This document shows, one piece after another, positions 1-45,042 of a DNA stretch of 45,042 nucleotides. The stretch is from Candidatus Omnitrophota bacterium. Its GTDB lineage: Bacteria; Omnitrophota; Gorgyraeia; JABMRN01; RBG-13-46-9. The stretch is taken from assembly GCA_030605095.1 (NCBI GenBank), contig JAUWBJ010000003.1, forward strand, positions 1 through 45,042. Reading direction: 5' to 3'. The position numbers and the translations under genes are program-made. Position 1 is the stretch's first letter, and each line of letters begins with the position of its first letter. The notes under the pieces are model-generated. The model worked only from the letters and a program-made list of their open reading frames with translations. It did not search any database and was not told the origin of the DNA.

Positions 1-90
1 GTATCTAAATATATTAAACCCAAAGCTATTCGCCCTAATATAGAAGACGAAGGTATTTCGCCGGAGATAGACGGCGAGGGCGATGATTAA
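1..90 (+). CDS. 3' end of an upstream CDS (partial, product unknown)
   Basis: Frame 1 is open from the window edge to TAA at 88-90 (..IEDEGISPEIDGEGDD*). Too short to identify. Confidence 0.3.
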   Translation, partial: VSKYIKPKAIRPNIEDEGISPEIDGEGDD

Positions 91-92
91 AA

Positions 93-1187
93 ATGCGTAT
101 AATCAGAAACTATTTACTGCGGGAATTCGTAGGACCTTTCTTCTTATCCCTCTTTGTGTCAACAATGATACTTGCCACGGGTCATATCATACAGGTAGCC
201 GACCTTATAATCAATAAGGGCGTAAGCGTTTTTTATGTTATGCAGCTTTTCTTTTTATTAATGCCGTGGCTTTTAACATTTACCATACCCATATCGGTTC
301 TTTCAGCGACGCTCCTTGCTTTCGGGAGGATGGCAAGCGACAATGAAATTATTGCCTTAAGAGCGAGCGGGGTAAGTCTCTATGAAATTGCCGCGCCACT
401 TCTTATTGTCTCACTTATAATAAGTTTGTTTTGCGTCCCTCTTAATGACAAAATCTTACCGAAATCCGGTTTCAACGCCAGAAAATTAATAAAAGAGATT
501 GGCATAAAGAATCCCCTCGCTCTTTTAGAGCCGGGCATATTCGTTAAGGGCTTTGAGGATTACATAATATTTGTCTATAGCATAAATAAGAATAAGCTGA
601 GGAATATACGAATATACCAGCCGCAGGAAGGAAGGCCCACCCGGACAATAGTAGCCGAGGAAGGCGAAGTTATAGCAATCCCTGAAAAGAATATGATAAA
701 GCTTAAGTTGAAAAACGGCAGCGCCGACGAATCACTACCGCAGGACCCGGAAAAATTTTACAAACTGGTGTTTGAAACATATTATATGACATTGAATCTT
801 AAAGGTGCGTTACAACACAAAAATATAGAGAAGAAGGCAAGAGAAATGAGCATAGTTGAGTTGAGGCGTGAGATAAAGAAATTAGAGAGGGACAAAATTA
901 ATGCCACGCCTCTTTACATAGAAGTGCATAATAAGTTAGCGCTCGCATTCTCGAGTTTTGTATTTGTTCTTATAGGGATACCGATTGCCGTAAGGACGCA
1001 TAGGAGAGAAAAATCGATAAACTTCGGTTTTACGATGCTTCTCTTTCTTATATATTGGGGTATTATGCTGGGAGGGATAGCGTGCGTAATACGCAATATC
1101 ATGCCTCCCTGGGCCGGGGTATGGATGGGTAATATTATATTGTTTTCGATAGGTGTATTTTTATTTCTTAAAGTTGCAAGGCAATAG
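93..1187 (+). CDS. lptF: LptF/LptG family (YjgP/YjgQ) LPS export permease
   Basis: 364-aa multi-TM ORF. The N-terminus MRIIRNYLLREF.. and the ALRASGVS motif are typical of the family. It directly abuts a paralogue. Confidence 0.8.
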   Translation: MRIIRNYLLREFVGPFFLSLFVSTMILATGHIIQVADLIINKGVSVFYVMQLFFLLMPWLLTFTIPISVLSATLLAFGRMASDNEIIALRASGVSLYEIAAPLLIVSLIISLFCVPLNDKILPKSGFNARKLIKEIGIKNPLALLEPGIFVKGFEDYIIFVYSINKNKLRNIRIYQPQEGRPTRTIVAEEGEVIAIPEKNMIKLKLKNGSADESLPQDPEKFYKLVFETYYMTLNLKGALQHKNIEKKAREMSIVELRREIKKLERDKINATPLYIEVHNKLALAFSSFVFVLIGIPIAVRTHRREKSINFGFTMLLFLIYWGIMLGGIACVIRNIMPPWAGVWMGNIILFSIGVFLFLKVARQ

Positions 1188-2279
1188 ATGGTTATCGTAG
1201 AGCGATATATATTCAAAGGATTCATACGGACATTTCTTTTTTGCGTTTTTATTTTATGGATTTTGTTCATAATAGGCGATATATTCGGTTTTCTGGATGA
1301 AATACTGAGGGAACGCATACCTTTTTCAAATCTTGCCGCTTTCTATTGGTACCTTACGCCGTTTGTTCTCACGCAGATTATTCCTGTTTCTACGCTTATT
1401 GCGTGCGTTTATCTTTTGGGAAATTTAAATAAACACAATGAAATTACAGCTCTTCGGGCCAGCGGTGTAAGCGTATGGGAAATCTTAAGGCCTATGCTCA
1501 TGGCGGCATTTATCATAAGCCTGTTTGTATTTATAGTCGGCGATAGAATGTTGCCTCCTGCCATGAGGATAGCGAATAGAATTCGCTACGAAAAACTCGA
1601 TGTCGGCAAACGCGGAAAAGCCCAGACGGTTAAAATAAAAAATGTGGCAATATATGGATACGGAAATAAGATTATTTTTGCCAGGGAATTTGATATAAAG
1701 AAAAACACGCTTAAAGACGTAATCATACACAGTCACGATACGAAGAATGACCTTATATTAAAGATTTCAGCCCGGTCAATGTACTGGACAAAAGAGGATA
1801 CCTGGCGCGGCAGAGATGTAATTATGTATAAAATGAACAATAAAGGCGAATTTGTCGGAGAGCCCGTTATTTATAAAGAAACGCCTATGTCAGTTACTGA
1901 AACGCCTACAGATTTTATTAATAATCAATGGAAACCGGAATATATGAGTTTCGCGCAGTTAAAAAGATATATAAAAATATTCACAACCGGCTCAAAAGGC
2001 ACGTATAGAAGGTTTCTCGTTGATTTAAATTATAAATTAGCGTTCCCGTTTACCTGCATAGTAACAGTCCTTATAAGCGCGCCGTTTGTGCTTTCGACCA
2101 AAAGAGGGGGTGCGCTTCTGGGCATGGCAAAGGGTATTATTATAGCGCTTCTTTATATCCCCGTAATGGCTGTCGGCCTGGCACTGGGAAAAAGCGGGGC
2201 CCTACCTCCTCTTTTAGGGGCATGGTTTAGCAACATACTTTTCGGCGGCTTGGGGATTTATTTGCTTAATAAATATTAG
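1188..2279 (+). CDS. lptG: LptF/LptG family LPS export permease
   Basis: 363-aa paralogue (IVERYIFKGF.., ALRASGVSVWE) whose start abuts the previous stop. Confidence 0.8.
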   Translation: MVIVERYIFKGFIRTFLFCVFILWILFIIGDIFGFLDEILRERIPFSNLAAFYWYLTPFVLTQIIPVSTLIACVYLLGNLNKHNEITALRASGVSVWEILRPMLMAAFIISLFVFIVGDRMLPPAMRIANRIRYEKLDVGKRGKAQTVKIKNVAIYGYGNKIIFAREFDIKKNTLKDVIIHSHDTKNDLILKISARSMYWTKEDTWRGRDVIMYKMNNKGEFVGEPVIYKETPMSVTETPTDFINNQWKPEYMSFAQLKRYIKIFTTGSKGTYRRFLVDLNYKLAFPFTCIVTVLISAPFVLSTKRGGALLGMAKGIIIALLYIPVMAVGLALGKSGALPPLLGAWFSNILFGGLGIYLLNKY

Positions 2280-2292
2280 AATTAAGGATTAA

Positions 2293-3249
2293 ATGGGGAG
2301 AAGCATGAAGAAGTTTTTAAAGATATTACTCGTTATATTTATCGTAGTTAATTTATATTCTTTGATTCCAATCGTTACTTTTTACCTGAAGAAGGAGCCC
2401 GCTGTTATAACGACAAATCAGCAAATCACAGAAAAATTCAAAGGAAATGAAAAACCTTATTTCAGCTTTATCGTAGTAAGCGATACCGGAAGCGGATTTT
2501 TTATGAATGAAGCAGCTACCTTGAAAATAGTATCGAGGATTAACAGGGAAGACAGATTTAAGAAAATCCCTATAGATTTTGTTCTCAATATAGGCGATGT
2601 TACATTTAGGGGGAAAGAATCGCACTACAAAAACTATCTCAGGATAAAAGACAGGATAAAATTTCCCGTGATAGACGCCATAGGAAACCACGACGACGAT
2701 TTAGACGACGGGCCGCGGGGATTAGCGCTATTTAATAAATATTGCGGGGGGGAAGAATTCTCTTTTACCGATAGAAATTCTTACTTTATTGTTTTAGATG
2801 ACAAAGACGGCGATTTCAAAGAAGAGCAGTTTAAATGGCTCGAAGACGAACTTCTCAAAGCCCAAAATTATAAGCATATCTTTATCTTTATGCATAAGCC
2901 GCCTTTTAATCCCTATCAACAGGCATGGTATAGGGTCGAAACAAACCCCTGGAGCCATCGATTCCTGAAACTCTGCGACAAATATAATGTCGATATTGTC
3001 TTTTCAGGACATGAGAATGTGAGTAGAGTCGCTAAATTCGGCTCTGTTACCTATATAGTATGCGGCGGAGGAGGAACACTTCTTGTTCAACCGACATCCG
3101 GCAACGCATTTCTCAATTATGTATTCGTTAAAATTAATAGAGATTATGTAGATTATGAAATACGCAAAGTCAGCCCGCCTGTCTGGGAATTCTTCGCTTA
3201 TTATATGTGGAAGGACCTTATCTATTTTGTCCAGGGGCTGTTGAATTAG
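2293..3249 (+). CDS. Metallophosphoesterase with N-terminal TM anchor
   Basis: Calcineurin-like motifs: SDTG, GDVTFRG, GNHD, and GH near the C-terminus. Confidence 0.7.
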   Translation: MGRSMKKFLKILLVIFIVVNLYSLIPIVTFYLKKEPAVITTNQQITEKFKGNEKPYFSFIVVSDTGSGFFMNEAATLKIVSRINREDRFKKIPIDFVLNIGDVTFRGKESHYKNYLRIKDRIKFPVIDAIGNHDDDLDDGPRGLALFNKYCGGEEFSFTDRNSYFIVLDDKDGDFKEEQFKWLEDELLKAQNYKHIFIFMHKPPFNPYQQAWYRVETNPWSHRFLKLCDKYNVDIVFSGHENVSRVAKFGSVTYIVCGGGGTLLVQPTSGNAFLNYVFVKINRDYVDYEIRKVSPPVWEFFAYYMWKDLIYFVQGLLN

Positions 3250-3917
3250 ACCCCGCGGGCAAGGGTTAAAGAGAAAACCTTACTCGCCTTAGCGCCTCGC
3301 AGCACTTTCGCGCATTCGTTTATTGTCGTGCCTGTTGTATATACGTCATCCACCAGAAGCACGCACTTGTCAGAAAAAGCGCCTTTATCGACAATAAGAA
3401 AGCTATCTTTTACATTTTTCAATCGTTTTTCCCTGCCCAACTCGCTTTGCGATCGCGTCCATCTTATCTTTTTTAAGTTTTTTGCGTCAATGGGAATTGC
3501 GAAATTTTTTGATAAAGAACGGGCGAGGATTTCAGCGTGGTTATACGTTCTCTCTCTTTTTTTTGTCGGATATATAGGCACCGGCGTAATTAAATCTATG
3601 TTTTTATCTATGTCGTGTTTTTTAACAAAATCTATCATAATATCTCTAAAGATGTCTGTGAGCCCGATATATCCTTTATATTTAAATAGATGGATGCATT
3701 CTTTTATCGTGTCTTTATAATAAGAGCAGGACCAAGCTTTTTCGATATAAGGGTTTTTTGAGCCATATTCGGCGCATAATCTTATCTTATTCAGGCATAA
3801 ATCGCAAAGTCCGTATTTACTGGAGCAGCTTCTCCCGCATACATAGCAGACAGGCGGAAGCACGATATCCAGGAGGGCTTTGAAGATTGATTTCGGTTTT
3901 TGCAATACTGAAGGCAT
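3246..3917 (-). CDS. comF: ComF family protein (phosphoribosyltransferase domain)
   Basis: N-terminal CxxC..CxxC zinc finger and a C-terminal PRTase motif VLLVDDVYTTGTT. Confidence 0.8.
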   Translation of the reverse strand: MPSVLQKPKSIFKALLDIVLPPVCYVCGRSCSSKYGLCDLCLNKIRLCAEYGSKNPYIEKAWSCSYYKDTIKECIHLFKYKGYIGLTDIFRDIMIDFVKKHDIDKNIDLITPVPIYPTKKRERTYNHAEILARSLSKNFAIPIDAKNLKKIRWTRSQSELGREKRLKNVKDSFLIVDKGAFSDKCVLLVDDVYTTGTTINECAKVLRGAKASKVFSLTLARGV

Positions 3918-3969
3918 AGCTTAAACATCTTATCACCCCGAAACTGCCTTGTCAACCTTCGCATTTCGC

Positions 3970-3998
3970 TTGAAGAAAGCGCAGGCTTGTGGTATATT
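3970..3998 (+). promoter_or_regulatory. Sigma70-like promoter candidate (TTGAAG-17-TATATT with upstream TGG)
   Basis: -35 at 3970-3975 and -10 at 3993-3998 with a 17-nt spacer. Lies in the divergent gap between comF and the phosphate transporter. Confidence 0.4.
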
Positions 3999-4025
3999 GT
4001 GTGCCGATAGACAGAAAGAGAAATT

Positions 4026-4163
4026 ATGGGGCAAAAGAAGAGAACACAGATAAAATTCAAACAAAAAATAAAAAGAAGAAAAAGACGTCAGAGATTCTCA
4101 AAAAAGGGAAAAAATCCAGACGAGTATTTTTATAGCGGTGTCTATGTTTCACGGTCGTCATAA
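4026..4163 (+). CDS. Hypothetical 45-aa hyperbasic peptide
   Basis: ATG..TAA ORF below the track cutoff: MGQKKRTQIKFKQKIKRRKRRQRFSKKGKNPDEYFYSGVYVSRSS. Downstream of the promoter candidate, with a weak SD. Confidence 0.3.
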   Translation: MGQKKRTQIKFKQKIKRRKRRQRFSKKGKNPDEYFYSGVYVSRSS

Positions 4164-4169
4164 GGTCGT

Positions 4170-5294
4170 ATGAAACAAATCCTATCCAGAATTTTTAGAA
4201 TAATCAGCGTCTTATTTTTTCTTTATCTATTCTTTGTTAGCATAAGCTTGATGAGCCACGCTTTTAAGGGCTTCGGCAGCGGCTTTGCCGAGCGCCTTAT
4301 AACGACAACGGCCAACCCATTTGTCGGTTTATTCATAGGTATTTTAGCTACCAGCATTATTCAGAGCTCCGGCACCACGACATCCATGGTTGTGGTATTT
4401 GTAGCCTCGGGTGTTCTTTCGATAAGGTGCGCCATTCCTATTGTTATGGGCGCAAATATAGGGACAACCGTTACCTCTACGCTCGTTGCCCTTGGCCATA
4501 TTACGCGAAAAGAAGAATTTAAAAGGGCATTCAGTGGCTCTATCGTGCATGACCTCTTTAACATGTTAACAGTCATTATTCTTTTTCCGATAGAAATGTC
4601 CACTCACTATCTCGAAAAAGCCGGAATATTTTTGTCTTCTGTCTTTAACAATATGGGAGGAGTAGCGATTACAAGCCCCATAAAGTCTATTGTAAAGCCG
4701 GCCATAAATGCTATTGATAGTTTATTGAGAAATTATACATGTGTTTCAAATGTTGCCTTAAATATCATTCTTCTTGCCATAGCTCTGGCCTTGCTTTTTA
4801 TGTCTTTATACAATATTTCTATGGTGATGAGATCGTTAGTTATGAAAAAAGCGGATATAGTGTTTGATAAAGTTATTAGAAGAAGTGCCATACTTGCGAT
4901 GCTTATGGGGATGCTTTTTACAGCGATGGTGAGGTCGAGTTCCATTACTACAGCTATCCTTGTGCCTCTGGTTGCTGCGGGGGTACTGCAGTTAGAGCAC
5001 TCTTTTCCTATAGTCTTGGGGGCAAACATAGGCACGACGATTACTGCAATGCTCGCTGCCCTTACGGGCAATATTGCGGGTATAACTATTGCATTTGTTC
5101 ATCTGGTTTTTAATCTTACGGGGATTCTGATTATCTATCCCTTGAAATGGTTAAGAAAGGTTCCAATAGTGGTTGCACGTTTTATAGCCGAAAAATGTAC
5201 AAAACGCAGGATATTCGCCATTATTTATGTATTGGTTATATTCTATGCGTTGCCTATAGGTTTGATTCTGTTGTCAAGGTTTTTTAAAAGATAA
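4170..5294 (+). CDS. Na/Pi cotransporter family protein
   Basis: Multi-TM protein with the duplicated motif QSS(G/S)(T/I)TT..GANIGTT characteristic of NptA-type transporters. Confidence 0.85.
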   Translation: MKQILSRIFRIISVLFFLYLFFVSISLMSHAFKGFGSGFAERLITTTANPFVGLFIGILATSIIQSSGTTTSMVVVFVASGVLSIRCAIPIVMGANIGTTVTSTLVALGHITRKEEFKRAFSGSIVHDLFNMLTVIILFPIEMSTHYLEKAGIFLSSVFNNMGGVAITSPIKSIVKPAINAIDSLLRNYTCVSNVALNIILLAIALALLFMSLYNISMVMRSLVMKKADIVFDKVIRRSAILAMLMGMLFTAMVRSSSITTAILVPLVAAGVLQLEHSFPIVLGANIGTTITAMLAALTGNIAGITIAFVHLVFNLTGILIIYPLKWLRKVPIVVARFIAEKCTKRRIFAIIYVLVIFYALPIGLILLSRFFKR

Positions 5295-5306
5295 GCGAGG
5301 TGGATT

Positions 5307-5993
5307 ATGTTTAAGAATCTTATATCGTTTTGGAAGGGAAAGGATTTTTTGACAGAGGTCCTGGAGGAATTTAAGGAAATGCTGGACGATACCAAGTACA
5401 TGTTCGAATCCGTGTGCAAGGGATTGATAAAGGGAAAGGTAGAGCCGAATCTCAAAGACAAGATTTACGAAGTAGATAGAAAGGTAAATCGTCTTGAAAA
5501 GGAGATAAGAAAAAGGATTGTCGAGCACCTATCCATCCAACCTGCCGTAGACGTTCCCGTATCATTGGTATTGATGAGCGTTGTGAAGGACGCAGAAAGA
5601 ATAGGCGATTATTGCAAGAATTTATTTGAGATTATAGGCCTCCTCGATAAGCCTCTCAAACAAGAGCGATTCGAAGAGTTATTTAACGGCATCGATAAGA
5701 AGATTTTAGAGGAATTTGAAAAGACACAAAAAGCGTTTATGGAATCGGATGAAGAAGTAGCCAAGGAGATTCTCTTCTTGGAAAGAGAAGTTGTAAAAAA
5801 TTGCGACGATATCGTAAAGAAACTCGCAAAAGGCAATCTTTCAACAAATGAAGCCGTATGCTTTACGCTCCTGGCGCGATATTTTAAACGCGTGGCTGCG
5901 CATCTGGCCAATATAGGATCTTCTGTAATACTCCCCGTAAGCGATTTGGACTTTTTTGACGAGAAATTACGCCACGAGAAGAACAACGCCTGA
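5307..5993 (+). CDS. PhoU domain-containing protein
   Basis: Helical 228-aa protein with the DAERIGD motif, immediately downstream of the Na/Pi transporter, a recurrent pairing. Confidence 0.7.
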   Translation: MFKNLISFWKGKDFLTEVLEEFKEMLDDTKYMFESVCKGLIKGKVEPNLKDKIYEVDRKVNRLEKEIRKRIVEHLSIQPAVDVPVSLVLMSVVKDAERIGDYCKNLFEIIGLLDKPLKQERFEELFNGIDKKILEEFEKTQKAFMESDEEVAKEILFLEREVVKNCDDIVKKLAKGNLSTNEAVCFTLLARYFKRVAAHLANIGSSVILPVSDLDFFDEKLRHEKNNA

Positions 5994-6006
5994 CAGACTT
6001 GATTTA

Positions 6007-6036
6007 TTGACTTTTTTCGTATATATTTGATATAGT
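6007..6036 (+). promoter_or_regulatory. Sigma70-like promoter candidate (TTGACT-18-TATAGT with TGA extended -10)
   Basis: -35 at 6007-6012 and -10 at 6031-6036, directly upstream of the glgC leader hairpin. Confidence 0.45.
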
Positions 6037-6043
6037 ATTTTAC

Positions 6044-6078
6044 CACCTACGCGGTGTGGTTCCCACACCGCGTAGGTG
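6044..6078 (+). promoter_or_regulatory. Perfect 16-bp stem / 3-nt loop hairpin in the glgC leader
   Basis: CACCTACGCGGTGTGG-TTC-CCACACCGCGTAGGTG. No U-tract follows. The 3' arm contains AGGTG, 4 nt before ATG 6083. Confidence 0.6.
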
Positions 6079-6082
6079 TGTA

Positions 6083-7351
6083 ATGGTGCATAATATGAGA
6101 GACGTCTTATGTGTGATAATGGGTGGGGGAAGAGGCACCAGGCTCTATCCCCTGACAAAGGAAAGATGTAAACCTGCTGTCCCTTTAGCGGGGAAATATC
6201 GTCTCATTGATATCCCTATCTCTAATTGCCTTAATTCCGGCCTTAACAAAATATACGTCCTTACCCAATTTAATTCCGAATCACTCAATAAACACATAAC
6301 AAGAACCTACAAACTCGATCCTTTTTCGGAAGGATTCGTGGAAATTATGGCCGCGGAACAAACAATGGAAAATACACTGTGGTTTCAAGGAACAGCCGAC
6401 GCGGTAAGAAGATGCCTCAGGCATTTCAACGACCCTGCCTTTAAGTATATAGTTATCCTTTCAGGAGACCAGTTATACAAGATGAATCTGAAGGAGATGC
6501 TGGATTTTCATAAGGAAAAACGCGCCGAAATAACCCTTGCCTGCAACCCTACCTATGAAAAAGAGAATTTAAGCGAACTCGGCATTATAAAGTTAGGCGA
6601 AGATAATAGAATCGTAGATTTTTTTGAAAAACCAAAAAACCAGCGTCAATTGGAGGATTCGGCTATTGTAATAGACGGCAAGAGATGTTTCTTGAGTTCT
6701 ATGGGCATATATATATTTAACAAAGATGTTCTTGTTGAGCTTTTGACTAGAGATAATAAGACCGATTTTGGCAAGGAGATTATACCTGATGCATTTTCAG
6801 CGCAGGTAACGGAGGCCTTTGTTTATAAAGGGTATTGGCGCGATATAGGTTCCATAAAAAATTTCTATGACGAAAACCTCGTGCTTACAGAACCGGTTCC
6901 GCCGATAAACTTTTTTGATGAAAGCTGGCAGATATTTACAAGACCGAGATACCTCCCACCGGTAAAAGTAAAGAATGGCAAAATATCAAAATCAATTATT
7001 TCCGAAGGATGTATTATAGAATCAGCCACTATTAAACATTCTGTTATAGGCCTGCGAAGCAGGATAGAGGAGAAATCTGCTATTGAGGACTCGATTATTA
7101 TGGGATGCGATTTTTATCAGGATCTCGCTGAAATCCTGTCTGATAAAGCCAGCGGTAAACCTATTATGGGTGTAGGAGAAAATTGCGTCATTAAAAAAGC
7201 CATCCTCGATAAAAATGTTAAAATCGGAAATAACGTTAAAATTATAAATGAGAAAAAGTTGAAAGATTTCAAAGGCGAAAATTTCTCCATAAAAGACGGC
7301 ATAGTCATTATCCACAAGAATTCGACAATCCCCCCTGGCACTGTAATTTAG
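6083..7351 (+). CDS. glgC: Glucose-1-phosphate adenylyltransferase
   Basis: GGGRGTRLYPLT nucleotide-binding motif and a C-terminal left-handed beta-helix region. The track start 6056 lies inside the hairpin, so ATG 6083 or 6095 is more likely. Confidence 0.85.
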   Translation: MVHNMRDVLCVIMGGGRGTRLYPLTKERCKPAVPLAGKYRLIDIPISNCLNSGLNKIYVLTQFNSESLNKHITRTYKLDPFSEGFVEIMAAEQTMENTLWFQGTADAVRRCLRHFNDPAFKYIVILSGDQLYKMNLKEMLDFHKEKRAEITLACNPTYEKENLSELGIIKLGEDNRIVDFFEKPKNQRQLEDSAIVIDGKRCFLSSMGIYIFNKDVLVELLTRDNKTDFGKEIIPDAFSAQVTEAFVYKGYWRDIGSIKNFYDENLVLTEPVPPINFFDESWQIFTRPRYLPPVKVKNGKISKSIISEGCIIESATIKHSVIGLRSRIEEKSAIEDSIIMGCDFYQDLAEILSDKASGKPIMGVGENCVIKKAILDKNVKIGNNVKIINEKKLKDFKGENFSIKDGIVIIHKNSTIPPGTVI

Positions 7352-7355
7352 TTTT

Positions 7356-8435
7356 ATGAAGATTCTACACTTAATTCCCGCGCTGGAGACAGGCGGCGTG
7401 GAAACAGGCACAATTGATTTAGCGTTGTCACTGAAAAGATCAGGCCAAACCGTCGTCGTTATTTCTAACGGCGGAAGGCTCGTCGAAGATTTAGAAAATA
7501 ACAACATTCTTCATATTAAACTTCCCGTTCACAAAAAATCTCCGCTTGCGCTTTTACTTACGATGCGAGTAGCCTCTCTTATAAAGACACAAAGAATAGA
7601 CATCGTTCACGCTTCAAGCCGCGTTCCGGCCTGGATAGGGTTTTTAGCCTGCAAGTTGACAGGCACGCCATTTGTTACCAGTTGCCACGGCTTTTATTCC
7701 AGGCATTTATTTAGTTATGTTATGGGTTGGGGCAAGCTTGTAATGGTTATCTCAAAAAGCGTAGAAAAGAGAATGGCGGAAGATTTTAAGGTCCCGAAGG
7801 AAAAAATCCGGCTCGTATATAGAGGAGTTGATTTAACGAAATATCAATACTGTCCCGATAAGTACGATAGAGAAAAAGACTATTTTACGATTATAAATAT
7901 CGGCAGATTAACACCTATTAAAGGCCAGTATGAATTTATGAAGGCAATGAAGCACGTTATAAATAAAACAGAGCGCATAGAAATATGGATTGTAGGCGGC
8001 CTTCAAACAGGAAAAGCTCGTTATTTGGATATGTTGAAAGATTTGGCAAAAGAACTCGGGATAGAAAAACACGTTAAATTTCTTGGCGCAAGAAGCGATA
8101 TACCTGATTTATTAAAGAAAGCTGACTGTTTGGTGCTTTCGACAGAAGTTCCGGAGGGATTCGGGAGAACCGTAATAGAAGCAGGGGCCATAGGCACTGC
8201 CGTATGCGCATCAGAGGTGGGTGGCATAAAGGAGATTATAGATAACGGCGTATCAGGGTTACTTTTTCCTCCCGGCGATGAAACTGGAATGTCCGAGGCT
8301 GTCCTCAGAATGCTTGACGACGTCGAGCTTCGCAAGAGGTGCGCTAGAAACTTGCGAAAGAAAGTCGAGCAATTTTTTACTCTCGAGAAAATGGCAAAGG
8401 CGACTCTTTCTGTTTACAAGGAAGCGGTGAAGTAG
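7356..8435 (+). CDS. Glycosyltransferase family 4 protein
   Basis: GT-B fold features, including the E(G/A)FG..(I/V)EA motif (PEGFGRTVIEAGA). Confidence 0.75.
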   Translation: MKILHLIPALETGGVETGTIDLALSLKRSGQTVVVISNGGRLVEDLENNNILHIKLPVHKKSPLALLLTMRVASLIKTQRIDIVHASSRVPAWIGFLACKLTGTPFVTSCHGFYSRHLFSYVMGWGKLVMVISKSVEKRMAEDFKVPKEKIRLVYRGVDLTKYQYCPDKYDREKDYFTIINIGRLTPIKGQYEFMKAMKHVINKTERIEIWIVGGLQTGKARYLDMLKDLAKELGIEKHVKFLGARSDIPDLLKKADCLVLSTEVPEGFGRTVIEAGAIGTAVCASEVGGIKEIIDNGVSGLLFPPGDETGMSEAVLRMLDDVELRKRCARNLRKKVEQFFTLEKMAKATLSVYKEAVK

Positions 8436-8438
8436 GTT

Positions 8439-9137
8439 ATGCGAAGAATTATCTTTATTGCCATAACTCTTGTGCTGAATCTCGAAATTTTCTGTGCGGC
8501 AGGTACGGAAAGCTTTTTTGAAGAGAGAAGAAAAATGATGGTCGATGAACAGATTATACCCCGAGGTGTAAAGGATAGCCACGCTATCAATGCTATGTTG
8601 AAAGTGCCACGGCACCTGTTCGTGCCGGATGGTCTAAAAAACATCGCATATGAAGATAGGCCTTTACCCATCGGACACGGTCAAACTATCTCTCAGCCTT
8701 ACATTGTCGCATTTATGACAGAGGCCTTAGGCCTTAAAAAACAGGATAAGGTTTTGGAGATCGGCACAGGAAGCGGATATCAGGCAGCGATATTGGCAGA
8801 GATTGTCCGCGAGGTTTATACAATAGAGATAATTCCGCCGTTAGCGGAAGAAGCGAAAAGAAAGCTTGATGAACTGGGCTATCGCAATATAACTGTAAAA
8901 TGCGGGGACGGATATCTGGGCTGGAAAGAAAAGGCACCATTCGACGCCATCATAGTTACCGCAGCGCCGGAAAAAATCCCGCAAATGCTTGTCGAGCAGT
9001 TAAAAGAAGGCGGCCAAATGGTCGTGCCGATAGGAGCATTTTTTCAGGAATTGTATCTTATTACAAAGACAAAAGATGGCATAGAGAAGAAACCTTTGAT
9101 TCCTGTCAGGTTTGTACCCATGGTACATGGGAGATAG
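8439..9137 (+). CDS. pcm: Protein-L-isoaspartate O-methyltransferase
   Basis: SQPYIVA and the LEIGTGSGYQAA SAM motif. It has a hydrophobic 32-aa N-terminal extension; an alternative start is M33 at 8535. Confidence 0.85.
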   Translation: MRRIIFIAITLVLNLEIFCAAGTESFFEERRKMMVDEQIIPRGVKDSHAINAMLKVPRHLFVPDGLKNIAYEDRPLPIGHGQTISQPYIVAFMTEALGLKKQDKVLEIGTGSGYQAAILAEIVREVYTIEIIPPLAEEAKRKLDELGYRNITVKCGDGYLGWKEKAPFDAIIVTAAPEKIPQMLVEQLKEGGQMVVPIGAFFQELYLITKTKDGIEKKPLIPVRFVPMVHGR

Positions 9138-9175
9138 ATATTGACGAAAAGAAAATCGTGTGTTAAATTAAACGT

Positions 9176-9835
9176 ATGAGGAAAATTCCGAGAATCAAAA
9201 TCGCACCGAGTTTATTATCTGCTGATTTCCGCTACCTTGCCTCCGAGATTAAAAGAGCAGAAGCCGCAAGCGCGGATATGCTGCACGTGGACGTTATGGA
9301 CGGCTGTTTCGTTGGGAATATAACATTAGGCCCATTCATCGTGCGAGCCATGCGAAAGGCAGCAAACCTTCCTATCATAGCGCACTTAATGATAAAAAAT
9401 CCCGAGAAGTATGTGGAAAAATTCGCCAAAGCAGGAAGCGACATGATTATTTTCCATATCGAAGCCACAAAAAATCCTAAAGGCCTTATCCGTCACATAA
9501 AAAGACTTAAGAAAAAAGTAGGCGTTTCTATAAAACCGAAGACAAAAGTAAGCTCTATAAGGAGTCTCTTTCCGCTTGTTGACGAAGTGCTTGTTATGAC
9601 GGTGGAACCGGGTTTTGGCGGACAGAAGTTTATGCGAGGGCCCCTTTCCAAGATAAAAGAAATCAGAAAGAGTTACCGCGGGGATATCGGTGTCGACGGC
9701 GGGATTAACTACGAAAACGCAAAGCTTGCCGCCTCATTGGGCGCGAATGTTTTCATTGCAGGGACATATTTATTCGGCTCAACGGATATGAAAAAACTTG
9801 TCCGTAAATTGAAAAACATAGAATATGCGGACTGA
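9176..9835 (+). CDS. rpe: Ribulose-phosphate 3-epimerase
   Basis: IAPSLLSADF, HVDVMDG and VMTVEPGFGGQKF motifs. Confidence 0.9.
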   Translation: MRKIPRIKIAPSLLSADFRYLASEIKRAEAASADMLHVDVMDGCFVGNITLGPFIVRAMRKAANLPIIAHLMIKNPEKYVEKFAKAGSDMIIFHIEATKNPKGLIRHIKRLKKKVGVSIKPKTKVSSIRSLFPLVDEVLVMTVEPGFGGQKFMRGPLSKIKEIRKSYRGDIGVDGGINYENAKLAASLGANVFIAGTYLFGSTDMKKLVRKLKNIEYAD

Positions 9836-10931
9836 GGTTAAGATAAACACGCTTGAAAGGCTTGCCGAGAAAGGACAGAGCCCCTGGTATGACAATATAG
9901 ACAGGCGGTTTATAAAAAACGGGCATCTCAAAGAATTATTTGATAATGGGATTTTAGGCGTTACCTCCAACCCGACAATCTTTGAAAAAGCCGTAGCGGG
10001 TTCCGATGAATATGATAGGGAAATAAAAGAACTTGCCAGACAGGGTAAAAATTCTCGTCAAATCTATGACGTTTTGACTGTAAAAGATGTATCTCTCGCC
10101 GCCGACCTATTAAGAAATACATACCAGAGTTCAAATCATCTCGACGGTTACGTCAGCATAGAAGTCTTGCCTGAATTCGCGCACAATCCCGAAAAAACGA
10201 TTGAAAGTGCGCGTGAAATTGCCGGTAGAATTGCCATGCCTAATATTATGATTAAGATTCCTGGAACTAAGGATGCCCCGGAAGCCATACGCGCATTGAT
10301 AAAAGAAGGAATAAATGTGAATGTAACGCTTTTATTTTCTGTCAGGCAATACGAAATTTGCAGAATGGCGTATATTGAAGGTTTGAAGGAAAGATTAAAA
10401 GAAGACAAGGATATTAAAAATATTTTTTCTGTAGCAAGTATTTTTGTAAGCCGCGTTGATACTAAGGTAGATAAAATTCTTGAAGGTATCGAGAACGAAG
10501 AATTGAAAGGCAAAATAGCCGTCGCTAACGCGAAAGTAATTTATCAAAGTTTTAAGGAGTTCTTTAGTAGCGAAGAATTTCGCCGGTTAGATTCAAAGGG
10601 CGCGAATGTCCAGCGCCCTCTCTGGGCATCGACGAGCACAAAAAATCCCGTTTATAGTGATGTAAAATACGTCGAAGAGCTTATCGGTTCACAAACCATA
10701 AATACAATACCGCCTCATACCATCAATGCTTTTCTTGACCACGGAAAGGTGGAATTAACGATTGAAAATCAACTCGACAAGGCAAAATCCTACCTCATCA
10801 GACTAAAGGCGCTTGGCATAGATATAGACGACGTCTGCCAGCAAATCCAGGATGCCGGCGTCAGGGCCTTCCAGGATTCCTTCGACAAACTAATCCTTTC
10901 CATCGAAAGGAAGCTGAATGAACCGGGTTGA
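9825..10931 (+). CDS. tal: Transaldolase (long form)
   Basis: QSPWYDNI, GVTSNPTIF and IKIPGT active-site region. Confidence 0.85.
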   Translation: MRTEVKINTLERLAEKGQSPWYDNIDRRFIKNGHLKELFDNGILGVTSNPTIFEKAVAGSDEYDREIKELARQGKNSRQIYDVLTVKDVSLAADLLRNTYQSSNHLDGYVSIEVLPEFAHNPEKTIESAREIAGRIAMPNIMIKIPGTKDAPEAIRALIKEGINVNVTLLFSVRQYEICRMAYIEGLKERLKEDKDIKNIFSVASIFVSRVDTKVDKILEGIENEELKGKIAVANAKVIYQSFKEFFSSEEFRRLDSKGANVQRPLWASTSTKNPVYSDVKYVEELIGSQTINTIPPHTINAFLDHGKVELTIENQLDKAKSYLIRLKALGIDIDDVCQQIQDAGVRAFQDSFDKLILSIERKLNEPG

Positions 10932-10960
10932 TACGTGAATTTACGCATCAACCCGGTTCA
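10919..10960 (+). promoter_or_regulatory. 14-bp perfect inverted repeat straddling the tal stop codon
   Basis: TGAACCGGGTTGAT-14 nt-ATCAACCCGGTTCA, followed by an A-run rather than a U-run. Function unknown. Confidence 0.4.
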
Positions 10961-10969
10961 AAAAACCAC

Positions 10970-12754
10970 ATGAAAGATACATTCGATATTATCGTTGTAG
11001 GCGGAGGGCATGCCGGTTGCGAAGCTGCATTAGCAAGTGCGCGACTCGGCTGTAAAACGCTACTTATTACGCTGAAGATAGACAGGATCGGTTTTATGTC
11101 CTGCAATCCTGCGATAGGCGGTGTTGGCAAGGGTCAGCTCGTCAAGGAGATAGATGCTTTAGGCGGAGAAATGGCAAAAGCCATCGATGCTACGCTTATA
11201 CAATTCCGGATGTTAAATGCGTCTAAAGGTTACGCGGCGAGGTCTTCACGCGCTCAGGCAGACCGCAAAAGATACAATATATATATGCGGGATACCGTCC
11301 TTTCCGAAGAGGGGTTGGACGTTTTAGAGGATGAGGCGATAGGCATTCATGTTGAGAATGGAATTTCCAGAGGGGTGAAAACAAAAAGGCATGGATTGAT
11401 ATCTTCTAAAGCAGTCGTCTTGACGCCGGGCACATTTACAAACGGCGTAATACACATAGGACACGAACATTTTCAGGGCGGCAGGATGGGAGAAAATGCA
11501 TCTTTCGAATTATCTAAAGCGCTCTCGAATCTCGGTTTCAAGATGATGAGGTTAAGTACGTGCACTACGCCGCGTTTGGACGGGAAGACAATAGATTTTT
11601 CAAAGTTGGACGCCCAGGAAGGCGATAAAGAAATTATTCCGTTTTCATTCTGGACAGAAAAAATCGATATAATACAGAAGCCGTGTTTCGTGGCGCGCAC
11701 CAACAGCCGCACCCATGATATAATAAAAAAGAATTTGAAATCTTCGATATTTTATTCGGGAAAAATAAATTCCGGAGGTGTCAGGTATTGCCCTTCTATA
11801 GAAGATAAGATTGTAAGGTTTCAGGATAAGAGCTCTCATGTACTTTTTATCGAACCGGAAGGAATCGATACCGACGAGTATTACGCAAACGGAATCTTTA
11901 CCGCTTTCCCTCATGATGTCCAGGAGGAGATCGTCCACAGCATACGTGGACTGGAAAAAGCCAAGTTTACCAAACCCGGCTACGGTATAGAATACGACGT
12001 TGTTGACACAACCCAGCTTGAAGCCACGCTTGAAGTAAAGTCTATCAGGAATTTCTTTTTAGCGGGCCAGATAAACGGAACAACAGGTTATGAAGAGGCG
12101 GCAAGCCTCGGGCTTATGGCCGGTATTAACGCGGCGGGAAAGATAAAGAAGAAAAAACCTCTCATACTTGATAGGTCTCAGGCGTACATAGGCGTTTTAA
12201 TAGATGACCTTGTTACCAAAGGAACGAGCGAGCCATACAGGATGTTTACATCCCGCGTTGAGTATAGATTGACCGTTCGGGAGGACAATGCCACTACACG
12301 GCTTAGCAAGATAGGTCATTCTATCGGCCTTCTTTCCAAAGAAAAGTTAATGGGACTTGAGAAGAACAAAGAAGAGATCGAGGATATAAAGAAGAGATTG
12401 AAATCAGCGCCTGCTCTGGCCAAATTATTGAAAAGAACGGGTATAACCTTTAAAGATATAATGGAAATGGCCGGCTGGAAAGACAACTTTTCCTATCATG
12501 TGAAGACACAGGTCGAGGTCGATATAAAATACCAGGGTTATATCAGAAGAGAGCTCTCCTATGTGAACAAGTTTAAAAAAATCGAAAGAATACATATGCC
12601 GGAAAATTTTGATTATTCGGGGATATCCGGGCTTTCGAATGAGATAAAGGAGAAACTGTCAAGGTTTAAGCCGAAATCCCTGGGCCAGGCCTCGAGGATA
12701 TCCGGCGTAACACCGGTTGCGATATCGCTACTTATGGTGAAATTGCGCCGATAA
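10970..12754 (+). CDS. mnmG: tRNA uridine-5-carboxymethylaminomethyl(34) synthesis enzyme MnmG
   Basis: FDIIVVGGGHAGCEAA FAD motif near the N-terminus, with family-wide similarity. The track start 10928 lies in the hairpin and overlaps tal, so ATG 10970 is preferred. Confidence 0.9.
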   Translation: MKDTFDIIVVGGGHAGCEAALASARLGCKTLLITLKIDRIGFMSCNPAIGGVGKGQLVKEIDALGGEMAKAIDATLIQFRMLNASKGYAARSSRAQADRKRYNIYMRDTVLSEEGLDVLEDEAIGIHVENGISRGVKTKRHGLISSKAVVLTPGTFTNGVIHIGHEHFQGGRMGENASFELSKALSNLGFKMMRLSTCTTPRLDGKTIDFSKLDAQEGDKEIIPFSFWTEKIDIIQKPCFVARTNSRTHDIIKKNLKSSIFYSGKINSGGVRYCPSIEDKIVRFQDKSSHVLFIEPEGIDTDEYYANGIFTAFPHDVQEEIVHSIRGLEKAKFTKPGYGIEYDVVDTTQLEATLEVKSIRNFFLAGQINGTTGYEEAASLGLMAGINAAGKIKKKKPLILDRSQAYIGVLIDDLVTKGTSEPYRMFTSRVEYRLTVREDNATTRLSKIGHSIGLLSKEKLMGLEKNKEEIEDIKKRLKSAPALAKLLKRTGITFKDIMEMAGWKDNFSYHVKTQVEVDIKYQGYIRRELSYVNKFKKIERIHMPENFDYSGISGLSNEIKEKLSRFKPKSLGQASRISGVTPVAISLLMVKLRR

Positions 12755-12768
12755 AAGGTTATAAAATT

Positions 12769-13335
12769 ATGCAGAAAAGAGTCTGCGTATTCGGCAGTTA
12801 TAAAGATTTAGGCAAAAAAGAGAAAAAGAATGTTGTAAAGCTCGGCAGGCTTCTTGCCGAAAAAGGATTTGAAGTCGTATCCGGCGGCTTCGGCGGAACT
12901 ATGGAAGATGTATCAAAAGGCGCGAAAGAAGCTGGCGGAAAGACGATAGGCGTTACCTACTATAAATGGAAAGACGCGCCTTACAAAAAGCCAAATAGAT
13001 ATATTGATAAAGAGATAAGAACGAAAGATATTTTTGAAAGAATAGACGCGATGATAAAAAGTTCCGACGCATTTATTGTCCTTCCCGGAGGGACAGGCAC
13101 GCTTCTCGAACTGGCAGCGTGTCTGGAGCATATCAATAAGGGCCTGATGAAGCCAAAACCGATAATAGCCCTCGGTAATTTCTGGAAAGATACCCTTGAA
13201 AAACTCGCCAACGAGCCCGTCTTAAGCGAAGAGGCGCGCTCCGCACGGAATGCCCTTTCCTGCCGCGATTTGGTTACGTTTGTAGATACAGTCGAGCAAG
13301 TAATAGAGAAAATAGTTTCACAAGAAAGCGCCTGA
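12769..13335 (+). CDS. LOG / TIGR00725 family protein
   Basis: GGxGGxM and PGGTGTLLE motifs. Confidence 0.7.
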   Translation: MQKRVCVFGSYKDLGKKEKKNVVKLGRLLAEKGFEVVSGGFGGTMEDVSKGAKEAGGKTIGVTYYKWKDAPYKKPNRYIDKEIRTKDIFERIDAMIKSSDAFIVLPGGTGTLLELAACLEHINKGLMKPKPIIALGNFWKDTLEKLANEPVLSEEARSARNALSCRDLVTFVDTVEQVIEKIVSQESA

Positions 13336-13339
13336 TACC

Positions 13340-13366
13340 CCTTCCGAACCGGGGCGGTTCGGAAGG
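13340..13366 (+). terminator. Hairpin after the LOG-family gene (possible intrinsic terminator)
   Basis: CCTTCCGAACCG-GGG-CGGTTCGGAAGG followed by CGGTTTCCC, a short T-tract. Confidence 0.45.
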
Positions 13367-13389
13367 CGGTTTCCCTTACTTAATTCCGC

Positions 13390-13418
13390 TTGTAATTTAT
13401 CCTCACTTATGTTAAAAT
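13390..13418 (+). promoter_or_regulatory. Sigma70-like promoter candidate (TTGTAA-17-TAAAAT with TGT extended -10)
   Basis: Located between the hairpin and purH. It is the only sizeable gap before the roughly 15-kb run of closely spaced genes ending at acsC. Confidence 0.45.
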
Positions 13419-13481
13419 TTTCTCCTGCTGCTATTGGTATAATTATATCCATAATAGATATATATCAGAGGGAGAAAAGAA

Positions 13482-15053
13482 ATGGTAAAGATTAAAAGGG
13501 CGTTAATCAGCGTATCCGATAAGACCGGCATCGAAGATTTAGCGAAAACACTTAACGGATTCAGCGTGGAAATTCTATCCACGGGTGGGACAGCCAAGAA
13601 AATAAAGGATTTAGGCATATCCGTTAAAGACGTCTCCCAATATACCGGATTTCCGGAGATGATGGACGGACGGGTAAAAACGCTCCATCCGAAGATACAC
13701 GGCGGACTCCTCGCACTTAGAAAAAATAAAGAGCACATGCTCGTGGCAAAGAAACACGGCATAGGCATGATAGATATGGTCGTCGTAAATCTTTACCCGT
13801 TTGAGAAGACAATTGCAAAGGTTAACGTAACGCTTGAAGAAGCGATAGAAAATATAGATATAGGCGGCCCTTCTATGCTGAGGAGTGCGGCAAAAAATTA
13901 TAAATCAGTAGCTGTAGTTACAAACCCCGCGAAATACCCCGATATAATAAAAGAACTTAAAGAGAATAACGGCTCGCTTTCCGAAGCAACTCTTAAAGAG
14001 TTATCGGTTGAGGTTTTCAAACGGACATCAGAGTATGATAGCGCGATATATAGGTACTTAGCTCAGAGCTCAGAGCTTCGAGCTCAGAGTTCTGAGCGGA
14101 TGCCGAAGATGCTGAGTTTGAATTTCGAAAAAGTACAAAGTTTACGATACGGCGAAAATCCACACCAGGAAGCAGCGTTTTATAAGGAGCCGTCTTCCGG
14201 GGAATCCGGGATATGTAACGCCAACCAGCTTCAGGGAAAAGAATTATCGTTTAATAACATTTTAGATTTAAACGCCGCGATTGAGATAGTTAAGGATTTT
14301 GACAAACCCGCTGCCAGCGTCATAAAACATACAAATCCCTGCGGCGCGGCAGTAGCGGAGACTTTATCCCAGGCTTACGTAGATGCCCTGGAGTGTGATA
14401 GATTAAGCGCCTTCGGAAGCATAGTAGGCTTTAATGGCCGGGTAGATAAAGGCCTTGCCGAAGCCGTGATGAAAGAAGCGGATTTTGTAGAATGTATCAT
14501 AGCGCCTTCTTTTGACAATGATGCGAAAGAAATTTTTTTAAGGAAAAAGAACTTGCGGCTTCTGGAAGTGCCCGGCTTTAAAAGGACAAGCGAAAAGGAG
14601 CTGGATTATAAAAAGGTAGTTGGCGGACTTTTAGCCCAGGATATGGATTTAAAGATTGCGCAAAAAAGCGAATTTAAAATACCTACCAGAAGAAAGCCTT
14701 CGAGAAATGAGCTGGAATATCTTTTATTCGGGTGGAAGGTTGTAAAGCACGTAAAAAGTAACGCCATAGTATTGTGTAACGGAACAAAAACCGTGGGCAT
14801 AGGCGCCGGGCAGATGTCAAGGGTTGATTCGGTAATTATCGCCTGCCGAAAAGCAGGGAGAAAATCCCGGGGTTCTGTTATGGCAAGCGACGCATTTTTC
14901 CCCAAACCGGACGCAATAACCCAGGCCCATCGGGCGGGAATAAAATCCATAATCCAGCCAGGCGGCTCGAAGGCTGATGAGGATATAATCAATGCCTGTA
15001 ACAAATACGGCATTGCCATGGTACTTACGGGAATAAGACATTTCAAACACTAA
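13482..15053 (+). CDS. purH: Bifunctional IMP cyclohydrolase / AICAR formyltransferase
   Basis: The N-terminal MGS-like domain ([18 protein letters not shown]) and the C-terminal AICARFT domain are readily recognisable. Confidence 0.95.
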
Positions 15054-15060
15054 ACGACGA

Positions 15061-15615
15061 ATGGATAAAAAAAAGATAGCAAAAGCGATACGGATGGTAC
15101 TGGAGGCGGTGGGGGAAAACCCCAAGAGGGCTGACCTTCTAGGCACACCCAAAAGGGTAGCTGAAATGTACGAAGAGGTCCTAAACGGAACGAAAAAAGA
15201 CCCCCGCCAGGAACTCGAAATACTCTTATCGCAAGACCACGACGAGATAGTTCTTTTAAAAGATATTCCGTTATATTCTTTGTGTGAACACCATCTGCTG
15301 CCGTTTATTGGCAAAGTTCATGTAGCATATGTTCCGCAAGGGAATCGAGTAACGGGTTTAAGTAAACTTGTGAGAGTCATAGATATATTGGCAAAACGGC
15401 TTCAAGTCCAGGAGCGGCTTACCACTCAAATAGCCGATGTTATCATGAAGAAACTCAGACCCAAAGGCGTAATGGTGGTAATCGAAGCAGAGCACCTTTG
15501 TATGAGTATGAGGGGAGTTAAGAAACCCGGAGTTACAACTATAACAAGCGCCGTAAGAGGCGTATTCAGAACCAATTCGAAAACAAGAGCCGAAACATTA
15601 GCGCTAATAAAATGA
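15061..15615 (+). CDS. folE: GTP cyclohydrolase I
   Basis: [10 protein letters not shown] and QVQERLT motifs. Confidence 0.95.
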
Positions 15616-16298
15616 AGAGAAAAATTATTACACAGATAGGTTCGTTGCCATTAGAAGATGTAGGCGAAGCCGTAGCGTACAGTCTGAAACATGACATTCC
15701 CTTTTTGCCCGAGCTTCCGAAAAGAGGGGATGCCATGCTGGAATATATTAAACAGCCGGGGAACTTAAGTTGCCTGAAAGAATTTAAAAAACATAAATTT
15801 GAGACAGTAAAGATTCAATGCGTAGGGCCGGCGACCTTGATGCTCGCCGGACATAAGAAAGATGATGCTATAGAGAGAACTTATGAGCATATCTCCCGCG
15901 TGGTAGAAGGCCTGGAAGCTTCCGAGATAATACTTTTTCTTGACGAGCCGGCTTTAGGGCATTCCGGCGTAAATTTTGCAGAATTATGGGAAGCGCTCTT
16001 TTCGAGCTTCAATGTTGTACGCGGTGTACATACCTGCGGGAATATGGATTGGGATAAGTTATTTGATTCCGGCATCGAAATCATAAGCTTCGATGCCTCT
16101 AAATATAATCTTACCAAATATTCGAAATACAGAAAAGGCAAAAGGATTTCGTGGGGCGTGGAGAAAAAAGAGGACGTTAAGGATTTTAAAGAGGGCGATT
16201 TATTGACATTGCCCTGCGGGATGGGTTCACCTTTGTATAAGGCCGAGGATTGCGAGAAAAACTTAAAGAAACTACAAAAAATTGCCGGAGAAATATGA
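15612..16298 (+). CDS. Uncharacterised 228-aa protein with MetE / MT2-like (Zn methyltransferase) motifs
   Basis: [26 protein letters not shown] and LPCGMG. ATGA overlaps at both ends couple it to folE and fhs. Confidence 0.4.
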
Positions 16299-18001
16299 AA
16301 AAAGTACCACCAGATTTAGAAATTGCCCAAAAGGCTAAATTAAAACCGATTACTGAAATAGCAAAACGGCTCGGCATTTTAGATAAAGAAATAGAGCTGT
16401 ACGGAAAATATATGGCCAAGATCTCGCTTGGCCTCCTGAAGCGGCTAAAAAAGAAGCCCAATGGCAAATTTGTTACCGTAACAGCGATTACCCCAACTCC
16501 GCTTGGGGAAGGTAAAACCGTAACTGCTTTTGGCCTTGGCCAGGCATTGGCAAAAATAGGAAAGAGGGTTTGTAATACCTGCCGTCAGCCTTCCAAGGGG
16601 CCGACCTTCGGGATTAAGGGCGGGGCATGCGGGGGTGGATACTCGCAGGTTCTTCCGATGGAAGATATCAACCTCCATTTTACCGGCGATGTCCATGCCA
16701 TGGAAACAGCGCATAATCTTTTGGCCGCATCTATAGACGCCCATATACTCCATGGCAACAAATTGAACATAGATCCTACCAATATTACCTGGCGCAGATG
16801 CGAGGACATAAGTGATAGCATATTAAGGGAAATTGCCATCGGATTGGATAAAACGATAAGGGGATACCCGAGAAGGACAGGTTATGATATAACAGTTGCC
16901 ACCGAAACCATGGCTATCATGGCCTTGACTACAGGGCTTTTTGACCTCAGGAAGCGGCTCGGTAGAATTGTTATAGGATTTGCGCATAACGGAAAACCGG
17001 TTACAGCGGAGAGCCTTAAAATGGCAGGCGCAATGTGCGTTTTGTTAAAAAATGCCATAAAACCAAATCTGGTACAGACCACGGAAAATACACCTGTTTT
17101 TAACCATTGCGGCCCTTTTGCAAATGTCGCTCACGGCAATAATTCCGCGCTGGCAGATATGATGGCCCTGAAACTGGCGGACTATGTCGTTACTGAAAGC
17201 GGCTTCGGAGCGGACTGCGGCTTTGAAAAATTGGTAAATGTGAAATGCAGACAGAGTGGCCTTAAATTAGACGGTGCTGTTATCGTGGCCACTGTTCGGG
17301 CTTTAAAGATGCACGGCGACGCTTTTAAAATGAGGCCCGGCATTGCCCCGGATAAGAAACTTATTGCCAAACCGAATATGGAAGCCCTGGAAAAAGGGTG
17401 TGAGAATTTAGCCAAGCAGATCGAAAACGTGCATATCCACGGAGTGCCCGTTGTTGTAGCTATTAATCGATTTACTACTGATACCAATGAAGAAATAGAA
17501 TTCGTTCGAAAGAAAGCGGTTGAGCTTGGCGCAGAAAACGCTTGTGTATCAGAGGTGTGGGAGAAAGGCGGAAAAGGCGGGATTCAACTTGCCAGGGCAG
17601 TAGTGAAGATGCTTGATAAACCGCATAAGATGAAATTGCTTTATAGAAATAACATTCCTATAAAAAAGAAGATAGAAATTGTCGCAACCAAGATTTACGG
17701 AGCCAGCGGCGTTGATTATTTGCCGCTAGCGGAAGAGAGAATAAAGTTATATACAAAACTTGGTTACAGTAGATTTCCGATTAATATGGCAAAAACGCAT
17801 CTTTCTCTTTCACACGACCCGAAGGTGAAAGGGGCGCCTAAGAATTTCAGGATACCTATTCGGGATGTCCGCGCCTCTGTAGGGGCAGGATTTCTCTATC
17901 CCGTTTTAGGAGCGATGCGTACAATGCCGGGGCTTCCTTCCGTTCCGGCGGCAACCAAGGTGGATATTGATAGGAATGGAAAAACAATAGGATTATTTTA
18001 A
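16295..18001 (+). CDS. fhs: Formate--tetrahydrofolate ligase
   Basis: DLEIAQ, TPTPLGEGKT and GPTFGIKGGA motifs. ATG 16295 overlaps the upstream stop as ATGA; the track start 16250 would overlap the previous gene by 49 nt. Confidence 0.95.
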   Translation: MKKVPPDLEIAQKAKLKPITEIAKRLGILDKEIELYGKYMAKISLGLLKRLKKKPNGKFVTVTAITPTPLGEGKTVTAFGLGQALAKIGKRVCNTCRQPSKGPTFGIKGGACGGGYSQVLPMEDINLHFTGDVHAMETAHNLLAASIDAHILHGNKLNIDPTNITWRRCEDISDSILREIAIGLDKTIRGYPRRTGYDITVATETMAIMALTTGLFDLRKRLGRIVIGFAHNGKPVTAESLKMAGAMCVLLKNAIKPNLVQTTENTPVFNHCGPFANVAHGNNSALADMMALKLADYVVTESGFGADCGFEKLVNVKCRQSGLKLDGAVIVATVRALKMHGDAFKMRPGIAPDKKLIAKPNMEALEKGCENLAKQIENVHIHGVPVVVAINRFTTDTNEEIEFVRKKAVELGAENACVSEVWEKGGKGGIQLARAVVKMLDKPHKMKLLYRNNIPIKKKIEIVATKIYGASGVDYLPLAEERIKLYTKLGYSRFPINMAKTHLSLSHDPKVKGAPKNFRIPIRDVRASVGAGFLYPVLGAMRTMPGLPSVPAATKVDIDRNGKTIGLF

Positions 18002-18002
18002 A

Positions 18003-18629
18003 ATGTGCAAGGATTCACTGAAAAAGTATTTGGATGATTTAGCAAGTAAAAAACCCGCCCCGGGTGGAGGAAGCGCAAGCGCCCTCGTTGGCGCCACAGG
18101 CGCGGCCCTACTCGGCAAGGTAGTAAATTTTACGGTGGGAAAGGAAAAGTATAAAGGTGTTGAAAAAGAAATGACAGATATTTTAGAACGTTCGGAAGCG
18201 CTCCGCGAGAATTTCGCGAGGTTATGTTCCGAAGATGCCACAGCGTATAAGAAATTGTCCGATGCTTTCAAATTGCCTAAAGACGATAAAAATCGCAAAA
18301 AGAAAATCCAGGAAGCGCTAAAAGAAGCTACAGGCGTGCCTTTTGAAATTTGTAAAGCCGCTCACGAAGGCATTAAGATGGCTCTCCTGGTGGCGCAGAA
18401 GGGAAATGTTAATCTCATAACTGATGCAGGCATCGCAAGCCTCATGCTAAGATGCGCCTTTCAATCGGGCCTTTTAAATGTGGAGATAAATCTTAAGAGT
18501 ATTACGGATAACGAATTTATTATGAACTTGAGAAAAATTCTCGAGCCGATGGAGAAGGAAGTAGATGCCGTTAATCAGGAAGTTGTAAGAGAAGTCGAAA
18601 GTCAACTGAAAGGGGAGAGAGCCACCTAA
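18003..18629 (+). CDS. fchA: Cyclodeaminase/cyclohydrolase family protein (methenyl-THF cyclohydrolase FchA-like)
   Basis: The PAPGGGSASAL motif is typical of the FTCD C-terminal / FchA family. It sits in the fhs-fchA-metF-folD context. Confidence 0.8.
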   Translation: MCKDSLKKYLDDLASKKPAPGGGSASALVGATGAALLGKVVNFTVGKEKYKGVEKEMTDILERSEALRENFARLCSEDATAYKKLSDAFKLPKDDKNRKKKIQEALKEATGVPFEICKAAHEGIKMALLVAQKGNVNLITDAGIASLMLRCAFQSGLLNVEINLKSITDNEFIMNLRKILEPMEKEVDAVNQEVVREVESQLKGERAT

Positions 18630-18648
18630 AAGGGGAGGGTTAGGTAGA

Positions 18649-19524
18649 ATGATAAGAAAAATAGCGGACATCCTGAAAGAGAAAAAACTCACCTTTTCTT
18701 TTGAGTTTTTCCCGCCGAAAACAGAAAAGGGAAGAAAAAAACTTCTTGAGGAGACCGCGAAAACCTACGCTGAACTTAAACCGGACTGGTTTGCGGTAAC
18801 CTACGGCGCCGGCGGCTCAACCAGGCAAGCCACAATGGAAATTGTCGATGAATTGCAAAAGCGCTACGATGTGCCGGTAATGCATCATTTTACATGTGTC
18901 GGGCATAGCAAAGATGAACTGAAAACCATAATCGGGGAGATGGAAAAAAGGAATATTCGCAATATCCTTGCGCTTCGCGGCGACGCGCCCGAAGGCGAGA
19001 AGGAGTGGCGCCCCGCTCCAGACGGACTGGAGTATTGCTATCAGCTTGTCGAGCTTATCCGTGCGCATGGCGATTTCTTCAGCATAGGCGTTGCCGGATT
19101 TCCGGAAGGGCATATTGACTGTCCTGACAAGGAAACCGATTCAAAGTATCTTAAGATTAAGATAGACGCGGGCGGCGAATTCGTCATAACGCAGCTTTTC
19201 TTCGATAATAAGGACTATTTCGAATATTTAGAGAGAACAAAAAAGATTGGGGTAAATGTGCGCATCCTGCCCGGGATTTTGCCGATAACAAGTTACCAGA
19301 AACTGCTTAAATTCTGCGAGACTTGCGGGGCCACTATCCCCAAGCGCGTTCACGACATATTTAAACCGCTTGATGGTAATGACGAAGCCAGCTATAAGGC
19401 GGGCGTCGATTTCGCGGTTGAGCAATGTAATGATTTACTTAAAGGCGGCTCACCCGGGCTGCATTTCTATTCGTTAAATAAGGTTGAGCCCACGAAAGAA
19501 ATTTTAAGTAGGATAAAACGCTAG
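18649..19524 (+). CDS. metF: Methylenetetrahydrofolate reductase
   Basis: SFEFFPPKT, NILALRGD and ITQLFFD motifs. Confidence 0.9.
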   Translation: MIRKIADILKEKKLTFSFEFFPPKTEKGRKKLLEETAKTYAELKPDWFAVTYGAGGSTRQATMEIVDELQKRYDVPVMHHFTCVGHSKDELKTIIGEMEKRNIRNILALRGDAPEGEKEWRPAPDGLEYCYQLVELIRAHGDFFSIGVAGFPEGHIDCPDKETDSKYLKIKIDAGGEFVITQLFFDNKDYFEYLERTKKIGVNVRILPGILPITSYQKLLKFCETCGATIPKRVHDIFKPLDGNDEASYKAGVDFAVEQCNDLLKGGSPGLHFYSLNKVEPTKEILSRIKR

Positions 19525-19534
19525 GGAGAAAATC

Positions 19535-20386
19535 ATGAGCGCACAATTACTGGAAGGAAAGACTATTGCGGCTAAAATTAAAGAAGACCTCAAAAAAGAG
19601 ATTGAGTCGCTTAAACAAAAACCGAAGCTCGTCAGTATCCAGGTAGGCGAAAATCCGGCTTCAGCAGTTTACATAAAATCGCAGAAAAAAAACGCAGAAA
19701 ACTTAGGTATAGAATACGAATTAAAAACCCTGGGAATTGGCGTAATACAGGATATTTTAATAGAGGAAATTGAAAGTTTAAATCAGGATAAAGGCGTATC
19801 AGGCATAATTGTTCAACTTCCGCTCCCTAAAGGAATAGACCATCGACTTGTAATGAGCGCTATTTCCCCTGAAAAAGATGCCGAGGGAATGCACCCGGAA
19901 AACTTAGGCCACGTGCTCTTAGGAGATGCCAAACTTGCGCCCTGCACCGCACAGGCCGCGATGGAACTTATACAGTCTACAGGGGTTAAGCTCTATGGAA
20001 AAGAAGCGGTAATTGTTGGACATTCTGAAATTGTGGGGAAGCCCTTGAGTTTGTTATTATTGAATAAATTTGTTACAACAAGTGTTTGTCATATTGCCAC
20101 AGGCGAAAGAGGTGTTTTACCCGAGCATGTAAAGAGGGCAGAGATACTGGTAGTAGCAGTAGGCAAGGCAGGACTAGTTAAAGGTGAATGGATTAAAGAA
20201 GGCGCAATTGTTATAGACGTAGGGATTAACCGCGTGGGCGATAAACTCGTGGGTGATGTGGAGTTTGAAAAAGCGAAAGAACGCGCTGCTTTTATTACTC
20301 CTGTGCCAGGCGGTGTAGGCCCTCTAACAGTAACGATGTTAATGCGCAATGTAGTAAACGCTTTTAAATTGCAACATAGGAGTTAG
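19535..20386 (+). CDS. folD: Bifunctional methylene-THF dehydrogenase / methenyl-THF cyclohydrolase
   Basis: YIKSQKK, QLPLP, VVGHSEIVGKP and PVPGGVGP motifs. Confidence 0.95.
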   Translation: MSAQLLEGKTIAAKIKEDLKKEIESLKQKPKLVSIQVGENPASAVYIKSQKKNAENLGIEYELKTLGIGVIQDILIEEIESLNQDKGVSGIIVQLPLPKGIDHRLVMSAISPEKDAEGMHPENLGHVLLGDAKLAPCTAQAAMELIQSTGVKLYGKEAVIVGHSEIVGKPLSLLLLNKFVTTSVCHIATGERGVLPEHVKRAEILVVAVGKAGLVKGEWIKEGAIVIDVGINRVGDKLVGDVEFEKAKERAAFITPVPGGVGPLTVTMLMRNVVNAFKLQHRS

Positions 20387-20389
20387 GCG

Positions 20390-22321
20390 ATGAGTGAGAA
20401 ACATATAGAACGTTCATACGACCCGGCAAGTCAAAAAATGATAAAGAAGGCCCAGGATGAGGATATAAAAATCGTCTGGGATAGGCATGATGCGATGCAG
20501 CCGCAGTGCGGTTTTGGTGAGCTTGGGATATGCTGCAAGATATGCAATATGGGGCCGTGCAGGATTGATCCCTTTGGAGAAGGACCGCAGGAGGGTGTGT
20601 GCGGGGCTTCAAAGGATACGATTGCGGCTCGGAATCTTGTAAGAATGATTGCCTCAGGCGCGGCGGCTCATTCGGACCATGGACGAGATATAGCGCACGC
20701 TTTACTTTCAGCAGCAAAAGGTGAAGCACACGATTATAAGCTAAAAGGCACAGACAAATTAAAAAGAGTAGCCGAAGTTTACGGTATAGATACTGCCGGT
20801 AAAAGTATTGAGAAGATTGGCGAGGAATTAGGCGAGAAGTGTCTGGCTGAATTCGGCCAGCAGCACGGTGAATTAAGACTTACCAGCCTTGCACCCAAAA
20901 AACGGCAGGCGCTCTGGAGAAAATTAGGTATTATACCTAGAGGCATAGACAGAGAAATCGTTGAGATAATGCATAGAACCCATATGGGAGTAGATAATGA
21001 TTATAAAAACATAATAAATCATGGAATAAGAGCTGCGCTTGGCGATGGCTGGGGTGGCTCGATGATAGCGACAGAGCTTTCTGATATTTTGTTTGGCTCA
21101 CCCGAGCCGATACGAGCAACGGTGAACTTAGGGGTTTTAAAAGAAGACCAGGTGAATATTGTTGTCCATGGTCACGAACCTACGCTTTCTGACGTCGTTG
21201 TTGATGCGGGAAAAGACCCGGAACTTTTGGCACTGGCCAAAAAATACGGGGCAAAAGGCATCAATATAATAGGTATGTGTTGCACAGCGAATGAGATATT
21301 GATGAGGCATGGTATTCCCTCAGCAGGTAATTTCCTGCAACAGGAATTGGCAATTTTAACTGGGTCGGTCGAACTTATGATGGTTGACGTGCAGTGCATA
21401 ATGCCTGCTCTTTCGAGCGTTGCGAACTGTTTCCACACGAAAATTGTTACCACTTCCCCCAAATGTAAATTCCCGGGGGTAGAGCATGTTGAATTTAAAG
21501 AAGAGAAAGCCCTTGAGATTGCCAAAGAAATTATCAAAAAAGGCGTGGAAAATTATAAGAATAGAGTTAAAAAACGTGTGGATATTCCAAAAGAGATAAA
21601 AGGACTGGTTGCAGGATTCACCACTGAAAACGCTTTTCACTTTTTAGGCGGCAAATATCGTTCTACTTATAGACCCCTTAATGATGCGATAATTTCCGGC
21701 AGGTTAAGAGGGGCTGCAGGTGTAGTCGGTTGCAACAATCCTAACATAAGGCATGACTGGGCACATGTTTCCATGGTTAAGGAGCTTATAAAGAACGATG
21801 TTTTAGTCGTGCAGACAGGTTGCTCCGCAATAGCATGCGCTAAAGAGGGATTAATGACTCCTGAGAGTGCTTATAAATTTGCCGGTCCGGGCCTTCGTGA
21901 GATTTGCGAGGCAGTAGGCATACCGCCGGTTTTACATGTTGGCTCGTGCGTTGACAACTCAAGAATTTTACTTATTCTTTCAGAAATGGTCAAAGAAGGC
22001 GGCTTAGGGGAAGACATAAGCGATTTACCTGCTGCAGGAGCTGCTCCTGAATGGATGAGCGAAAAAGCAATCTCTATCGGTTTTTATGTTGTAGCGAGCG
22101 GTGTATTTACGGTTTTTGGCACACCGCATCCGGTCTTAGGGAGTGAAAACGTTACAAAGTATATTACAAATGAACTTGAAGACATTGTGGGTGGCAAGTT
22201 TGCTTTTGAGGTTGATCCAATTAAAGCTGCGCATATGATGATTAGACACATTGATTTAAAAAGAAAAGCATTAAAGCTTGGACCTGCGATACATCAACAA
22301 AAGGTAGCGCTAAAGACGTGA
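20390..22321 (+). CDS. cooS: Anaerobic Ni-CO dehydrogenase catalytic subunit
   Basis: N-terminal CxFGxxGxCCxxCxxGPC cluster-B/D motif, the length, and the acs-operon context. Confidence 0.95.
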   Translation: MSEKHIERSYDPASQKMIKKAQDEDIKIVWDRHDAMQPQCGFGELGICCKICNMGPCRIDPFGEGPQEGVCGASKDTIAARNLVRMIASGAAAHSDHGRDIAHALLSAAKGEAHDYKLKGTDKLKRVAEVYGIDTAGKSIEKIGEELGEKCLAEFGQQHGELRLTSLAPKKRQALWRKLGIIPRGIDREIVEIMHRTHMGVDNDYKNIINHGIRAALGDGWGGSMIATELSDILFGSPEPIRATVNLGVLKEDQVNIVVHGHEPTLSDVVVDAGKDPELLALAKKYGAKGINIIGMCCTANEILMRHGIPSAGNFLQQELAILTGSVELMMVDVQCIMPALSSVANCFHTKIVTTSPKCKFPGVEHVEFKEEKALEIAKEIIKKGVENYKNRVKKRVDIPKEIKGLVAGFTTENAFHFLGGKYRSTYRPLNDAIISGRLRGAAGVVGCNNPNIRHDWAHVSMVKELIKNDVLVVQTGCSAIACAKEGLMTPESAYKFAGPGLREICEAVGIPPVLHVGSCVDNSRILLILSEMVKEGGLGEDISDLPAAGAAPEWMSEKAISIGFYVVASGVFTVFGTPHPVLGSENVTKYITNELEDIVGGKFAFEVDPIKAAHMMIRHIDLKRKALKLGPAIHQQKVALKT

Positions 22322-22824
22322 AGACCAAAGACCAAAAACCAAAGACCAAAGACATAAAAATATATTGCGATATTACCAAATGCGTTGGTTGCCGTTCCTG
22401 CGAGATAGCCTGCGCGGTCGAGCATTCTAAATCGAAAGATATTTTTTCGGCTGTTCGCGAAAAACCGTTACCAAAAAAGAGGGTAACGACAGAAAACATA
22501 GGTGCTAAAATTATTTCACTGCATTGTCAACACTGCGAAGATGCGCCGTGTATAAAGGCCTGCATGAGTGGCGCGTTATCAAAGGATGAAAAAACAGGCG
22601 CTACATTGCACGATAAGGAAAAGTGCGTTGGATGCTGGATGTGCGTCATGGTTTGTCCTTTTGGTGCGATAGTAAGAGATATTGAGAATCACATAGCGGT
22701 TAAATGCGACCTCTGCCCGGATAGGGATGAGGACTATGCCTGCGTTGAAGCATGTCCGACAGGGGCTTTGTTTACCGGCACTAAGGAAGAGTTTGAGAAG
22801 AAGATAAAAGGTCGGAAAAAGTGA
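22318..22824 (+). CDS. cooF: 4Fe-4S dicluster ferredoxin, CooF-like
   Basis: Multiple CxxCxxCxxxC(P) motifs. The GTG start overlaps the cooS stop as GTGA. The Lys-rich N-terminus is encoded by AAGACCA repeats. Confidence 0.8.
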   Translation: MKTKDQKPKTKDIKIYCDITKCVGCRSCEIACAVEHSKSKDIFSAVREKPLPKKRVTTENIGAKIISLHCQHCEDAPCIKACMSGALSKDEKTGATLHDKEKCVGCWMCVMVCPFGAIVRDIENHIAVKCDLCPDRDEDYACVEACPTGALFTGTKEEFEKKIKGRKK

Positions 22825-23157
22825 ACCCCGCCCTTCCTAAAGAAGCAAGGAAGGGCTGGGTGAACCCCGCCCTTCCTAAAAGAAGGAATTGGTATTATAT
22901 ATATTTACTAAGTAGTAAAATTAAACAATGGATTTATATAGGATGTACAAGTGATCTGAAGAAAAGATTAATAGAGCACCAACAAGGAAAACTATTTTCA
23001 ACAAAAAAAATGTTACCAATAGAATTGATATATTTTGAAGCCTACAGATCTAAAAAAGTAGCATTTGAAAGAGAAAAGGCTTTGAAAAAATATGGAAGTG
23101 GTTTAGCAAAGCTAAAGTCTAGAATTGGCATTATAAGCAAAGGAAGGGCGGGGTGAA
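22821..23157 (+). mobile_element. Palindrome-bounded insertion: a 39-bp ORF-less hairpin unit plus a 293-bp unit carrying a GIY-YIG ORF, each bounded by GTGAA
   Basis: GTGAA occurs at 22821, 22860 and 23153. The inverted termini are CCCCGCCCTTCC (22826-37, 22865-76) and GGAAGGGC(T/G)GG (22848-59, 23142-52). The interior is about 27% GC by hand count. Confidence 0.6.
22860..23156 (+). CDS. GIY-YIG nuclease family protein (small stand-alone URI domain)
   Basis: WYYIYLL..IYIGCTSDLKKRLIEHQQGK..E..A..REK.LK matches the GIY-YIG core. GTG 22860 has an AGGAAGG SD 5 nt upstream; GTG 22821 is an alternative start. Confidence 0.75.
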   Translation: MNPALPKRRNWYYIYLLSSKIKQWIYIGCTSDLKKRLIEHQQGKLFSTKKMLPIELIYFEAYRSKKVAFEREKALKKYGSGLAKLKSRIGIISKGRAG

Positions 23158-24442
23158 TTACGTAATAATAGGCGGGAGTGCAGCCGGTGTTACGGCTGCG
23201 GAAACAATACGGAAACAGGATAAAGAATCATCCGTAACGCTAATTTCGGATGAGGAGTTTGCGCTCTATTCGCGATGTCTTTTAACATATTTTATAGCGG
23301 GGACTATTAACGAGGATAAGCTTTATTTTAAAGACAAAAATTTTTATAAAGAAAATGACGTAAAAACTTATCTCGGCAAAAAGGCCGTTTCCATCGACCG
23401 GAAGAAAAAGAGCGTTTCTTTAGAGGGCGGAACAAAAATTTCATATGATAAACTTCTGATTGCAACAGGCGCTACACCTAAATCTGTTGATATTCCTGGC
23501 ATTGAAAAAAAAGGCGTATTTACGGTTAGAAAAATAGATGATGCCCGCGCAATAATAAATATGCTGGATAGCGTAAAAGAAATCGCAGTTTTAGGGGGCG
23601 GCCTGATAGGCCTCAGGGACGCGTACGCCTTAAGGCAGAGAGACAAGAAAGTAACCGTCATTGTAAAAAGCCCACAGGTTCTGTCGCAAATGGTAGATAT
23701 GGATGCCGCGCGGGTTATTGCTTCTATCTTAGAGAAAAACGGCATAAAAATTATGACTGGCGTGGCAGCAAAGGAAATTACAGGTAAAGGCTCTGTAGAG
23801 GGTATTTTACTGGATAACGGTGAACGCCTCGCCTGCCAGCTTGTTGTTATAGGTAAAGGTGTAAAGCCAAATACAGAGATTGCCTCGGTTGCCGGACTAA
23901 AGGTTGAAGACGGAATCGTGGTTAATGAATTTCTGCAAACATCCGATAAAGATATTTTTGCTGCGGGTGATGTTGCCGAGACTTACGATATCGCAAGGGA
24001 GTCCAAAAGGATAAATGCCCTGTGGCCCTGCGCCATTGAGCAGGGGGAAGTAGCTGCCTTAAATATGCTCGGCGAAAAGAAAACTTATGACGGTTCGCTG
24101 TCCATGAATTCCGTTGATTTTTTCGGCTTGGCGTCTATCTCGATGGGGATTACTAAGCCTAAAGAAGAGAAGAAATATGAGATAATTTCCAGGACAGGGG
24201 AGAATTCATACAAAAAATTCATTTTGAAGGATAACAGAATTGTCGGAATGGTTCTCGTAGGCGATATCAGGCCGGCAGGGGTAGTCAGCGCCCTTATAAA
24301 AAATAAGATCGATGTATCAAGCATAAAAGAAAAGATAGTCGATGATAATTTCAATTACGCGAAAATAATGCCGGTGGTTAAAGAATTCGGGGATAAGTTC
24401 AAGCAGGAAGAATTTAGAGATACAGTTTTAAGTTTTAAGTAA
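23153..24442 (+). CDS. FAD-dependent pyridine nucleotide-disulfide oxidoreductase (CooS/CooF-associated)
   Basis: Two Rossmann motifs, VIIGGSAAG and AVLGGGLIG, and the GD motif AAGDVAE. The GTG start overlaps the GIY-YIG stop. Confidence 0.85.
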   Translation: MNYVIIGGSAAGVTAAETIRKQDKESSVTLISDEEFALYSRCLLTYFIAGTINEDKLYFKDKNFYKENDVKTYLGKKAVSIDRKKKSVSLEGGTKISYDKLLIATGATPKSVDIPGIEKKGVFTVRKIDDARAIINMLDSVKEIAVLGGGLIGLRDAYALRQRDKKVTVIVKSPQVLSQMVDMDAARVIASILEKNGIKIMTGVAAKEITGKGSVEGILLDNGERLACQLVVIGKGVKPNTEIASVAGLKVEDGIVVNEFLQTSDKDIFAAGDVAETYDIARESKRINALWPCAIEQGEVAALNMLGEKKTYDGSLSMNSVDFFGLASISMGITKPKEEKKYEIISRTGENSYKKFILKDNRIVGMVLVGDIRPAGVVSALIKNKIDVSSIKEKIVDDNFNYAKIMPVVKEFGDKFKQEEFRDTVLSFK

Positions 24443-24458
24443 CTAAAGGGAGTAATCT

Positions 24459-27143
24459 ATGTCGAAGATTGTAGCGAGCGCTGCCATAAGGGGTGCAAAG
24501 GCACTGGTAGCAGAAGCCGAGAAGCTTGTCAACAAGGCAATCGAAGAAAAAGGCAAGGATCAAAAGATAGAATTTCCTGAGACGGCATTTTTTCTTCCGA
24601 TGGCAAATGCCCTTTTAGGCGCTGAAGTGAAGACGCTGAAGGAGATAGAACCCGTGCTTAAAGAAGCGAAATCGCTTTTACACGATGAACCTACAAAGGA
24701 ACTTTGGCTTCCCTATTTAGGAGACGCGCTTGATTCAGGAATTGCCGCCCTTTTAGCGGAGGAGATTATCTGTGCTATGCGCTACCTAAGTGGCAAAGAG
24801 CCGCAGTCCGGCTGTAACGGTTTTTTCACGGATACAATACTTCGCACCCTCGGTATACAGCTCGTGGACGGAAGGATGCCGGGTTTCGCGGCGATATTGG
24901 GTGCGGCACCCGACAACAAAACAGCCGTGGAAATAGTGAGGGAATTCCAAAAAAGAAGCATAATGACCTTTGTCGGCTCAAGTTCGAACGGAAAAAGTAT
25001 TATAGACCAGCTGAAAGAAGAAAAAGTGGAAATGGGCTGGGATACATATATAGTTCCTTACGGAAGAGATACAATATCAGCCATATATCCTTTACACTGG
25101 GCCATAAGGGGTGCTCTTACATTCGGCGGTATAAAAGCAGGAAACGCGAAAGAATGTTTATTATATTGCAAAGAAAGGGTTTTTGCGTTCGGCCTTACAC
25201 TCGGCCCATTAGACGACATTAAATACGCCACAGGCGCCGGCGCGATAAATATGGGATTTCCCATTATTGCGGACACGGATATTCCTGAGATCAGACCGAC
25301 AGGTATTTGCACCTATGAGCACCTTGTGAAAGAATTTGACTATAAAAGGATTGTCCAGAAGTGCATTGAGGTAAGGGGCGTAAAGGTAAAAGTATCCAAG
25401 ATACCCATACCCGTTACTTATAGCGCTGCTTTTGAAGGCGAAAGGGTAAGGCGGGAACAGATGCATGTTCAGTTCGGCGGAAAATTCTCCTCTGCCTTTG
25501 AATTTGTCCGCTCAAAACCGCTTAATGAAGTTGAGGACGGGAAGATAGAGGTTGTCGGGCCGGAAATTGAGGACATGAAAGAGGGCGCGGCTTTCCCGCT
25601 CGGCATATTGGTAGAGGTTGCCGGAAGGAAAATGCAACACGATTTTGAACCCATACTTGAAAGGCAGCTACACGGCTTTCTAAACGAAGCGATGGGGATC
25701 TTCCATATGGGACAAAGAAATATGTGCTGGATGCGGATTTCAAAGGAAGCGCATAAGAAAGGTTTTAAGATAAAGCATTTCGGAACAATTATTCATGCCA
25801 GGTTCCACGATACATACGGAAAGATTGTAGATAAAGCACAAATTACTATCTTCACAAACCAGAAGGATGTGGATAAAATTGTGCCGGAGGCAATAAAGGT
25901 CTACGAAGAACGCGACGCTCGCCTCGCGGGTATGACTGACGAGAGCGTGGATACGTTTTATAGTTGTACGCTTTGCCAGTCGTTTGCCCCAAACCACGTC
26001 TGTATGGTAAAACCCGAACGTTCCGGACTTTGCGGCGCTTACTCTTGGCTTGATGCGAAGGCCTGTTACGAATTAAATCCGTCAGGGCCAAACCAGCCTG
26101 TTAAAAAAGGCGAAGCCCTTGATCCGGTTCGCGGTGAGTGGAAAGGCGTGAACGACTTTATTCATCAGAAATCCAACAAGACCTTAGAGAGATTTCACGG
26201 TTATTCGATTATGACATGGCCGGAAACGAGTTGCTGCGTTGGAGATACGGAGGTATTAATCGATAACAAAGTTGTGAAAATAGGCGAGTTTATCGACAAG
26301 CATAGAGGAGGAGAAGAATATACCAAATTTAAAGTCCTTACTTTAAATGGCGATAAGACTGTAAAAGAAAATATCGTTGCTATGCAAAAATTTCCTGCCC
26401 CTAAAGAATTGGTAAAAATTACGACAAGAACCGGTAAGGATCTTATATTAACAAAGGAACACAAAGTATTTCTTGATAGGTTTGGCTGCAGAGTAGGCCT
26501 TCGAGCCGATCATATAAAACAAGAGGATAGAGTTGTAGCCCTTAAAGAATCAAGGCGTAATGTACCAGTACTCAGAGAAAAAATAAACAATAGCAGGACT
26601 CTTACAATAGATACAGATTACTTTCTGGACATTGTTACTGACGTTAAAATAATTAAAAAGCATAAATTTGATTATGTGTATAATTTGACTCTTTCCGACA
26701 CACATAGTTATTTTGCTAACGGGATGCATATTGCAAATTGCGGATGTTTCGAATGTATAATTGCAATCTTACCCGAGGCAAACGGATTTATGGTTGTTAA
26801 CAGAGAATACTCCGGCTTTACGCCTGCCGGGATGAAGTTTTCAACCCTTGCCGGCTCTGTCGGAGGGGGCAACCAGACACCGGGATTTATGGGTGTGGGA
26901 AGACTCTATCTTGTAAGCAAGAAGTTTGTATCTGCCGATGGCGGAATAAAAAGGCTTGTGTGGATGCCGAAGGAACTCAAAGAGACACTCAGCGCTAAAT
27001 TAAAGAAAAGGTGCGAAGAAGAAGGCATACCGGATTTATTTGATAAAATTGCAGATGAAACCGTTGCGACTGAATCCGAACCACTCCTGAAATTTTTAAA
27101 GGAGAAAAAGCATCCTGCGCTTACTATGCCGCCACTTGTGTAA
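24459..27143 (+). CDS. acsB: CO-methylating acetyl-CoA synthase (A-cluster subunit), intein-containing precursor
   Basis: CTLCQSFAPNHVCMVKPERSGLC [4Fe-4S] motif and CGCFE Ni-Ni motif. It is 894 aa, or 725 aa without the insert. Confidence 0.95.
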   Translation: MSKIVASAAIRGAKALVAEAEKLVNKAIEEKGKDQKIEFPETAFFLPMANALLGAEVKTLKEIEPVLKEAKSLLHDEPTKELWLPYLGDALDSGIAALLAEEIICAMRYLSGKEPQSGCNGFFTDTILRTLGIQLVDGRMPGFAAILGAAPDNKTAVEIVREFQKRSIMTFVGSSSNGKSIIDQLKEEKVEMGWDTYIVPYGRDTISAIYPLHWAIRGALTFGGIKAGNAKECLLYCKERVFAFGLTLGPLDDIKYATGAGAINMGFPIIADTDIPEIRPTGICTYEHLVKEFDYKRIVQKCIEVRGVKVKVSKIPIPVTYSAAFEGERVRREQMHVQFGGKFSSAFEFVRSKPLNEVEDGKIEVVGPEIEDMKEGAAFPLGILVEVAGRKMQHDFEPILERQLHGFLNEAMGIFHMGQRNMCWMRISKEAHKKGFKIKHFGTIIHARFHDTYGKIVDKAQITIFTNQKDVDKIVPEAIKVYEERDARLAGMTDESVDTFYSCTLCQSFAPNHVCMVKPERSGLCGAYSWLDAKACYELNPSGPNQPVKKGEALDPVRGEWKGVNDFIHQKSNKTLERFHGYSIMTWPETSCCVGDTEVLIDNKVVKIGEFIDKHRGGEEYTKFKVLTLNGDKTVKENIVAMQKFPAPKELVKITTRTGKDLILTKEHKVFLDRFGCRVGLRADHIKQEDRVVALKESRRNVPVLREKINNSRTLTIDTDYFLDIVTDVKIIKKHKFDYVYNLTLSDTHSYFANGMHIANCGCFECIIAILPEANGFMVVNREYSGFTPAGMKFSTLAGSVGGGNQTPGFMGVGRLYLVSKKFVSADGGIKRLVWMPKELKETLSAKLKKRCEEEGIPDLFDKIADETVATESEPLLKFLKEKKHPALTMPPLV
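26232..26738 (+). other. Mini-intein (169 aa) within acsB
   Basis: CCVGDTEVL (block A), LTKEH (block B), VYNLTLSDTHSYFANG (block F), and MHIAN followed by Cys+1 (block G). About 34% GC versus about 52% in the flanking exteins, by hand count. Confidence 0.85.
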
Positions 27144-27152
27144 GGTGTAATT

Positions 27153-28490
27153 ATGGGATTATCCGGACTAGAAATATACAAACTATTACCCAAGACAAAC
27201 TGCAAGAAATGCGGGTTTCCGACGTGCCTTGCTTTCGCTATGCAGCTTGCCGCGAAAAAGGTATCGCTGGATAAGTGTCCTGATGTTACCGAAGAAGCCA
27301 AAAAGGCGCTCGAGAGCGCCGCACAACCACCTATAAAACTTATTACTATCGGCAAGGGCGAAGATGCGCTTGAAATAGGAAATGAGACCGTGCTTTTCAG
27401 GCATGAAGAGAAGTTCTATCATCCGGCCGGAATCGGGTTTTTATTGGAAGACACATCATCCGAACAAGATTTACGAAAAGCCCTTGAAGAGATAAAAAAA
27501 CTGGATTTTGAAAGGGTCGGACAGAGAATTAAAGTAAATCTCGTTGCGTTATCATGCAAAAATAACGATGCGTCAAAGTTTGAGAGTGCCTTGAAGATTA
27601 TCCTGGAAGGAAGTAATCTACCGATTGCGTTGGTAAGTGATGAACCATCTATAATCGGAAAGGCCCTTGAAGTCTCAAAAGATAAGATTCCGCTTATATA
27701 TAGAGCCACAAAGGCCAATTTTAAAGAAATGGCAAAACTTTCGAAGTCCTTTAAGGTGCCTTTGGTAGCAAGCGCGCCGACATTAGAAGAACTGGAAAGT
27801 TTGGTCAAAAACTTAAATGCCGAAGGGGTACAGGATATAGTTTTAGATACAGGCGAGAAAAATATCGCTGAAAAACTGTGGGATCTTACACAAATACGCC
27901 GTCTTGCCCTGAAGAAGGCATTCAGGCCGTTTGGTTATCCCGTTATCGCTTTTACAAAAAGTGAAGACCCGCTTCAGGAAGCAGCCGAGGCCTTAACATA
28001 CGTTGCTAAATATGCCGGTATAGTTGTATTAAAAAATAGAAACCCCTGGAACGTTTTACCTATTTTAACGGTAAGGCAAAATTTATATACCGACCCGCAG
28101 AAGCCGCTTCAAGTTGAATCGAAAATCTATGAGATAGGAAAGGTGTCGGATAAGTCGCCTGTTTTAGTTACGACAAATTTTTCGCTTACATATTATACGG
28201 TTGAATCAGAAGTGGAATCGGGTAAGATTCCTTCCTATATAGTATCCTGTGATTCCGAAGGCATGTCCGTTCTTACAGCATGGGCTGCCGAGAAATTTAC
28301 GGCGGAAACGATCGCAAAGACCCTGGAGAAAGTTGGCGTAAAGGATAAGGTAAGCCACAAAGAAATAATTATCCCCGGCTATGTCGCTGTTTTAAGCGGA
28401 AAACTTGAAGAGGAATCAGGTTGGAAGGTTACCGTGGGGCCGAGAGAGGCTTCAGGGATACCGTCTTTTTTAAAGAAGCTAGGTAAATGA
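27153..28490 (+). CDS. acsC: Corrinoid iron-sulfur protein large subunit (ACDS gamma)
   Basis: N-terminal LPKTNCKKCGFPTCLAFAMQLA [4Fe-4S] motif, and the length. Confidence 0.9.
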   Translation: MGLSGLEIYKLLPKTNCKKCGFPTCLAFAMQLAAKKVSLDKCPDVTEEAKKALESAAQPPIKLITIGKGEDALEIGNETVLFRHEEKFYHPAGIGFLLEDTSSEQDLRKALEEIKKLDFERVGQRIKVNLVALSCKNNDASKFESALKIILEGSNLPIALVSDEPSIIGKALEVSKDKIPLIYRATKANFKEMAKLSKSFKVPLVASAPTLEELESLVKNLNAEGVQDIVLDTGEKNIAEKLWDLTQIRRLALKKAFRPFGYPVIAFTKSEDPLQEAAEALTYVAKYAGIVVLKNRNPWNVLPILTVRQNLYTDPQKPLQVESKIYEIGKVSDKSPVLVTTNFSLTYYTVESEVESGKIPSYIVSCDSEGMSVLTAWAAEKFTAETIAKTLEKVGVKDKVSHKEIIIPGYVAVLSGKLEEESGWKVTVGPREASGIPSFLKKLGK

Positions 28491-28495
28491 AATGA

Positions 28496-28539
28496 GGCCA
28501 TGACTTAGGTCGGCTGTTGCCGACCTAAGTCATATGGCC
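28496..28539 (+). terminator. Strong GC-rich hairpin 6 nt after the acsC stop (terminator or RNA-stability element)
   Basis: A 15-bp perfect stem (28500-28514 / 28519-28533), a TGTT loop, and a GGCC extension with a 2-nt bulge. The downstream T-tract is only weak. Confidence 0.45.
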
Positions 28540-28546
28540 GAATTTT

Positions 28547-28654
28547 ACCCAGCACTAATTTCTATACTATACTGTGAATTGTAGATAATGAGAATAATGC
28601 AGATTAAAAGCCCTAATGCTGTAGAAATGTTTTTATTAGAAATTAGTGCTGGGT
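28547..28654. repeat. 108-nt element with perfect 18-bp terminal inverted repeats
   Basis: ACCCAGCACTAATTTCTA (28547-64) and TAGAAATTAGTGCTGGGT (28637-54) enclose 72 AT-rich nt. Confidence 0.6.
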
Positions 28655-28670
28655 TCAGGTGTCGTTAAAA

Positions 28671-30608
28671 ATGGAAAAATTTAAAGTTGTTTTTAAGCCT
28701 GCGGGGAAATCCGCTGAAGTGAAGAAGGGCGCCGATCTTCTCTCTACCAGCGTTTCTTGCGGCCTGCACATAAATTCGAGCTGCGGCGGAGAAGGTGTAT
28801 GCGGGAGATGCAAGGTAATAATTAAAAAAGGTAAATTCAGAACCGAGCCCACCGGAAGAATCTCTCACGAAGAGAGAAAGAAGGGCTATGTCTTAGCCTG
28901 TCTTACGACTGTTGAGGGGAACCTCGAAGTTCTCATCCCCAAAGAGTCGCGGCTTGACCTTAGCAAAATTAAAGAAGGAGATGCGCGGCTTCATCGCCTC
29001 AAGGGCATTTATTCAGAGACGGTAGAGGTTGACAAGGGGAGGCCTATTATAAGCGAAGAGGTATTTACCCACAGCCCGATATCAACAAAGGTTTATCTGG
29101 AACTCCCGCCTCCGACCCTGGAAGATATCGCGAGCGACTACGAGAGGCTGACTAGAGGAATAAAGAAAAAATACGACATACCTATAATGCAAACAGGCTT
29201 AAGGAATATACGAAAACTGGGAAGCGTCCTTCGCCACAGCGATTGGAAGGTAACAGTGACCTTAGGCAAGAGAAACGAGACAACAGAGCTCGTAATTATA
29301 GAACCGGGGGACTCTTCCAAAGAAAATTACGGAATTGCTTTTGATATCGGCACAACGACGGTGACGGGGCAGCTTATAAACTTGAATACGAAAGAGATTC
29401 TCGGAACGAAGGCAACTTATAACAAGCAGATAGCTTTCGGAGACGACGTAATTACCAGAATCGTATTTGCGACCGAGGGAAACGGGCTCGAGAGACTGCA
29501 CCACGCCGTTATAGATAATATGAATTCAATTATAGAGAAGCTTACAGACGAACATAATATACCCTTGAACCGCGTTACAGGCGTCATGTGCGCAGGGAAT
29601 ACAACCATGATGCATCTCTTGTTAAGGGTAGATCCGACTCATATAAGGAGAGAACCGTATGTCTCAACCGCGAATTTTGTTCCGGTCATAAGATCGGCTG
29701 AAGCGGGCATAAAGGTTCACCCGAGGGGGCTTCTCGCATGTATCCCGGGGGTTAGCACTTATGTTGGAGGTGATATAGTAGCAGGGACTGTGGCCTCGGG
29801 TATAAATAATGAGAAACACCTTACCCTTTTAATAGATGTCGGCACAAACGGAGAAGTAGTTCTTGGAAATAAGGAATGGATGGCATGCTGCTCAGCCAGT
29901 GCAGGCCCTGCCTTTGAGGGTAGCGGTGTTTCCTGTGGTATGAGGGCCATTAAAAGCGCGATAGAAAAAGTCGAGATCAACGCCAAGTTGGAGGCAAAAG
30001 TAAAAACCATAGACGGCGCCAAACCCATGGGGATATGTGGTTCGGGATACGTAGACCTTATTTCAGAGATGTTCAAAAGGGGCATAATAAATAGAGACGG
30101 GAAGATAAATCAGAATCTGAAGAATAAAAGAATTAGAAAAAGCGAGGGTAAATTTGAGTATGTCGTGGTTTTTAAGAATAAAGCTTGTTGCGGTTACGAC
30201 ATAGTTATCAAGGAATCTGATATCGAAAATATAAAGCGCTCGAAAGGCGCGATTTTCTCGGCAGCCTCAATCTTAGTGAAGAAATTTGACATGACATTTG
30301 ACAATATTGAGAGAATCTATATCGCGGGCGGTTTTGGGACATACATTAATATAGAAAATGCCGTTACCATCGGGCTCTTACCCGATGTAAATAGAAAAAA
30401 ATTCAAATTTGTCGGCAACAGCTCGCTTATAGGCGCCCGGGAGATACTTCTTTCGTACGACACTATGAAAAAGGCCGAAGAGATCGCAAGGAAAATGACA
30501 TATATAGAACTCAGCAAAGACCCAACGTACATGGATGAGTATATGTCGAGCCTATTTTTTCCTCACACGAACCTGGAAAAATTCCCGAGCGTGAAAAAAG
30601 CAAGATGA
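28671..30608 (+). CDS. acsV: Corrinoid activation/regeneration protein (RACo; 2Fe-2S ferredoxin + ASKHA ATPase)
   Basis: N-terminal plant-type ferredoxin motif CGGEGVCGRC, an ASKHA domain (FDIGTTTV, IDVGTNGE), and the acs context. ATG 28671 has an AGGTG SD; the track GTG start is 28659. Confidence 0.85.
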   Translation: MEKFKVVFKPAGKSAEVKKGADLLSTSVSCGLHINSSCGGEGVCGRCKVIIKKGKFRTEPTGRISHEERKKGYVLACLTTVEGNLEVLIPKESRLDLSKIKEGDARLHRLKGIYSETVEVDKGRPIISEEVFTHSPISTKVYLELPPPTLEDIASDYERLTRGIKKKYDIPIMQTGLRNIRKLGSVLRHSDWKVTVTLGKRNETTELVIIEPGDSSKENYGIAFDIGTTTVTGQLINLNTKEILGTKATYNKQIAFGDDVITRIVFATEGNGLERLHHAVIDNMNSIIEKLTDEHNIPLNRVTGVMCAGNTTMMHLLLRVDPTHIRREPYVSTANFVPVIRSAEAGIKVHPRGLLACIPGVSTYVGGDIVAGTVASGINNEKHLTLLIDVGTNGEVVLGNKEWMACCSASAGPAFEGSGVSCGMRAIKSAIEKVEINAKLEAKVKTIDGAKPMGICGSGYVDLISEMFKRGIINRDGKINQNLKNKRIRKSEGKFEYVVVFKNKACCGYDIVIKESDIENIKRSKGAIFSAASILVKKFDMTFDNIERIYIAGGFGTYINIENAVTIGLLPDVNRKKFKFVGNSSLIGAREILLSYDTMKKAEEIARKMTYIELSKDPTYMDEYMSSLFFPHTNLEKFPSVKKAR

Positions 30609-31378
30609 GTAACATAATAGCTATAGCAGGTAAGGGCGGAACGGGGAAAACAACCCTCGCGGCTTTGATTGTAAGGATACTTAAAGAAGAAAACGAGGGC
30701 TCTATTCTTGCTATCGACGCTGACCCCAATAGCAATCTCGGAGAACTCTTGGGTATAAAGGATATATCAACGATTGTAGAGATTATAGATGACATCTCCA
30801 AAAATCCCGGCCAGATTCCGCAGGGCGTGACAAAAGACAGATTTATAAATCTAAAGGTGCAGGAATCGTTAAACGAAGAAGAGGGTTTTGACCTCTTAAG
30901 CATGGGAAGGCCCGAAGGTCCGGGGTGTTATTGCTTTGCCAACAATATGTTGAGGGAAGTCATAAAAAAGCTTATGGATAGTTATTCCCATGTCGTAATT
31001 GATAATGAGGCCGGCATGGAGCATCTTTCGAGAAGACTCCTCGGCAGTATAGACACCCTTTTCATAGTAAGTGACACGACAGTCATCGGGATAAGGTCTG
31101 CTTCGAGAATTTCCGAACTCGCCAGCGGATTAAATACAAAAATTAAAGACAGATTCTTAATTTTGAATAAATCAAAAGGTAACGAAGATTCGCTTAAAGC
31201 GGAAATAGATAAAACAGCATTAAATTTAAAAACAGTTTTACCGCTAAACGAAGAACTCGAAGACGCCAGCGTAAAAGGTAAATCTATTTTCGAATTAAGC
31301 GATAAAAATCCCGTATTAAATTCGGTGAGAGAAATATGGAAGTATCAAAAGAAAATTGGACAGGGAAGATTAGCGTAG
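30605..31378 (+). CDS. cooC: CODH/ACS nickel-insertion ATPase (CooC/AcsF family)
   Basis: Deviant Walker A AGKGGTGKTT and the CxC motif GPGCYC. Confidence 0.9.
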   Translation: MSNIIAIAGKGGTGKTTLAALIVRILKEENEGSILAIDADPNSNLGELLGIKDISTIVEIIDDISKNPGQIPQGVTKDRFINLKVQESLNEEEGFDLLSMGRPEGPGCYCFANNMLREVIKKLMDSYSHVVIDNEAGMEHLSRRLLGSIDTLFIVSDTTVIGIRSASRISELASGLNTKIKDRFLILNKSKGNEDSLKAEIDKTALNLKTVLPLNEELEDASVKGKSIFELSDKNPVLNSVREIWKYQKKIGQGRLA

Positions 31379-32295
31379 TTACAATCGGCGCTACGGATAA
31401 AGAAGGGGGGACGAGGTCTTCGCAAGTTACCCTCGGAGGCGAGACTACCCTTCCGTATCTATTTAAAGAAGGCGATATACCGAATACGCCTGTTATTGCT
31501 ATGGAGGTTCTGGATATCGAGCCCACTGATTGGCCGGAAGTCTTGAAAAAACCGTTTGGGGATGCCTTGAAAGATCCTGTAAAATGGGCTGTTAAATGCG
31601 TAGAAGAGTATAAAACACCACTTATATGCGTTAAACTGACAGGAACCCATCCTGATTTTGGAAATAAATCCGCAGAAGATTCAGCCAAGCTTATCAAAGA
31701 TATATTGCAGGCAGTTAAGGTCCCGCTTATAATCCTGGGCTCGGGCGATGATGAAAAAGATAACCTGGTTTTAGCCAGGGTAAGCGAGGCCTCAAAAGGC
31801 GAGAGATGCTTAATAGGCGACGCTACCGAAAAAAATTATAAGACCCTCACAGCAAGCTGTCTGGCTGACGGCCACAATATAGTAGGGCAATCCCCGATAG
31901 ATATAAATATCGCAAAACAGGTGAATATTTTGATAAGTGAAATGGGATTTCCGTTAGATAGAATAGTGATTAACCCGACGATTGGCGCGTTGGGTTACGG
32001 AATGGAATACGCGTATTCCATAATGGAACGCGCGAGGAATGCGGCTTTAATCGGGGATAAGATGCTTTCCATGCCATTTATCTGTTTAGTCGGCCAGGAG
32101 GCATGGCGCGCCAAAGAGGCAAAGGCCCTGTCTTCAGAACATCCTGAATGGGGCGATGAGTATTCCCGGGGCGTATTGTGGGAGATAGAGACTGCTGTAT
32201 GTGTGCTCGTGGCAGGCGCTGACATTCTTATAATGCGACACCCGAAAGCGGTTGAAGAAACGAAGAAATATATTGATAACTTGATGAAGCGATAG
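31336..32295 (+). CDS. acsD: Corrinoid iron-sulfur protein small subunit (ACDS delta)
   Basis: TIM-barrel CFeSP small-subunit similarity, in the acs context. Overlaps the end of cooC by 43 nt. Confidence 0.85.
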   Translation: MEVSKENWTGKISVVTIGATDKEGGTRSSQVTLGGETTLPYLFKEGDIPNTPVIAMEVLDIEPTDWPEVLKKPFGDALKDPVKWAVKCVEEYKTPLICVKLTGTHPDFGNKSAEDSAKLIKDILQAVKVPLIILGSGDDEKDNLVLARVSEASKGERCLIGDATEKNYKTLTASCLADGHNIVGQSPIDINIAKQVNILISEMGFPLDRIVINPTIGALGYGMEYAYSIMERARNAALIGDKMLSMPFICLVGQEAWRAKEAKALSSEHPEWGDEYSRGVLWEIETAVCVLVAGADILIMRHPKAVEETKKYIDNLMKR

Positions 32296-32303
32296 GGAGG
32301 CGA

Positions 32304-33095
32304 ATGATGCTCGTAATCGGTGAATTAATAAACGGTATGTATAAAGCTATCGGGAAGGCTATTAGCGAGAGAGATAAGGCCGTTATACAAAAGATTGCCA
32401 AGGAGCAGGTTGCCGCCGGAGCGGGCATGCTCGATGTAAATACAGGCCCCTACGAGAAAAATCCAAAAGATGCGATGAAGTGGCTCGTTGAAACGATTCA
32501 GGGCGCTTGTGATATACCCCTTTCCCTTGACAGCACAAAGGCGGATGTTATTGAAGAAGGGTTGAAGCTGGTAAAGAAAAAAGCGATGATAAATTCAACC
32601 AGCGCCGATGATGAGAAATTAAACATAATTTTGCCCATCGCGAAAAAATATAATACCTCATTAATAGCCCTCACGATGGACAAAAAAGGCATTCCGAGAG
32701 ATAAACACGAAAGGATGGAGCACGCCGTTAAAATAATAACAAAATGCCAGGAGCTCGGATTCGATTTAAATGACTTATATTTAGACCCGATAGTTCTTCC
32801 CGTGAATGTCGCGCAGGCACAGGGCGTGGAAGTGCTGGAATCAATAAAGGAATTTAAGCTTTTATGTACCCCGGCGCCAAAGACAGTCATCGGGTTGAGT
32901 AACGCTTCTCAAGGAACGAAACAGAGGCCTTTAATAAACAGGGTATTTCTCGTAATGGCAATTGCTAACGGCCTGACAGCAGCGATTATGGATCCCCTTG
33001 ACAAACTCCTTATGGACGCGGCGATAACTGCGGAGCTTGTTCTAAACAAAAACATATATTGTGATTCATTTCTTAATGCTTACAGGAAGAAATAA
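32304..33095 (+). CDS. acsE: Methyl-THF:corrinoid iron-sulfur protein methyltransferase
   Basis: Pterin-binding barrel (IGELINGM.., LDVNTG, IGLSNAS). ATG 32307 has better SD spacing. Confidence 0.9.
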   Translation: MMLVIGELINGMYKAIGKAISERDKAVIQKIAKEQVAAGAGMLDVNTGPYEKNPKDAMKWLVETIQGACDIPLSLDSTKADVIEEGLKLVKKKAMINSTSADDEKLNIILPIAKKYNTSLIALTMDKKGIPRDKHERMEHAVKIITKCQELGFDLNDLYLDPIVLPVNVAQAQGVEVLESIKEFKLLCTPAPKTVIGLSNASQGTKQRPLINRVFLVMAIANGLTAAIMDPLDKLLMDAAITAELVLNKNIYCDSFLNAYRKK

Positions 33096-33511
33096 TGGTT
33101 ATAACTAAAACTATAAAACTTAAGTCAAAAGGTGATACGGATATAATTGATATAACCGACAGTGTGAGTGGTTGTGTAGAAAGTTCTAAGGTAAAGAACG
33201 GTATAGTAACCGTCTTTGTGCCCGGTTCAACCGCAGGTCTTACTACAATTGAGTATGAACCGGGATTAATTGAGGACATCCGGCAGTCTCTTGAGGTAAT
33301 TGCCCCAAGGCGCGGAGAATATCATCACAATTTGAGATGGCACGATGGCAATGGTTTTTCGCATGTGCGGGCTGCAATATTAGGGCCTTCATTAACCGTT
33401 CCTTTTTCCAATAAAAGATTGCGACTCGGAACCTGGCAGCAAATTGTTTTTATAGATTTTGATAACCGATCCCGGTCGAGGGAACTGGTGTTGCAAATAA
33501 TGGGTGAGTAA
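33095..33511 (+). CDS. yjbQ: YjbQ/UPF0047 family (secondary thiamine-phosphate synthase) protein
   Basis: HTTAGL-like TAGLTTIEYEP, and the H..GNG.SH and GTWQ motifs. Confidence 0.8.
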   Translation: MVITKTIKLKSKGDTDIIDITDSVSGCVESSKVKNGIVTVFVPGSTAGLTTIEYEPGLIEDIRQSLEVIAPRRGEYHHNLRWHDGNGFSHVRAAILGPSLTVPFSNKRLRLGTWQQIVFIDFDNRSRSRELVLQIMGE

Positions 33512-34804
33512 ATGAAGCCGGTATTACAACTAGCATTGGATTTTATAAACCTCAAAAGAGCGCTTAAGGTAGCGGAAGAGGCCGTAAGAGGCGGTGTTGA
33601 TTGGTTAGAGGCAGGGACTCCCTTGATAAAAAGCGAAGGCTTAGATGTCGTAAGGGAGCTTAGAAAAAGATTTCCCAGGGTGACGATTGTGGCTGATATG
33701 AAGACGATGGATGTCGGAAGAATAGAGACAGAAATGGCTGCTAAGGCAGGAGCGAATATAGTTTGCGTTTTAGCGGCTGCCTCCGACAGCACTATCACCG
33801 AATGCGTGGAAGCGGGAAGAAATTACGGTGCAAAGATAGAGGCTGATTTAATAGAGATTAAAGAAAGCAACCTGGAAAAACGCGCAAAAGAAGTAGAGAA
33901 ACTTGGCGTTGATTATATAGGAATACACATAGCTATTGACGAACAAATGAAAGGAAAGAATCCCTTTTCAAGATTGCAAAGAGTTGCAAAAGCGGTAAAC
34001 ATTCCCGTAGCTTGCGCAGGTGGCATAAATTCTGAGACAGCTCATCAGGCAGTAAAGAAGGGTGCAGAGATAGTAATAGTGGGCGGAGCGATAAATAAGG
34101 CTAAAGACCCGACATTGGCTGCCCGTCGGATAAAGAAGGCCATTACAGGCAGGAAAATCATCAAAACCGAACTTTTTAAGAGGGTATCGATAAACGATGT
34201 ACATAAAGTTTTAAAGAAAGTTTCCACCCCTAATCTTTCGGATGCGATGCACAGGACAGGGGATCTAAAAGGAATTAATCCTATTTCTAAAGGCGTCAAA
34301 ATGGTAGGCCCTGCCTTAACAGTCCGCACTTATCCGGGTGATTGGGCCAAAACTGTGGAAGCAGTTGATATGGCTGAGAATGGGCAAGTAATAGTGATAG
34401 ACGCCGGTGGCGTAGGGCCTGCTGTATGGGGAGAGTTGGCTACACATGGCGCGATTCAACGTAAACTCGCCGGCGTGGTAATAGACGGAGCAACCCGCGA
34501 TACCCCGGAGATACGCAAATTAAAATTCCCCGTATTTTCTAAGTTAGCAACACCTACTGCAGGTGAGCCAAAGGGTTTCGGAGAGATTGGTGTTCCGGTA
34601 ATGATAGGAGGGACAAGGGTCTGTAGTGGCGATTGGATAATTGGTGATGACGATGGTGTAGTATGCGTCCCTAAAGATAAAGTAGCAGAAATCGCAAACC
34701 GCGCCATGAGTGTTTTAGAGCAGGAAGAGCGCCTCCGAAAAGAAATCGACAGGGGTTCCACCCTGGCCCAGGTAATAGAGCTTCTCCGGTGGGAGAAGAA
34801 ATAA
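33512..34804 (+). CDS. Fusion: 3-hexulose-6-phosphate synthase-like (OMPdecase/HUMPS) + RraA-like aldolase domain
   Basis: The N-terminal half (LQLALDF, ADMKTMD, AGG) is HPS-like. The C-terminal half (GELATHGAIQRKLAGVVIDGATRD) is RraA/HMG-aldolase-like. Confidence 0.75.
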   Translation: MKPVLQLALDFINLKRALKVAEEAVRGGVDWLEAGTPLIKSEGLDVVRELRKRFPRVTIVADMKTMDVGRIETEMAAKAGANIVCVLAAASDSTITECVEAGRNYGAKIEADLIEIKESNLEKRAKEVEKLGVDYIGIHIAIDEQMKGKNPFSRLQRVAKAVNIPVACAGGINSETAHQAVKKGAEIVIVGGAINKAKDPTLAARRIKKAITGRKIIKTELFKRVSINDVHKVLKKVSTPNLSDAMHRTGDLKGINPISKGVKMVGPALTVRTYPGDWAKTVEAVDMAENGQVIVIDAGGVGPAVWGELATHGAIQRKLAGVVIDGATRDTPEIRKLKFPVFSKLATPTAGEPKGFGEIGVPVMIGGTRVCSGDWIIGDDDGVVCVPKDKVAEIANRAMSVLEQEERLRKEIDRGSTLAQVIELLRWEKK

Positions 34805-34807
34805 CTC

Positions 34808-35926
34808 GTGATAAATAAACCCCGACGAATCTTTATATCCGCAACCGGTCAAAACGCCGGAAAAACTACCTTTTCCATAGGGCTTATCGCAGCGCTTTTA
34901 AAAAGGTTTAAAAACATAGGTTTTATAAAACCGATAGGCCAACGATATCTGATGGAGCAGGGGTTTAAGGTGGATGAGGATTCGGTTTTGATAGATAGAA
35001 TCTTTGATCTCAGTTCCGGCTTAAGCATAAAACACCTGTCCCCAATAGCCGTCGAAAGAGGTTTTACGGAAAAATATATCGAAGGCACCTCTAAAAGTAA
35101 AAGTGATTACGCGAAAGACATATTAAATTCCTTCGGAAGGGTAGCGGAAGACAAAGACCTTGTGATAATAGAAGGAACGGGGCATGCAGGGGTCGGATCT
35201 GTTTTTGACCTTTCTAATGCCACTGTGGCCAAGCTTCTTGACGCAAAGGTGATTCTTCTTGCCCCCGGTGGGGTAGGGAGGCCTATTGACGAGGTAATGT
35301 TGAATAAAGCGCTATTTGATAAAGAGGGTGTTGAACTTGCAGGTGTGGTTGTTAACAAGGTATTACCCTCTAAATTCGACAGAATCAAGAGATTCATAAA
35401 AATGGGATTTGAGAAGAAGGCTCTTTCGGTTTTAGGCGTGATGCCATATCAGAAAAGGCTGGACTTGCCGACCATGAGAGAGATATACGAGGAAGTGAAG
35501 ATTAAACTTTTATGCGGAGAAAAGTATTTAGAAAATACAGTGGATAGGATATTAATAGGCGCGATGGAGGTTAAAGAGGCACTGAAATACATAGTGAATA
35601 AGTCATTAATTATTACGCCTTCTGATAGGATAGACATGATTCGCGCTATGATCGATCTTCAGCGAGGCAAGATAAAAAAGAATTGTAAGATAGCCGGCTT
35701 AGTTCTATCAGGGGGGATGGAGCCTTCAGGCGATATACTCGCGCTTTTAGAAAAACAGAAAATCCCGACTCTTCTTTCCGGGGGTGATACGTATTCAATC
35801 GCCGCTAAGATACATAGTATAAAGGTAAAGATTAAACCGGAGGATAAAAATAAGATAGATATAATAATGAAAATGGTAAGCCGGTATGTTGATGTGGATA
35901 GGATTGTGGAGAATATAATTGGCTAG
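34808..35926 (+). CDS. Pta N-terminal-domain-like protein (BioD-like P-loop + DRTGG), without a PTA_PTB catalytic domain
   Basis: ATGQNAGKTT P-loop and a C-terminal DRTGG-like region (IITPSDR). 372 aa. Confidence 0.6.
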   Translation: MINKPRRIFISATGQNAGKTTFSIGLIAALLKRFKNIGFIKPIGQRYLMEQGFKVDEDSVLIDRIFDLSSGLSIKHLSPIAVERGFTEKYIEGTSKSKSDYAKDILNSFGRVAEDKDLVIIEGTGHAGVGSVFDLSNATVAKLLDAKVILLAPGGVGRPIDEVMLNKALFDKEGVELAGVVVNKVLPSKFDRIKRFIKMGFEKKALSVLGVMPYQKRLDLPTMREIYEEVKIKLLCGEKYLENTVDRILIGAMEVKEALKYIVNKSLIITPSDRIDMIRAMIDLQRGKIKKNCKIAGLVLSGGMEPSGDILALLEKQKIPTLLSGGDTYSIAAKIHSIKVKIKPEDKNKIDIIMKMVSRYVDVDRIVENIIG

Positions 35927-35935
35927 GAGGAAGTT

Positions 35936-36904
35936 ATGAAGGTTTTACTTACAGGTGGCGCGGGCTTTATCGGAAGTTGCATGCTCTGGAGGCTTAACGC
36001 CGCAGGTATAAAAGATATTATAGTAGTTGACCATCTTGGTGAGTCCAGCAAGTGGAAAAATCTGGTCGGAAAACATTTTGAAGACTATTTTGAAAAGGAT
36101 AAATTCCTGGATTATCTCGAAACGGGCAAACTTGACCGTAAAATAGACACAGTCATCCATTTCGGGGCTTGCACGTCTACCACCGAACAGAACGCAACAT
36201 ACATGATGGAGAACAACTATGTTTATTCCAGGCGCCTTGCCGAATGGGCTTTAAAAAACAGAAAAAGATTTTTATATGCCTCAAGCGGCGCAACCTACGG
36301 TGACGGCGAGATGGGTTATTCTGACAGAGACGACATGACACCGAAACTGAAACCCTTGAATATATATGGCTATTCGAAACACCTCTTCGATTTATGGGCT
36401 ATAAAAAACAATCTTCAGAAGGAGTTTGTGGGATTTAAGTTTTTCAATGTTTTCGGACCGAACGAAAATCACAAAGGCGATATGAGAAGTATGGTTAACA
36501 AAGGTTACCAGCAGATAAAAGCCACCGGCAAAATGCGCCTTTTCAAATCGCATAAGCCGGAATATAAAGACGGCGGACAAAAAAGAGACTTTGTGTATGT
36601 GAAAGACGCCATTGAACTAGTTTACCATTTTTTAGAACACCCCGAGAAACGGGGAATATTCAATATCGGGACAGGCGAGGCCAAGACCTGGAACGACCTC
36701 GCCAATGCTTTATTTTTAGCCCTGGGAATGAAACCCCGGATCGAATATTTCGATATGCCGGAAATATTGAGGGGAAAATATCAGTATTTTACGCAGGCAG
36801 AGCTCGAAAAACTTCGTCAGACAGGCTGCAACCATAAATTTTTTAGCTTAAACGACGCCATAAAGGACTATGTAAGTTTTTTGGAAAAAGATACGTACTT
36901 GTAA
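35936..36904 (+). CDS. hldD: ADP-glyceromanno-heptose 6-epimerase
   Basis: TGGAGFIGS Rossmann motif, SSGATYG, YGYSK, and family similarity. Confidence 0.85.
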   Translation: MKVLLTGGAGFIGSCMLWRLNAAGIKDIIVVDHLGESSKWKNLVGKHFEDYFEKDKFLDYLETGKLDRKIDTVIHFGACTSTTEQNATYMMENNYVYSRRLAEWALKNRKRFLYASSGATYGDGEMGYSDRDDMTPKLKPLNIYGYSKHLFDLWAIKNNLQKEFVGFKFFNVFGPNENHKGDMRSMVNKGYQQIKATGKMRLFKSHKPEYKDGGQKRDFVYVKDAIELVYHFLEHPEKRGIFNIGTGEAKTWNDLANALFLALGMKPRIEYFDMPEILRGKYQYFTQAELEKLRQTGCNHKFFSLNDAIKDYVSFLEKDTYL

Positions 36905-36916
36905 AGGGGGATTGTA

Positions 36917-37141
36917 ATGTTAAAAGAACAGGTGGAGAAAGCATTGGAAGAAATAAGGCCGGCTTTGCGGGCTGACGGCGGGGGTATAGAACTGGTAGAT
37001 GTTACCGAAGAGGGCATTGTTAAAGTGAGGTTGACCGGCGCCTGTAGTCATTGCCTGATGAGTACCCATACACTTAAACAGGTTATCGAACAGCAACTGA
37101 AAGAGAAACTGCCTGAGGTAAAGTCTGTAGAGCAGGTGTAA
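36917..37141 (+). CDS. NifU C-terminal (Nfu-type) domain protein
   Basis: 74 aa with the DGG..ELV and GACSHC motifs. Confidence 0.8.
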   Translation: MLKEQVEKALEEIRPALRADGGGIELVDVTEEGIVKVRLTGACSHCLMSTHTLKQVIEQQLKEKLPEVKSVEQV

Positions 37142-37154
37142 GAGTGTAAAGGCC

Positions 37155-37183
37155 TTGACAAATCCGAAATAACCGGGTATACT
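37155..37183 (+). promoter_or_regulatory. Near-consensus sigma70 promoter (TTGACA-17-TATACT) for abiEi
   Basis: -35 at 37155-60 and -10 at 37178-83. A 7-bp inverted repeat ATAATCA-TTTT-TGATTAT at 37195-37212 lies downstream. Confidence 0.6.
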
Positions 37184-37230
37184 TGTTTCTGTAAATAATC
37201 ATTTTTGATTATATAAGGAAACACAGTGGA

Positions 37231-37875
37231 ATGACCTATAATGAATTTAAAAACAAGGCGCAGCAATGGCCCCTTATTTTTAGCCGGGATATTACGCGGC
37301 ACGAGCCCGATAAACAGGCCATTCGAAATCAGCTCAAGCGTTGGCGCGAAAAGAACTTGCTTATTAAGCTGAAACGAGGGGTCTTTCTTCTAAACGCGAA
37401 CGACAGGAAGTTTACCCCATCCAGAGAGTATATTGCCAACCAGTTATACTCCCCTTCTTACGTTAGCCTAGAATACGCCCTAAACCGTTACGGCCTTATT
37501 CCCGAAAGGGTGAGCGACGTAACAAGCATTACAAACAAAAAAACAAAATATTTTAGGAATGAAATTGGAAATTTTACCTATCAGCATATTAAAGCAAAAG
37601 CTTTCAATGGATTTAAATCTTTAAAAGACGAAACAGGTTTTGTTTTTTTTATTGCCGAACCCGAAAAGGCAGTAGTTGATTTTTGTTATTTGAATTTAGC
37701 GAACTTTCAAGGAAATTATAAAATGATATTCGAAGACTCTTATCGCTTGCAAAACATCGATATATTAAATGTCAAAAAAATTATGAATTTTGCCAAGTTT
37801 TTTAATAATATCAAATTAATATCCGTATCCCGGTCTTTATGCGAATTAATTAAAAAAGAAAAGAAAAGAAAATGA
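37231..37875 (+). CDS. abiEi: AbiEi family antitoxin (type IV TA system)
   Basis: N-terminal wHTH-like region (L.RW..KNLLIKLKRGVF). The size, and the 4-nt overlap with the downstream AbiEii gene, also fit. Confidence 0.7.
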   Translation: MTYNEFKNKAQQWPLIFSRDITRHEPDKQAIRNQLKRWREKNLLIKLKRGVFLLNANDRKFTPSREYIANQLYSPSYVSLEYALNRYGLIPERVSDVTSITNKKTKYFRNEIGNFTYQHIKAKAFNGFKSLKDETGFVFFIAEPEKAVVDFCYLNLANFQGNYKMIFEDSYRLQNIDILNVKKIMNFAKFFNNIKLISVSRSLCELIKKEKKRK

Positions 37876-38681
37876 TTGATTTTTTTAAGCAATATATTAC
37901 TTCTGCAATATCAAATGAAAATAAGGTTAATAAACTACGGGAAATATTACAGCTCCTTGTCCTGAAAATTCTACAGGACAAAGGTTATTTCGCTGATATA
38001 GCATTTGTCGGCGGCACCGCTTTAAGGGTGCTCTACGATATGAGGCGTTTTTCCGAAGATCTGGATTTTTCCGTTATTAGCAAAAAGAATTATGACTTTT
38101 TAGACATTATTTCCAAAATAAAACATGAATTCAAGCTATACGCAGTAGAATTAGAGGCCAAAGCGAAACTGGCAAAAACTGTTCAAAGCAGCATGCTGAA
38201 ATTTCCCGGATTACTGAATGCCTTAGGGATTTCCGGTCTTGAGAAGCAGAAGCTTTCGATTAAACTCGAGATTGATTCTAATCCACCATCCGGGTGGCAA
38301 ATCGAAAACACCGTTGTTAACAAAATCTATATGTTAAACATTACGCATTTTAATCTTCCGTCCCTCTGCGCCACTAAGATACATGCTTGTTTTTTTAGAA
38401 AATATATCAAAGGAAGGGATTTCTATGACTTGGTATGGTACATGGGAAAGAAGATCAAACCTAATTATAAACTACTGAATAATGCGATTAAACAGACACA
38501 TAAGAAAAGTCCCGGATTAAGCGAAAAAAACATAAAGGACTTTCTTTTGGATAAAATGCGAGGTATTGATTTCAGCATGATAAGAAAAGATGTAGAAAGA
38601 TTTCTTGAAGATAAGAATGAATTGAAATTGCTGGAGAAATCTGTAATTTCAAAGAGCATTATCGATGTATTCGGGCGGTAA
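37872..38681 (+). CDS. abiEii: AbiEii/AbiGii nucleotidyltransferase toxin
   Basis: Pol-beta NTase motifs FVGGTAL and SEDLDF. 269 aa. Confidence 0.75.
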   Translation: MIDFFKQYITSAISNENKVNKLREILQLLVLKILQDKGYFADIAFVGGTALRVLYDMRRFSEDLDFSVISKKNYDFLDIISKIKHEFKLYAVELEAKAKLAKTVQSSMLKFPGLLNALGISGLEKQKLSIKLEIDSNPPSGWQIENTVVNKIYMLNITHFNLPSLCATKIHACFFRKYIKGRDFYDLVWYMGKKIKPNYKLLNNAIKQTHKKSPGLSEKNIKDFLLDKMRGIDFSMIRKDVERFLEDKNELKLLEKSVISKSIIDVFGR

Positions 38682-38756
38682 ACGAAATGCGAAAGTGCGA
38701 AGTGCGAAGTATGTATCGAAACGTTGACGCTGATACATGCTGATAGGAGAAGAGGG

Positions 38757-39314
38757 ATGTATATATTAGGCATAAACGGAAGCCCGAGAATAGGGGGTAA
38801 TACCGATATTCTCCTCGATAAAGCGCTTGAAGGCGCGAAGACCAAAGGCGCTAAGACAGAGAAGGTCATTTTAAATAAGCTTAAAATCTCTCCCTGCCAG
38901 GAATGCGAAAAAGTAAGAGACGATGGCACCTGCATAGTAGAAGACGATTTTCAAGCCCTTTATGAGAAGGTTAAAAAGGCCGATGCCTTAGTTCTCGCAT
39001 CCCCGATATTTTTTGGCTCCTTGAGTGCCCAAACTAAAATCATGATAGACCGTTTCCAATGTTATTGGAGATATAGGTATATACTAAAAAAGGCAACATC
39101 TCAAAAAACCAGGCCAGGTGCCCTGATTTTAGTAGAGGCGTCTAAGAGGGGGGACTTCTTCAATAACGCAAAATCGATAGTTAAAAACTTTTTCGCCACT
39201 ATCGACGTCGATTACAAGGGGGAACTTTTCTGTCCGGGCGTTGACACCAAAGCGGCAATCGCCAAACACCCGGATTTCCTGCAAAAGGCGTTCGAATTAG
39301 GAGGAACATTATGA
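38757..39314 (+). CDS. Flavodoxin-like FMN reductase / iron-sulfur flavoprotein family
   Basis: [12 protein letters not shown] and ASPIFFGS motifs. ATG 38757 has a GGAGAAGAGGG SD; the track start 38724 is a non-ATG codon. Confidence 0.7.
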
Positions 39315-40237
39315 ATATAGCAAAAGATGTTACAAAATTGATAGGAAATACACCTTTGGTAAAACTTAATAAAATAACTTCAGGTTTAGAATCTAATATT
39401 GTCGCAAAATTGGAGTTTTTCAATCCCCTTTCCAGTGTTAAGGATAGAATTGGCATAAGCATGATTGAAGACGCAGAAAAGAAAAATTATATTAAAAAAA
39501 ATACGGTTATTCTTGAACCAACAAGCGGAAATACAGGCATTGCTTTGGCTTTTGTATGCGCCGTTAAAGGATATAAACTCGCTCTTACAATGCCGGATAC
39601 CATGAGTCTTGAACGCAGGAGTTTATTGGAAGCTTTAGGCGCTCATTTGATTTTAACACCGGGGGATAAAGGCATGAAAGGGGCTGTGAAAAAGGCAGAG
39701 GAATTAGCAAAGGCCGACCCTAAATATTTTATTCTTCAACAATTTAAAAATCCGGCTAACCCGGCGATTCATCGCAAGACAACCGCAGAAGAGATATGGA
39801 AAGATACGGATGGCAAAGTAGATATTTTGGTTGCCGGGATAGGCACGGGAGGGACTATTACCGGAATAGCCGAGGTTATTAAGAAAAGAAAACCATCGTT
39901 TCGCATTATCGCTGTTGAGCCCAAGGATTCACCGATTCTTTCCGGCGGCAAACCGGGTCCCCACAAAATACAGGGCATAGGCGCCGGTTTTATTCCGGAT
40001 GTATTAAGAAAAGATTTACTGGATGAGATAATTCAGGTAAATAATGAAGATGCCGCAAAAACGGCCAGAAGATTAGCTAAAGAAGAAGGGCTATTCGCAG
40101 GGATCTCTTCCGGCGCGGCGGCATGGGCAGCTATAGAGGTAGGTAAAAGAAAGGAAAATAAAGATAAACTCATCGTTGTTATCCTACCTGATACGGGAGA
40201 AAGATACCTCTCGACAGAATTATACAAAAAAACTTGA
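39311..40237 (+). CDS. cysK: Cysteine synthase A (O-acetylserine sulfhydrylase)
   Basis: [22 protein letters not shown] and GTGGT motifs. Confidence 0.9.
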
Positions 40238-41403
40238 TGTTAAATTTTACCCACCATATACCGACAATTGTTTATTTTGGCAAGGGACAGGTAAGTGCCC
40301 TTGAATCTGAATTAAAAAAGCGCGCTAAAAAGATATTGATTGTAACAGGCCAGGGGAGCGTCAAGAAGCACTGCATTTTTGACGATGTGATTCGGGAAAT
40401 AAAAAAAGCAAATGTTCCTTATGTTGAACTCTCCGGCATTAAGCCGAACCCCCGCCTTAAAAGTGTTTACCATGGTATAGAAATTTGCAAAAAGGAATCA
40501 ATAGATTTTATATTAGCCGTAGGTGGTGGAAGCGTTATTGACGCCTCGAAAGCTATAGCAGCCGGCGTTAAATACAACGGTGATGTGTGGGATTTCTTTG
40601 CGGAAGGTGTAAAGCCTACCGATGCCCTACCCGTAGGGACTGTTCTTACCCTTGCGGCCACGGGTTCTGAGATGAACGGGAATACCGTTATTACAAAAGA
40701 AGATACCAAACGTAAACTTGCCTTTGGCTCTCCGGTAATTAGGCCCGTATTTTCAATATTGGACCCCGAATATACCTATAGCGTTAATAAATATCATACC
40801 GCCGCAGGCGTCGTTGATATAATGGTTCATGTTTTTGAACAATATTTTAGCCACACACCCGCCAGTGATGTGCAGGATAGAATAGCAGAGGCGCTATTAA
40901 AGGTATGCATTAAGTATGGCCCTATTGTATATAAGAAACCGCACGATTACGACGCAAGAGCTAATATACTATGGGCAGGATCTCTTGCATTAAACGATTT
41001 AATAGGTGAAGGCAAACAAGAGGATTGGGCATCTCACGCCATAGAGCACGAGTTAAGCGCGATATATGATATCAGCCACGGAGCGGGGCTTGCCATAGTA
41101 AGCCCGAGTTGGATGAAGCATGTTTTGAGCAAAAACACTGTAAATAAATTCGTCGAGTACGGCATAAATATCTGGAACATTGAAAAAAATAGAACTGAAA
41201 TAGATATAGCAAACGAAGCCATTGACAGGACAAAAAAGTTTTTCAAATCGCTAAGCATGCCCACAACCCTAAAAGAAGTGAATATTTCCGATGAACACTT
41301 TGAAAAAATGGCAAAAAACGCTATGGAAGATTGGGGCAAAATAGGCTCTTTCAAGAAACTCACCGAAAAAGACATCGTTCAAATTCTAAACGCGTCTCTT
41401 TAA
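40237..41403 (+). CDS. Iron-containing (group III) alcohol dehydrogenase, YqhD/butanol dehydrogenase-like
   Basis: AVGGGSVIDASKAIA and the His-rich metal site (HAIEHELS, HG). ATG 40237 overlaps the cysK stop. Confidence 0.85.
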   Translation: MLNFTHHIPTIVYFGKGQVSALESELKKRAKKILIVTGQGSVKKHCIFDDVIREIKKANVPYVELSGIKPNPRLKSVYHGIEICKKESIDFILAVGGGSVIDASKAIAAGVKYNGDVWDFFAEGVKPTDALPVGTVLTLAATGSEMNGNTVITKEDTKRKLAFGSPVIRPVFSILDPEYTYSVNKYHTAAGVVDIMVHVFEQYFSHTPASDVQDRIAEALLKVCIKYGPIVYKKPHDYDARANILWAGSLALNDLIGEGKQEDWASHAIEHELSAIYDISHGAGLAIVSPSWMKHVLSKNTVNKFVEYGINIWNIEKNRTEIDIANEAIDRTKKFFKSLSMPTTLKEVNISDEHFEKMAKNAMEDWGKIGSFKKLTEKDIVQILNASL

Positions 41404-41409
41404 AAACCA

Positions 41410-42123
41410 ATGATTGAATTTGAGACAAGCGTAGTAGACATAATAAAACAAACTCACGACGTAAAAAGTTTTAGATTCGGGATAAAAGAGGATATAGATT
41501 TTAAGCCGGGCCAGTTCTTTTTCGTTACAATAAAAGCCGATGGGGAGGAAAGAACGAAACATTTTTCCTTTTCAAATTCTCCGACAGAAAAAGGTTATGT
41601 AGAGTTTACAAAGAGGATAACCGAAAGCCCTTTTTCAAAAGCCCTGGATAGGCTAAAAACCGGTGATTGGGCAAAATTAAAGATGCCTTTGGGCTCTTTT
41701 ACTTTTGAAGGTGAATATGAGAGGATTGCTTTTCTCTCCGGTGGCATAGGTATAACACCTATAAGGAGTATATGTAAGTTTATTACAGATAAGGGGTTAC
41801 CGACAGATATTATATTGCTCTATGGCAATAATAGAGAAGGTGATATAATATTCAGACAAGACCTCGATGATATGCAAAGGCTCAATAAGAACTTTCGCGT
41901 AGTTTATACCCTAACCTCGCCTGAAAAGGACAAAAAAGCATGGCCGGGAAGAACCGGCTATATAGATGCCGGGATGATAAAAGAAGAAATACCCGATTAT
42001 AACAATAGGGTATTTTATATTTGTGGCCCTCCGGCCATGGTGGGAAACCTGGTGAATAGCCTGAAAGATAAATTAGGCATCCGGGAAGACAAGATAAAAG
42101 TAGAAAATTTTACAGGGTATTGA
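41410..42123 (+). CDS. FNR-like FAD/NAD(P)-binding oxidoreductase
   Basis: FAD motif (R.FSFS), NAD motif (GGIGITP), and YICGPP near the C-terminus. Confidence 0.75.
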
Positions 42124-42142
42124 TGAAAATAGGAGGATATCT

Positions 42143-42268
42143 ATGGCCGTAGAAAAAGTCGGAGAAAAATACAGGTGCAATGTTTGCGGTAATGAGGTTA
42201 CCGTGACAAAGGTAGGCGGCGGTGAACTCGTTTGTTGTGGCCAGCCTATGGAGAAGATTGAAGGATAA
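42143..42268 (+). CDS. dsr: Desulforedoxin (41 aa; missing from the ORF track)
   Basis: [41 protein letters not shown] matches the Dx signature Y.C..CG..V.V...GGG.LVCCG..M. An AGGAGG SD lies 6 nt upstream. Confidence 0.8.
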
Positions 42269-42274
42269 AAGGAG

Positions 42275-42859
42275 ATGATTATGGCAAAATCTATAAAAGG
42301 AACCAAAACAGAGAAGAATCTGCTTGCTTCTTTTGCGGGAGAATCCCAGGCAAGAAACCGTTATACCTATTTTGCTTCTGCGGCAAGAAAGGCGGGTTTC
42401 GAGCAGATAGGGGCTATATTTTTAGAAACTGCTGACAATGAAAAAGAACATGCAAAGATGTTTTTCAAACTTTTGGAAGGCGGAGAAGTAGAAATAACCG
42501 CTTCTTATCCGGCAGGCGTTATAGGTGACACCGCACAGAATCTGAAAGCAGCAGCAACCGGAGAGCATCTTGAATGGACAAAGCTTTACAAGGAAGCAGA
42601 AGAGGTAGCGCGGAAGGAAGGTTTTGAGGAAGTAGCAGTCCAATTTAAGGAAATAGCCGAGGTAGAAGAAGAGCACGAAAAAAGATACAGGAAGCTTCTT
42701 AAAAATGTGAAAGATGGGAAAGTATTTAAGAAGGATACTGTCGTTAAATGGAAATGCCGTAATTGCGGGTATGTGCATGAGGGGAAAGAAGCGCCTGATG
42801 AATGCCCTGCATGCGCCCATCCTCAGGCGTTCTACGAACTTTTGTGTGAGAATTATTAA
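42275..42859 (+). CDS. rbr: Rubrerythrin
   Basis: Di-iron four-helix-bundle motifs (E..A..RY, E..H) plus a C-terminal rubredoxin-like CRNCG..CPAC. Confidence 0.9.
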   Translation: MIMAKSIKGTKTEKNLLASFAGESQARNRYTYFASAARKAGFEQIGAIFLETADNEKEHAKMFFKLLEGGEVEITASYPAGVIGDTAQNLKAAATGEHLEWTKLYKEAEEVARKEGFEEVAVQFKEIAEVEEEHEKRYRKLLKNVKDGKVFKKDTVVKWKCRNCGYVHEGKEAPDECPACAHPQAFYELLCENY

Positions 42860-42873
42860 AGCGGAGACGTAAT

Positions 42874-43314
42874 ATGAAAGGCTATGTATGTAAAATTTGT
42901 AGGTTTATTTCAATAAATGGAAGCGCGCCGGATAAATGCCCTGTATGTGGCGCACCAAAAACAGCCTTTGAGGAAAAAGACGCCATTAACTCACCGAAAG
43001 ATGTAAACAACCTTACAGAACTTGAGAAGAAGCATATACCGGTAGTCAAAATTACCAAAACATGTGGGTTAATACCCGAAGGCTGCCAGGACGTGCACGT
43101 TAAGATGGGTGAGATTCAGCATCCGATGCAACCGGAACATTATATCGTCCATATCGATTTTTACATTGATAAAGAGTTTATATCGAGAATCATATTAACA
43201 CCGGATAAGCTAAATCCTGCAGGGGCATTGCATCTTAAGACGAAAACTGGTAGGCTTTCTGTTATCGAACTCTGCAATCTGCACGGCGCGTGGATTAAGG
43301 AGGTAGATTTATGA
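42874..43314 (+). CDS. Superoxide reductase domain protein with an N-terminal rubredoxin-type CxxC..CxxC domain
   Basis: SOR ligand motifs EKKHIP, HPM..EHYI and CNLHGAW. The N-terminus is CKIC..CPVC. Confidence 0.8.
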   Translation: MKGYVCKICRFISINGSAPDKCPVCGAPKTAFEEKDAINSPKDVNNLTELEKKHIPVVKITKTCGLIPEGCQDVHVKMGEIQHPMQPEHYIVHIDFYIDKEFISRIILTPDKLNPAGALHLKTKTGRLSVIELCNLHGAWIKEVDL

Positions 43315-43547
43315 GTAAGAATGTCAAAATCTATAGTACACCCACATGCCCGTATTGTATTAGGGCAAAACAATTTCTAAAAGATAGTAATATCGAATTT
43401 GAAAATGTGGATGTGTCAACAAATCCTGATAAAGCACAGGAAATAGTTGATAAATCCGGGCAGATGGGCGTACCTGTATTGGATATAGAGGGCCAGATTA
43501 TTATAGGATTTGATAAGGAAGCAATACAAAAGGCGCTGAATCTATAA
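43311..43547 (+). CDS. Glutaredoxin-like protein (YruB/NrdH-type)
   Basis: 78 aa with CPYC and a GVPV thioredoxin fold. Confidence 0.85.
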   Translation: MSKNVKIYSTPTCPYCIRAKQFLKDSNIEFENVDVSTNPDKAQEIVDKSGQMGVPVLDIEGQIIIGFDKEAIQKALNL

Positions 43548-43561
43548 AGGAAAAGATTTAT

Positions 43562-44716
43562 ATGGCAAAAGATCCGATTTGTGGAATGCCTGTTAATGAA
43601 AAAACAGGCATTAAGCTGGTCAGCAGCGGAAAGACCTATTTTTTCTGTAGCGAACGCTGTTTAAAAAAATTTGCAAAGGAACACAGTATTTCAGAAAAGG
43701 AAACCGCAACTTGCCTTGTTCAGCCAAAAGATCCTTTTTATAAAAACAAAAGCCTAATTGTTACCGCAATTTTGGCGTTATTGGTTCTCTTGTCTTATGT
43801 TTTGCCCTTTCTTGAGCCATTTAGAAAATCCTTGTTTTTGTATTTTAAGGTCATATGGTGGGCTATTTTATTAGGGTTTTTTCTTGGCGGCATAATAGAT
43901 TATTACATCCCTCGTGAATATATATCCCACATTCTCGCAAAACCGAAAAAACGGACAATTTTCTATTCCGTAATCTTAGGCTTTTTTATGAGCGCATGTT
44001 CTCACGGGATACTTGCGCTTTCTATGGAACTGCATAAGAAAGGGGCGTCTAATCCGGCTGTAGTGTCTTTTTTACTCGCTAGCCCATGGGCTAACCTGAC
44101 GATTACAATAATGCTTATAGGGTTTTTCGGATTAAAGGCTTTGTATATCATAATCTGTGCCATTATGATTGCAATAACAACCGGGCTTATTTTTCAGGTT
44201 CTGGAGAGGAGAGGCCTTATAGAGACAAATGATAATATTCTCCACACCGAAAAGGATTTTTCCATAATAAACGACTTAAAACAGCGTTTTCGAGGATATA
44301 GGTTCTCTAAATCCGATATAAAAGGTATATATAGCGGGATGTTATCTTTGAGCAATATGGTGCTCTGGTGGGTTCTGATAGGCATGGGGCTGGCAAGTTT
44401 GGCAGGGGCATATATTCCGTCGGATTTCTTTCAGAACTACATGGGGCCGACACTGCTCGGGCTTTTTGTAACTCTCGCGGTTGCTACCGTAATAGAGGTA
44501 TGTTCCGAGGGCTCGGCGCCGATGGCATTTGAGATATTCAGGCAGACAGGCGCCTTTGGCAATGCCTTTGTTTTCCTTATGGCAGGCGTAGTTACCGATT
44601 ACACCGAAATAGGGCTTCTATGGCATAATGTTGGTAAGAAAACAGCCATATGGCTCCCGATTATAACCGTTCCGCAAGTAATAGTCCTGGGTATCATAGC
44701 GAATAGAATATTTTAG
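43562..44716 (+). CDS. YHS/TRASH metal-binding domain fused to a predicted permease (UPF0718/ArsP-like)
   Basis: N-terminal DPICGM.V.....YFFCS..C, followed by about 8 TM segments. Confidence 0.7.
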   Translation: MAKDPICGMPVNEKTGIKLVSSGKTYFFCSERCLKKFAKEHSISEKETATCLVQPKDPFYKNKSLIVTAILALLVLLSYVLPFLEPFRKSLFLYFKVIWWAILLGFFLGGIIDYYIPREYISHILAKPKKRTIFYSVILGFFMSACSHGILALSMELHKKGASNPAVVSFLLASPWANLTITIMLIGFFGLKALYIIICAIMIAITTGLIFQVLERRGLIETNDNILHTEKDFSIINDLKQRFRGYRFSKSDIKGIYSGMLSLSNMVLWWVLIGMGLASLAGAYIPSDFFQNYMGPTLLGLFVTLAVATVIEVCSEGSAPMAFEIFRQTGAFGNAFVFLMAGVVTDYTEIGLLWHNVGKKTAIWLPIITVPQVIVLGIIANRIF

Positions 44717-44724
44717 GAAGAAAA

Positions 44725-45042
44725 ATGATATATGATTTAATCATTATCGGCGCAGGGCCGGCGGGTATAACGGCAAGCGTTTATGCCGCGCGGAAAAGGA
44801 TGAATTTTTTAGTTATTACCAAAGATATAGGCGGGCAGACTGCCTTAAGCGGCGATGTAGAGAATTACACGGGATATCAATTTGTCACAGGGGCTGAACT
44901 TACTGCCAAATTTGAAGAACATATGAAAAAATATGGTGTTGGACTAAAAGAAGGCGAAGATGTAATTGAAATTAACAAAAAAGGTAATACCCTTTTCATT
45001 AAGACCGATAAAGCGACATACGAAAGTAAAACAGCAATAGTC
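44725..45042 (+). CDS. Thioredoxin reductase-like FAD-dependent oxidoreductase (5' partial, runs off the window)
   Basis: YDLIIIGAGPAGITASVYAAR dinucleotide motif. The frame is open to the window end. Confidence 0.7.
   Translation, partial: MIYDLIIIGAGPAGITASVYAARKRMNFLVITKDIGGQTALSGDVENYTGYQFVTGAELTAKFEEHMKKYGVGLKEGEDVIEINKKGNTLFIKTDKATYESKTAIV

Follow-up and report, generated by a model that had tools for sequence, protein, structure and literature searches.

Positions 22821-23157 of the window (the whole stretch of Candidatus Omnitrophota DNA analysed here, 45,042 nucleotides) are best read as a minimal insertion element present twice in tandem, once as a 39-bp hairpin without an ORF and once in full, with a loop that codes for an Ssn-type GIY-YIG nuclease of 98 aa and a single domain. 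We give this reading, in which movement by nuclease cleavage together with host replication and repair is inferred, a probability of about 0.7. Sequence comparison shows that its insertion point is the 4-nt GTGA overlap between the stop of cooF and the start of an oxidoreductase gene.

Insertion at the cooF/oxidoreductase junction

The junction and its flanks comprise the following features.

20390-22321: CooS gene (ORF list, Pfam)
22318-22824, + strand: CooF-like 4Fe-4S gene (ORF list; Pfam Fer4_11, E = 2.6e-19)
22822-22825, + strand: TGAA flank repeat, copy 1, the target copy (repeat analysis; family-wide flank concordance)
22826-22860, + strand: ORF-less hairpin unit proper, 35 nt (arms CCCCGCCCTTCC and GGAAGGGCTGGG, 11-nt loop)
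22848-22854, + strand: Shine-Dalgarno-like AGGAAGG within the short unit's right arm, with 5 nt between it and the GTG at 22860 (read from the sequence)
22861-22864, + strand: TGAA flank repeat, copy 2 (repeat analysis)
22865-23153, + strand: full element proper, 289 nt, from CCCCGCCCTTCC to GGAAGGGCGGGG (repeat analysis, family and ortholog comparison)
22864-22877, + strand: left terminal inverted repeat ACCCCGCCCTTCCT (inverted-repeat analysis)
22860-23156, + strand: GIY-YIG nuclease ORF, 98 aa (Pfam PF01541, E = 8e-13)
23141-23154, + strand: right terminal inverted repeat AGGAAGGGCGGGGT, including the Shine-Dalgarno-like AGGAAGG at 23141-23147, 5 nt before the GTG at 23153
23154-23157, + strand: TGAA flank repeat, copy 3 (its TGA, 23154-23156, is the nuclease stop codon)
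23153-24442, + strand: FAD/NAD(P) oxidoreductase gene (ORF list, Pfam)

A base-by-base reading of the window locates GTGAA at 22821, 22860 and 23153. The initial annotation had these three occurrences delimit a 39-bp and a 293-bp unit with complementary ends, which is exact in the sequence. Its flank repeat, GTGAA, was right in being repeated and wrong in length and identity, the repeat being the 4-bp TGAR; likewise, it set the short unit at 22821-22859, where the unit proper occupies 22826-22860. Two sets of direct repeats were observed: 22821-22841 and 22860-22880 are identical at 21/21 positions, and 22847-22864 matches 23140-23157 at 17 of 18. The 14-nt perfect inverted repeat ACCCCGCCCTTCCT/AGGAAGGGCGGGGT brackets both the 39-bp hairpin and the 293-bp unit, with 14-nt left-type arms at 22825-22838 and 22864-22877 and 14-nt right-type arms at 22848-22861 and 23141-23154. 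The arms are 93-100% complementary, and the terminal inverted repeats pair at 14/14 positions. Within the 45-kb window, the 12-mer CCCCGCCCTTCC occurs at this locus only, in three exact copies and one with a single mismatch, and the hairpin pattern had no match in 100 shuffles. As ssDNA, the 39-bp unit has a predicted fold of -13.4 kcal/mol (z = -5.4). Joining ~25 nt from the left end of the long unit to ~14 nt from its right end gives the 39-bp unit, apart from one G>T change and two places where the length differs by a single A; the proposal that it is an ORF-less derivative of the long unit is backed by the wider family, which includes a 107-bp remnant (L083) and a full unit without the 39-bp copy (L081). 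The GC content of the element interior, put at about 27% in the initial annotation, was computed as 27.0%, against 42.3% for the window.

The element is interlocked with the codons on both sides. The TGA stop of the CooF-like gene (22822-22824) falls inside the left GTGA, and G22821 with the first TGAA forms a GTG that starts a read-through ORF; from this alternative start at 22821 the nuclease ORF would encode 111 aa. The left terminal inverted repeat translates to N-P-A-L-P, and homologs keep an MNPALP N-terminus. At the other end, the element finishes with the G of the GTG that starts the oxidoreductase gene.

Removing the insert on paper had predicted an empty junction, …GGAAAAAGTGAATTACG…, and this site is present in two close relatives: the junction is empty in L082, where it reads GGCCGGAAAAAGTGAATTACGTAATAATAGG, and in L084, where it reads GGTCGGAAAAGGTGAATTACG. 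A further empty junction (L085) carries an ATGA overlap. The oxidoreductase orthologs at empty sites begin at the identical GTGAATTAC. L081 has the full unit alone, without the 39-bp unit and otherwise 98% identical to the element of the window, and L083 retains the 107-bp ORF-less remnant. One orthologous junction thus exhibits four states (empty, full, remnant, and hairpin plus full), and because real empty sites exist in relatives, insertion at this junction is proven. Between the window and L081, the element is 98.0% identical and the flanks 83.7% (p = 4e-10); at another shared site (L004 versus L007), the values are 90.6% and ~69%. An exact-protein look-up of CooF returned no record.

A family of full and ORF-less units on start codons

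The initial annotation had called for a search for further copies of the termini, and full copies were found at ~19 distinct sites with mutually unrelated junctions and short copies at >80 sites, the short far outnumbering the full. The hosts are mainly Omnitrophota and Planctomycetota; the sequences compared are MAGs and metagenome contigs, in which binning errors may account for some taxon labels. Proteins that are 60-79% identical occupy the ~19 unrelated sites. The family occupies the start codons of many unrelated genes, in one orientation throughout. Nearly all copies are located on a start codon, frequently in a 4-nt RTGA stop/start overlap; the overlap initially proposed as the target therefore holds for the window and not as a universal feature, the start codon being general and overlaps a subset. 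Two more occupied junctions, argD/argF and pilM/pilN, have 4-nt overlaps on both sides according to the sources' own gene calls.

Matching TGAR repeats were observed on both sides of the copies, and the terminal inverted repeats begin directly after TGAR; these inverted repeats are conserved throughout the 18 full-copy loci that can be read at both ends. A long ORF begins at the right RTG in 18/19 full-copy loci with both ends readable (the exception is L009; L007, counted in the 18, has an ORF that runs off the contig after 50 codons), and in 13/18 full-copy loci a long ORF additionally ends in the left TGA. The element ORF has neither a start nor a stop of its own: it starts at the host start codon, in which R precedes the TG of the left-hand TGAR, and stops at the TGA within the TGAR on the right. 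All close homologs start with MNPALP or MSPALP and end with GRAG and the stop codon, which are the translated repeats. In return, the right repeat provides the displaced host gene with AGGAAGG, a 5-nt spacer and a new xTG (GTG or ATG), so that the donation of a Shine-Dalgarno box and GTG first noticed in the window recurs across the family.

Besides the window, tandem arrays occur at L001, L004 (two copies, 100% identical), L018 and L219, and pseudogenised and remnant copies at L018 and L083. Distant homologs have different terminal repeats that likewise begin with ACCCCG, and protein clades co-vary with the repeat sequences. Related units with other ACCCCG-type ends were found in Patescibacteria and Verrucomicrobiota, some of them in frame inside YhcG nuclease genes. 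Full copies are apparently single-copy per genome: two at different sites of one genome were not seen in the MAG and metagenome contigs, without a whole-genome scan. For P0040 and P0003, the idea that one genome carries the nuclease at several sites was rejected, the 8-9 contigs being one locus sampled repeatedly. Neither a tblastn search of phage records nor a pattern scan of viral contigs yielded a match, and there is thus no evidence of a viral vector. At the level of sequence, three of the criteria of a transposable element are fulfilled, namely terminal inverted repeats, two-sided TGAR, and empty sites together with many unrelated sites.

ORF-less copies span 35-110 bp across the family and are far commoner than full copies; those at the >80 sites measure 50-60 bp. 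A metagenome pattern scan, whose pattern required TGA at the right end, gave at least 120 loci. An RTGARY left flank, not demanded by the pattern, is present in 83/106 unique short units among the matches listed, and 72 of these 83 have a long ORF at the right RTG; four of six secondary units detected by their arms alone also lie at RTGAR gene starts. Among the matches listed, the short units have a narrow length range (50-62 nt) and their interior orientation marker points one way by 43 to 0. The flanks of the 108 units among the matches listed are TGAA/TGAA in 90, TGAG/TGAG in 14 and discordant in 4, so the fourth base of the repeat is concordant in 104/108 (Fisher p = 7e-14); the base preceding TGAR is not duplicated: in 75 of these listed units it is A at the left copy and G at the right one. 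The outermost arm pair of the same 108 listed units is C-G in 86, T-A in 14 and mismatched in 8, and this outer pair of the terminal repeat covaries. Upstream of RTGAR, the search for a target motif found only generic Shine-Dalgarno-like G enrichment (-11 to -7).

Some contigs (L112, L127, L161, L204) carry 2-3 short units within 10 kb. No full copy was found within the 709 kb surrounding the short-unit loci (at least 120 loci), and trans-mobilisation therefore remains unproven. Among the matches listed, 22/79 short units fuse in frame to the host gene and only 8/79 direct ribosomes out of frame into it. Selection for an in-frame mini-ORF ending at the right TGA is unsupported, the lengths modulo 3 being distributed 30/36/17 among the matches listed. 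A simple deletion origin of the common 50-60-nt units was also rejected, because their G-rich inner segment GGGCTGGGG is absent from the 5´ part of full copies; this segment may be derived from the 3´ coding end of full copies.

The nuclease and known repeat-associated systems

A domain search found GIY-YIG (PF01541, E = 8e-13) as the sole domain of the 98-aa protein, in agreement with its initial description as a stand-alone nuclease. GIY-YIG superfamily members have GIY and YIG motifs, a conserved Arg, a metal-binding Glu and a beta-beta-alpha-alpha-beta-alpha core. Tyr15, Tyr26-Ile27-Gly28, Arg36, His40 and Glu72 are invariant among the homologs, and the catalytic residues are intact. The AF2 model (pLDDT 83) contains strands at residues 12-19, 25-30 and 54-62 and helices at 33-41, 46-49, 65-77 and 79-89, flanked by disordered low-confidence tails (residues 1-10 and 90-98) that correspond to the translated repeats. 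In motifs, residues and predicted fold, the protein meets the criteria of the superfamily. The top Foldseek matches are Slx1, BH0048, UvrC and I-TevI, and the best solved structures are 1zg2 (E = 1.5e-8) and Slx1 (7cq2, TM 0.58). The family profile scores SRM-flanked Ssn homologs highest (Azospirillum and Rhizobium, 51.4 and 47.8 bits), then UPF0213 (37.1 and 29.8) and SLX1 (26.8). The NCBIfam group I intron endonuclease model gave the protein 21 bits, below its cutoff of 56.

The closest known system is Ssn/SRM, in which small GIY-YIG ssDNA nucleases such as SsnA of Neisseria meningitidis are accompanied by cognate hairpin repeats (Chenal 2025, Nat Commun, PMC11893778). The nuclease paired with its own palindromes, initially compared with REP/RAYT, was thus correct in logic and has its precedent there; the Ssn authors themselves point to an IS-like, REP/RAYT-like layout (PMC11893778). 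Ssn proteins are single-domain, ~94 aa long, without a DNA-binding module and of the CDD cd10448 clade; they cleave ssDNA only, site-specifically, a few nucleotides 5´ of the hairpin, and their sole tested function is the restriction of incoming ssDNA (PMC11893778). Shared with Ssn are the single-domain protein of ~94-100 aa, the gene bracketed by its own 20-50-nt hairpin-forming inverted repeats, and the many ORF-less, oriented repeat copies elsewhere; the stem cores, GTCATCCCCGCG in the Azospirillum SRM and GTGAACCCCGCC in the window, match at 9/12 positions by eye. The SRM motif HGTCWYN(0-2)YYVSBRHN(0-5)WNVSBRGN(0-2)RNCYNB has no match in the window and one unrelated match in the 124 kb around 19 full copies; as a regular expression, it detects 4-5 SRMs around the Azospirillum and Rhizobium homologs. 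A plasmid tblastn yielded only distant matches (34-37% identity), which are the SRM-flanked Ssn references.

Unlike in Ssn, each end of the element is half a hairpin with the gene in the loop, spacers are absent, and the flanks provide the start and stop codons, whereas L221 has complete hairpins set apart by spacers. Further differences are the location on start codons with TGAR repeats, the insertion demonstrated by empty sites, and the host phyla, here Omnitrophota and Planctomycetota. The element is related to Ssn nuclease/hairpin-repeat systems, and its nuclease activity is inferred, without cleavage data. In the literature, we found no description of the terminal-repeat layout, start-codon targeting or empty sites of such units, and no earlier report that such a unit is an insertion.

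Other systems share part of this organisation. REP/RAYT (REPIN) and IS200/IS605 likewise combine one small nuclease gene with palindromic repeats, of which there are also numerous copies without the ORF, share with the element a likely action on ssDNA hairpins, and insert in a specific orientation beside a fixed tetranucleotide; IS608 inserts beside TTAC. Their enzymes, however, are HUH/Y1 transposases with covalent intermediates, whereas the only ORF of the element is a GIY-YIG hydrolase; IS200/IS605 lacks a flank repeat, and REPs are extragenic and not on start codons. MITEs (Correia/NEMIS, RUP, Rickettsia palindromic elements) are likewise short, end in inverted repeats, have short repeats in their flanks and often lie at gene boundaries; some provide expression signals or are read through in frame. 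The element differs from these MITEs in its target, the start codon, and their autonomous partners are IS elements with DDE transposases, where the only candidate here is the 98-aa nuclease. T4 Seg proteins and I-TevI share the GIY-YIG catalytic domain and the character of a selfish gene wedged between conserved operon genes, but they carry DNA-binding modules, recognise one long site, spread by homology-directed repair, and lack terminal repeats, flank repeats and ORF-less derivatives. The GIY-YIG domains of UPF0213 (BH0048, EF2693) and SLX1 stand for the minimal GIY-YIG core, but they score below the SRM-flanked Ssn homologs and no associated repeats have been described for them; UPF0213 and SLX1 were regarded as vertically inherited repair proteins (PMC1564403).

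Proposed movement, rival readings and significance

By extrapolation from Ssn biochemistry (PMC11893778), the nuclease would bind the hairpin of its own terminal repeats in single-stranded DNA and cut a few nucleotides 5´ of it, at the TGAR boundary. From anatomy alone, we infer that cleavage, host replication and repair, and TGAR microhomology could copy or move the unit to other (SD)-RTGAR sites, and that each insertion may regenerate an (SD)-RTGAR site at its right end, which would explain the tandem arrays. The wider proposal stands, in our judgement, at even odds: that these are ~290-bp autonomous mobile elements mobilised by an Ssn-type GIY-YIG ssDNA nuclease, homing to translation starts, taking the host ribosome-binding site and start codon, returning a new Shine-Dalgarno box and start, and seeding 50-bp non-autonomous copies. 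No member of the GIY-YIG catalytic class is known to drive prokaryotic DNA transposition, and its enzymes only hydrolyse DNA; none is known to join it, so joining must be the work of the host. GIY-YIG enzymes characteristically give 2-nt 3´ overhangs (PMC2761285), which counts against the mechanism because the TGAR duplication suggests 4 nt. The start-codon location could also reflect selection on surviving insertions rather than targeting.

The main rival makes the hairpin repeats primary, spread by host processes or another enzyme, with the GIY-YIG protein not the mover but a resident partner. It would cut the repeats in ssDNA to serve the host, for instance by controlling transformation or recombination, a role proposed for Neisseria SsnA, and its gene would merely lie inside one repeat. 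We consider this unlikely while taking it seriously: short units greatly outnumber full ones, none lies beside a full copy in 709 kb (at least 120 loci), full copies are apparently single per genome, and the only tested Ssn function is the restriction of incoming ssDNA (PMC11893778). It does not readily accommodate a full unit whose presence varies between orthologous sites and which is found at ~19 unrelated junctions, flanked by TGAR just like the short units, nor the co-variation of protein clades with repeat sequences and the better conservation of the element than of its flanks; pseudogenised and remnant copies (L018, L083) would be unexpected for a host-beneficial gene.

The higher similarity of the element than of its flanks at shared sites (98 vs 84% and 91 vs 69%) would also suit a classical free-standing homing endonuclease gene, confined to the same junction of related genomes and spread by double-strand breaks repaired from flanking homology, with the inverted repeats as expression or insulation signals. 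Its intergenic position within operons resembles that of phage seg and mob genes (PMC2988022). We find this very improbable, given a 98-aa protein without a DNA-binding domain, 60-79% identical proteins at ~19 unrelated sites, and TGAR flanks, tandem arrays and ORF-less copies at >80 other sites, none of which fit. Least credible, and hardly tenable, is the reading without mobility, in which a long-resident gene carries conserved hairpins of regulatory function, for example in mRNA processing or translational coupling. The arms do covary like a stem, and the region folds more stably as RNA than shuffled sequence does (z = -5.8); against this stand exact empty sites in close and more distant relatives, mutually unrelated occupied sites, an interior GC of 27% in a window of 42%, and an Rfam scan of the region with only sub-threshold chance matches. 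RNA structure was accordingly rejected as the main explanation, since a stable fold cannot account for empty sites.

Read as a mobile element, the unit is a low-cost parasite that borrows the host start and stop and gives back a start codon with its Shine-Dalgarno box. It can occupy tightly coupled operons, here the CODH/ACS cluster, in which polar effects are probably absent. For annotation, it matters that gene callers extend or mis-start genes where such units lie, giving MNPALP N-termini, element-supplied GTG starts and 18-aa N-terminal fusions. With this enzyme, the ssDNA toolbox that has been proposed could gain a further hairpin specificity. The Ssn paper left unsettled both the mobility of the repeat-gene-repeat arrangement and the spread of hairpin repeats (PMC11893778). 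To this question the locus and its family contribute exact unoccupied junctions, flank repeats of 4 bp, a single orientation, an RTGAR target at start codons and decay products, which make the mobility hypothesis testable with a 290-bp construct and one 98-aa protein. If true, the mobile-element reading would explain the multiplication of Ssn-associated hairpin repeats.

Insertion at the cooF–oxidoreductase junction

The element lies in a gene order of CooS, a CooF-like ferredoxin, a pyridine-nucleotide-disulphide-type oxidoreductase and then the ACS subunit. Re-reading of the sequence recovered GTGAA at 22821, 22860 and 23153, as in the initial annotation, whose observation as a whole is confirmed on the sequence and whose interpretation is supported. 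A repeat finder paired 22821-22841 with 22860-22880 (21/21) and 22847-22864 with 23140-23157 (17/18). The computed GC content of the interior (27.0% vs 42.3% for the window) agrees with the earlier hand count of about 27%, and the HMM search returned the GIY-YIG family proposed for the ORF.

22825 and 22864 (left type), 22848 and 23141 (right type): 14-nt inverted arms ACCCCGCCCTTCCT / AGGAAGGGCGGGGT, 93-100% complementary
22860-23156: nuclease ORF, 98 aa, Pfam GIY-YIG, E = 8e-13

As ssDNA, the 39-bp unit folds at -13.4 kcal/mol (z = -5.4), and its hairpin pattern was absent from every shuffled sequence of the shuffling control. The arm 12-mer has no further site elsewhere in the 45-kb window. 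In the AlphaFold model (pLDDT 83), the nuclease consists of the GIY-YIG core alone, apart from low-confidence tails (residues 1-10 and 90-98), which are expected because the tails are translated repeats. The closest solved structures are UPF0213 BH0048, EF2693 and Slx1, and the catalytic residues are invariant across the family.

Oxidoreductase orthologs were fetched with their contigs, and the junctions were read directly.

Window: 39-bp hairpin and full unit
L081 (nuclease 97% aa identical): full unit alone, without the 39-bp unit
L083 (86% aa identity): 107-bp ORF-less remnant with both ends kept
L082 (complete 1.43-Mb Omnitrophota genome, oxidoreductase 84% aa identity): empty junction, GGCCGGAAAAAGTGAATTACGTAATAATAGG
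L084 (86% aa identity): empty junction, GGTCGGAAAAGGTGAATTACG
L085 (78% aa identity): empty junction, ATGA overlap

Orthologous loci therefore display four states of one junction, and the element has been inserted there. The empty site that the initial annotation had reconstructed by removing the element is identical to the L082 junction, and its call to compare relatives was met by the empty sites of L082, L084 and L085.

Other features of the window were also observed. The ACS/CODH subunit gene (24459-27143, 894 aa) contains a mini-intein of ~150 aa (Pfam Intein_splicing, residues 604-756), in which no homing-endonuclease domain was found; the inteins of the orthologs in L082 (1275 aa) and L085 (1172 aa) retain LAGLIDADG domains. 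This intein is a second selfish element of the same operon at another stage of decay. At 28547-28654, a 108-bp intergenic unit lies between the arms of a perfect 18-nt inverted repeat (ACCCAGCACTAATTTCTA / TAGAAATTAGTGCTGGGT), and a hairpin with a stem of 15 bp precedes it (28500-28533). Its ends are similar to the ACCCCG-type ends of distant homologs, and it may be a short element from a different repeat family. The 42-nt near-perfect intergenic palindrome at 10919-10960 (TGAACCGGGTTGATACGTGAA/TTTACGCATCAACCCGGTTCA), which has TGAA/TTCA ends and an A run after it, is probably a terminator.

Ends, target and borrowed translation signals

Nuclease homologs are for the most part labelled Omnitrophota. 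All begin with MNPALP or MSPALP and end with GRAG*, both ends being translations of the inverted repeats; in several, as in the window, the N-terminus is doubled by an upstream short unit. A scan sampling one genome per species gave 19 close loci in Omnitrophota, Planctomycetota (Scalindua, Phycisphaerae and Pirellulales bins), Edwardsbacteria and one Cloacimonadota bin. Every unit of the scan starts with RTGA[AG][CT]CCCGCCC… and ends with …GGGCGGG[GA]TGA. An ORF begins at the right RTG in 18/18 analysed loci with both ends readable, extending for 94-695 codons in 17 (that of L007 leaves its contig after 50 codons), and the left TGA closes an ORF of 65-796 codons in 13/18. The sole exception, L009, has a degraded left flank and a short ORF at the right end.

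Judged from their translated ends, the genes flanking full copies look unrelated between sites. Without a Pfam check, we take them to resemble rpmF–plsX, Mrp antiporter subunits, rfbC–rfbA, alaS–hisD, mcsA–mcsB and a glycosyltransferase. At two extra sites, argD–argF and pilM–pilN, source gene calls and Pfam hits gave 4-nt overlaps on either side.

In most of 108 units the two flanks have the same fourth base (TGAA/TGAA 90, TGAG/TGAG 14, discordant 4; Fisher p = 7e-14). The base preceding TGAR is not duplicated: in 75 of the 108, the left side has A, from the ATG of the host, and the right side has G, with which the element ends. The outermost arm pair covaries (C-G 86, T-A 14, mismatched 8). 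Most simply described, the element is yCCCGCCC…GGGCGGGx, with perfect inverted ends and a 4-bp TGAR repeat on either side. The nuclease ORF therefore brings neither a start nor a stop codon; it starts with the host R plus the TG of the left repeat and stops at the TGA of the right repeat. The host gene that is displaced gains a new start, x plus TG, with AGGAAGG five nt upstream, so the donation of a Shine-Dalgarno (SD) sequence and GTG by the right end that had been inferred earlier holds as a sequence feature. An SD-RTGAR site is thus recreated at the right end, which would explain the tandem arrays.

Window: hairpin and full copy
L001: 156-nt remnant and full copy
L004 836-1391: two full copies, 278/278 identical, at the Mrp-antiporter junction; single copy in L007
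L018: tandem array
L219 1380-1821: three units; L002 has one at the same site

The L004 pair could be a very recent duplication, and an assembly artefact is not excluded. A 24-26-nt palindrome of the type CCCRGCCCTTGCGCGCAAGGGCYGGG recurs in L219, L001 (3866-3893) and L160 (9898-9921); the nuclease ORF of L219 holds a related in-frame copy (…SWIYPAPARRSWIY…) with TGGATTTAT duplicated.

ORF-less copies and distant homologs

A metagenome scan for the left arm, 1-31 nt, the right arm and TGA matched at least 120 loci. Among the matches listed, 83 of 106 unique ones carry [AGT]TGA[AG][CT] as left flank, a feature not demanded by the pattern; a long ORF begins at the right RTG in 72 of the 83, and the left TGA is also a gene end in only 27. 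The constant feature is therefore the start codon, and stop/start overlaps are a subset of start-codon sites. Secondary units, found through the arms alone, follow the same rule in 4/6 cases and have TAA(A) flanks in the other 2.

The short units among the matches listed are 50-62 nt long (mode 56-57), and their interior is purine-rich in 96%. Their internal orientation is constant, with a count of 43 to 0 for an inner G-rich, right-arm-like segment. Interiors are shared by units at different genes, which suggests, from the sequences, a propagating lineage and not independent deletions. Translated from the left start codon, 79 non-tandem short units among these matches finish at the right TGA (22), fuse in frame with the host protein (22), terminate within the unit (27) or enter the host gene out of frame (8). 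No full nuclease gene was found in the 709 kb surrounding the short-unit loci. The ORF-less derivative first proposed from the 39-bp unit thus has counterparts at many sites, as well as in the L083 remnant; decay is also seen as an in-frame stop in L018 and as truncated homologs.

About a dozen scan matches from human-gut contigs lack the RTGAR left flank. The 32-nt hairpin CCCGCCCCTCCGGTRAAGGAAGGGCGGGGTGA occurs with identical flanks in many gut metagenome contigs (L086, L103, L136, L142, L144 and others), sometimes twice per contig, and is likely to be an unrelated repeat resembling a terminator.

Where two loci share a site, identity is higher in the element than in its flanks: 98.0% vs 83.7% for the window and L081 (p = 4e-10), 90.6% vs about 69% for L004 and L007, 89.7% vs 84.4% for L012 and L004, and 83.9% vs about 79% for L010 and L016. 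Such values are compatible with re-invasion, exchange between lineages or slower evolution of the element, which cannot be separated here.

Fifteen of 54 more distant homologs lie between inverted repeats of other kinds that score well above controls; many of these repeats start with ACCCCG.

L034 ~4001-4306 (Yanofskybacteria): perfect 20-nt inverted repeat ACCCCGCCGTTGGGAAGCCC, TTGA on both sides
L028 ~3960-4290 (Portnoybacteria): perfect 20-nt inverted repeat ACCCCGCACCTATTGAACTT, TTGA on both sides
L058 2866-4470, L041 2947-4545, L039 3793-4542: TTCACCCCGTKAGATA-ended GIY-YIG units in YhcG/DUF1016 genes

The first two are patescibacterial homologs. Hosts of the TTCACCCCGTKAGATA-type repeat are Verrucomicrobiota, Patescibacteria, Planctomycetota and one gammaproteobacterial bin. 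In the three YhcG/DUF1016 PDDEXK nuclease genes (Pfam YhcG_C, DUF1016_N), the host frame, which differs from that of the nuclease ORF, is open across the entire ~290-nt element, and the insertion would therefore be translated within the host protein.

Relation to Ssn nucleases and a proposed mechanism

Apart from the related Ssn family, a literature search found no description of such elements; a 2006 GIY-YIG survey saw prokaryotic Slx1-like stand-alone domains as vertically inherited (PMC1564403). Ssn proteins are single-domain GIY-YIG enzymes of ~94 aa (CDD cd10448) that act as site-specific ssDNA endonucleases, binding the NTS/SRM hairpin repeat and cutting a few nt 5´ of it (PMC11893778). 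The repeats occur in hundreds of copies, also on both sides of ssnA, and the authors liken NTS-ssnA-NTS to an insertion sequence and to REP/RAYT; the REP/RAYT-like pairing of a nuclease with its own palindromes, suggested in the initial annotation, thus has a precedent. In the part of the source available, no empty sites, flank repeats or targets are reported for Ssn (PMC11893778).

Nothing in the window matches the SRM motif, and the 124 kb around full copies contain a single, unrelated match; around homologs on an Azospirillum plasmid (sufB/sufC) and a Rhizobium plasmid, that expression detects 4-5 SRMs. The family profile scores these homologs at 51.4 and 47.8 bits, UPF0213 at 37.1 and 29.8, and SLX1 at 26.8, and the stem cores resemble each other (GTCATCCCCGCG vs GTGAACCCCGCC). 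On these scores and cores the element is filed, putatively, as Ssn-like. Its cognate repeat differs, and its gene is located inside the hairpin loop without spacers and with borrowed start and stop codons. On the Azospirillum lipoferum plasmid (L221 1379-1887), a canonical SRM-ssnA-SRM cassette with four CGTCATCCCCGCGAAGGCGGGGATCCAG hairpins lies between sufB and sufC; classical Ssn cassettes therefore occur within operons too. On the Sedimentisphaerales contig L016, which carries the present element type, canonical SRM-like hairpins (TGTCATCCCCGCGAAAGCGGGAATCCAT with an inverted partner, 7717-7790) are also present 3.4 kb away, with no ssnA gene beside them in the stretch examined.

Insertion, inverted ends, the TGAR flank repeat, start-codon position and fixed orientation are observed, as are ORF-less derivatives, arrays and the donated SD and start codon as sequence features; a role of the nuclease in movement is an inference. 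By analogy with Ssn biochemistry, the nuclease would recognise the ssDNA hairpin of its own ends and nick 5´ of it, at the TGAR boundary. Host replication or repair, aided by the 4-nt microhomology, would then copy or move the unit to other SD-RTGAR sites, a step that rests on anatomy only. The model has weaknesses. We know of no joining activity in GIY-YIG enzymes. In the part of the source available, these enzymes typically leave 2-nt 3´ overhangs (PMC2761285). The start-codon position might be due to selection alone, because the upstream profile of RTGAR sites contains a generic SD and nothing more.

The inserted hairpin-ended unit is a variant of a kind of element already described in 2025 (Ssn). 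The novelty lies in direct evidence for insertion, a repeated flank, a target at start codons and stop/start overlaps, the swapping of translation signals, and host phyla that are new.

Follow-up and report, generated by a model that had tools for sequence, protein, structure and literature searches.

The closest described counterparts of the element analysed here are the inteins of archaeal replication proteins (Pyrococcus CDC21/MCM-1, 6rpq/6rpp; Pab PolII, 2lcj; Mja KlbA, 2jmz) and the TFIIB mini-inteins (5o9j), all of which adopt the HINT fold and are among its best structure or sequence matches. The replication-type inteins display the same layout of blocks A, B, F and G, and their full-length relatives hold an endonuclease between the two splicing lobes. 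The Pyrococcus abyssi MoaA intein resembles our case in other ways: it interrupts an oxygen-sensitive metalloenzyme of an anaerobe, has cysteine-rich junctions and leaves the enzyme inactive until splicing. The intein of this O2-labile enzyme is disulfide-trapped, and zinc or copper inhibit several inteins (PMC10663303). The Mycobacterium tuberculosis SufB intein likewise resides in a metal-cluster protein outside DNA metabolism, and its splicing has been reported to be sensitive to metals and stress (PMC8891592). The intein of the tetraether lipid synthase Tes (NCBIfam NF045703), which ours matches at E 7.7e-6, also has a metabolic metalloenzyme as its host. In a search of 1.84 billion representative proteins, its nearest kin outside acetyl-CoA synthase (ACS) included MCM inteins of archaea (about 30% identity) as well as those of a radical SAM protein (P0137) and a TPP enzyme (P0131), which are 35-40% identical to ours.

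Compared with archaeal replication-type inteins, the present one has a bacterial-type ACS as its host, and it and its kin have Ala or Lys as the penultimate residue and Asn at the position of the block-F Asp. The KlbA intein belongs to class 2 and starts with Ala1, whereas ours starts with Cys1. SufB is an Fe-S assembly scaffold, whereas the AcsB intein splits a catalytic metal site and takes a nickel ligand as its +1 nucleophile. The inteins of Tes, P0137 and P0131 occupy other host proteins and other insertion sites.

The intein lies in a 45,042-nucleotide stretch of DNA from a Candidatus Omnitrophota bacterium (GCA_030605095.1 JAUWBJ010000003.1:1-45042), here called the window. The window carries an intact Wood-Ljungdahl operon in the order MTHFR, FolD, CODH, Fer4, AcsB, AcsC, RACo, CooC-like and AcsD. 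The features relevant to the argument are as follows.

24459..27143, + strand: acsB precursor gene, 894 aa with the intein; the end coordinate takes in the stop codon
24459..26231, + strand: N-extein, residues 1-591, ending ...MTWPETS; carries the [4Fe-4S] motif
26232..26738, + strand: predicted class-1 mini-intein, 507 nt, 169 aa (Cys1...Asn169), ORF residues 592-760
26232..26543, + strand: N-terminal splicing lobe, intein residues 1-104, with block A CCVGDTEV (Cys1) and block B LTKEH (T74, H77)
26544..26615, + strand: linker, intein residues ~105-128, KESRRNVPVLREKINNSRTLTID; apparent scar of a deleted LAGLIDADG endonuclease and DNA-recognition region
26616..26738, + strand: C-terminal splicing lobe, residues 129-169, with DYFLDIV, block F VYNLTLSDTHSYFANG (N151, H158) and block G MHIAN (Asn169)
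26739..27143, + strand: C-extein, residues 761-894, starting with Cys+1-Gly-Cys (Moorella Cys595-Gly596-Cys597) and aligned to 7zkj residues 592-727 (TS-CGCFE...)
30605..31378, + strand: CbiA/MinD-type ATPase (Pfam CbiA, AAA_31) in the position of a CooC/AcsF-type nickel-insertion accessory

The host can be assigned from its sequence as a bacterial AcsB-type acetyl-CoA synthase, the CODH/ACS alpha subunit and a key enzyme of carbon fixation. Its uninterrupted 2685-nt ORF matches NCBIfam NF040764 (CODH_ACS_al_bet) at 1012.6 bits (cut-off 800) in two stretches, all three of the Pfam families CODH_A_N, CdhC and ACS_CODH_B_C, and PDB ACS chains at E about 1e-210. These chains (7zkj, 1oao and others) align to residues 11-592 and 759-893 and skip 593-758, so that residue 592 falls against Moorella residue 595. 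The first codon of the insert is TGC at 26232 (Cys1) and the last is AAT at 26736-26738 (Asn169), followed by TGC GGA TGT for Cys-Gly-Cys. After excision the junction reads ...WPETS-CGCFECIIAILPE..., with the C-extein beginning CGCFEC, and the spliced-product peptide would read ...IMTWPETSCGCFECIIAILPEANGFMVVNR. Excision also brings the protein to 725 aa, the modal length (77/120) among its closest homologues. The insert thus has the arrangement of an intein in a host protein: it is in frame, it has no counterpart in intein-free homologues and its removal restores the host sequence. A reading made earlier from the sequence only had proposed just this arrangement, namely an 894-aa ORF with a 169-aa insert bearing CCVGDTEVL, LTKEH (T74, H77), VYNLTLSDTHSYFANG and MHIAN ahead of CGCFEC, and every motif was found; the single clean 169-aa gap that it expected against characterised ACS is what the PDB chains display, instead of a continuous alignment.

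The insertion point is the nickel site itself. In the Moorella enzyme, Cys595-Gly596-Cys597 provide ligands to the proximal and distal nickels, and Cys595 binds both nickels of the A-cluster (PMC10299331). The window AcsB retains every A-cluster ligand (C506, C509, C518, C528, C595, G596 and C597 in Moorella numbering). Its [4Fe-4S] motif is C503-x2-C506-x8-C515-x9-C525, equivalent to Moorella 506/509/518/528, the Cys-Gly-Cys stands at 761-763, and with the insert removed Cys+1 is 67 residues past the last cubane Cys. Both the C-x2-C-x8-C-x9-C motif and this spacing had been noted in the sequence-only reading, as had the placement of the insert exactly before Cys-Gly-Cys with the nucleophile Cys+1 aligned to Moorella Cys595. 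Since the intein splits the site ahead of the nickel-binding tripeptide, the A-cluster cannot form before splicing; the earlier proposal that cluster assembly is downstream of splicing follows from this geometry.

Three curated models recognise the insert (ORF residues 592-760) above their cut-offs, as had been anticipated: Pfam Intein_splicing PF14890 (46.0 bits, GA 35.8), TIGR01445 intein_Nterm (50.3 bits, cut-off 24.5) and TIGR01443 intein_Cterm (20.9 bits, cut-off 15.6). Among solved structures, its sequence matches are the KlbA, PolB, CDC21, TFIIB, PolII, VMA and RadA inteins and one other, marginal match (E 0.15). An AF2 model of moderate confidence (pLDDT 62.6, pTM 0.59; both termini below pLDDT 50, linker residues ~105-128 at 28-42) points to a HINT fold. 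In a Foldseek search of this model against the PDB, the best 17 matches are all inteins (E 2e-8 to 2e-5; TM 0.39-0.66, 16/17 at or above 0.52), headed by PhoCDC21-1 (6rpq, E 1.9e-8), and a hedgehog Hint domain comes next. C1, block B T74 and H77, block-F H158, Asn169 and Cys+1 (C761) are all present and invariant across the family. Class 1 is indicated by Cys1 in place of Ala1, Asn and not Cys at the block-F position, TKEH in block B and the absence of a Trp-Cys-Thr motif. We also considered a bacterial intein-like (BIL) domain. BIL domains are HINT domains of variable, often secreted proteins; they usually lack the C-terminal Asn plus +1 nucleophile and are not found at conserved host sites. 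This identity was rejected on account of the Asn169-Cys+1 pair and of the insertion within an invariant catalytic motif. In the Foldseek list, BIL structures come only at ranks 30 and 35, well below inteins.

No LAGLIDADG Pfam domain was detected in the window AcsB, whereas its relatives carry PF14528. Against the family HMM, the window intein matches positions 1-114 and 410-464 and misses 115-409, which bears out the earlier description of a mini-intein in AcsB without an endonuclease. Roughly 280-360 aa of endonuclease and DNA-recognition region are absent and a short scar is kept, whose residues RNVPVL and REKIN are the counterparts of ...RSRPVL... and ...LREKIN..., which directly follow the endonuclease of P0002 and P0029. 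The deletion was mapped at the protein level only, since the DNA of the mini-intein is too diverged from that of the full-length L007 and L010 inteins for MAFFT to align them correctly and show breakpoints or microhomology. Neither a relocated endonuclease nor a second intein is present elsewhere in the window. Two further mini-inteins, in P0006 (157 aa) and L008 (149 aa), have deletion boundaries unlike those of the window, and at least these two look independent of it. Taken as a whole, 26232..26738 is very probably a class-1 mini-intein in an Omnitrophota-type acsB, an endonuclease-deleted member of a LAGLIDADG intein family that is predicted to splice.

Loss of the endonuclease might instead mark the decay of the whole element, in which case the intein would no longer splice and this acsB copy would be dead, dying or ACS-inactive. 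Several features could be read in this way. The linker seems to have lost residues in at least two deletions and gained a few (NSRTLTI) in a small insertion, a private G90C change (alignment A2 column 90, intein residue 86) falls at an otherwise invariant Gly, the window allele was found once, and the insert has neither His at the penultimate position nor Asp in block F, which are frequent intein features, not obligatory or defining ones. However, none of the 11 aligned site-b inteins (those at the Cys595 site) has a penultimate His, and neither does any genome locus at its C-junction; Ala, the residue singled out in the sequence-only reading, or Lys takes its place throughout the family. Asn151, which that reading did not remark on and which stands opposite the Asp of block F in KlbA (IYDLTV), is invariant in the family. 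These residues are common to full-length, endonuclease-bearing relatives and are thus family traits; the fixation of both departures from the canonical residues argues for a working variant over decay. Natural DnaE inteins likewise lack the penultimate His. Every residue that acts in the four splicing steps is unaltered and invariant, and the constraint extends over both lobes: C1, T6, T74 and H77 in the N-lobe are invariant in 11-12 family members, D129, V149, Y150, N151, T153, H158 and N169 in the C-lobe are invariant as well, and the lobes are 46-69% and 63-88% identical, respectively, to those of (for the N-lobe, full-length) relatives. Private substitutions at otherwise invariant columns number two in the window intein and 0-3 in other members, hence no excess. 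Splicing-lobe dN/dS values of 0.08 and 0.13, the sole two that could be computed for inteins, are rough because dS was saturated in most comparisons. Moreover, the 2685-nt frame is unbroken, the exteins share 97% identity with an intein-free homologue, the A-cluster ligands are complete and the operon around acsB is intact. We therefore regard decay as very unlikely. With C1, T74, H77, H158, N169 and Cys+1 all invariant, the insert most plausibly splices as an ordinary class-1 intein, ahead of cluster assembly.

Of the 120 closest AcsB homologues, 11 have an intein at the Cys595 site and 99 none of any sort, and P0005 is intein-free at 97% amino acid identity to the window exteins. All 15 loci confirmed in GTDB species-representative genomes (15/15) have the same site occupied; these genomes are labelled Omnitrophota, Planctomycetia, Bipolaricaulota, Anaerolineae, Poribacteria and Fraserbacteria. 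Most site-b copies are 447-531 aa long and include a LAGLIDADG endonuclease, so the survey of public AcsB genes that the earlier reading suggested does turn up same-site insertions, mostly in full-length form. The exact 169-aa allele of the window was found on one contig among the sequences searched, and the P0006 mini-intein allele on 4 contigs, of which the two read in place come from different JGI samples. Given near-identical intein-free alleles such as P0005, the pattern, as judged from these sequences, marks a selfish homing element and not a dedicated regulator. The relatives were recovered through an exhaustive search of representative proteins and a full-length AcsB query; when only the intein was run against a word index of proteins, 35 candidates came up, none significant, and even the window's own protein was missed, which means that the index is insensitive to this 169-aa query. 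The sequence-only reading knew of no intein described at this site. This holds for the literature searched, the main text of openly available papers, none of which connects an intein to ACS, CODH, acsB, cdhC, the Wood-Ljungdahl pathway or these phyla, but not for sequence collections, in which many public AcsB genes of several candidate phyla hold inteins at this position. Within that literature, the host protein and the insertion site are both apparently new.

Base composition sets the insert apart. GC is 34.7% in the intein (GC3 29%), 46.3% in the exteins, about 48% in 240-nt flanks and 42.3% over the window, and 1.4% of 507-nt windows are as AT-rich; of the earlier estimates, 34% for the insert stands and 52% for the flanks was slightly high. 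So sharp a drop (34.7% against 46-48%), on a single contig, could suggest that an intein-bearing fragment had been chimerically joined into an intein-free acsB during assembly or binning. Both junctions, however, are in frame and codon-precise, and the same architecture and GC offset recur in more than 20 independent assemblies (NCBI, JGI, ENA and Logan), which makes such an artefact extremely unlikely. Only short chance matches were found in a search for direct and inverted repeats around the insert, with no target-site duplication, as expected of an intein. The intein-free acsB DNA of L003 reads ...GAAACGGCATGCGGCTGTTTTGAATG... around the insertion point, and its mismatches with the window peak (24/90) in the bin holding the junction. 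This says little for co-conversion into the window allele, since the window flank (PETS) is the common form and that of P0005 (TSGVETA) is the odd one.

AcsB has a second intein site. In related Omnitrophota and Poribacteria, a LAGLIDADG intein is likewise found in AcsB at FYSCTL/C...KN/CQSFAPNH (site a), 86 residues upstream of the window insertion point; the window itself has no site-a intein. The +1 Cys of site a corresponds to Moorella Cys509, a proximal-nickel ligand, which parallels site b. No mini-intein was seen among 10 site-a examples. Inteins of the two sites are 27% identical over about 530 aa (E 2e-47 in a small database of 10 sequences). An intragenic jump between the sites is not claimed, because their splicing domains are no closer to each other than to archaeal MCM inteins.

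Comparison of the site-b homologues places the home of the window intein's family in DNA encoding ...ETS/CGCFEC, in the AcsB of several uncultured anaerobic lineages. By canonical intein chemistry, translation would yield the 894-aa precursor, in which Cys1 (C592), aided by block B T74 and H77, would attack the Ser591 carbonyl in an N-to-S acyl shift. The thioester would then be handed to Cys+1 (C761), cyclisation of Asn169 (N760) would free the intein, and an S-to-N shift would leave a normal Ser-Cys peptide bond in a 725-aa AcsB. Only then could Cys+1, Gly and Cys+3 come to lie beside the cubane and coordinate both nickels, a step in which the ATPase at 30605..31378 presumably helps. The position of this ATPase is kept in L001, L003 and L004; that it is a CooC/AcsF-type accessory acting on AcsB after splicing is our assumption from family knowledge. 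Without its endonuclease, the window intein would be an immobile selfish remnant, which may have been kept because only an exact deletion could clear it from an essential active-site codon, while splicing keeps its cost low.

The same chemistry makes it tempting to speculate, as the sequence-only reading did, about a conditional switch, in which disulfides among Cys1, Cys2, Cys+1, Cys+3 and Cys+6, or Ni/Zn bound to these thiols, would delay splicing and confine ACS maturation to the right conditions, the A-cluster being oxygen-labile. Five cysteines do lie no more than 8 residues from the two splice junctions (CC...N/CGCFEC), Cys2 is nearly invariant (10/11 site-b inteins in the protein search, 11/12 rows of alignment A2), and both AcsB sites take a proximal-nickel ligand as +1 nucleophile. 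Precedents exist in the disulfide-trapped MoaA intein and in zinc or copper inhibition of several inteins (PMC10663303), as well as in the stress-responsive mycobacterial SufB and DnaB inteins. Nonetheless, the MoaA trap pairs an N-extein Cys with Cys1, whereas the window N-extein (...MTWPETS) has no Cys near the junction, so that a Cys(-3)-Cys1 trap of the MoaA type is absent. Cys2 is replaced by Val in P0110 and in six loci whose intein starts with CVVG (L013-L016 and L019 among them). The host does well without the intein, 99/120 closest homologues being intein-free and one of these 97% identical, and a regulatory explanation is unneeded, since homing inteins generally settle in conserved catalytic codons. 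A switch is, in our judgement, unlikely, and ordinary class-1 splicing of a selfish remnant is preferred. Because the proximal-nickel ligands Cys509 and Cys595 are also the splice nucleophiles, in a junction packed with thiols, gated splicing is conceivable; the broader idea that AcsB inteins form a redox- or nickel-gated checkpoint committing ACS to A-cluster assembly, a natural conditional intein in the control of the Wood-Ljungdahl pathway, is quite unlikely.

These findings extend the host range of inteins to a central enzyme of the Wood-Ljungdahl pathway, with two insertion points, each at a Cys that binds the catalytic proximal nickel. The AcsB sites are a clear example of homing inteins choosing the most conserved and least mutable codons. 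There is also a practical consequence. At least four AcsB-intein proteins (P0002, P0004, P0011 and P0022) bear the NCBI product name 'LAGLIDADG family homing endonuclease', so that pipelines relying on names or expecting 725 aa could miss this marker of acetogenesis, and metabolic reconstructions of Omnitrophota, Bipolaricaulota, Poribacteria and related MAGs are at risk. The small (149-169 aa) Cys1/Cys+1 inteins with non-canonical blocks F and G may become a tool for protein engineering, and the AcsB intein would be a clean test case for splicing and metallocluster insertion competing over the same thiols.

The insert in the acetyl-CoA synthase gene is an intein, and its limits can be read directly from the codons:

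24459..27143, + strand: acsB open reading frame with the insert, 894 aa
26232..26738: the insert

Upstream, ccg gaa acg agt (P-E-T-S, 26220-26231) is followed from 26232 by tgc tgc gtt gga gat acg gag gta (C-C-V-G-D-T-E-V); at the other end cat att gca aat (H-I-A-N) closes at 26738 and is directly succeeded by tgc gga tgt ttc gaa tgt (C-G-C-F-E-C). This bears out the length of 169 aa (507 nt) put forward in the sequence-only reading, and all motifs named there were found: CCVGDTEVL, LTKEH (T74 and H77 in intein numbering), VYNLTLSDTHSYFANG, and MHIAN followed by Cys. The intein models expected to recognize the insert did so on the insert alone, namely Pfam Intein_splicing (46.0 bits, GA 35.8), TIGR01445 intein_Nterm (50.3 bits, cut-off 24.5) and TIGR01443 intein_Cterm (20.9 bits, cut-off 15.6). 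Compared by sequence with solved structures, it matches inteins (KlbA, a PolB intein, CDC21, TFIIB, PolII, VMA and RadA), with the sole exception of one marginal match (E 0.15). The AlphaFold2 model, for which an alignment of 11 family sequences was used, is of modest confidence (pLDDT 62.6, pTM 0.59), with two beta-rich lobes modelled, residues 104-129 disordered and both termini poorly modelled. When it was compared with the PDB using Foldseek, the top 17 matches were inteins, led by PhoCDC21-1 (6rpq; E 1.9e-8, TM 0.66), and below them came a hedgehog Hint domain and further inteins. Since no LAGLIDADG or other endonuclease domain was matched in the window protein, this is a mini-intein, as had been proposed, and Cys1, T-x-x-H, the terminal Asn and Cys+1 (the first C-extein residue) place it in class 1.

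The insert is foreign to its acetyl-CoA synthase host. The whole protein scores 1012.6 bits against the NCBIfam equivalog NF040764 (cut-off 800), with the match split into two stretches, and also matches Pfam CODH_A_N, CdhC and ACS_CODH_B_C. The E-value against solved ACS structures (Carboxydothermus, Clostridium, Moorella) is ~1e-210, and the alignment falls into two pieces (query 11-592 and 759-893) that abut in the target, leaving the single gap that had been anticipated. In 7zkj piece one ends ...YPMTSC594 and piece two starts TS-C594-GCFE, while residue 595 of Moorella 1oao pairs with query 592. The cubane motif C-x2-C-x8-C-x9-C occupies residues 503-525, and with the insert deleted the distance from its last Cys to Cys+1 is indeed 67 residues, as from 528 to 595 in Moorella. 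Both A-cluster nickels have Cys595 and Cys597 as ligands; the proximal one is also coordinated by the bridging Cys509, and the distal one by backbone amides within the Cys595-Gly596-Cys597 tripeptide (PMC10299331). Because Cys+1 corresponds to Cys595, the insert lies immediately upstream of a residue that ligates both nickels.

The intein belongs to a widespread family resident at this position of AcsB (site b, ...ETS/C...N/CGCFEC). With the whole window protein as query, we examined the 120 best matches, AcsB proteins of Candidatus Omnitrophota: 99 are intein-free (77 of them exactly 725 aa), 11, window included, have a site-b insert, and 10 have an insert at another position (site a). Nine of the 11 site-b inserts contain a LAGLIDADG_3 domain and are 447-531 aa long, whereas that of the relative P0006 is a mini-intein of 157 aa, found on four contigs; the two occurrences that were read are from different JGI samples. 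After removal of the insert, the exteins amount to 725-730 aa in all cases except P0110 (679 aa, N-terminal end missing). The intein alone was also run in an exhaustive HMMER scan against 1.84 billion representative proteins. Of its 148 matches, the closest (48-52% identity) again lie within ACS proteins, and the next are inteins at ~30-40% identity, among them inteins of archaeal MCM, radical-SAM and TPP enzymes. Scanning one genome per GTDB species yielded 15 confirmed loci, all in acsB and all at the same junction, in MAGs labelled Omnitrophota, Planctomycetia, Fraserbacteria, Bipolaricaulota or Bipolaricaulia, Anaerolineae and Poribacteria; one of them, L008, is a further mini-intein (149 aa). 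The suggested survey of public AcsB sequences thus did reveal same-site insertions.

In the family alignment the window copy tracks full-length inteins as far as ...IKQEDRVVALK and rejoins them at TDYFLDIV for the rest of its length, lacking the ~280-360 residues between, and the family HMM matches it at positions 1-114 and 410-464 only. Its linker remnants RNVPVL and REKIN pair with ...RSRPVL... and ...LREKIN..., which come after the endonuclease in the full-length relatives P0002 and P0029. The window copy is an endonuclease-deleted derivative. As the deletion boundaries in P0006 and L008 are cleaner than, and different from, those of the window, the endonuclease seems to have been lost more than once. 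The window intein is not decaying. Across 11-12 members, which share just 48-73% identity with it over the alignment, C1, T6, T74, H77, D82, D129, N151, H158 and N169 never vary, and at otherwise invariant columns it has two private changes (K to R, G to C), compared with 0-3 in other members. Where dS is estimable, the splicing lobes have dN/dS values of 0.08-0.13, most comparisons being saturated. The penultimate Ala, singled out earlier as unusual, recurs as Ala or Lys in 11/11 aligned members and at the C-junctions of the genome loci, and the block-F Asp of KlbA is Asn in every family member aligned. Both are family traits rather than signs of decay, since they are common to endonuclease-bearing, presumably mobile, members.

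The GC content is 34.7% in the intein (GC3 29%), 46.3% in the exteins (GC3 47.5%) and 42.3% in the whole window, in which just 1.4% of 507-nt segments reach the AT content of the intein. A similar offset (5.7-13.6 points; 11.6 in the window) is seen in 8/9 other low-GC Omnitrophota-type loci; in L011 the overall gap is 5 points and GC3 does not differ. In contrast, the high-GC Bipolaricaulota and Anaerolineae loci (L014, L015) show no offset, the intein having the GC content of its host (58-59%). This difference suggests that residence times vary between lineages, and the pattern would fit an element that spreads horizontally and reached some lineages more recently than others; amino-acid composition also contributes to the offset.

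Site a is occupied by a second intein family, which is absent from the window AcsB:

P0022, P0023, P0027, P0030, P0076, P0077, P0088, P0097, P0108, P0109: site-a intein, 540-554 aa, LAGLIDADG
L016 (Candidatus Poribacteria MAG DTYX01001072.1): one acsB open reading frame, containing locus positions 2581-2928, with both site-a and site-b (486 aa) inteins

Its insertion point is FYSCTL/CVPKGE...VVKN/CQSFAPNH, so written that Cys+1 is Moorella Cys509, the bridge between [4Fe-4S] cubane and proximal nickel; the window equivalent is codon Cys506, about nt 25974-25976. Site-a and site-b inteins share 27% identity over ~530 aa. In L016, both nickel-ligand cysteines are consequently splice nucleophiles in one precursor.

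Anatomy, homology, conservation and site were observed directly, and from canonical intein chemistry we infer four steps of splicing. An N-to-S acyl shift at Ser591-Cys592 would be followed by trans-thioesterification onto Cys761, cyclisation of Asn760 and an S-to-N shift, with AcsB of 725 aa and a free intein of ~19 kDa as predicted products. Since Cys+1 serves as nucleophile and also ligates both nickels, and the precursor has 169 residues between Ser591 and the CGC tripeptide, completion of the A-cluster has to wait for splicing; the earlier proposal of an obligatory order is sound on site geometry.

The distribution evidence favours a passenger: the intein is patchy (21/120 close homologues across two sites), an intein-free allele 97% identical to the window AcsB exists (P0005, locus L003), and full-length, mini and empty forms occur side by side, the classical picture of a homing cycle. 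It is tempting to speculate that splicing might instead be conditional and serve as a regulator, given the unusually thiol-rich junction (C1, C2, C+1, C+3, C+6) and such precedents as the disulfide-trapped P. abyssi MoaA intein, zinc- and copper-inhibited inteins and the stress-responsive SufB and DnaB inteins. However, the window AcsB has no N-extein cysteine of the MoaA type and Cys2 is not universal in the site-b family, and we consider regulation improbable.

Two other kinds of acsB allele deserve mention.

L003 347..2527: intein-free acsB (P0005), aligned to window 26150..26240

At its homing site L003 reads TSGVETA/CGC against TWPETS/CGC in the window, with a 1-aa insertion exactly there and the top mismatch density of the gene (24/90 nt). 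This odd flank may mark a past intein loss or make the allele resistant to the endonuclease. P0029 and P0105, as well as loci L007 and L011, are mosaics whose N-terminal domain is foreign: identity to the window is 45-47% over the first ~300 residues and 75-86% over the remaining exteins. The break near residue 300, at the domain boundary, suggests domain-level recombination between distant acsB lineages.

Intein-bearing acsB loci keep the Wood-Ljungdahl gene order of the window (MTHFR, FolD, CODH, ferredoxin, flavoprotein, AcsB, AcsC, RACo, CooC-like ATPase, AcsD, AcsE).

30605..31378: accessory ATPase gene, CbiA/MinD family
22821..23156, + strand: GIY-YIG nuclease-domain open reading frame, 111 aa, Pfam 48 bits

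The ATPase, which from family knowledge alone we take to be the likely nickel-insertion factor, would insert nickel after splicing. The GIY-YIG frame lies between the ferredoxin and flavoprotein genes, overlapping each by 4 nt. In L001 and L004, which are syntenic, nothing separates these two genes, so the frame resembles a small mobile nuclease gene that has entered the window contig alone. Another small nuclease gene, a 136-aa PDDEXK_3 family frame, separates MTHFR from FolD in L001 (850..1260; Omnitrophota MAG JBARPB010000021.1), within the Wood-Ljungdahl cluster of a relative.

No paper on an AcsB intein was found in open full text; a prior listing, for instance in a subscription journal or a supplementary table of an intein census, is possible. 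The mechanism is of a known kind, and the host and site are, so far as can be told, undescribed. AcsB intein sequences are already public, with automatic Pfam intein and LAGLIDADG matches. At least four of these proteins (P0002, P0004, P0011, P0022) are named by NCBI only 'LAGLIDADG family homing endonuclease', which hides their acetyl-CoA synthase identity, and Wood-Ljungdahl reconstructions of those MAGs could miss acsB.
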